A DNA stretch of 6,641 nt from a virus (taxonomy: Duplodnaviria; Heunggongvirae; Uroviricota; Caudoviricetes), in the IMG/VR virus record IMGVR_UViG_2713896729_000007, positions 1 to 6,641 of that record, one strand, 5' to 3'. Under the pieces are notes generated by a model, which was not told the DNA's origin, searched no databases, and worked only from the letters and a program-made list of their open reading frames with translations. Below are positions 1 through 6,641 of the stretch, piece by piece; positions within the stretch are counted from its first letter, which is position 1, and every line of letters begins with the position of its first letter. The position numbers and the translations under genes were made by a program.

Positions 1-216
1 ATGAAATCCATGGACAAGTTAACAACGGGCATTGCCTACGGCACCTCCGCAGGCAGTGCTGGCTACTGGTTTTTACAGTGGCTTGATCAGGTCAGTCCAT
101 CACAGTGGGCTGCTATTGGTGTGCTGGGAAGTCTGGTTCTGGGCTTTCTGACTTACCTGACGAATCTGTACTTCAAAATAAGAGAAGACAAGCGTAAAGC
201 TGCGCGGGGAGAGTAA
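1..216 (+). CDS. Class II pinholin, phage 21 S-like (Qin essQ-like), 71 aa
   Basis: ORF begins at window position 1 with MKSMDK, the dual-start Met1/Met4 motif of S21 antiholin/holin; 71 aa with hydrophobic segments and a charged C-terminal tail ([13 protein letters not shown]); located immediately upstream of an endolysin and Rz/Rz1. Upstream sequence is not visible. Confidence 0.88.
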
Positions 217-220
217 TTCA

Positions 221-565
221 ATGACTCAAAACTATGAACTGATTGTGAAAGGGATCCGCAATTTTGAGAATAAAGTTACGGTAACTTTAGCGTTACGGGA
301 CAAAAAACGCTTTGACGGTGAAATTTTTGACCTGGACATCTCGCTGGACCGTGTTGAAGGTGCCGCGCTGGAGTTTTATGAGGCAGCAGCCAGAAGGAGC
401 ATCAGACAGGTCTTCCTGGATGTTGCTGCCGGGTTATGTGAAGGGGATGAGCTGTCGCCGGAAAAGCGCCCCATAATTTTAGAGGCGCAGAATGTGTGGA
501 TAACCTACAAAGGAAAGCTACCGGGAAGAATTACTGGTTCTCTGAAGACTCCGCCGAAATGGTAA
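221..565 (+). CDS. Holin-coupled 114-aa soluble hypothetical protein in the lysis cassette (possibly YdfR/DUF1327-like, from memory only)
   Basis: ATG at 221 lies 4 nt after the holin stop, with GGGGAGAG upstream as a Shine-Dalgarno; E. coli-like codon usage; no hydrophobic segment. Family assignment rests on recalled similarity of the N-terminus (MTQ.YEL.VKG.RNFENKVTVT) to the Qin ydfR product and is unverified. Confidence 0.6.
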   Translation: MTQNYELIVKGIRNFENKVTVTLALRDKKRFDGEIFDLDISLDRVEGAALEFYEAAARRSIRQVFLDVAAGLCEGDELSPEKRPIILEAQNVWITYKGKLPGRITGSLKTPPKW

Positions 566-803
566 TTTCACCAGCATATTTTTCTTCCAGTAATACCGCC
601 AGCCACTTGAAAGAATTTTGTTGTTGCTGGGACCATTTGGGGTTGAGTGATTCAAGCTGGAGCGATGCCAGTGTTGGTTGCATTTGTTCCTTGGGAATTG
701 AGAATGCCAGATATGAAAATGCGACAGTAAGGGCATTTACATCATCCCGAAGCTTGGAAATGCAGTCGAGCAACTCCTGTAGAGAAATGGTGCTATTGTC
801 CAT
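531..803 (-). CDS. Candidate 90-aa hypothetical protein convergent with the lysis operon
   Basis: ATG at 803..801 is preceded on the - strand by GAGAGG with a 7-nt spacer; a possible TTGAAT-N19-TACAAT promoter lies just upstream; the translation is helix-like and not low complexity. Its 3' end overlaps the 221-565 ORF by 35 nt. It could still be a chance ORF. Confidence 0.25.
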   Translation of the reverse strand: MDNSTISLQELLDCISKLRDDVNALTVAFSYLAFSIPKEQMQPTLASLQLESLNPKWSQQQQNSFKWLAVLLEEKYAGEITISAESSENQ

Positions 804-908
804 AAACAATCCTCTCTATTGTATTTAACTATTCCTTGCCTGATTCAACAGGCCGGGACAGATAAACATATCCAGGGTTCAGAAACCGATAAATCCTGAT
901 AAATATCC

Positions 909-1442
909 ATGAACGTAAAAATCAGATACGGCCTGTCGGCTGCCGTTCTGGCACTGATTGCCGTCGGTGCGCCTGCGCCTGATATTCTCGACCAGTTTCT
1001 GAATGAAAAAGAAGGTAACCACACAACGGCATACCGCGATGGTTCCGGCATCTGGACCATCTGTCGGGGTGCCACGGTGGTGGATGGAAAACCCGTTTTT
1101 CCCGGTATGAAACTGTCGAAGGAAAAATGCGACCAGGTTAACGCCATTGAACGGGATAAGGCGCTGGCATGGGTGGAGCGCAATATTAAAGTGCCACTGA
1201 CCGAACCACAGAAAGCGGGTATAGCGTCATTTTGTCCCTATAACATTGGCCCCGGTAAGTGTTTCCCGTCGACGTTTTATAAGCGGCTGAATGCCGGTGA
1301 TCGTAAGGGTGCATGCGAGGCGATTCGCTGGTGGATAAAAGATGGTGGGCGCGATTGCCGCATACGTTCAAATAACTGCTATGGACAGGTTATTCGTCGT
1401 GACCAGGAAAGCGCATTAGCCTGTTGGGGGATAGATCAGTGA
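909..1442 (+). CDS. SAR endolysin, T4-lysozyme-like muramidase (GH24), 177 aa (Qin rrrQ-like)
   Basis: Catalytic E-x8-D-x5-T motif ([16 protein letters not shown]); Gly/Ala-rich weakly hydrophobic N-terminus ([17 protein letters not shown]) typical of signal-arrest-release endolysins partnered with pinholins; stop codon overlaps the Rz start. Confidence 0.88.
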
Positions 1443-1809
1443 GCAGAGTCGCCGCGATTATTTATGCTCTGGTTATCTGCATCATCGTCTGCCTGTCGTG
1501 GGCGGTCAATCATTACCGTGATAACGCCATCGCCTACAAAGAACAGCGTGATAAAAAAGTCAGTGAGCTGAAGCAGGCGACCGCCACCATTACTGACATG
1601 CAGCAACGCCAGCGTGCTGCTGATGTACTCGATGCTAAATACACGAAGGAGTTGGCTGATGCGAAAGCTGAAAATGATGCTCTTCGGCGCAAGCTTGATA
1701 ATGGTGGTCGGGTGCTCGTCAAAGGAAAATGCTCTGTGCCATCCTCAGCCGAAACCTCCAGCGCCTCCGGCATGGGCAATGATGCCACCGTCGAACTCTC
1801 TCCAGTTGC
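1439..1809 (+). CDS. Rz-type i-spanin, 3' end truncated by the N gap
   Basis: GTG at 1439 overlaps the endolysin TGA (GTGA), preceded by GGGGGA with a 7-nt spacer; N-terminal transmembrane segment ([17 protein letters not shown]) followed by a charged, coiled-coil-like periplasmic region; runs into N run at 1810. Start could alternatively be TTG 1424. Confidence 0.78.
1659..1809 (+). CDS. Rz1-type o-spanin lipoprotein embedded in the +1 frame of Rz, 3' end truncated by the gap
   Basis: ATG at 1659 preceded by AAGGAG; product [19 protein letters not shown] with lipobox VVGC followed by a proline-rich region ([11 protein letters not shown]); lies entirely within Rz in another frame. Confidence 0.75.
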
Positions 1810-1819
1810 NNNNNNNNNN
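1810..1819. other. Assembly gap (10 N), probable scaffold join between two contigs
   Basis: Run of exactly 10 N; truncated genes on both sides; homologous Rz sequences converge on it from opposite strands. Confidence 0.9.
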
Positions 1820-1908
1820 AGAGGATGGCACAGGGCATTTTCCTTTGACGAGCACCCTGCCACCATTATCAAGCTTCCGCAGAAGAGCATCATTTTCAGC
1901 TTTCGCAT
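1820..1908 (-). CDS. rzoD: Rz1-type o-spanin lipoprotein, second copy, 3' end truncated by the gap
   Basis: ATG at 1908..1906 preceded on the - strand by AAGGAG; product [29 protein letters not shown] with lipobox VAGC; embedded in the second Rz. Symbol inferred from the DLP12-like gene order. Confidence 0.65.
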
Positions 1909-2128
1909 CAGCTAACTCCTTCGTGTATTTTGCATCGAGCGCAGCAACATCACGCTGACGCATCTGCATGTCAGTAATTGCCGCGTTCGCCAGCTTCAGT
2001 TCTCTGACATTTTTGTCGCGCTGGGCTTTGTAGGTAATGGCGTTATCACGGTAATGATTAACAGCCCATGACAGGCAGACGATGATGCAGATAACCAGAG
2101 CGGAGATAATCGCGGTTACTCTGTTCAT
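1820..2128 (-). CDS. rzpD: Rz-type i-spanin, second copy, 3' end truncated by the gap
   Basis: ATG at 2128..2126 overlaps the endolysin stop (ATGA); N-terminal transmembrane segment ([16 protein letters not shown]); roughly 88 percent nucleotide identity, by eye, to the reverse complement of 1439-1809. Confidence 0.78.
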
Positions 2129-2622
2129 TGCTGACCCCACAAACAGATTTCACGCTCAATCTCACGACGAGTCATGAGACCTTTCCATTGCTTACCGCCA
2201 GCATATGTCCAGCGACGTAGCTGATCACATGCGTCTTTGATATCGCCCTTGTTTATTTTGCGAAGAAGCGTCGATGTTCTGAAATTGCCAGCACCCACGT
2301 TGTAAACGAATGAGTAAAGAGCGCCGCGCATTGTTTCCGGTATATCGACTTTGATGTACGGGTTAATTTGTCTGGCGACCGTGGCAAGGTCTTTATTCAG
2401 GAGGGCTTTGCATTCTGCTTTGGTATACGTTTTACCGAGCATGATGTCTTTTCCTGTATGCCCGTGACATACAGTCCATACACCAACAATATCTTTGTAT
2501 GGTATGTAGCTGACACCTTCCAGACCATCGTTACCACTTGGGCCAGTAATTAACACTGATGCTATAGCAATTGCTCCGCCACCAATAGCAGCAGCAACGG
2601 CTTTTCGTAATGATGGAGGCAT
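2125..2622 (-). CDS. rrrD: SAR endolysin, phage 21 R-like, T4-lysozyme-like muramidase, 165 aa (DLP12 rrrD-like)
   Basis: Begins [27 protein letters not shown] (SAR domain); E-x8-D-x5-T motif ([16 protein letters not shown]); ATG overlaps the holin TAA by 1 nt; 165 aa. Confidence 0.88.
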
Positions 2623-2837
2623 TATTCACCTCTCGCAGCCTTGCGCTTATCTTCTTTAATCTTGAAATAAAGGTTTGTCAGGTACGTCAGCAGGCCAAAT
2701 ACCAGGCTACCCAGCACACCTATTGCTGCCCACTGTGAGGGCGTGACTTTATCGAGCAGCTGTAAAAACCAGTAACCGGCACTACCTGCTGAGGTGCCAT
2801 AGGCGACACCCGTTGTTAACTTATCCATGGATTTCAT
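2622..2837 (-). CDS. essD: Class II pinholin, phage 21 S-like, 71 aa (DLP12 essD-like)
   Basis: [16 protein letters not shown] dual-start motif; ATG at 2837..2835 preceded by GGTGGGG with about 6 nt spacing. The 86-aa version in the ORF track is an N-terminal extension without a better ribosome-binding site. Confidence 0.85.
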
Positions 2838-3424
2838 AACCCCACCTCGCAGACAAAGCGGGTGTAAATTGAGGGAATACAACGTATCGCAAAAAAGCAG
2901 AAACGTAACAGACTCGGAGTCAGTGAATAACTCAGGTATTGGGTTATCAGCTAATATCGAGACTCAAAAAATGGAAAAATCCGCTCGACGGCGGGTTTAA
3001 GCTGTGTGACGAAGTAACCACTCTTAACAGCATAACCAATTTTTTACGTACGTAAACCACTAAATGATATTTGCGAGAATGCTACCGAGTATTGAAAACA
3101 CCACTACAAATACATAAGCAAATCTCAACAAATAACCAACAAATAATTTCCAGCGTTATTTTTAGCTGGTTTAAATTGAATCTTCAAATTATAGAGCACT
3201 TATAAATAACAGCCATTAATATAAATTGGCTAATAGATTTATTTTTATTCAGCCAAGAGCCATGAATAGGATTCGATAGAAAAAGTTCAGATAAAAATAG
3301 AGATCTACTTCACAAATCAAATGAGAAACCAAAACTTACATCTTGAAATAATCACATTGATTAGATGAATATTTATCGCGCAGTGACATCATTTTTTAAT
3401 AATAGTTCAAAAAAAGGGCTCACG
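2838..3424. promoter_or_regulatory. AT-rich divergent control region between the holin (-) and the porin (+)
   Basis: About 590 bp, strongly AT-rich with many A/T tracts (3050-3400), no convincing ORF, directly upstream of the porin start at 3425; exact promoter elements not resolved. Confidence 0.4.
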
Positions 3425-4507
3425 ATGAAAAAATTAACAGTGGCAATTTCTGCTGTAGCTGCATCAGTACTGATGGCGATGTCTGCTCAGGCAGCTGAAA
3501 TTTATAATAAAGACAGTAACAAGCTGGATCTGTACGGGAAAGTTAATGCTAAGCACTACTTCTCCTCTAATGATGCAGATGATGGTGATACTACTTATGC
3601 CCGTCTTGGCTTCAAAGGTGAAACCCAAATCAACGATCAACTGACTGGTTTCGGTCAGTGGGAATATGAATTCAAAGGCAACCGCGCTGAATCTCAAGGT
3701 TCCTCCAAAGATAAAACCCGTCTTGCCTTCGCTGGCCTGAAATTCGGTGACTACGGCTCCATCGATTATGGCCGTAACTACGGTGTAGCATACGATATTG
3801 GTGCATGGACCGACGTTCTGCCAGAATTCGGTGGCGATACCTGGACCCAAACAGATGTATTCATGACTGGTCGCACCACAGGTGTTGCAACTTATCGTAA
3901 CAATGACTTCTTTGGTCTGGTTGATGGTCTGAACTTTGCTGCTCAGTATCAGGGTAAAAATGACCGCACTGACGTAACTGAAGCTAATGGTGATGGTTTC
4001 GGTTTCTCCACTACTTATGAGTATGAAGGATTCGGTGTAGGTGCAACCTATGCTAAATCTGACCGCACTAATAATCAGGTTATCTACGGTAACAACAGCC
4101 TGAATGCATCTGGTCAAAATGCTGAAGTATGGGCAGCTGGTCTGAAATATGATGCGAACAACATCTATCTGGCTACCACCTATTCTGAAACCCAGAACAT
4201 GACTGTTTTTGGTAATAACCATATTGCCAACAAAGCACAAAACTTCGAAGTAGTTGCACAATATCAGTTCGACTTCGGTCTGCGTCCGTCCGTTGCTTAC
4301 CTGCAATCTAAAGGAAAAGACTTGGGTGCGTGGGGTGATCAGGACTTGGTTGAATATATTGATGTAGGTGCAACCTATTACTTCAACAAAAATATGTCCA
4401 CTTTTGTTGATTACAAAATCAACCTGATTGATAAGAGCGATTTCACGAAAGCATCTGGCGTTGCTACCGATGATATCGTTGCTGTAGGTATGGTTTACCA
4501 GTTCTAA
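3425..4507 (+). CDS. nmpC: General-diffusion outer-membrane porin of the OmpC/OmpF/NmpC family, intact, 360 aa
   Basis: Signal peptide [23 protein letters not shown] followed by [16 protein letters not shown]; conserved porin motifs ([17 protein letters not shown]-terminal VYQF with terminal Phe); position between a Q-like gene and the S-like holin on the opposite strand matches DLP12. The track ORF start at 3365 was rejected in favour of ATG 3425 directly before the signal peptide. Confidence 0.9.
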
Positions 4508-4522
4508 TTTGATTACTAAAAG

Positions 4523-4556
4523 ATATGTTGCGGGAGGCTTTGCCTCCCCAACATAT
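4523..4556. terminator. Long imperfect hairpin 16 nt after the porin stop; candidate bidirectional or - strand (tR'-like) terminator
   Basis: atatgttg-c-gggaggc ttt gcctccc caacatat forms a 15-bp stem with one bulge; on the - strand it is followed by CTTTTAG; on the + strand it is not followed by a T run. Confidence 0.4.
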
Positions 4557-4644
4557 AAGTGGCTCCCTCAAGCCACTTCCTTTAGGAGCACAACCTTGCT
4601 TCTAACTATATAAACCTTCTGTTATATATTACCCTTTATTTTTG

Positions 4645-4669
4645 GGGGCGTCTCAACGCCCCATTTTTA
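4645..4669 (+). terminator. Rho-independent terminator, + strand
   Basis: ggggcgt ctca acgcccc (7-bp GC-rich stem, 4-nt loop) followed by ATTTTTAA; on the - strand it is followed by an A run, so it is unidirectional. Confidence 0.5.
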
Positions 4670-4695
4670 ATAACTTTTAGTAAATAATTGGCGTA

Positions 4696-5058
4696 TTAAT
4701 TAGAGTTATTAACAACGATATCCATCTCTAACCGGATATCTAATGCCATTAACATCCCTTCAATTATGCCCTCAGCCTTCTGTAACCTTTTCCCGATATA
4801 ACCATCAGAGCAGCAATGCTTACCTGCCAGTGACATGAATGTCATACCGACTACATAATAATCTACTAATAAATCGTGCAAATCGCTGTTGTTCTTTTTC
4901 AGACGGGCCATGCACCCGCAAATGATCATCGCGTCATCGTCACAACATTGCGGGCGAGATTTTACTTTTGAAGTAATTAATCCCTTAAAACCGGCGGCAA
5001 TGGACGACCAGGTCACATCTTCATGATTATTAGCCGCCCACGCTCCCCAACGCTCAAG
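4696..5058 (-). CDS. quuD: Q-like late-gene antiterminator, C-terminal about 120 aa; N-terminus lost in the gap
   Basis: Reading frame with paired cysteines (QCCDDD, CGC, KHCC) suggesting zinc binding; stop at 4698..4696; its position relative to the porin and holin matches DLP12 order quuD-nmpC-essD. Identity is recalled from the DLP12 QuuD (phage 82 Q family) sequence, unverified. Confidence 0.55.
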
Positions 5059-5068
5059 NNNNNNNNNN
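5059..5068. other. Assembly gap (10 N), probable scaffold join
   Basis: Run of exactly 10 N separating a 5' lom fragment from unrelated Q-like coding sequence. Confidence 0.9.
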
Positions 5069-5346
5069 CGTAAGGAATCTTCATGCCAGCGGGTATCGCT
5101 GTAACGGGTCAGCTGGCGATTCTTGTCTCCTGCATAGCTGAATGACGTCACCAGCCCTAGTGTGTCCGTAAACTCATAACGGTATTTCACGTTAATCCCG
5201 TTCAGATCATCGCTGCCGGGAACGTTCGTCGAGGCATGAAGATAGCCCGCGCTCAGCGTGGACTGATGTTCAGACGCCCATGCAGGCGCACCGGATACGG
5301 CCAGACAGATGGCTGCGGACAAAATGGCGGCATAAAGTTTACGCAT
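5069..5346 (-). CDS. lom: Lom outer-membrane protein (Ail/OmpX/PagC family), N-terminal 92 aa only; truncated at the gap
   Basis: MRKLYAAILSAAICLAVSGAPAWA signal peptide followed by SEHQSTLSAGYLHASTN...YAGDKNRQLTRYSDTRWHEDS, near-identical to lambda Lom as recalled; ATG at 5346 preceded by GAGAGG with a 6-nt spacer; lies immediately downstream of J as in lambda. Confidence 0.85.
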
Positions 5347-5366
5347 AATTACCTCTCGCTTTTCTG

Positions 5367-5394
5367 CAATAAAAAAGGCGCCAGAAATGGCGCC
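5367..5394 (-). terminator. Rho-independent terminator after J, - strand
   Basis: ggcgcc agaaat ggcgcc stem-loop followed on the - strand by TTTTTTATT; about 20 nt downstream of the J stop. Confidence 0.55.
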
Positions 5395-5414
5395 CGCATA
5401 TGGGTTATGAAAAT

Positions 5415-6641
5415 TCAGCTAATCGTGATACCTGCTGTGGATTTCTTCATCACCACAACCAGCAAATCGCTGATACTGGCTGTGGGATACCAGTCATTTA
5501 CCAGCCACGCTGATACCGAAAACTCCAGCGTCATGTGACCGCGACCAGCAGGCATATCAATAACACCTGTATAAACCAGCGTATTATCCAGCGCGGTACG
5601 GTTATAAATTTCAGCACCGTTTTTCTTCACTATCAGGCGGCATGACGAATAAATATCGTTATTCTCCCGCTCATGTTTAGCGCCACGAAACGCCACCGCG
5701 GGAATAACAATCTGCCGGTCAAACGGCTGATCGTCATAAACCCTGACGGTAATGGTCCCTGATGGCCACCGCTCCGGTGCACGGGAGTCCCGGGGGAAAG
5801 CTTTGCCCACTGTTTTAACGAGATCGCCTTCAATCTGGTTCGCGGACAGTTTTCCCAGAACCCGACAGTTCTCGTTAATCGTGACATTGTTGAGCGTCCC
5901 GGCGTTCGCATTCACACTGCCACTGATATCCGCATTTTTAGCGGTCAGCTTTCCGTCCGGTGTCAGGGAAAATACCGGTGGATTTCCACCACTGGTAATG
6001 GTGGGGGCCGTCAGGCGTTTGAGGAACACGTCGTTCATGAATATCTGGTTGCCCTGCGCCACAAACATCGGCGTTTCATTCCCGTTTGCCGGGTCAATAA
6101 ACGCGATACGATTGGCGGCAACCAGAAACTGGCTCAGTTTGCCTTCCTCTGTATCCTCCATGCTGAGGCCAAGCCCCGCGACATAATGTTTGCCGTCTTT
6201 GGTCTGCTCAATTTTGACGCCCCACATGGCATTCCATTTATCGTTGGCGTCTTTCCACTCTTTCGAAAACTCCTCCAGTCTGCTGGCGTTATCCTCCGTC
6301 AGGTCGACTTTTTCCAGCAGCTCCTTGCCGAGATGGGATTCGGTTATCAGGCCTTTGAAAAAATCCAGGTAACCTTCCGCATCATCGCTCGCCCGACCGA
6401 CGGCCTCCACAAATGCCGATTTGCCAACGGTGTTCACACTGCGGATATAAAAGTAATAATCATGGCCCGGTTTGATATTGATACTGGCGGCTATCCAGTA
6501 CAGCGCCGTACCAAGATAGCGGGCTGTGGTTTCAACCTGCCTGATATCGGTAATCCGCGTTTCCGAGAACCAGAACTCAAACTGTACCGTCGGATCATAA
6601 ACCGCAAGATGCGGCGTGGCGGTTATCTGAAAATAGCCCGG
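5415..6641 (-). CDS. J: Tail tip / host-specificity protein J, C-terminal about 408 aa; 5' end beyond the window
   Basis: Frame is open from the window edge at 6641 ([33 protein letters not shown]...) to the stop at 5417..5415 and ends ...[17 protein letters not shown], matching the lambda J C-terminal region as recalled. The internal start at 6437 in the ORF track is an artefact. Confidence 0.9.

Follow-up and report, generated by a model that had tools for sequence, protein, structure and literature searches.

A YdfR/DUF1327 family gene between holin and endolysin genes of a lambdoid late operon: modular structure, genomic slots and a possible link to RNase E

Results and Discussion

Organisation of the locus

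The window, that is, the whole stretch of 6641 nt that was analysed, opens with a lysis region in which the following features were recognised.

1..216, plus strand: phage-21-type class II holin gene (pinholin-type S), 71 aa; PF04971, E 3.5e-35; phrog_20/9876 "holin"
207..220, plus strand: conserved cassette joint made up of the Shine-Dalgarno (SD) sequence GGGAGAG (207-213), the holin stop codon TAA (214-216) and the 4-nt spacer TTCA
221..565, plus strand: YdfR/DUF1327 family gene, 114 aa, ATG at 221
221..442, plus strand: N module of its product (residues 1-74), acidic (pI 5.1), predicted as three beta-strands and a long helix
443..556, plus strand: M module (residues 75-112), EKRPIILEAQNVWITYKGKLPGRITGSLKTPP, swappable; pI 9.7 computed for residues 75-114
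531..803, minus strand (803 to 531): convergent 90-codon gene, here called anti90; phrog_2411, E 2.4e-59; WP_000370550.1
895..908, plus strand: SD-less leader of R, ATAAATATCC before the ATG
909..1442, plus strand: RrrQ-type lysozyme gene R, 177 aa; PF00959, E 1.3e-24; phrog_7 endolysin
1439..1809, plus strand: Rz-type spanin gene; PF03245, E 2.6e-20; cut by a run of N at 1810-1819

The 114-aa ORF at 221..565 was confirmed, with its ATG 4 nt past the holin stop codon. The holin gene has a dual start (M1/M4), and the SD sequence of the gene that follows is buried inside its final codons. The same geometry of SD, TAA, four nucleotides and ATG was common to the 12 E. coli-type junctions read in the slot between S and R (10 together with L019 and L021), and two variants of the joint were found: in L025 the spacer has 3 nt and the start codon is GTG, and in L026 the joint is repeated around an additional short ORF. 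Translational coupling to the holin, as proposed in the first-pass annotation, is a reasonable reading of the geometry alone. Folding of the S/ydfR junction RNA revealed no unusual structure (z = 0.19), so that the ydfR start site may simply be independently accessible; this value and that for the leader of R (0.00) provide no evidence of a coupling that depends on RNA structure.

The reading frame of 221..565 gave dN/dS ratios of 0.16-0.58 for both halves in eight pairwise comparisons, which identifies its product as a protein under purifying selection. As had been predicted, a membrane segment is absent from this product (maximum Kyte-Doolittle 19-residue mean 0.69, compared with 1.72 for the holin). 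Its description as an acidic protein was not borne out, the whole protein having a pI of 7.8 with 17 D/E and 18 K/R residues. The YdfR protein of E. coli K-12 is acidic as a whole (pI 5.6) and may be the source of that description. The gene had also been placed between holin and endolysin; these neighbours are right, but it is not the sole gene there, the convergent 90-codon gene having been overlooked.

Family assignment and distribution

The profile search proposed at the outset matched the product of 221..565 to PF07041 (DUF1327) over residues 1-112 with 142.8 bits (gathering cut-off 25; E 4.1e-42), and to phrog_406 over its full length (1-114/114; E 1.5e-67). The protein is 100% identical to WP_001468348.1, a RefSeq "YdfR family protein" (L001; APEC IMT5155), and to the copy in phage Chlobot (PP925838). 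Its membership in the YdfR/DUF1327 family, the one named in the first-pass annotation, is practically certain, and the features that characterise the family, a small soluble product encoded in late operons of lambdoid phages of Enterobacterales, were found here. The five PHROG matches were all to families of "unknown function", a search of NCBIfam with the same protein gave no match, and nothing lysis-related was found in Pfam, NCBIfam or PDB. Likewise, the defence models of PADLOC-DB did not match YdfR, anti90, the convergent partner in L005 or a 183-aa form of the family. The entry P0161, a repeat protein of 3128 aa that matched residues 7-58 weakly six times (32% identity), was set aside as repeat-inflated and uninformative.

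What had been named as speaking against a part in lysis was that the protein should match a well-characterised family whose known function is unrelated to lysis. Half of this was found: the family is still a DUF, but residues 1-72 of the K-12 homologue have been tied to RNase E (PMC13232886).

YdfR-family DNA was present in 4349 of 5426 complete E. coli genomes, in up to 10 copies per genome. A match spanning at least 80% of the present variant was found in 1906 genomes of this set, and the whole block of window positions 1-1500, at a coverage of at least 80%, in 1319 genomes. The family is seldom met outside Escherichia and Shigella: 1.84 billion representative proteins yielded only 65 clusters at 50% identity, and the hits of a species-level genome scan were confined to these two genera and two probably contaminated metagenome-assembled genomes. 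The identification of 221..565 is thus routine annotation of a very common E. coli prophage gene that is already named in RefSeq. Most E. coli lambdoid prophages carry a member of the family in their late operons. Stx1a and Stx2c phages are among them, and there the release of toxin is governed by late-gene expression and the timing of lysis.

Modular structure of the protein

YdfR of K-12 (b1555, Qin prophage, encoded between essQ and rrrQ) belongs to the same PF07041 family. Over residues 1-74 the two proteins agree at 60 of 74 positions (81% identity; 96% positives), and nothing is alignable beyond this segment of the 103-aa K-12 protein. The divergence from YdfR that had been suspected from about residue 70 is therefore real, with the break at residue 74. 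In an alignment of 33 sequences, residues R44, G47, A48, L50-E54 (L50 E51 F52 Y53 E54) and A57 of the N module were invariant, and they persist across homologues that are 31-96% identical. Two AlphaFold2 models of the N module had the same secondary structure, with pLDDT values of 58-86 per 10-residue block over residues 1-70. The M module was poorly predicted (pLDDT below 50), also within the 183-aa form (pLDDT 36-46), whose C-terminal extension was modelled as a two-helix hairpin.

Behind the N module the 33 aligned members carry alternative tails, namely the K-12 tail, the M module, that of a 104-aa variant and those of longer forms. The longer forms (169-287 aa) add a coiled-coil hairpin or other extensions, and the N module also exists alone, as proteins of 71-73 aa. 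The M module, which is absent from K-12 YdfR, occurs behind a different N part in P0143. The tails of the present protein and of K-12 YdfR are unrelated and both basic (pI 9.7 and 9.2, respectively).

In the comparison with the BP-4795 homologue, dS was 1.6 for the N module and 0.17 for the M module, which indicates a separate recombination history of the latter; in the comparison with L019 a break was located near residue 45. Both results show that recombination has shuffled the parts of YdfR, and breakpoints were placed near residues 45-50, 74 and 112. These breakpoints, the invariant residues and the stand-alone forms of 71-73 aa suggest that the N module is the functional unit.

Genes downstream of ydfR

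The anti90 gene overlaps the 3′ end of ydfR by 35 nt and has the SD sequence GAGAGGA 7 nt ahead of its ATG at position 803. Its homologues, 63 in Escherichia/Shigella, are mostly of 90 aa. The same DNA is covered by a plus-strand ORF, 496..828. The dN/dS ratios (0.16-0.54 for anti90 versus 0.14-0.29 for ORF 496..828) cannot separate the two, because their frames share wobble positions. ORF 496..828 is broken by stop codons in five of six diverged loci, while anti90 is full length in three of the diverged loci (L019, L023 and L025), bears a deletion that keeps the frame in L021 and is frameshifted at its C-terminal end in L020. ORF intactness across loci decides in favour of anti90 over ORF 496..828. 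Upstream of anti90 a weak TTGAAT-N19-TACAAT was seen by eye, which was not counted as evidence; a simple and crude scan of both strands of positions 1-1500 found no sigma-70-like or terminator-like site, and thus returned no promoter-like site for this gene.

The endolysin gene R starts 344 nt past ydfR. The sequence ATAAATATC[CT]ATG at its start was kept in all 10 of the YdfR-bearing cassettes aligned, and in K-12 it is ydfR coding sequence. The R product has a SAR-like G/A-rich hydrophobic N terminus and an E35-x8-D-x5-T motif, and is 94% identical to K-12 RrrQ. The K-12 ydfR gene likewise lies 4 nt after a class II holin gene and upstream of the gene for a 177-aa RrrQ-type lysozyme; however, it overlaps rrrQ (ATGA) and has no antisense gene, whereas in the window the convergent gene intervenes before R.

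Slots occupied by DUF1327 genes

The presence of ydfR at the joint between S and R is optional. The second lysis cassette of the window (cassette B) had been reported to have no such gene and indeed lacks it: the stop codon of its holin gene (2622..2837, minus strand) overlaps the ATG of its lysozyme gene (2125..2622, minus strand), and a tblastn search of the window recovered no second ydfR copy. In the Stx2a phage Min27 the joint GGGGAGAG TAA N4 ATG runs straight into R (91% identical), and in phage-21-type cassettes S is joined to R directly. Phage records with the RrrQ-type lysozyme numbered 457, those with YdfR 101. Moreover, in the Stx prophage loci L017-L019 the unit S-YdfR-anti90 is followed by genes for Phage_holin_8, holin_3_7 and Peptidase_M15_4, the last without an N-terminal hydrophobic segment. 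An obligate link of YdfR to the RrrQ-type lysozyme was therefore rejected, and, as the M15 peptidase loci show, YdfR is not tied to a SAR endolysin.

More distant relatives occupy other places. Tail genes I and J flank P0171 (39% identity), in the slot in which L027 carries DUF1327, and P0176 (31% identity) is located between tail genes M and L in lambdoid-type phages of other Enterobacterales, as exemplified by L028. P0158 directly follows Rz (the slot seen in L029), and the DUF1327 copy of L048 adjoins KilA-N-like and unknown-function genes. All these distant relatives are still matched by PF07041 and the same PHROGs; none lies between holin and endolysin genes, and only that of L029 is located in a lysis cassette. 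The N module is maintained in several genera and slots, and co-occurrence with a holin is not obligatory in the DUF1327 family (L027, L028 and L048 have no holin neighbour). In every E. coli-type locus read YdfR adjoins S, an adjacency that the 4-nt joint, doubling as a recombination site, would explain as well as a functional tie would.

Since ydfR is optional and its relatives occupy tail slots, accessory cargo is favoured over a regulator of pinholin or endolysin, and 221..565 is probably an accessory late-operon gene rather than a lysis component. The first-pass annotation had allowed for a modulator of lysis or unrelated cargo; the direct S-R joints in Min27 and cassette B, the M15 peptidase loci and the tail-slot relatives bring the evidence down on the side of cargo.

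The concept of the moron reportedly goes back to Juhala and Hendrix in 2000. Lambdoid morons (lambda bor and lom; phi80 morF in the tail operon) share with ydfR the presence or absence at exact late-operon joints, seen here as S followed after 4 nt by R in Min27 and by YdfR, anti90 and R in the window. In addition, the L028 tail M/L region with its DUF1327 pair aligns to the phi80 tail region annotated with morF and terminators. A promoter and a terminator of its own, the other mark of a moron, were not detected for ydfR in the crude scan of positions 1-1500. It is read as part of the late operon, using the SD of the holin gene, and so would be expressed as a late gene and not, unlike morons, from the prophage.

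Convergent partner genes

A convergent small gene within 50 nt of the 3′ end of a DUF1327 gene, or overlapping it, was seen in eight architectures (raw tally of the loci read):

Window type: partner of 90 aa, PHROG 2411
L005 and PhiR12: partners of 88 and 86 aa, respectively, PHROG 2572
Stx2 phage 86 (Stx2-86): partner of 104 aa, PHROG 1853
Phage Evi: partner of 98 aa
L027: partner of 74 aa
L028: partner of 101 aa, PHROG 25324
L029: partner of 186 aa
L048: partner of 98 aa

Identity between the partners in L028 (tail slot) and Evi (S/R slot) is 61% over 98 aa; each is the neighbour of a DUF1327 gene that encodes the N module only. All 12 IMG/VR loci with a partner of the Evi/L028 type have a convergent DUF1327 gene, 11 of them being near-identical Evi-type loci and one (L048) representing a different context. 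Since the L048 partner belongs to the family of the Evi and L028 partners, the eight architectures are not all independent. BLASTP and hhalign revealed no homology among the convergent partners except between those of Evi and L028 and between those of L005 and PhiR12, and at least five unrelated families are represented among the partners. The architectures of K-12 Qin, BP-4795/H-19B, 716R1 and mEp460 lack a partner, and anti90 survives in L023, where the YdfR slot has decayed. The convergent pairing may reflect a true two-gene unit or shared permissive insertion joints. As far as can be told, neither this pairing nor the non-lysis slots of the distant relatives have been described in the searchable literature on DUF1327/YdfR.

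A possible link to RNase E

[quoted passage not shown] Strep-YdfR co-purified FLAG-Rne 1-598 from lysates, together with DNase-resistant nucleic acid (PMC13232886). The contact, observed with overproduced tagged protein, may be direct or RNA-bridged (PMC13232886). The K-12 protein accumulates stably when expressed, and its overproduction caused neither toxicity nor an effect on growth and changed few transcripts (PMC13232886).

The interacting segment (K-12 residues 1-72) coincides with the conserved N module. The high identity over this segment is shared by the present protein, the C-terminal tail is not. From these comparisons, binding of the N module to host RNase E and/or RNA would be its most likely activity, although we rate it as doubtful and well below an even chance because it derives from a single study of a homologue.

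Among the proteins that bind the N-terminal half of Rne, K-12 YdfR was assigned to the RapZ-like "group II" (PMC13232886). RapZ, which binds the catalytic half of RNase E, co-purifies RNA as K-12 YdfR does (PMC7430671). YdfR has no sequence similarity and no convincing fold similarity to RapZ or to RraA/RraB, global regulators that also bind the catalytic half of RNase E. The phage-encoded RNase E modulators phiKZ Dip (gp37), T4 Srd and T7 gp0.7 are among the nearest known systems.

The explanation that we prefer is that 221..565 is an optional, portable accessory gene of the late operon whose product acts on RNase E or RNA. As a whole it is put forward tentatively, at slightly less than an even chance. 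YdfR is a small cytoplasmic protein with a conserved acidic N module (residues 1-74) and a swappable basic tail (residues 75-114). Its gene and the convergent 90-codon gene occupy the slot 4 nt past the holin gene that belongs to the endolysin gene in phages without YdfR, the latter being displaced 344 nt downstream, behind a leader without SD. Since ydfR uses the SD in the last codons of the holin gene, the protein would be made from the late transcript alongside the holin. To judge from the K-12 homologue, the N module would dock, either directly or via RNA, on the N-terminal catalytic half of the host's RNase E, and the basic tail may contribute RNA binding. Late in infection, YdfR would in this way change RNA processing or decay that depends on RNase E, a possible target being the sense/antisense RNA pair created by the convergent neighbour. 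The comparative result thus points away from control of holin or endolysin and towards RNase E and RNA.

Alternative explanations

According to a first alternative, the two genes form a unit in which the convergent gene is expressed in the prophage as lysogenic-conversion or exclusion cargo, and late YdfR, or the antisense transcription itself, switches it off or is switched off by it, RNase E binding being incidental. The recurrence of a convergent small gene in eight architectures, the conservation of the Evi/L028 pair across different slots, and the good SD and conserved ORF of anti90 speak for it. However, with partners from at least five unrelated families, recognition by one conserved N module is hard to reconcile. 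The partnerless architectures and the persistence of anti90 beside a decayed YdfR in L023 also weigh against such a unit, as do the promoter-like site not found for anti90 in the simple scan and the lack of a PADLOC match. Both genes could, moreover, be independent insertions at the same permissive joints. On balance this reading appears unlikely.

YdfR could also be a cytoplasmic regulator of lysis timing that is produced together with the pinholin and binds the charged C-terminal tail of the pinholin, or the SAR endolysin before its release, and delays or sharpens triggering. The constant position of ydfR straight after a class II holin gene in the E. coli-type loci read, nearly always at the same joint, and the retention of the S-YdfR unit even where R has been replaced are consistent with such a role. 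There is also a precedent in T4 RIII, which Chen and Young (2016) are said to have described as a soluble cytoplasmic antiholin. Like YdfR, RIII is a small soluble cytoplasmic protein linked to lysis genes and touching RNA metabolism: it is reported also to bind ribosomal protein S1 (PMC9409239). The two proteins have no detectable similarity, the holin partner of RIII is T and not a pinholin, and the distant relatives of YdfR, unlike RIII, are not beside holin genes. The Keio ydfR deletion scored as envelope-leaky in a screen in which it is listed as a hit in the supplement, the main text (Paradis-Bleau 2014) omitting ydfR (PMC3879167). This phenotype could mean that YdfR restrains EssQ/RrrQ, or equally well be a polar effect of the resistance cassette on rrrQ.

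Against lysis timing, the same holin and lysozyme alleles work without YdfR in Min27, cassette B and phage 21, and the holin retains its own dual-start antiholin. The relatives in tail operons or elsewhere have no holin neighbour, the protein resembles no "lysis" PHROG or Pfam family, and overproduction of K-12 YdfR had no effect on growth. There is accordingly little support for 221..565 as a regulator of pinholin or endolysin, and we regard control of lysis timing by YdfR as decidedly unlikely.

That the ORF is a functionless passenger, retained only through its linkage with the lysis genes or else untranslated, is scarcely credible: the very narrow taxonomic range of the family (the 65 clusters given above), the frequent truncations, fusions and frameshifts among database entries and the want of an assigned function would suit it, but both modules are under purifying selection, residues have stayed invariant in homologues as little as 31% identical, the strong SD is conserved, the N module is kept in several genera and slots, and the K-12 protein is stable when expressed.

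An extension of the preferred reading, the accessory gene with RNase E/RNA activity, makes the DUF1327 N module the constant half of a portable cassette of two genes, a late gene in sense orientation and a variable convergent one, that hops among the S/R, after-Rz, tail M/L and I/J joints, the DUF1327 product recruiting or blocking RNase E at the sense/antisense overlap. We consider this extension speculative and improbable. If true, such a cassette would let a phage hold opposite-strand cargo in its late operon without wrecking late expression or, alternatively, would time the silencing of the cargo at induction.

In addition, overexpression of ydfR has been found to raise the streptomycin MIC three-fold (PMC12924614).

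Organization of the window

Two runs of 10 N, at positions 1810-1819 and 5059-5068, link unrelated pieces; the window is a scaffold of non-contiguous DNA. At an N-run junction the spanin gene Rz of cassette A (S-ydfR-anti90-R-Rz) is fused to its cassette B counterpart (S-R-Rz, minus strand), which lies in inverted orientation. The gene order of the middle piece, positions 1820-5058, was DLP12-like, with a Q antiterminator (minus strand), a porin on the opposite strand, and after it a minus-strand group of S, R21-type lysozyme and Rz genes. The features outside the cassettes were as follows.

Features of the middle and third pieces of the window
3425-4507, strand opposite to the minus-strand Q antiterminator: OmpC/NmpC-type porin (PF00267, E 3e-153)
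4696..5346, minus: chimeric ORF of 216 aa, Ail/Lom N terminus (5069-5346) joined to Q antiterminator (4699-5058)
5415-6641, minus: tail tip protein J, C-terminal portion only, in the third piece

Convergent partners of DUF1327 genes

A convergent gene, which shares 35 nt with ydfR, was found between ydfR and the endolysin gene.

531-803, minus: anti90, 90 codons, conserved, PHROG 2411

The plus-strand ORF 496..828, on the same DNA as anti90, was rejected as a shadow ORF, interrupted by stop codons in five of the six diverged loci. In the other loci listed below, a small gene in tight convergence follows each DUF1327 (YdfR family) gene; the slots involved, in late operons or elsewhere, number five. 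The convergent partners in phage Evi and locus L028 shared 61% identity despite their different slots (S/R versus tail M/L).

DUF1327 genes with a convergent small gene in comparison loci
L027, 3001-3506
L028, 449-1001
L029, 503-1328
L034, 1301-1840
L031, 1301-2431
L048, 2001-2540

Possible effect of ydfR on the lysis cassette

A leader without a Shine-Dalgarno sequence (SD), ATAAATATC[CT]ATG, precedes the RrrQ-type endolysin gene and was conserved in YdfR-bearing cassettes (window 895-911; equivalents in L001-L013); in K-12, the bases of ATAAATATC double as the final ydfR codons. Unlike these cassettes, the Stx2a phage Min27, in which YdfR is absent, carries the SD of R within the 3' end of the holin gene, and thus YdfR insertion may alter the S:R translation ratio.

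In L026 (2084-2216) an additional short ORF sits between S and YdfR, bounded by a repeated GGGAGAGTAA-N4-ATG joint, which suggests that this joint is a recombination site for cassette exchange. In three Stx prophages (L017-L019, 430-2803) the genes after the S21-type holin, YdfR and anti90 formed another lysis set of a different kind (Phage_holin_8, Phage_holin_3_7 and a Peptidase_M15_4 protein without SAR segment) replacing the lysozyme, so that one cassette, located 3' of the stx genes, holds two holin systems. The YdfR slot of L023 (1774-1948) contained only frameshifted remains of a gene like that of the homologue P0143 (coiled-coil N part plus the basic tail, or M module), beside intact holin, anti90 and lysozyme genes. 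A ParDE-like pair was observed 3' of this lysozyme.

The giant repeat protein P0161 (3128 aa) gave six weak matches to residues 7-58 of the YdfR N module (32% identity), probably a chance likeness of beta-rich segments inflated by the repeats, and was set aside as uninformative.

Follow-up and report, generated by a model that had tools for sequence, protein, structure and literature searches.

Lambdoid phages carry morons, extra genes that stand between direct neighbors in the gene order of related phages, as exemplified by bor and lom of lambda and by HK97 and HK022. The moron concept reportedly goes back to Juhala, Hendrix and colleagues. Classic morons are unneeded for lytic growth, have a distinct base composition and are provided with a recognisable promoter and terminator. 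Often they are oriented for expression from the prophage.

The window analyzed here, i.e. the whole stretch of 6,641 nucleotides of viral DNA, is a scaffold of three pieces, which are joined by runs of ten N at positions 1810-1819 and 5059-5068. Its first piece harbors lysis cassette A, in which the holin, ydfR, lysozyme and Rz genes all lie on the plus strand (Table 1). The original prediction noticed a 343-bp gap devoid of plus-strand genes between ydfR and the endolysin gene, which was considered unusual for tightly packed lysis genes, and proposed a moron insertion, an antisense regulator of lysis timing or decayed sequence as explanations. The gap was borne out by the end of ydfR at 565 and the start of the endolysin gene at 909, and no plus-strand ORF within it has family support. 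Tight packing as the norm holds in the comparison loci. The holin (2622-2837) and endolysin (2125-2622) genes of cassette B have one base in common, and in the Qin prophage of E. coli K-12 ydfR and rrrQ overlap by 4 bp, the spacer being absent.

Table 1. Positions of the features discussed in the text, numbered along the window.
Feature	Position	Strand	Basis or remark
Class II (P21-type) holin gene, cassette A	1..216	+	PF04971, E=3.5e-35
ydfR-like gene (DUF1327, 114 aa)	221..565	+ (late strand)	PF07041, E=4e-42
90-aa gene, family phrog_2411	531..803 (ATG 803-801, TAA 533-531)	-	HMM match, PGAP, dN/dS
Segment absent from the short allele (vB_EcoS-689R5)	560..847 (boundaries approximate)		alignment
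Shine-Dalgarno sequence GAGAGG	811..816	-	7 nt 5′ of ATG, read directly
Conserved leader 5′ of the endolysin start	848..908	+	in both allele types (alignments)
Candidate weak σ70 promoter, TTTATC (893-888)-17-TATGTT (870-865)	865..893	-	relaxed scan, inferred
Endolysin (phage lysozyme) gene, cassette A	909..1442	+	PF00959, E=1.3e-24
Rz gene, cassette A	from 1439	+	
nmpC-type porin gene (DLP12-like prophage type)	3425-4507	antisense to late operon	

The spacer ORF and its product

The predicted minus-strand ORF of 90 codons was confirmed in its coordinates. Most of it lies in the spacer as described, but the final 35 nt (531-565) are shared with the ydfR 3′ end in a tail-to-tail overlap. An alternative TTG start at 809, giving 92 aa, is possible; PGAP and all homologues take the ATG. 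Database searches with both translations of the cassette, as suggested originally, assigned the 114-aa protein to PF07041 (DUF1327) and the 90-aa protein to phrog_2411, with residues 1-90 aligned to profile positions 1-90 of 90 (E=2.2e-59). In PHROG, phrog_2411 is listed as a family of unknown function. The ORF is an already annotated, uncharacterised accessory gene. In a 98.5% identical E. coli locus (L001) PGAP lists it as CDS WP_000370550.1, "hypothetical protein", and phage annotators also call it in Chlobot, vB_EcoS-783R2 and phiSTEC1575-Stx2k. The exact 90-aa protein is recorded on at least 1000 contigs, and a 285-bp segment carrying the gene was found in 1139 of 5426 complete E. coli genomes. 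No publication on the protein was retrieved by its accessions, ybl58 or phrog_2411. Searches on morons or opposite-strand genes next to holin and endolysin genes, and on dinI/bssS in Serratia, returned nothing relevant.

Selection was assessed with the Nei-Gojobori method in all six frames of nine distinct alleles sharing 84-99% nucleotide identity. The 90-aa frame displayed a median dN/dS of about 0.25 and no stop codon in any allele, and its variable sites were distributed 27/21/48 over codon positions 1, 2 and 3. In two samples of viral contigs, 79 of 81 and 79 of 79 E. coli-type loci (158/160 in total) carried the ORF at its full 90 aa, although these loci are closely related rather than independent and represent 16 and 9 distinct proteins, respectively. 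In nearly all of the loci sampled, the ORF is thus free of the frameshifts or stops that had been named as an observation speaking against it, and the proposal of decayed sequence was refuted. At the level of sequence comparison, these results show a genuine protein-coding gene under purifying selection. A minority of alleles is frameshifted or truncated, which indicates that the gene is dispensable in some hosts.

An AlphaFold2 model based on a 48-sequence alignment (mean pLDDT 80.6), with which an earlier model agrees, predicted three helices comprising residues 8-33, 38-52 and 59-76, followed by a disordered tail (residues 80-90). The tail has pLDDT values below 50 and varies across the family. 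The overlap with ydfR encodes, on the minus strand, just these disordered and non-conserved last 11 residues. With a pI of 4.3, a net charge of about -6.5, a GRAVY value of -0.28 and no transmembrane character, the product is predicted to be a soluble acidic three-helix bundle. Pfam gave no match to the protein at E≤0.1, and it is not a DUF1327 (PF07041) member. NCBIfam returned nothing meaningful, a sequence-profile search of the PDB only noise at E>1, and Foldseek against PDB and BFVD nothing at E≤0.001. Lysis-related PHROG and Pfam profiles did not match the protein. Furthermore, by its GRAVY value and the soluble model it is predicted to lack the membrane or signal segment that would be expected of a lysis protein, and its gene is not obligatorily linked to a lysis cassette. 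The locus does not resemble a toxin-antitoxin or defence system either: the two genes are convergent and not operonic, neither protein is hydrophobic, and the 90-aa protein, three homologues and YdfR were all without PADLOC match at E≤1.

Allelic variation and expression signals

Comparison with related phages revealed that the gene is optional. In vB_EcoS-689R5 about 18 unrelated bases stand in place of roughly window positions 560-847, and in this and several other phages the holin-ydfR-endolysin region aligns in two pieces and is about 274 bp shorter. The suggested comparison with the essQ-rrrQ interval of K-12 Qin confirmed that the 90-aa gene is absent there. The Qin prophage of another strain (L017) has the gene in the order cspB-ynfU-essQ-ydfR-[gene]-rrrQ-rzpQ-cspI. 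The gene is therefore present between genes that are adjacent in close relatives. Its base composition is distinct from that of its flanks, the difference being modest: the GC content of the insert is 42.2%, compared with 50.0% for holin, 47.5% for ydfR, 52.1% for endolysin and 52.8% for Rz.

The short allele retains the last 30 nt of the 90-aa ORF inside the ydfR tail, and the arrangement of gene plus tail is common to distant phage lineages. On these grounds the alignments make it more likely that the short allele arose by deletion of the gene than that it represents an empty insertion site. A repeat search detected neither terminal inverted repeats nor a target-site duplication at the segment boundaries. 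Rfam gave no match in the spacer; one sub-threshold chance match was located outside of it. A moron insertion is favored as the best supported of the three options offered originally. The optional presence, the lower GC content, the own ribosome binding site, the antisense orientation and the homologues at non-phage chromosomal sites agree with it, but the short allele looks like a deletion, and a clear promoter and terminator were not found.

The GAGAGG ribosome binding site at 816-811 was confirmed, and 8 diverged loci preserve a GAGG or AAGG core at this distance from the ATG. The possible promoter of the original prediction could not be confirmed: a standard consensus scan of positions 1-1500 detected no σ70 promoter and no intrinsic terminator on either strand. 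A relaxed scan yielded the candidate listed in Table 1, which matches the consensus at 7 of 12 positions and was missed by the stricter scan. All 8 diverged loci with the gene have the putative -10 element, TATGTT, unchanged, and the gene-less 689R5 has ACAGGT instead. A second candidate (TTGAAT-19-TACAAT) was rejected, because its spacer measures 19 nt and transcription would start inside the Shine-Dalgarno sequence. As no terminator follows the ORF, any transcript would run on antisense into ydfR.

The candidate promoter overlaps the leader of the endolysin gene. This leader contains no obvious Shine-Dalgarno sequence for the endolysin, and alleles with the 90-aa gene differ from those without it in the distal half of the leader. 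In phiSTEC1575-Stx2k the leader is kept beside the 90-aa gene although the endolysin gene has been replaced.

Convergent partners, chromosomal orthologues and possible functions

In every phage context examined, the 90-aa gene is antisense to the late genes and overlaps at its 3′ end with a gene of the late strand. The partner is ydfR in E. coli (overlap of 35 nt, 531..565), a gene for 63 aa in Citrobacter freundii and for 238 aa in C. meridianamericanus (14 nt each), a 62-aa ORF missed by the gene caller in locus L028 (20 nt) and a 71-aa ORF in locus L158 (47 nt). The last 12 residues of these partners follow the pattern (R/K)(I/L)TG(S/D)(L/I)..P..., represented in ydfR by the C-terminal ...GRITGSLKTPPKW with ITGSL encoded at 530-544. 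None of 1142 background ORFs contained the ITGSL..P motif. Synonymous differences between the tails and their constant distance to the stop codon indicate conservation as protein. Homology links the small partners to one another (two-sequence E about 1e-7) and to the C-terminal extension of long YdfR proteins. With 68% identity between their last 31 residues, the Citrobacter partners may form a single lineage, giving four to five lineages overall.

The position of the gene varies considerably. In E. coli it lies between the holin and endolysin genes, whereas in Citrobacter it is located upstream of two different holin-endolysin sets, unrelated to the E. coli one. In L028 it is near the terminase gene, and in L158 directly 3′ of a lambda-I-like tail assembly gene, outside any lysis cassette. 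The gene pair is retained in phiSTEC1575-Stx2k despite its different endolysin. In a further locus (L009) the DUF1327 N-terminal part is deleted, and the tail remnant and the 90-aa gene are retained.

To extend the family, a profile search of 1.84 billion representatives was followed by a profile word search. Homologues reached down to 26-40% identity with the same length and a conserved core. In a collection with one genome per species, 40 of 42 hits were located in the chromosomal arrangement pyrC-dinI-[gene]-bssS. These orthologues occur as single copies in about 25 Serratia species and in Hafnia, Chimaeribacter, Biostraticola, Acerihabitans and Sodalis. The homologues from Citrobacter, L028 and Serratia also match phrog_2411. 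A few chromosomal homologues reside at other, non-phage sites.

The dinI-bssS orthologue is situated 3′ of the terminator-like hairpin of dinI, and the promoter TTGGCA-17-TGTAAT is conserved in the Sodalis and Acerihabitans orthologues. Both features point to an independent monocistronic gene. A LexA box was absent 5′ of the 90-aa gene in every context and was found only upstream of Serratia dinI. It thus belongs to dinI, and a link to the SOS response by neighborhood is unsupported. That rne lies close to the Serratia locus was regarded as incidental synteny. The gene order around dinI and bssS also holds in E. coli K-12, but with a gap of only 286 bp between the two, in which no remnant of the gene was found, and all E. 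coli family members retrieved are of the prophage type.

The spacer most probably harbors a real, optional accessory gene of the moron-like kind, which is directed opposite to the late operon and does not belong to the lysis machinery. The soluble model, the association with three unrelated holin/endolysin sets, the tail-gene neighbor and the chromosomal copies all argue against a lysis function. The weak candidate promoter within the leader of the endolysin gene would serve the 90-aa gene alone, and its transcription would not depend on Q-driven late transcription, to which it runs counter. Such transcription apart from the late operon would mean that the product is made mainly in the lysogen. 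Small, soluble, acidic and helical, the product would be neither an enzyme nor a membrane protein and would act by binding another protein, a step suggested only by its size, charge and fold class. As target, the YdfR-type partner may be considered, or else a host factor, which the chromosomal orthologue would likewise bind in its own hosts. Antisense transcription into the 3′ end of ydfR may add RNA-level cross-talk, which would be secondary to the function of the protein.

A refinement of this explanation, which we consider rather unlikely, is that the 90-aa protein and the ITGSL..P protein (YdfR) operate as a pair, for example as lytic effector and lysogen antagonist or immunity factor, and that the convergent 3′ overlap provides reciprocal antisense control. 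The motif-bearing overlap is common to E. coli, two Citrobacter prophages, L028 and L158, and the pairing persists although the products of the 90-aa gene share 39-63% identity and the genomic positions differ. Protein-level conservation of the partner tail with synonymously differing codons, the homology of the small partners among each other and to the long YdfR extension, and the survival of tail remnant and gene in L009 are all consistent with a functional pair. Moreover, YdfR was reported to bind the catalytic (N-terminal) domain of RNase E and possibly RNA (PMC13232886). On the other hand, the chromosomal orthologues of about 40 species lack a partner, ydfR occurs without the 90-aa gene in K-12, 689R5, mEp460 and 2H10, and the Citrobacter 238-aa partner has no DUF1327 match. 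The motif itself coincides with the end of the DUF1327 core. In longer YdfR proteins ITYKGKLPGRITGSLK.PP is internal and the sequence continues beyond it, and K-12 YdfR, which has neither the ITGSL tail nor the 90-aa neighbor, diverges before it. A mosaic junction thus lies at the motif as well, and common ancestry of a recombination boundary, instead of functional coupling, would be an alternative source of the linkage.

We assign a somewhat smaller chance to the proposal that a host-derived regulator of the dinI-bssS type has been built into a portable convergent module. The regulator would stem from the locus of Serratia-like bacteria. The 90-aa protein made in the lysogen would then counteract or gate the late YdfR-type protein, reportedly a binder of RNase E, and the overlap would add antisense control, so that effector and antagonist would be divided between the phases of the life cycle.

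Control of lysis at the RNA level is improbable as the main explanation. According to this proposal the minus-strand transcript collides or pairs with the late transcript, and thereby damps leaky expression of holin, ydfR and endolysin in lysogens or tunes lysis timing, while the ORF is incidental. The antisense orientation inside the S-R interval, the terminator-less end of the ORF, from which a transcript would reach ydfR and possibly the holin gene, and the overlap of the conserved endolysin leader with the candidate promoter agree with such a mechanism. However, selection evidently acts on the protein, as seen from the dN/dS of the frame, its third-position bias and its openness in nearly all loci. 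Orthologues at 30-40% identity keep the protein and have no DNA in common. The gene also occurs away from lysis genes, in L158 and in chromosomes, and the Citrobacter copy lies upstream of the holin gene and not inside the cassette. Lysis timing may be affected at the RNA level, but this could not be the main selected function.

It is hardly conceivable that the spacer is decayed or non-coding DNA with a chance ORF, or that a plus-strand ORF of 110 aa (496-828) is the actual gene: although no Pfam domain covers the region and the plus-strand frame has an equally low apparent dN/dS (0.24-0.28), this value results from third positions common with the minus-strand ORF, and the plus-strand frame, which was rejected as a gene, is broken by 1-2 stops in 4 of 9 alleles and matches no family, whereas none of those alleles interrupts the minus-strand ORF, which aligns end to end with a PHROG and has remote homologues across Enterobacterales. 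An equally negligible chance is left for a small mobile element (MITE or IS remnant) carrying the ORF by accident, since the polymorphic presence and the sharp boundaries of the insert are opposed by the missing inverted repeats and target-site duplication, the lack of a transposase and of an Rfam match, a copy number of at most three per E. coli genome (median one) and an unchanging slot among the E. coli-type loci examined.

Comparison with known systems

The apparent anomaly of a gap in the lysis cassette is resolved by a catalogued accessory gene present in about a fifth of complete E. coli genomes. Three aspects apparently have not been reported so far. In several enterobacterial families, orthologues belong to the core genome and have a fixed place between dinI and bssS, while E. 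coli carries the gene on prophages only. The phage copies travel as a convergent overlapping pair with a YdfR-type tail. Finally, alternative modules are attached at a mosaic junction where the DUF1327 core ends. The convergent pairing and the dinI-bssS orthologues provide testable entry points to the function of the 90-aa protein and of YdfR. The two proteins are neighbors encoded by overlapping genes; experimental data exist only for YdfR (PMC13232886).

The chromosomal orthologues resemble the phage gene in length (89-93 aa in most), in their variable tail and in the common core ...ELL..I...L..L..AFSYLAF...ES.N...Q..F..LA, and the S. marcescens orthologue (P0083) is likewise a member of phrog_2411 (E=4.5e-10). 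In contrast to the phage gene, they occupy a fixed slot in the core genome, have a strong conserved σ70 promoter and lack a convergent partner. They are as uncharacterised as the phage gene.

A comparable slot is occupied in other phages. Stx2 phage 86 encodes gp06 (104 aa) and PhiR5_1 an 86-aa ORF in the same position and orientation, between a YdfR-family gene and the endolysin gene. Homology of these to the 90-aa gene was rejected, as BLASTP gave no alignment and hhalign a probability below 1%. Their YdfR partners run past ITGSLK.PP with long extensions. The ydfR-endolysin slot is a hotspot for opposite-strand ORFs.

Within the window, the nmpC-type gene, located between Q (4696-5058) and the holin gene of cassette B, is like the 90-aa gene accessory, antisense to the late operon and close to lysis genes. 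It differs in that its product belongs to a known class, the porins, and in that it lies upstream of the holin gene, whereas the 90-aa gene is found inside the S-R interval. The placement of the two genes indicates that both cassettes accept opposite-strand passengers here.

Compared with the morons of lambdoid phages, the 90-aa gene shares the location between genes adjacent in relatives, the differing base composition and the position in the late region. It deviates from classic morons in having only a weak candidate promoter and no detected terminator, in the overlap of its 3′ end with the neighboring gene and in a short allele that resembles a deletion.

Composition of the window and cassette B

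The window consists of three unrelated pieces, joined at two runs of ten N (1810–1819 and 5059–5068). Open reading frames running across these joints, such as a 216-aa ORF at 4696..5346, are assembly artefacts. Cassette B (2125–5058) is DLP12-like and carries a fragment of the Q antiterminator gene, holin, endolysin and Rz on the minus strand. Besides the 90-aa gene, the NmpC-type porin gene is the second opposite-strand passenger of the window.

Features next to the N runs and the porin gene of cassette B
Feature	Position	Strand	Remark
Rz gene	1439–1809	+	abuts first N run, head-to-head with second Rz
Rz gene	1820–2128	-	head-to-head with Rz 1439–1809 across first N run
NmpC-type porin gene	3425–4507	+	between Q and holin of cassette B, antisense to both
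Q antiterminator fragment	4696–5058	-	fused to Lom fragment at second N run
Lom fragment	5069–5346	-	joined to Q fragment across 5059–5068

Sequences flanking the 90-aa gene in cassette A

Comparison of the window (527–565) with L005:1161–1967, L019:660–1295 and L020:721–1272 revealed the motif ITYKGKLPGRITGSLK.PP as the point after which YdfR-family proteins turn mosaic. Variants either stop at this motif (114 or 116 aa) or run on into coiled-coil extensions (183, 211 and 268 aa). In contrast, YdfR of K-12 (103 aa) departs before the motif position and lacks ITYKGKLPGRITGSLK.PP.

On the other side, the 60-nt leader upstream of the cassette A endolysin ATG (848–908) is more conserved than the adjoining coding sequence, and its proximal 30 nt are the same in gene-bearing and gene-less alleles. 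No obvious Shine-Dalgarno sequence was found in this leader. While ydfR and R overlap in K-12, the cassette A endolysin has no such overlap. A repeat search displayed an imperfect 21-nt direct repeat (793–836; CTATTGTCCATAAACAATCCT / CTATTGTATTTAACTATTCCT, 71%) that takes in both the start codon of the 90-aa gene and its ribosome-binding region; this repeat is probably due to chance.

Variant alleles and neighbourhoods

Some E. coli genomes harbor frameshifted or truncated alleles of the 90-aa gene (P0046, P0049 and P0051, 94 aa; P0048, P0053 and P0056, 50–56 aa). In the frameshifted alleles the frame changes after residue ~58, at a glutamine-rich stretch (WSQQQQ), and enters a second minus-strand frame, which corresponds to the 72-aa ORF 518..736 of the window.

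In a Citrobacter meridianamericanus prophage (L117:4087–5847) the module adjoins a HicA/HicB toxin-antitoxin pair and a gene for a 300-aa pertussis-toxin-S1-like ADP-ribosyltransferase. Shortly downstream of the module come a holin of the lambda S type and an endolysin with a CHAP domain. An E. coli-type cassette (L009–L011; Logan SRR110150xx) carries a ydfR with its DUF1327 N-terminal part deleted, an intact 90-aa gene and a ParE/ParD-like toxin-antitoxin pair 3′ of the endolysin. In APEC IMT5155 (L001:3263–5878) a frameshifted Q is followed by a tRNA cluster, and an inserted IS66-family element (tnpA/B/C) separates this cluster from the cassette's own holin.

The chromosomal dinI-bssS gene

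Sampling of Serratia, Hafnia, Chimaeribacter, Sodalis, Acerihabitans and Biostraticola placed an uncharacterised gene of ~92 aa at one constant position, flanked by dinI and bssS, in 40 of 42 species (L021:4001–4282, L025–L027, L034–L035 and L118–L157). The promoter of this gene (TTGGCA-17-TGTAAT) is conserved. In E. coli K-12 the dinI-bssS interval is an empty gap of 286 bp.

Follow-up and report, generated by a model that had tools for sequence, protein, structure and literature searches.

Tail-to-tail phage-21-type lysis cassettes in a draft Escherichia coli record are very probably a scaffolding artefact at a shared Rz repeat

The window, i.e. the whole stretch of DNA that was analysed, is 6,641 nt long and makes up the last 6,641 nt of JRRJ01000088.1 (GCA_001413355.1), a draft record of 2,393,174 nt. 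Two runs of N, each of 10 nt (1810..1819 and 5059..5068), divide it into three pieces. Piece A (1..1809, genes on the plus strand) is the 3' part of a 5,448-nt contig whose limits were set by the N runs in locus L033. Piece B (1820..5058) is a contig of 3,239 nt with genes mainly on the minus strand, and piece C (5069..6641, minus strand) is the last contig of the record. Its final 15 kb consists of five pieces of at least 2,567, then 2,336, 5,448, 3,239 and 1,573 nt, split by 10-N runs, and all five are prophage or IS fragments. The chromosomal DNA of one of the sister assemblies, i.e. other assemblies of the same sequencing project, matches E. coli HS and further E. coli at 100% identity.

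The plus-strand genes of piece A begin with a pinholin of 71 aa (1-216; PF04971) and a YdfR/DUF1327-family protein (221-565; PF07041), followed by an RrrQ-type lysozyme of 177 aa (909-1442; PF00959) and the 5' fragment of Rz (1439-1809; PF03245), which holds 371 of 468 nt and has a 5' fragment of Rz1 embedded in it (1659-1809, plus strand). An antisense ORF of about 90 aa (531-809, minus strand) overlaps the 3' end of the YdfR-family gene and lies between holin and lysozyme. It was called in all A-type loci examined and corresponds to the RefSeq hypothetical protein WP_000370550.1, which is without a recorded Pfam family. The minus strand of piece B carries a 5' fragment of Rz (2128-1820; 309 of 468 nt; PF03245) with the Rz1 start at 1908, an RrrD-type lysozyme of 165 aa (2622-2125; PF00959), a pinholin of 71 aa (2837-2622; PF04971) and a Q-type antiterminator, QuuD, that is without its first 7 codons (5058-4696). 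An intact prophage-borne porin of the NmpC/OmpD type (3425-4507, plus strand, 360 aa; PF00267; annotated as OmpC or OmpD) sits between quuD and the holin; the identical protein is found in 17,488 blocks of the public collection, i.e. it is extremely widespread. Piece C holds the 5' fragment of lom (5346-5069, minus strand), which covers 92 of about 199 codons (PF06316 positions 1-91 of 199), and the 3' part of the tail-tip gene J (6641 down to 5415, minus strand). Its identity to gpJ/lom of strain NCTC11129 is 98.7%, and in that strain a complete lom precedes a tail-fibre gene.

In both cassettes an S21-like class II holin lies upstream of a lysozyme-family endolysin, with the DUF1327 gene intervening in cassette A. 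The Pfam scores of the two cassettes are E 3.5e-35 and 2e-35 for the holins and E 1.3e-24 and 2.5e-45 for the lysozymes, and those of the two Rz fragments are E 2.6e-20 and 9.6e-19. Each Rz fragment contains an embedded Rz1 start in the +1 frame, i.e. MRKLKMML...GC with a lipobox. We take the holin and endolysin of both cassettes to be like S and R of phage 21, and on this similarity a signal-anchor-release endolysin and a pinhole-forming holin are predicted. The cassettes resemble those of phage 21, DLP12 and Qin in their PF04971 holins of 71 aa, their PF00959 lysozymes with hydrophobic Gly/Ala-rich N-termini, their PF03245 Rz and their lipobox Rz1; unlike in those phages, both Rz/Rz1 pairs are cut by contig ends. 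The best complete-genome matches of piece A carry the RefSeq names essD, YdfR family and rrrQ, and those of piece B carry rrrD, essD, ompC(nmpC) and quuD. Piece B is 99.5% identical to DLP12-like prophages in complete genomes. The labels "Qin-type" and "DLP12-type" that an earlier, sequence-only reading had given to the two cassettes agree with this annotation and are reasonable. The cassettes are two different modules of the phage 21 type, RrrQ/YdfR on the plus strand and RrrD/EssD/NmpC/QuuD on the minus strand.

The variability between the two cassettes was measured on the holins and on the Rz fragments. The holin genes (1-213 versus 2625-2837) differ at 42 of 213 nt, and 33 of these changes are at third codon positions, as the sequence-only reading had noticed from the many wobble differences. 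By codon, there are 28 synonymous and 7 non-synonymous differences, and 64 of the 71 residues are identical. The Rz fragments differ at 41 of 309 nt and share 85 of 103 residues. Divergence of this size in both genes bears out the proposal that we are dealing with different alleles and not with a recent duplication.

Two further observations concern the surroundings of the cassettes. In other isolates a holin-lysozyme-Rz module of the B type that is 100% identical begins 2-16 nt upstream of the holin start codon (window ~2839-2853; L035 5770-6803, L039 and L043), and such a sharp mosaic edge is typical where lambdoid phages exchange modules. In JRRN the B-type module lies behind a different early region (Dam, RusA, KilA-N, DUF968, Q and a DNA methyltransferase), i.e. 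not every sister isolate is clonal. Upstream of the A-type holin, an IS1 InsA fragment is found at a distance of ~760 nt (L033 7531-7803, which is ~760-1030 nt before window position 1), and further upstream of IS1 the same locus has lipocalin-like and DUF1722/2-thiouracil-desulfurase-like cargo genes and a truncated Q gene. Because of this IS1 fragment, the cargo genes and the truncated Q, cassette A may lie in a degraded prophage.

The 5' parts of the two Rz/Rz1 spanin genes form an inverted repeat around the first run of N. Positions 1440-1746 and the reverse complement of 1821-2127 matched without gaps at 268 of 307 nt, i.e. 87.3%, in good agreement with the imperfect repeat of about 310 bp and about 88% identity that had been estimated by eye. 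A repeat search gave arms of 326 nt at 1421-1746 and 1821-2146 (86%), and the BLAST E-value of ~1e-97 for the similarity of the arms is far beyond chance. The left arm is the allele-specific part of the plus-strand Rz (nt 1-309 of the gene, 1439..1747). The similarity of the arms is real and comes from two prophages that carry different alleles of the same spanin genes.

The spacer between the arms was examined in the context of the sequencing project. In 12 loci of this project all 42 of 42 runs of N are exactly 10 nt long, so a run carries no information about distance, and the spacer at 1810-1819 is a placeholder with no measured distance. The two Rz genes together lack at least 97 + 159 nt at this junction. 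The ORFs that run across the gaps, with X residues, have nevertheless entered the protein collection, each recorded once and only from JRRJ01000088.1: two Rz chimeras of 158 aa (1439-1915, plus strand) and 127 aa (1745-2128, minus strand) span the gap at 1810-1819, and a chimeric Lom-N::QuuD-C ORF of 216 aa (4696-5346, minus strand) spans the gap at 5059-5068. We also note that in JRRN01000033.1 (4.67 Mb) 13 ten-N runs occur within 7 kb (L009 1778-8987), with pieces down to 82 nt; the large records of the project are thus many small contigs strung together.

The positions at which the contigs end are conspicuous. We compared the A-type Rz, extended by sister contigs 4 or 76 nt past piece A, with a B-type Rz that was taken beyond nt 309 from strain 120899, which has no mismatch to the 309 nt of the window. 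The two types differ at 41 positions in nt 1-309 and at none in nt 310-447 (138 nt). Piece B ends at Rz nt 309, i.e. at the last allele-specific base, and piece A ends at nt 371, i.e. 62 nt past it. These 62 nt (Rz nt 310-371, at 1748..1809) are identical in both alleles, open the shared repeat at which the assembly broke and are present once in the window; in sister contigs of the B cassette the same 62 nt directly follow nt 309. Downstream of Rz the complete genomes have the same genes with either cassette type, i.e. a 50-aa ORF, DUF1398, YnfO, Nu1/NohD and the large terminase. The YnfO and terminase products do not even differ between strains or between cassette types, and the DNA is ~95% identical over 3 kb (loci L001 and L002, compared by BLAST and without gaps, a global alignment having been spoiled by an IS100 insertion).

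The same pattern is seen throughout the project. Among 12 ends examined in the project assemblies, the Rz-side ends before a gap lie at +62, +62, +62, +64, +66 and +66, and those after a gap lie at +0 (piece B of the window) or at +138 (five cases), each exactly at an allele-specific base. Pieces that follow a 10-N run (window 1820 and 5069; L007-L010 and L033-L042) are 62-66 nt shorter than their counterparts before a gap, and a difference of 62-64 nt recurs at other ends of the same pieces (3,639 versus 3,701 and 3,703 nt for piece A; position 63 versus 1 for piece B). This is the pattern of k-mer graph nodes that end at repeat entries, the node after a gap being shortened at its start by k-1 bases (k of about 63-67). 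The variation of the value between 62, 64 and 66 by assembly suggests that k was optimised per sample. Since a piece after a gap loses k-1 bases, we infer that contigs A and B of JRRJ both really ended at +62, i.e. that the break was symmetric, with two paths entering one repeat. The k-1 pattern of 62-66 nt and the minimum gap of 10 N presumably fit Velvet/VelvetOptimiser. As nothing relevant was found in the literature on the WGS accession series (JRRJ, JRRN and others), the kind of assembler is inferred from these ends and not documented.

The true continuations of the cassettes were sought in the sister assemblies, which for piece B were located by means of the RrrD-type lysozyme variant. 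This variant is almost specific to the project: it occurs in 17 contigs of the public collection, and the ten listed are all from this project. Piece A is found at 100% identity in JRRU (L008) and at 99.94% in JRSG and JRRZ (L007 and L010). Piece B recurs at 100% identity over its full 3,239 nt in JRRI (L041), JRRM (L037) and JRRU (L042), and in JRRZ (L036) 3,177 nt of it match equally well. The JRRI contig (JRRI01000036.1) is especially informative, as it runs for 9.4 kb without N. Its Rz gene has the full 468 nt (155 aa), the Rz1 within it is also complete, and behind them come a 50-aa ORF, Rha, DUF1398, DUF3950 and Nu1; on the other side of the piece there is a complete quuD that is preceded by ylcG, rusA, ybcO and ninE. 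In JRRM quuD runs on into ylcG-rusA-ybcO-ninE in the same way, and L039 and L043 are free of gaps through the complete B-type Rz. For the A type, two loci that are 97.7-98.0% identical to piece A (L012 and L006) have a complete Rz of 155 aa, the 50-aa ORF and the terminase genes. Wherever a complete context was examined, the remainder of Rz and late genes came after the cassette.

That each Rz should continue to a 3' end of its own had been named by the sequence-only reading as the observation that would speak against a joined molecule. For the minus-strand cassette this continuation is seen in three gap-free sister contigs, at 100% identity over the part covered. For the plus-strand cassette it is seen in part, i.e. 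over 76 more nt in sister assemblies and as a complete gene in the relatives with 97.7-98.0% identity.

The neighbours of the two pieces across the 10-N runs are inconsistent between assemblies. After the run, piece A is followed by cusS/cusR/cusC in JRSG, by DUF3313/tehB/tehA in JRRU, by a PTE-family gene in JRRN and by NfeD/MerR (cueR)/glutaminase/copA in JRRZ. Piece B is followed by an IS and nfrB/nfrA in JRSG, by pdeA/nupC/mntH in JRRN, by IS66 in JRRZ, by tail genes and gmhB in JRRM, by aceK in JRRP and by an integrase fragment and an AraC-family gene in JRRU. The distance between A and B is ~172 kb, ~2.7 Mb and ~26 kb in three sister records, and in a fourth assembly the two are in different records. 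Piece B also adjoins aceA in JRRZ (L036 3601-3927, gap 3617-3626) in addition to aceK in JRRP (L038 6870-8691), and this repeated placement at aceBAK suggests a scaffolding error that is systematic and not purely random. As some of these neighbours (nfrB/nfrA and cusS/cusR) lie near DLP12 in K-12, the joins may stem from a reference-guided ordering after K-12, although neither the orientations nor the remaining neighbours agree with this.

The second join of the window, in which truncated quuD and truncated lom meet, is equally unphysical, as codon 92 of lom is fused to codon 8 of quuD. We considered whether the 34 complete genomes that contain both B and C (at least 80% coverage) support it. 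These genomes have defective DLP12-like prophages with iss/bor, and in them J-lom lies on the Rz side instead; B and C in the order of the window were seen in no genome examined.

The tail-to-tail juxtaposition is very probably an ordinary scaffolding artefact and not a structure of the genome; we put the probability of this reading at roughly 0.9. A fixed-length run of N, contig ends at the boundary of a multi-copy segment, other contiguity of the same pieces elsewhere and no such junction in finished genomes are all found here. An invertible segment would have both repeat arms on one DNA molecule at a defined distance, and the arms in the window are connected by a placeholder join only. Of the two alternatives in the sequence-only reading, the scaffolding artefact was borne out by every test made; the other, a real inverted juxtaposition that could mediate inversion, was not supported.

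The proposed course of events is as follows. One E. coli isolate would have two different lambdoid prophages, each with a lysis cassette of the phage 21 type. The two Rz alleles are ~87% identical over nt 1-309 and identical from nt 310 on, where they pass into a conserved late-gene backbone. A short-read assembler of the de Bruijn type would be blocked by this shared repeat, and both contigs would end there. The contigs would then have been written consecutively into a large pseudo-scaffold with a fixed 10-N spacer, which would leave the two truncated Rz genes tail to tail. JRRJ itself presumably has the same two separate prophages as the sister isolates. The locus has the hallmarks of fixed-N joins between repeat-broken contigs of draft WGS records: a 10-N run of fixed length between genes that are cut off on either side, ends that lie at, or k-1 nt past, the last copy-specific base of a multi-copy prophage segment, and the same contigs being contiguous with other sequence in sister assemblies. 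It differs from them in nothing of kind; the one peculiarity is that homologous genes, oppositely oriented, happen to meet at the join and so look like an inverted repeat. Three observations weigh against the artefact: some sister isolates are not clonal with the others, the placements of piece B at aceA and at aceK hint at an order that is not wholly random, and the k-1 trimming of the pieces after the gaps suggests that the joins were written by the assembler itself, and if so, a read-pair signal might lie behind some of them.

This last point bears on the rival that survives best, which we nonetheless hold to be improbable. According to it the order and orientation of the cassettes are real and only the distance is not, i.e. 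two convergent prophages with near-identical late regions were collapsed by the assembler and many kb were skipped as 10 N. The missing k-1 nt of the pieces after the gaps could mean that the scaffold came from an assembler that uses read pairs, and convergent but distant prophages are ordinary on one chromosome, as a complete E. coli genome has a median of 3 places that match a cassette. However, every gap is exactly 10 N and encodes no distance, tens of kb are beyond the reach of short-insert pairs, the nearby quuD|lom join is nonsensical, and the sister assemblies disagree on the placement of the same pieces. Even if this reading were true, it would describe merely two ordinary prophages lying far apart.

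A real close junction, in which the cassettes abut tail to tail as a quasi-palindrome of several hundred bp that could stimulate rearrangement, is far less credible still. The scaffold alone speaks for it, together with the fact that restoring the 62 nt to piece B gives a perfect 62-bp inverted repeat at the gap, which is what a real palindrome would also give in a k-mer assembly. Precedent was sought with pieces A and B together as the query, so that a coverage of at least 80% requires both on one strand within ~3 kb; no such arrangement occurs in any of 5,426 complete E. coli genomes or 50,697 phage records, which counts against a close junction. So does piece B itself, which in three sister contigs of 100% identity runs on into a full Rz and the late genes. 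Moreover, at least 256 nt of Rz coding sequence would need to fit in 10 nt, i.e. a real junction of ~10 nt is impossible without the deletion of at least 97 + 159 nt. If the 3' ends of Rz were in place, the junction would have perfect arms of at least 138 bp with a short spacer, i.e. it would be a long palindrome, and long palindromes are unstable in E. coli through SbcCD cleavage. We think it highly implausible that in JRRJ the cassettes truly converge with only the Rz 3' ends between them, as a quasi-palindrome between two prophage remnants. Were this the case, the convergent cassettes would be an unusual, unstable structure that marks an illegitimate fusion or deletion between prophages.

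Homologous recombination or inversion between the two Rz copies was rejected as the origin of the junction, because it would invert the interval between the prophages and so only exchange the downstream flanks, and each cassette would keep late genes behind its Rz, i.e. it cannot generate a tail-to-tail arrangement. As in prophage-mediated chromosomal inversions, the two homologous modules are in principle substrates for recombination; unlike such inversions, which swap the flanks of the repeats and leave late genes after the cassettes, the window has convergent, truncated Rz genes. The analysis gave no sign that an inversion had taken place.

The biology of the locus is ordinary: two familiar lambdoid lysis modules and one prophage-borne porin, in a commensal-like E. 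coli. The meaning of the case is mainly one of caution, as joins of fixed 10 N in a draft assembly can be mistaken for inverted repeats, fused genes or rearrangements, and three chimeric ORFs that span such gaps have already been called as genes in the public protein collection.

Follow-up and report, generated by a model that had tools for sequence, protein, structure and literature searches.

Porins of the NmpC/Lc type have been studied since the 1970s-80s and can act as phage and colicin receptors. In Escherichia coli K-12 MG1655, nmpC belongs to the cryptic prophage DLP12 (qsr'), in which the locus order is quuD, porin (opposite strand) and essD-rrrD-rzpD; the gene carries a pseudogene annotation, as IS5B interrupts it after codon 346. 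The lc gene of lambdoid phage PA-2 (GenBank J02580) adjoins lysis genes and encodes a 365-aa, K-12-like allele 98.9% identical to NmpC. The chromosomal OmpD of Salmonella, Citrobacter, and Enterobacter is of the same clade and sits in a non-phage context (EamA transporter, MFS, TetR). Accessory cargo in the lambdoid Q-S interval is also represented by stx of the Stx-converting phages, which is reported to be expressed from the Q-dependent transcript (PMC8065619). In the annotation of Stx phage 06-3462, pR' and the final part of Q overlap; therefore, the terminator and the tRNA genes are located downstream of pR', on the same strand.

The window analysed here is a stretch of 6,641 nucleotides from an IMG/VR virus record (IMGVR_UViG_2713896729_000007). 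It very probably contains an intact cassette for an NmpC/Lc porin from a lambdoid prophage of the DLP12 type, located between Q and pR' and controlled by the host. Gene integrity, family and clade, synteny, prevalence, pR'/tR' homology, CRP-site identity and the mosaic allele were determined on the window; promoter activity, regulators, expression level and IpeX function were inferred from the literature on the 96-99% identical region of K-12 or PA-2. The features are as follows.

2125-2622, minus strand: RrrD-type (SAR) endolysin; Pfam Phage_lysozyme, E=2.5e-45; best genome matches annotated as rrrD or SAR endolysin
2622-2837, minus strand: S21-type holin/antiholin (EssD) with dual start M1/M4; Pfam Phage_holin_2_1, E=2e-35; annotated as essD in the best genome matches
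2975-2995, minus strand: tR'-like terminator of a short late leader RNA (CCCGCCGTCGAGCGGATTTTT), aligning with the annotated terminator L089 699-721
3002-3022, unstranded: CRP binding site 1 of the PA-2 lc annotation, 21/21 with misc_binding 1067-1087 of J02580; overlaps the start of the pR' leader
3029-3056, minus strand: putative Q-dependent late promoter pR', by homology; -35 TTTACG at 3056-3051, -10 TATGCT at 3034-3029, start near 3022
3058-3424, unstranded: spacer of 29.2% GC, strongly AT-rich, separating the porin promoter from the divergent late promoter; mostly corresponding to an H-NS-bound 'promoter island' of K-12
3226-3424, plus strand: proximal porin promoter region, corresponding to the -199..-1 segment of K-12 with PnmpC, 98-99% identical to K-12
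3297-3317, unstranded: CRP binding site 2 of the PA-2 lc annotation (ATAGAGATCTACTTCACAAAT), 21/21 with misc_binding 1363-1383 of J02580
3343-3348, 3367-3372 and ~3378-3380, plus strand: candidate elements of PnmpC, presumably -35 TTGAAA, -10 GAATAT and TSS G, respectively
3376-3407, minus strand: candidate sigmaE-like promoter facing the holin; GAACTA at 3407-3402, N16, TCACT at 3385-3381, a motif read from the sequence
3425-4507, plus strand: NmpC/Lc-type general porin; signal peptide 3425-3493, mature part 3494-4504, stop 4505-4507
3800-4507, plus strand: diverged mosaic/recombinant segment making up the 3' two-thirds of the porin gene; breakpoint approximate
4508-4668, plus strand: structured porin 3' UTR, corresponding to the IpeX sRNA region of DLP12; intrinsic terminator (stem 4645-4662 plus T-run) by terminator scan
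4696-5058, minus strand: QuuD-type antiterminator Q, 3' 120 codons; Pfam Phage_antitermQ, E=1.8e-48

The porin gene extended from the ATG at 3425 to the TAA ending at 4507 and comprised 360 codons plus the stop; direct translation gave no frameshifts and no internal stops. In a profile search, the product matched Pfam Porin_1 (PF00267) with E=3.1e-153 over profile positions 1-337 of 337, and it scored 518 bits against the NCBIfam OmpC-subfamily model (cutoff 484). The 23-residue signal peptide is followed by AEIYNK, and the same 69 nt are given as sig_peptide in the PA-2 lc record. The C-terminus reads ...VGMVYQF, with an aromatic final residue (Phe, beta-signal), and the loop-3 constriction motif PEFGG (P133, E134, F135, G136, and G137) is invariant or nearly so across the OmpC/F/PhoE/OmpN and OmpD alignments. 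The ORF and the profile matches thus confirmed the preliminary description of a complete and uninterrupted general porin of 360 aa with signal peptide and C-terminal Phe; neither a frameshift nor a premature stop, which that description had allowed might surface on realignment, was present in 3425-4507. Solved structures of OmpC, OmpK36, PhoE, and OmpF were matched at about E=1e-137 to 1e-116, and the solved porins are trimeric. An AF2 model showed 16 strands at low confidence (mean pLDDT 58) and served only to delimit strands and loops. The GC content of the CDS was 43.6%, against 42.9% for the contig, and the CDS therefore shows no composition contrast to its surroundings, whereas the 5' spacer, at 29.2% GC, clearly does. 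NCBI has a cluster of 2741 members, named 'porin OmpC [E. coli]', whose representative was 100% identical to the protein. Automatic naming gave 'porin OmpC' in RefSeq and 'unknown function' as the PHROGs family label.

Protein identity was 91.6% to K-12 NmpC (IS5 removed), 91.4% to Lc of PA-2 and ~81% to Salmonella OmpD; for the K-12 paralogues it was 63.6% (OmpC), 62.0% (OmpF), 64.5% (PhoE), and 68.0% (OmpN). In an NJ tree, the porin fell within the NmpC/Lc group. Judged by its sequence and location, it is a member of the NmpC/Lc/OmpD clade in the prophage-borne form and not a chromosomal OmpC/OmpF. The alignments to NmpC, OmpD and PA-2 Lc thereby bore out the earlier label 'nmpC-like', and a best match to chromosomal ompC/ompF, the outcome that would have spoken against it, did not arise (62-68% to OmpC/OmpF/PhoE/OmpN).

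Like nmpC of DLP12, the porin gene lies on the strand opposite to its Q and lysis neighbours, in the same locus order; identity to K-12 was 96-100% over the flanks, the upstream region and the initial ~375 nt of the gene, and the first 147 aa, including the signal peptide, are identical. It differs from K-12 nmpC in having no IS5 after codon 346, in its length of 360 aa vs 365 aa, and in its 3' two-thirds, a long-diverged allele (dS 0.96) with changes mainly in predicted surface loops. The window also has 16 additional bases upstream of the holin. With PA-2 it shares the same cassette adjoining the lysis genes, the same 23-residue signal peptide, and both annotated CRP sites (21/21), whereas the porin alleles differ in loops L4-L8. 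Identity to chromosomal OmpD was about 76-81% over the mature protein, and the DNA homology was restricted to the part coding for it (3491-4507), the signal peptide, promoter region and 3' UTR being unrelated. An upstream region common to chromosomal ompD was considered and rejected, as the ompD homology begins at the mature N-terminus (3491) and ends at the stop codon.

The Q fragment, with its first ~7 codons missing at the scaffold gap 5059-5068, showed 100% DNA identity to K-12 quuD over 4701-5000. K-12 QuuD shares 78% identity with Q of Stx phage 06-3462 and is a distant relative of Q21 (PDB 6P18). Porin, Q fragment and holin are situated on one gap-free contig (1820-5058) between the N-gaps 1810-1819 and 5059-5068; Q and the holin are both on the minus strand and the porin is on the plus strand, confirming the arrangement initially reported, a porin between a Q-like gene and the holin on the opposite strand. 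A tRNA scan of the window found none; the Q-S interval of Stx phages has tRNAs.

Homology to Stx phage 06-3462 covered Q (4747-5058) and pR'-tR' (2975-3057), with a spacing of 89 nt in the Stx phage vs 1690 nt here. The pR'-tR' block occurred in 356 phage records, mostly without porin, and the spacer 4508-4700 only in the 36 phage records that also have the porin block. These comparisons support the porin as an additional gene cassette, absent at the same position in related phages, and the term 'moron' applied to it earlier is appropriate in this sense. Among the traits of a moron, a terminator was predicted at 4645-4668; the promoter was missed by the strict scan, but has been mapped in the 98-99% identical K-12 region (PMC11677980). 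The cassette would be ~1.66 kb in size (~3058-4720), consisting of the AT-rich control region, the porin gene and the structured 3' UTR with its intrinsic terminator, and would have been inserted between Q and the cognate late promoter pR', directed away from the latter. It resembles stx in being accessory cargo in the lambdoid Q-S interval, with the same Q family (78% identical) and a homologous pR'-tR' block. Unlike stx, it is located upstream of pR' on the opposite strand, and in the lysogen it would have a host-regulated promoter of its own.

The pR' candidate aligned with the annotated pR' (L089 754-781) of 06-3462. This assignment relies on DNA homology of 76%, and the annotation it goes back to is labelled 'putative' and was itself transferred by similarity. 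The initial-transcribed block downstream of pR' was invariant across DLP12, Stx, and SfII phages; compared with K-12, Stx, and SfII, the tR' stem was weaker by one G-C pair, and folding of the late leader alone gave no significant signal. Since the pR'-tR' homologue (3057 to 2975, minus strand) is on the holin side, the porin, which is upstream of and divergent from pR', is probably outside the Q-dependent transcript. The preliminary description had placed it inside the late operon, a natural but wrong assumption that the position of the cassette upstream of pR' corrects. Late Q-dependent transcription would start at pR' (3056-3029) and proceed through tR' (2995-2975) into S-R-Rz without crossing the porin gene.

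A further candidate promoter facing the holin, at 3376-3407, was recognized by the sigmaE consensus. Primer Pdlp12Fw, used for the DLP12 lysis operon, mapped to 3497-3478 (minus strand). The reverse primer Pdlp12Rv as printed gave no ungapped match, the printed sequence being short of three bases, and was placed by eye at ~2712-2733. Since the amplicon spans -121..+650 (PMC7918800), the published '+1' of DLP12 SRRz falls at ~3376, ~350 nt further upstream than pR'; therefore, more than one promoter would feed the lysis genes.

The region upstream of the porin (2838-3424) was 587 bp long with 34.2% GC overall. An AT-rich upstream region of 590 bp had been described; size and overall composition stood, but only 367 of the 587 bp (3058-3424, 29.2% GC) were strongly AT-rich vs 42.7% GC in 2838-3057. 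Nor does the region form a single porin upstream unit, as ~220 of its bases belong to the late promoter, the terminator and the leader of the holin instead of to the control DNA of the porin. The K-12 island 576129_354, labelled nmpC(-)/essD(+), mapped to approximately 2990-3343 through the 778-bp offset between U00096.2 and U00096.3, a position fitting the intergenic label of the island. This island was H-NS-bound in all ChIP studies (PMC3661553).

In 2838-3424, the strict sigma-70 scan found no promoter, and the relaxed scan gave only weak candidates on the plus strand and, as the sole promoter-like match on the minus strand, the pR' homologue. The -10 of the PnmpC candidate is weak (3/6); the candidate elements fall in blocks that are also conserved in the E. 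albertii copy (83%-diverged). CRP site 2 was found independently by an 8/10 match to TGTGA-N6-TCACA and is also conserved in E. albertii. In K-12, PnmpC is a mapped sigma-70 promoter with two CRP sites and activation, and with repression by OmpR, IHF, and MprA; deletion of -199..-1 abolishes its activity, and the TSS is a 'G' by 5'RACE (PMC11677980). The nmpC mRNA is a target of RybB (PMC3333887). RNAduplex predictions for RybB and MicC against the porin 5' region were no better than with shuffled targets, and the complement of the RybB seed, CAGTGGC at 3438-3444, has just 7 nt and 4 occurrences in the window; therefore, RybB targeting was taken from the literature. The upstream region as a whole was 96-99% identical to K-12. 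This identity, the CRP sites (21/21) and the K-12 literature (PMC11677980, PMC3661553) back the earlier proposal of dense host regulation independent of the late programme.

The 3' UTR was 95-97% identical to K-12 DLP12 and folded with -61 kcal/mol (z=-8.6 vs shuffles). IpeX is an RNA of 167 nt that is produced within the porin transcript (PMC12197685); the 161 nt of 4508-4668 plus the T-tail fit it in position and size. An Rfam scan of the whole window at E<=1 gave no match, and IpeX has no Rfam model.

By analogy to K-12, the following course may be proposed. In the repressed prophage, the host sigma-70 RNA polymerase would transcribe the porin gene from PnmpC. cAMP-CRP would activate this promoter, and porin expression would therefore be high under carbon limitation; it would rise at 37 C too. 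Expression would be damped by OmpR, IHF, MprA, and H-NS on the AT-rich spacer and by the envelope-stress sRNA RybB. Sec would export the precursor, BAM would assemble it into a trimeric general diffusion pore of the 16-strand type, and the 3' UTR would be processed into IpeX, which, as known from the literature, lowers OmpC/OmpF.

Two 10-N joins in the window, the OmpC subfamily as best NCBIfam model and the RefSeq name OmpC might suggest a chromosomal OmpC/OmpF paralogue that seems to be phage-flanked through scaffolding of unrelated contigs. Such an origin is hardly credible: porin, Q fragment and holin share the gap-free 1820-5058, thousands of complete genomes have this arrangement without a break, and identity was 63.6% to K-12 OmpC vs 91.6% to NmpC. 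Contig continuity, complete genomes and identities refute both the scaffold artefact and the paralogue. A second possibility is that pR' lies directly downstream of Q and that late transcription runs antisense across the porin before reaching the holin, in which case prophage induction would shut the porin down by transcriptional interference or antisense RNA. This would agree with the gene order, which puts the porin between Q and S, with the position of pR' in lambda-like phages, where it normally abuts Q, and in the Stx phage, where it overlaps the Q end, and with minus-strand hairpins read directly at 4558-4525, followed by CTTTT. However, the only homologue of the annotated pR'-tR' from the phage with the 78%-identical Q was that at 3057-2975 on the holin side; the 4508-4700 spacer was found only together with the porin, the promoter scan gave no promoter-like site in it, and work on the DLP12 lysis operon puts the regulatory region between nmpC and essD. 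We regard antisense late transcription of the porin as very improbable.

It is also unlikely that the gene is intact but transcriptionally silent, a reserve porin expressed only after mutation, with H-NS coating the AT-rich spacer. The porin-side spacer does have 29% GC, and nmpC of E. coli B is reportedly 'quiescent', as it was termed in the title of Prilipov 1998. The H-NS-bound nmpC/essD island of K-12 also points in this direction, since such islands are mostly unproductive (PMC3661553). However, PnmpC is active in K-12, where it gives a 5'RACE product (BW25113) and drives the IS5 transposase (PMC11677980), and nmpC mRNA is increased 16.5-fold at 37 C (PMC8544407). In K-12 NCM3722, whose nmpC is uninterrupted, NmpC makes up ~2% of the proteome under carbon limitation and is the main porin in that state (PMC8144880), and this abundance with an intact gene also argues against silencing as the main state, one of the modes of control suggested beforehand. 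The host-controlled cassette between Q and pR' remains the preferred reading.

The Q-porin-holin block was present in 2397 of 5426 complete E. coli genomes (~44%), and strain A14 had the same gene order with 99.8% identity. The K-12 IS5 junction was found in only 282 of the 5426. The earlier statement that nmpC of K-12 is broken by IS5 was correct according to the MG1655 annotation, but these counts leave intactness as nothing to remark upon: the IS5-broken K-12 nmpC is the exception and an intact copy is ordinary. With the block in ~44% of complete E. coli genomes and the K-12 IS5 copy as the exception, the porin cassette is therefore real but ordinary. It is already known, and the same protein occurs thousands of times in databases.

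Comparison with K-12 nmpC showed DNA identity of 97-100% before position 3800 and of 74-86% over 3800-4500. For codons 1-125, dS was 0.05; for codons 126-360, it was 0.96, with dN 0.08. By these values the porin allele is a mosaic. Most of the amino acid differences to K-12 NmpC (28 of 36) were in the predicted surface loops L4, L5, L6, and L8, as delimited on the low-confidence AF2 model.

A wider reading, which we put forward tentatively and hold to be rather doubtful, joins three parts: a cassette placed exactly between Q and pR', a spacer with dual output, and a loop segment exchanged as a unit. On insertion, the cassette might have taken the place of the final ~20 codons of a 933W-type Q. 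Because the cassette would have entered between Q and pR', one AT-rich spacer would have come to serve two divergent outputs; bound by H-NS and CRP, it might control porin and IpeX on one side and the sigmaE-/Q-dependent lysis cassette on the other. In addition, one annotated CRP site covers the initial 20 nt of the pR' leader and could tie late/lysis read-through to carbon status. Separately, the 3' two-thirds of the gene (dS 0.96 vs 0.05), where the loops are encoded, might be swapped between otherwise near-identical prophages as a unit. Primary nmpC/lc papers aside, none of these points was found stated in the literature searched.

As a discovery, the cassette matters little; its practical value is as a reminder that the IS5-broken nmpC of K-12 is atypical. 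If true, the exchange of loop segments would offer a means of varying a surface that acts as phage receptor or antigen. The automatic names mislead or say nothing about a protein that may be a major carbon-limitation porin, may serve phages and colicins as a receptor, and may give rise to an sRNA lowering OmpC/OmpF.

The window (6641 bases) was found to be a scaffold of three pieces with ten-N joins at 1810-1819 and 5059-5068. Order and orientation of the pieces cannot be trusted, and ORFs crossing the gaps are artefacts: 4696-5346 (-), in which the C-terminus of the antiterminator Q is fused to the Lom N-terminus, 1424-1915 (+), and 1745-2140 (-). The porin interval lies entirely in the middle piece (1820-5058); therefore, the joins do not affect the findings on the porin. 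The first piece (1-1809) carries a second, different lambdoid lysis cassette, with two genes of unknown function separating holin from endolysin, and probably stems from a different prophage of this genome.

Features of the three pieces
4696-5058, - strand: antiterminator Q (QuuD type), 3' 120 codons (Pfam Phage_antitermQ, E=1.8e-48)
3425-4507, + strand: porin, flanked by Q and holin
2622-2837, - strand: S21-type holin EssD (Pfam match, E=2e-35)
2125-2622, - strand: endolysin, middle piece
Middle piece, - strand: start of Rz
1-216: S21-type holin, second cassette
221-565: DUF1327/phrog_406 protein, second cassette
531-809, opposite strand: phrog_2411 ORF, second cassette
909-1442: lysozyme (177 aa), second cassette
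1439-1809: Rz, second cassette
5069-5346, - strand: Lom/Ail outer-membrane protein, N-terminal 92 residues, third contig
5415-6437 and beyond, - strand: tail tip protein J, C-terminal receptor-binding part, third contig

From ATG 3425 to TAA 4507, the porin gene is a 360-codon frame without interruption, and its product matched the full-length Pfam Porin_1 profile (E=3e-153) and solved enterobacterial porins (E=1e-137 to 1e-116). The signal peptide comprises 23 residues ending in AQA, with the same 69 nt marked sig_peptide in the lc record of the lambdoid phage PA-2; the loop-3 motif PEFGG and a C-terminal Phe are present. These results confirmed the preliminary description of a complete 360-aa porin with signal peptide and terminal Phe, situated between Q and holin on the opposite strand. 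An alternative start at 3365 (380 aa), used by some 385-aa database entries, would only extend the protein by 20 residues ahead of the signal peptide. The preliminary statement that IS5 disrupts nmpC in K-12 is correct: in MG1655 the gene is a pseudogene, with IS5B inserted after codon 346. For comparison, K-12 NmpC was rebuilt by taking out IS5 together with one of the two CTAA target-duplication copies.

Identity of the window porin to reference porins
K-12 NmpC (IS5 removed): 91.6%
Phage PA-2 Lc (J02580): 91.4%
Salmonella OmpD: 80-82%
K-12 OmpN: 68.0%
K-12 PhoE: 64.5%
K-12 OmpC: 63.6%
K-12 OmpF: 62.0%

In a neighbour-joining tree, the porin branched inside the NmpC/Lc group, to which the OmpD-type proteins formed the nearest clade. 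The alignments to NmpC, OmpD and Lc thus support its placement among the prophage porins; there was no frameshift, and the best match was not to chromosomal ompC or ompF. With NCBIfam models, the OmpC-subfamily cutoff was passed, and the OmpF and PhoE equivalog cutoffs were not reached. The exact porin sequence is abundant in databases, an identical protein representing a 2741-member NCBI cluster named 'porin OmpC', and its PHROGs family (phrog_410) is labelled 'unknown function'; both labels are artefacts of annotation and have no biological meaning.

The Q-to-holin block (2622-5058, 2437 bases) was present at coverage of at least 80% in 2397 of 5426 complete E. coli genomes, and the K-12 nmpC::IS5 junction in only 282 genomes of this set, indicating that the intact copy is the normal state and K-12 the exception. 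Best genome matches to the block were 99.8% identical, and 95 records reached at least 99%. Its surroundings in strain A14 are those of DLP12, with bor, ybcV, ybcW, ylcI, and nohD on one side and ylcG, rusA, ybcO, ninE, and ybcN on the other. The block was also found in 36 phage genomes, with the porin annotated as OmpD, NmpC or OmpC. The laboratory phage 434B (OL657227, 2789-5085) has a DLP12-derived Q-nmpC::IS5-S region in which IS5 follows codon 346, just as it does in K-12, which indicates that it acquired the K-12 qsr' segment through recombination.

Comparison with K-12 revealed a mosaic allele. DNA identity was 97-100% to about position 3800, 74-86% from there to the stop codon, and 95-100% beyond; dS rose from 0.05 in codons 1-125 to 0.96 in codons 126-360 (dN 0.08). 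This jump indicates that the distal two-thirds of the porin came by recombination from a long-diverged allele, under purifying selection overall. Of the 36 differing residues, 28 were in predicted surface loops L4, L5, L6 and L8, and the periplasmic turns were free of differences, the loop limits being taken from a low-confidence AF2 model (pLDDT 58). Variation concentrated in loops is typical for surface-exposed porins that act as phage and colicin receptors and as antigens.

The 587-bp interval between holin and porin (2838-3424) was searched against phage genomes. The full interval was matched by only the 36 porin-carrying phages. Roughly 290 other records, most of them from Stx phages without the porin, matched 2975-3057 alone; this block is present in 356 phage records, the majority porin-less. 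In Stx phage 06-3462, whose Q is 78% identical to K-12 QuuD, the homologous segment directly follows Q and carries annotations for the late promoter pR' and a terminator; QuuD is only distantly related to the structurally solved Q21. Alignment with the Stx phage placed the following elements.

3056-3051, - strand: pR' -35, TTTACG
3034-3029, - strand: pR' -10, TATGCT
2995-2975, - strand: tR'-like hairpin and T-run

The initial-transcribed block after pR' (- strand) is invariant in DLP12, the Stx phage and SfII. The tR' stem reads GCGGA in the window and GCGGG in K-12, the Stx phage and SfII, one G-C pair weaker. At about 2880-2897, upstream of the holin, the window has 16 bases more than K-12 DLP12; SfII also has the long form, making a 16-nt deletion in K-12 probable.

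Homology to the Stx phage comprises Q (4747-5058) and the pR'-tR' block, which are separated by 89 nt in that phage versus 1690 nt in the window. Protein-level homology of Q stops near codon 120 (about 4720), and in the phage genome search the spacer from porin stop to Q (4508-4700) was present only in porin-carrying phages. We conclude that a cassette of approximately 1.66 kb (~3058-4720) was probably inserted between Q and pR', pointing away from pR', and that the porin would lie outside the Q-dependent late transcript despite the Q-S gene order, as judged by homology to a 'putative' annotation. The earlier placement of the porin inside the late operon was not borne out, the pR'-tR' homologue being on the holin side with the porin divergent from it.

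Chromosomal loci of Salmonella arizonae, Citrobacter, Enterobacter and relatives showed DNA homology only from 3491 (first mature codons) to the stop codon, and in Salmonella ordinary chromosomal genes surround the porin. Since ompD homology is limited to the mature coding part, the phage signal peptide, promoter region and 3' UTR are cassette-specific. The E. albertii copy, beside bor, has 3293-4671 in common with the window and delimits the conserved functional core of the cassette, promoter to terminator. In strain NBRC 107761 (231-2667), this copy is 83% identical at the DNA level across the promoter-to-terminator stretch; chromosomal genes (ycgL, minD-like) directly follow, with no Q or lysis genes, and it looks like a stranded prophage remnant.

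The AT-rich upstream region, previously given as 590 bp, proved to be composite: 3058-3424 is strongly AT-rich (29.2% GC), and 2838-3057, at 42.7% GC, holds pR', tR' and the holin leader. Apart from the 16-nt indel, the interval is 96-99% identical to K-12; therefore, published K-12 regulation can be transferred with reasonable confidence. The K-12 porin promoter, PnmpC, is a typical sigma-70 promoter within -199 to -1 of the ATG, with G as start by 5'RACE; CRP activates it from two sites, OmpR, IHF and MprA repress it, and small-RNA control is added (PMC11677980). RybB targets the mRNA (PMC3333887), genomic SELEX recovers nmpC among CRP targets (PMC3105977), and the mRNA rises 16.5-fold upon a shift from 23 to 37 °C (PMC8544407). 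The nmpC/essD interval, corresponding to about 2990-3343 of the window, is one of 78 'promoter islands' and was H-NS-bound in all ChIP data sets (PMC3661553). In K-12 NCM3722, where nmpC is uninterrupted, NmpC is the characteristic carbon-limitation porin and makes up about 2% of the proteome, 200-fold above EQ353 (MG1655 background) (PMC8144880). Thus, the suggestion of dense regulation independent of the late programme was right, on the evidence of these regulators and the near-identical upstream DNA, while nucleoid-protein silencing would be at most a modulating layer.

The PA-2 lc record annotates two CRP sites, and the window matches each of them at 21/21 positions (3002-3022 and 3297-3317). 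The latter was also found independently (8/10 consensus match) and is kept in the diverged E. albertii copy together with the blocks TCTTGAAATA and ATTGATTAGATGAATA. Our best guess for PnmpC is TTGAAA (3343-3348), N18, GAATAT (3367-3372) and a start G at about 3378-3380, from which we infer that this CRP site would be centred near -72. The distal site, at a distance of about 400 nt from the porin start, coincides with the initial ~20 nt of the pR'-like leader and may be relevant to the late/lysis promoter rather than to the porin.

A 2021 paper (PMC7918800) describes amplification of '-121 to +650' of the DLP12 SRRz (holin-endolysin-Rz) operon, numbered after Rueggeberg 2015 for an RpoE-dependent promoter. 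The forward primer maps to 3497->3478, which with this numbering puts the published +1 at about 3376 (- strand). Just upstream is GAACTA-N16-TCACT (3407-3381, -), which we take to be sigmaE-like; the motif region (3376-3407) and the porin 5' UTR overlap on opposite strands. The start sites for the porin and the lysis cassette would then be divergent and only about 5 nt or less apart.

The 161 nt from the porin stop to the terminator at 4645-4668 were predicted to fold into five hairpins (-61 kcal/mol, z=-8.6) and are 95-97% identical to K-12. This 3' UTR (4508-4668) corresponds to IpeX, described as a 167-nt DLP12 RNA that derives from the porin mRNA and reduces OmpC and OmpF (PMC12197685, PMC7177473); a model of IpeX is absent from Rfam.

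Taken together, the locus is very probably an intact NmpC/Lc cassette of a DLP12-type prophage. Silence of the gene in the present host, which H-NS binding would favour and the abundance of NmpC in NCM3722 speaks against, is unlikely. Late transcription running antisense across the porin, as the Q-S order might suggest, is less likely still, given pR' on the holin side. The chance of a scaffold artefact or an ompC paralogue is negligible: passing the OmpC-subfamily cutoff would favour it, but the gene lies within one piece and groups with NmpC/Lc.

The porin, its prophage location, the K-12 IS5 lesion, CRP control and IpeX are already published; contributed by the present analysis are the position of the cassette with respect to pR', the recognition that the 'upstream region' is composite, the counts of how common the block is, and the mosaic allele. 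For the intact cassette, we propose that in the lysogen PnmpC, transcribed by host sigma-70 polymerase, would drive porin and IpeX, with cAMP-CRP as activator and restraint by OmpR, IHF, MprA, H-NS and RybB. The lysis genes would be served by their own - strand promoters, pR' with Q plus the sigmaE-type promoter, and the porin product would be a general diffusion porin.

Follow-up and report, generated by a model that had tools for sequence, protein, structure and literature searches.

The 216-codon ORF on the minus strand at positions 4696-5346 of the window (the whole stretch of 6,641 nt that was analysed) is almost certainly, at a probability of roughly 96%, an artefact of contig concatenation in a draft E. 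coli assembly, in which codons 1-92 of lom are followed in frame by the last 120 codons of quuD. By this account, three short-read contigs (1-1809, 1820-5058, and 5069-6641) would have been strung together with 10-N spacers, their ends all falling within repeated genes or elements of E. coli (Rz, Q, and lom, with IS1 just outside the window). The contig carrying J and nt 1-278 of lom would have been placed, in the same orientation, beside a contig beginning at codon 8 of quuD, and an ORF finder that reads through Ns would have continued from one into the other, 278 + 10 being divisible by three. Two ordinary lambdoid prophage genes, lom downstream of J and quuD, are truly present.

Features of the window (positions, strand, identity):

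1-1809, plus: end of the third contig with a Qin-like lysis cassette (essQ-type holin, YdfR/DUF1327, rrrQ-like lysozyme, and the 5' 128 codons of Rz), identified by Pfam
1810-1819, no strand: 10-N contig join, the second in the window, where a DLP12-like and a Qin-like Rz spanin gene converge, both lacking their 3' ends
1820-2140, minus: 5' fragment of rzpD (Rz spanin), 107 codons; Pfam Phage_lysis, profile positions 1-67 of 126; cut at the other end of the 3,239-bp quuD contig
2125-2622, minus: rrrD lysozyme; Pfam Phage_lysozyme and RefSeq rrrD
2622-2837, minus: essD, phage-21-type holin, 71 aa; Pfam Phage_holin_2_1 and RefSeq essD at the colinear position
3425-4507, plus: porin gene (nmpC/ompC-like, DLP12), lying between the oppositely oriented quuD and holin genes; Pfam Porin_1 (E=3.7e-153) and a colinear RefSeq homologue
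4696-5058, minus: 3' part of quuD, codons 8-127 and stop; Q21-family late-gene antiterminator of a DLP12-like prophage, by Pfam and DNA identity
5059-5068, no strand: run of 10 N, read as the spacer between two contigs in a draft scaffold; homology ends at both edges
5069-5346, minus: lom, the first 278 nt of a 600-nt gene, encoding the signal peptide and the beginning of the Ail/Lom beta-barrel and stopping at the contig end
5376-5395, minus: terminator-like GC-rich hairpin and T run, after the J stop and before the lom start, a candidate from a consensus scan
5415-6641, minus: tail-tip gene J, its last 408 codons, with the frame open to the end of the window and of the record; Pfam Phage_Tail_Tip and Ig_GpJ_C

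Two truncated genes in one reading frame

The N-terminal part of the ORF, residues 1-92, matched the Pfam family Ail_Lom (PF06316) with E=1.2e-49 and a score of 169 bits (cut-off 23), the match covering profile positions 1-91 of 199. In a protein alignment these residues were identical to residues 1-92 of the 199-aa Lom of E. coli strain 05-3629, and they were 97.8-98.9% identical to Lom of phages 434 (97.8%), ev099, and Perceval. Lysogens express Lom, a barrel protein that is secreted to the outer membrane. As in lambda, the gene lies directly downstream of J, whose translation is open from 6641 down to its stop, and the J-lom contig is 98.7% identical to gpJ-lom of NCTC11129. Unlike lambda Lom and the other Ail/Lom proteins, the window holds the first 278 of 600 nt, with about 107 barrel codons cut off by the contig end; the complete eight-strand barrel is thus absent from the ORF, and native homologues run 107 residues further. 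A plausible ribosome-binding site, GAGAGG, can be read 7 nt upstream of the lom start, and the candidate hairpin at 5376-5395 would be consistent with transcription of lom separately from the tail operon.

In the last five bases of the lom contig (5069-5073), two positions differ from the otherwise closest lom alleles, those of JML285 and NCTC11129. At least one of the two agrees with the 05-3629 allele (1 difference from the window in 72 bases), and the variant bases encode Leu92 in place of Val. Such differences at the very end of the contig suggest that the allele is mosaic or that the consensus mixes copies.

The C-terminal part, residues 97-216, belongs to a different family, Phage_antitermQ (PF06530; E=1.8e-48, profile positions 8-118 of 118), and was identical in a protein alignment to residues 8-127 of the 127-aa QuuD of strain 120899. 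At the DNA level, the 363-nt fragment shares 100% identity with quuD (ybcQ) of K-12 MG1655, C600, and many others, as well as with the Q gene of phage 434, and its relation to Q21 is detectable in a match to the sequences of the solved Q21 structures 6P18 and 6JNX (E=1.3e-6). Six cysteines are found among its 120 residues. QuuD is a Q21-type cytoplasmic factor that modifies RNA polymerase at the late promoter, leading, in an intact prophage, to terminator read-through into the lysis genes essD-rrrD-rzpD. The fragment is found upstream of a late/lysis operon, in the order quuD-porin-essD-rrrD-rzpD, with nmpC as the porin gene of the corresponding DLP12 order. Unlike QuuD of DLP12 and phage 434 Q, it has neither its own start nor a full N-terminus, codons 1-7 (MRDIQMV) lying beyond the contig end together with the upstream nin region. 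No convincing promoter was found downstream of quuD in a consensus scan, and no RNA family reached the Rfam gathering threshold anywhere in the window.

The two parts are held in one frame across the N run by arithmetic. On the coding strand, the side before the run has 278 nt, or 92 codons plus 2 bases, and the side after it has 363 nt, or 120 codons and a stop, which with the run make up the 651 nt and 216 codons that open with the ATG at 5346. The frame is kept across the Ns because 278 + 10 gives 288 bases, exactly 96 codons, after which the quuD fragment begins on a codon boundary; in either of the remaining two frames, the fragment meets a stop within 15 codons. Given equal orientation of the two genes, an in-frame join has a chance of about 1 in 3, and its occurrence here is hence coincidental.

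These results bear on an earlier, sequence-only reading of the window, which had described a minus-strand ORF that spans the N run, starts as lambda-like lom for 92 residues, continues as unrelated Cys-rich sequence, and ends where a Q antiterminator should end relative to the porin and the holin. The ORF, the lom identity, the Q-family identity of the Cys-rich part, and its position next to the porin and holin were all borne out; the separate searches of residues 1-92 and 97-216 that it had proposed returned two unrelated Pfam families, and the arithmetic agrees with its view that the continuity of the frame is coincidental.

The source scaffold and its 10-N joins

The window, as its reverse complement, makes up the final 6,641 nt of WGS record JRRJ01000088.1, a draft scaffold of 2,393,174 bp in assembly GCA_001413355.1, and an exact look-up of the ORF product returned this one record. 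This assembly appears in PMC9638481 under E. coli RU1 MA1. Within the last 11.9 kb of the record there are three N runs, each of exactly 10 and each coinciding with a break in homology (lom/Q, Rz/Rz, and Q2/IS1); the pieces they set off are 1,573 bp, 3,239 bp, and 5,448 bp long. The first join is that inside the ORF, the second lies at 1810-1819, and the third (9986-10340 of locus L005), about 3.6 kb past the left end of the window, sets a 5'-truncated second Q paralogue against an IS1 terminal inverted repeat.

The genes in which the contigs end are repetitive. Those for lom, Q, and the lysis cassette occur in up to 13-15 places per E. coli genome, and the source genome itself has at least two Q genes and at least two holin-lysozyme-Rz cassettes. 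Because all contig ends fall in sequences that are multi-copy both in E. coli and in the source genome, we infer that the contigs broke at repeats, the usual signature of short-read assembly. The missing 3' half of lom and the 5' end of quuD would also be expected elsewhere in the genome of the strain. The ORF resembles the chimeric ORFs that arise over N spacers in draft genomes, a familiar artefact of annotation, in having an N run at the junction, unrelated truncated genes on its flanks, spacers of equal length where homology breaks elsewhere, and contigs that end within prophage or IS sequence of several copies; it shows no difference from them, the sole element of chance being the preserved frame.

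Other calls across the joins were also seen. Four ORFs cross 1810-1819 and gain artefactual tails there (1424-1915 and 1614-1958 on the plus strand, 1745-2140 and 1534-1908 on the minus strand). The same join also interrupts the Rz1 lipoprotein frames (MRKLKMMLF...GC) that are embedded there, and a public gene index lists genes of 127 aa and 158 aa across it. A 102-aa ORF was called across the third join. The second Q paralogue differs from the quuD of the window by scattered substitutions in the aligned region, denser toward the 3' end.

The presence of IS1 at the third join bears on the alternative that fares best, namely that the lom and quuD fragments are true neighbours in the strain, disrupted by a repeat within a gap far longer than 10 bases, for instance an IS element or a rearrangement brought about by one. 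On that view, too, the 216-aa ORF would be an artefact, but the truncated lom and quuD would be real pseudogenes. IS insertions are common contig breakpoints, IS1 fragments are found elsewhere in the same locus of the source record, and in one complete genome (DXMF6-3R) IS1 lies within quuD. Against this, no IS end is present on either flank of 5059-5068, where quuD matches at 100% and lom follows the 05-3629 allele to the last base. Gene order, considered below, also speaks against adjacency, and we judge this explanation very improbable beside that of a contig-join artefact.

Homology and gene order at the junction

Support for the artefact came from comparison with other genomes, in which both loci lose homology exactly at the 5059-5068 run and the native sequences diverge beyond it. 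On the quuD side, window positions 2060-5058 are colinear with a DLP12-like region of strain 120899 (order rzpD-rrrD-essD-porin-quuD) at 99.4% identity over 2,999 bp, and the match ends exactly at 5058; in closed genomes, quuD continues upstream through its first seven codons into ylcG, rusA, ybcO, ninE, and ybcN. On the lom side, positions 5074-6493 align colinearly with J-lom of strain JML285 (98.9% identity), and in closed genomes lom continues for 107 more codons, after which comes a tail-fibre gene. The homologous J-lom-tail-fibre block of JML285 (NZ_AP024114.1; 25189-26268 of locus L003) is what remains of a prophage at thrW (tRNA-Thr); in it, J is cut to its last 1,080 nt and stands beside yfdR/yfdT-type genes and an integrase, whereas J in the window is open to the end of the record.

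When a 725-bp query across the join was searched against 5,426 complete E. coli genomes (20,395 records) and 50,697 phage records, none of either set contained the two halves together at 80% or more of the query, and the best coverage was 50%; each half alone is extremely common in the same collections. The exact chimeric sequence, with its X residues, was absent from a collection of 15 billion proteins. At the lom/Q join, no k-mer overlap was found between the contig ends, the longest shared exact words being at most 11 nt. The 45 nt beside the gap on the lom side had no exact match among species-representative genomes, a set that does not include the source strain. No closed genome nearly identical to the source strain was found, the J-lom contig reaching at best 98.7% identity and the quuD contig 99.4%.

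The order of the two genes also differs from that of known prophages. On the lambda map, Q is located upstream of the head, tail, and lom genes in the integrated prophage. In phage 434, the sequences corresponding to the lom and Q fragments (18988-19263 and 41406-41768, respectively) are on the same strand about 22 kb apart, and in JML285 no Q gene was found within about 25 kb on either side of lom. Because Q precedes the head, tail, and lom genes in the integrated prophage, lom followed by Q on one strand does not result from a simple deletion. This order thus counts against true neighbours, as does the adjacent join of convergent Rz fragments, which likewise does not resemble a biological order.

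It may also be imagined that the gap conceals a real, short junction left by a rearrangement in RU1 MA1, in which the lom signal peptide and first barrel strands were fused in frame with QuuD. Such a hybrid gene would mark a large prophage deletion or recombination event, and its product would probably be non-functional; we give this reading hardly any credence.

Scarcely credible, too, is a real Lom-QuuD fusion gene of which 10 bases were unread or masked. The frame is unbroken across the Ns, the lom start has its plausible GAGAGG site, and a public gene-position index lists the 216-codon ORF as a single gene of 216 aa, for which it records no Pfam hit. Against it stand the three N runs of equal length within 12 kb, every one at a homology break, the interruption by 10 N of the very sequence that crosses the domain junction, and the failure of the architecture to recur in the genomes, phage records, and protein collection searched above. 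The product would also be functionally senseless, consisting of a secretion signal and three to four strands of an incomplete eight-strand barrel placed on a cytoplasmic RNA-polymerase-binding factor without its N-terminus, which would thereby be directed to the envelope.

Two further candidates were rejected: a 10-base mask over continuous sequence, since the flanks are colinear with no reference across the gap and three of three N runs lie at homology breaks, and an IS element at the lom/quuD junction itself, since neither flank has IS terminal sequence.

We therefore retain the contig-join artefact as the explanation of the ORF. The description of it in the sequence-only reading, as a chimera of a lom 5' half and a Q-like 3' half across Ns, stands, with both halves identified, homology breaking at the N run, and the adjacency absent elsewhere. 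So does the warning that annotation as one protein or as a novel Lom fusion would be wrong, given that none of the 5,426 E. coli genomes or 50,697 phage records searched has both halves in one place, and given the 10-N draft joins. Flagging ORF 4696-5346 averts a false "Lom-Q fusion" annotation, and the case holds a lesson for data quality: ORF finders and some gene callers cross short N spacers, and the resulting chimeras can enter protein sets as apparent novel domain fusions.

Other genes in the window

J, lom, quuD, the nmpC-like porin gene, essD, rrrD, and rzpD are already well-known genes of lambdoid and DLP12 prophages. The Qin-like cassette at 1-1809 was named from the RefSeq annotation of regions 96.5% identical to it. 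Two phage-21-type holin genes are present in opposed orientation, at 1-216 on the plus strand and 2622-2837 on the minus strand, each encoding 71 aa with an MKSM dual-start motif. This pair represents two prophage lysis cassettes joined by concatenation and not a real inverted duplication.

The porin ORF was called by program from an ATG at 3365 (3365-4507, 380 aa). The start of the RefSeq homologue ([10 protein letters not shown]...) corresponds to window position 3425 and gives a protein of 360 aa, and the ATG at 3365 is probably 20 codons too far upstream.
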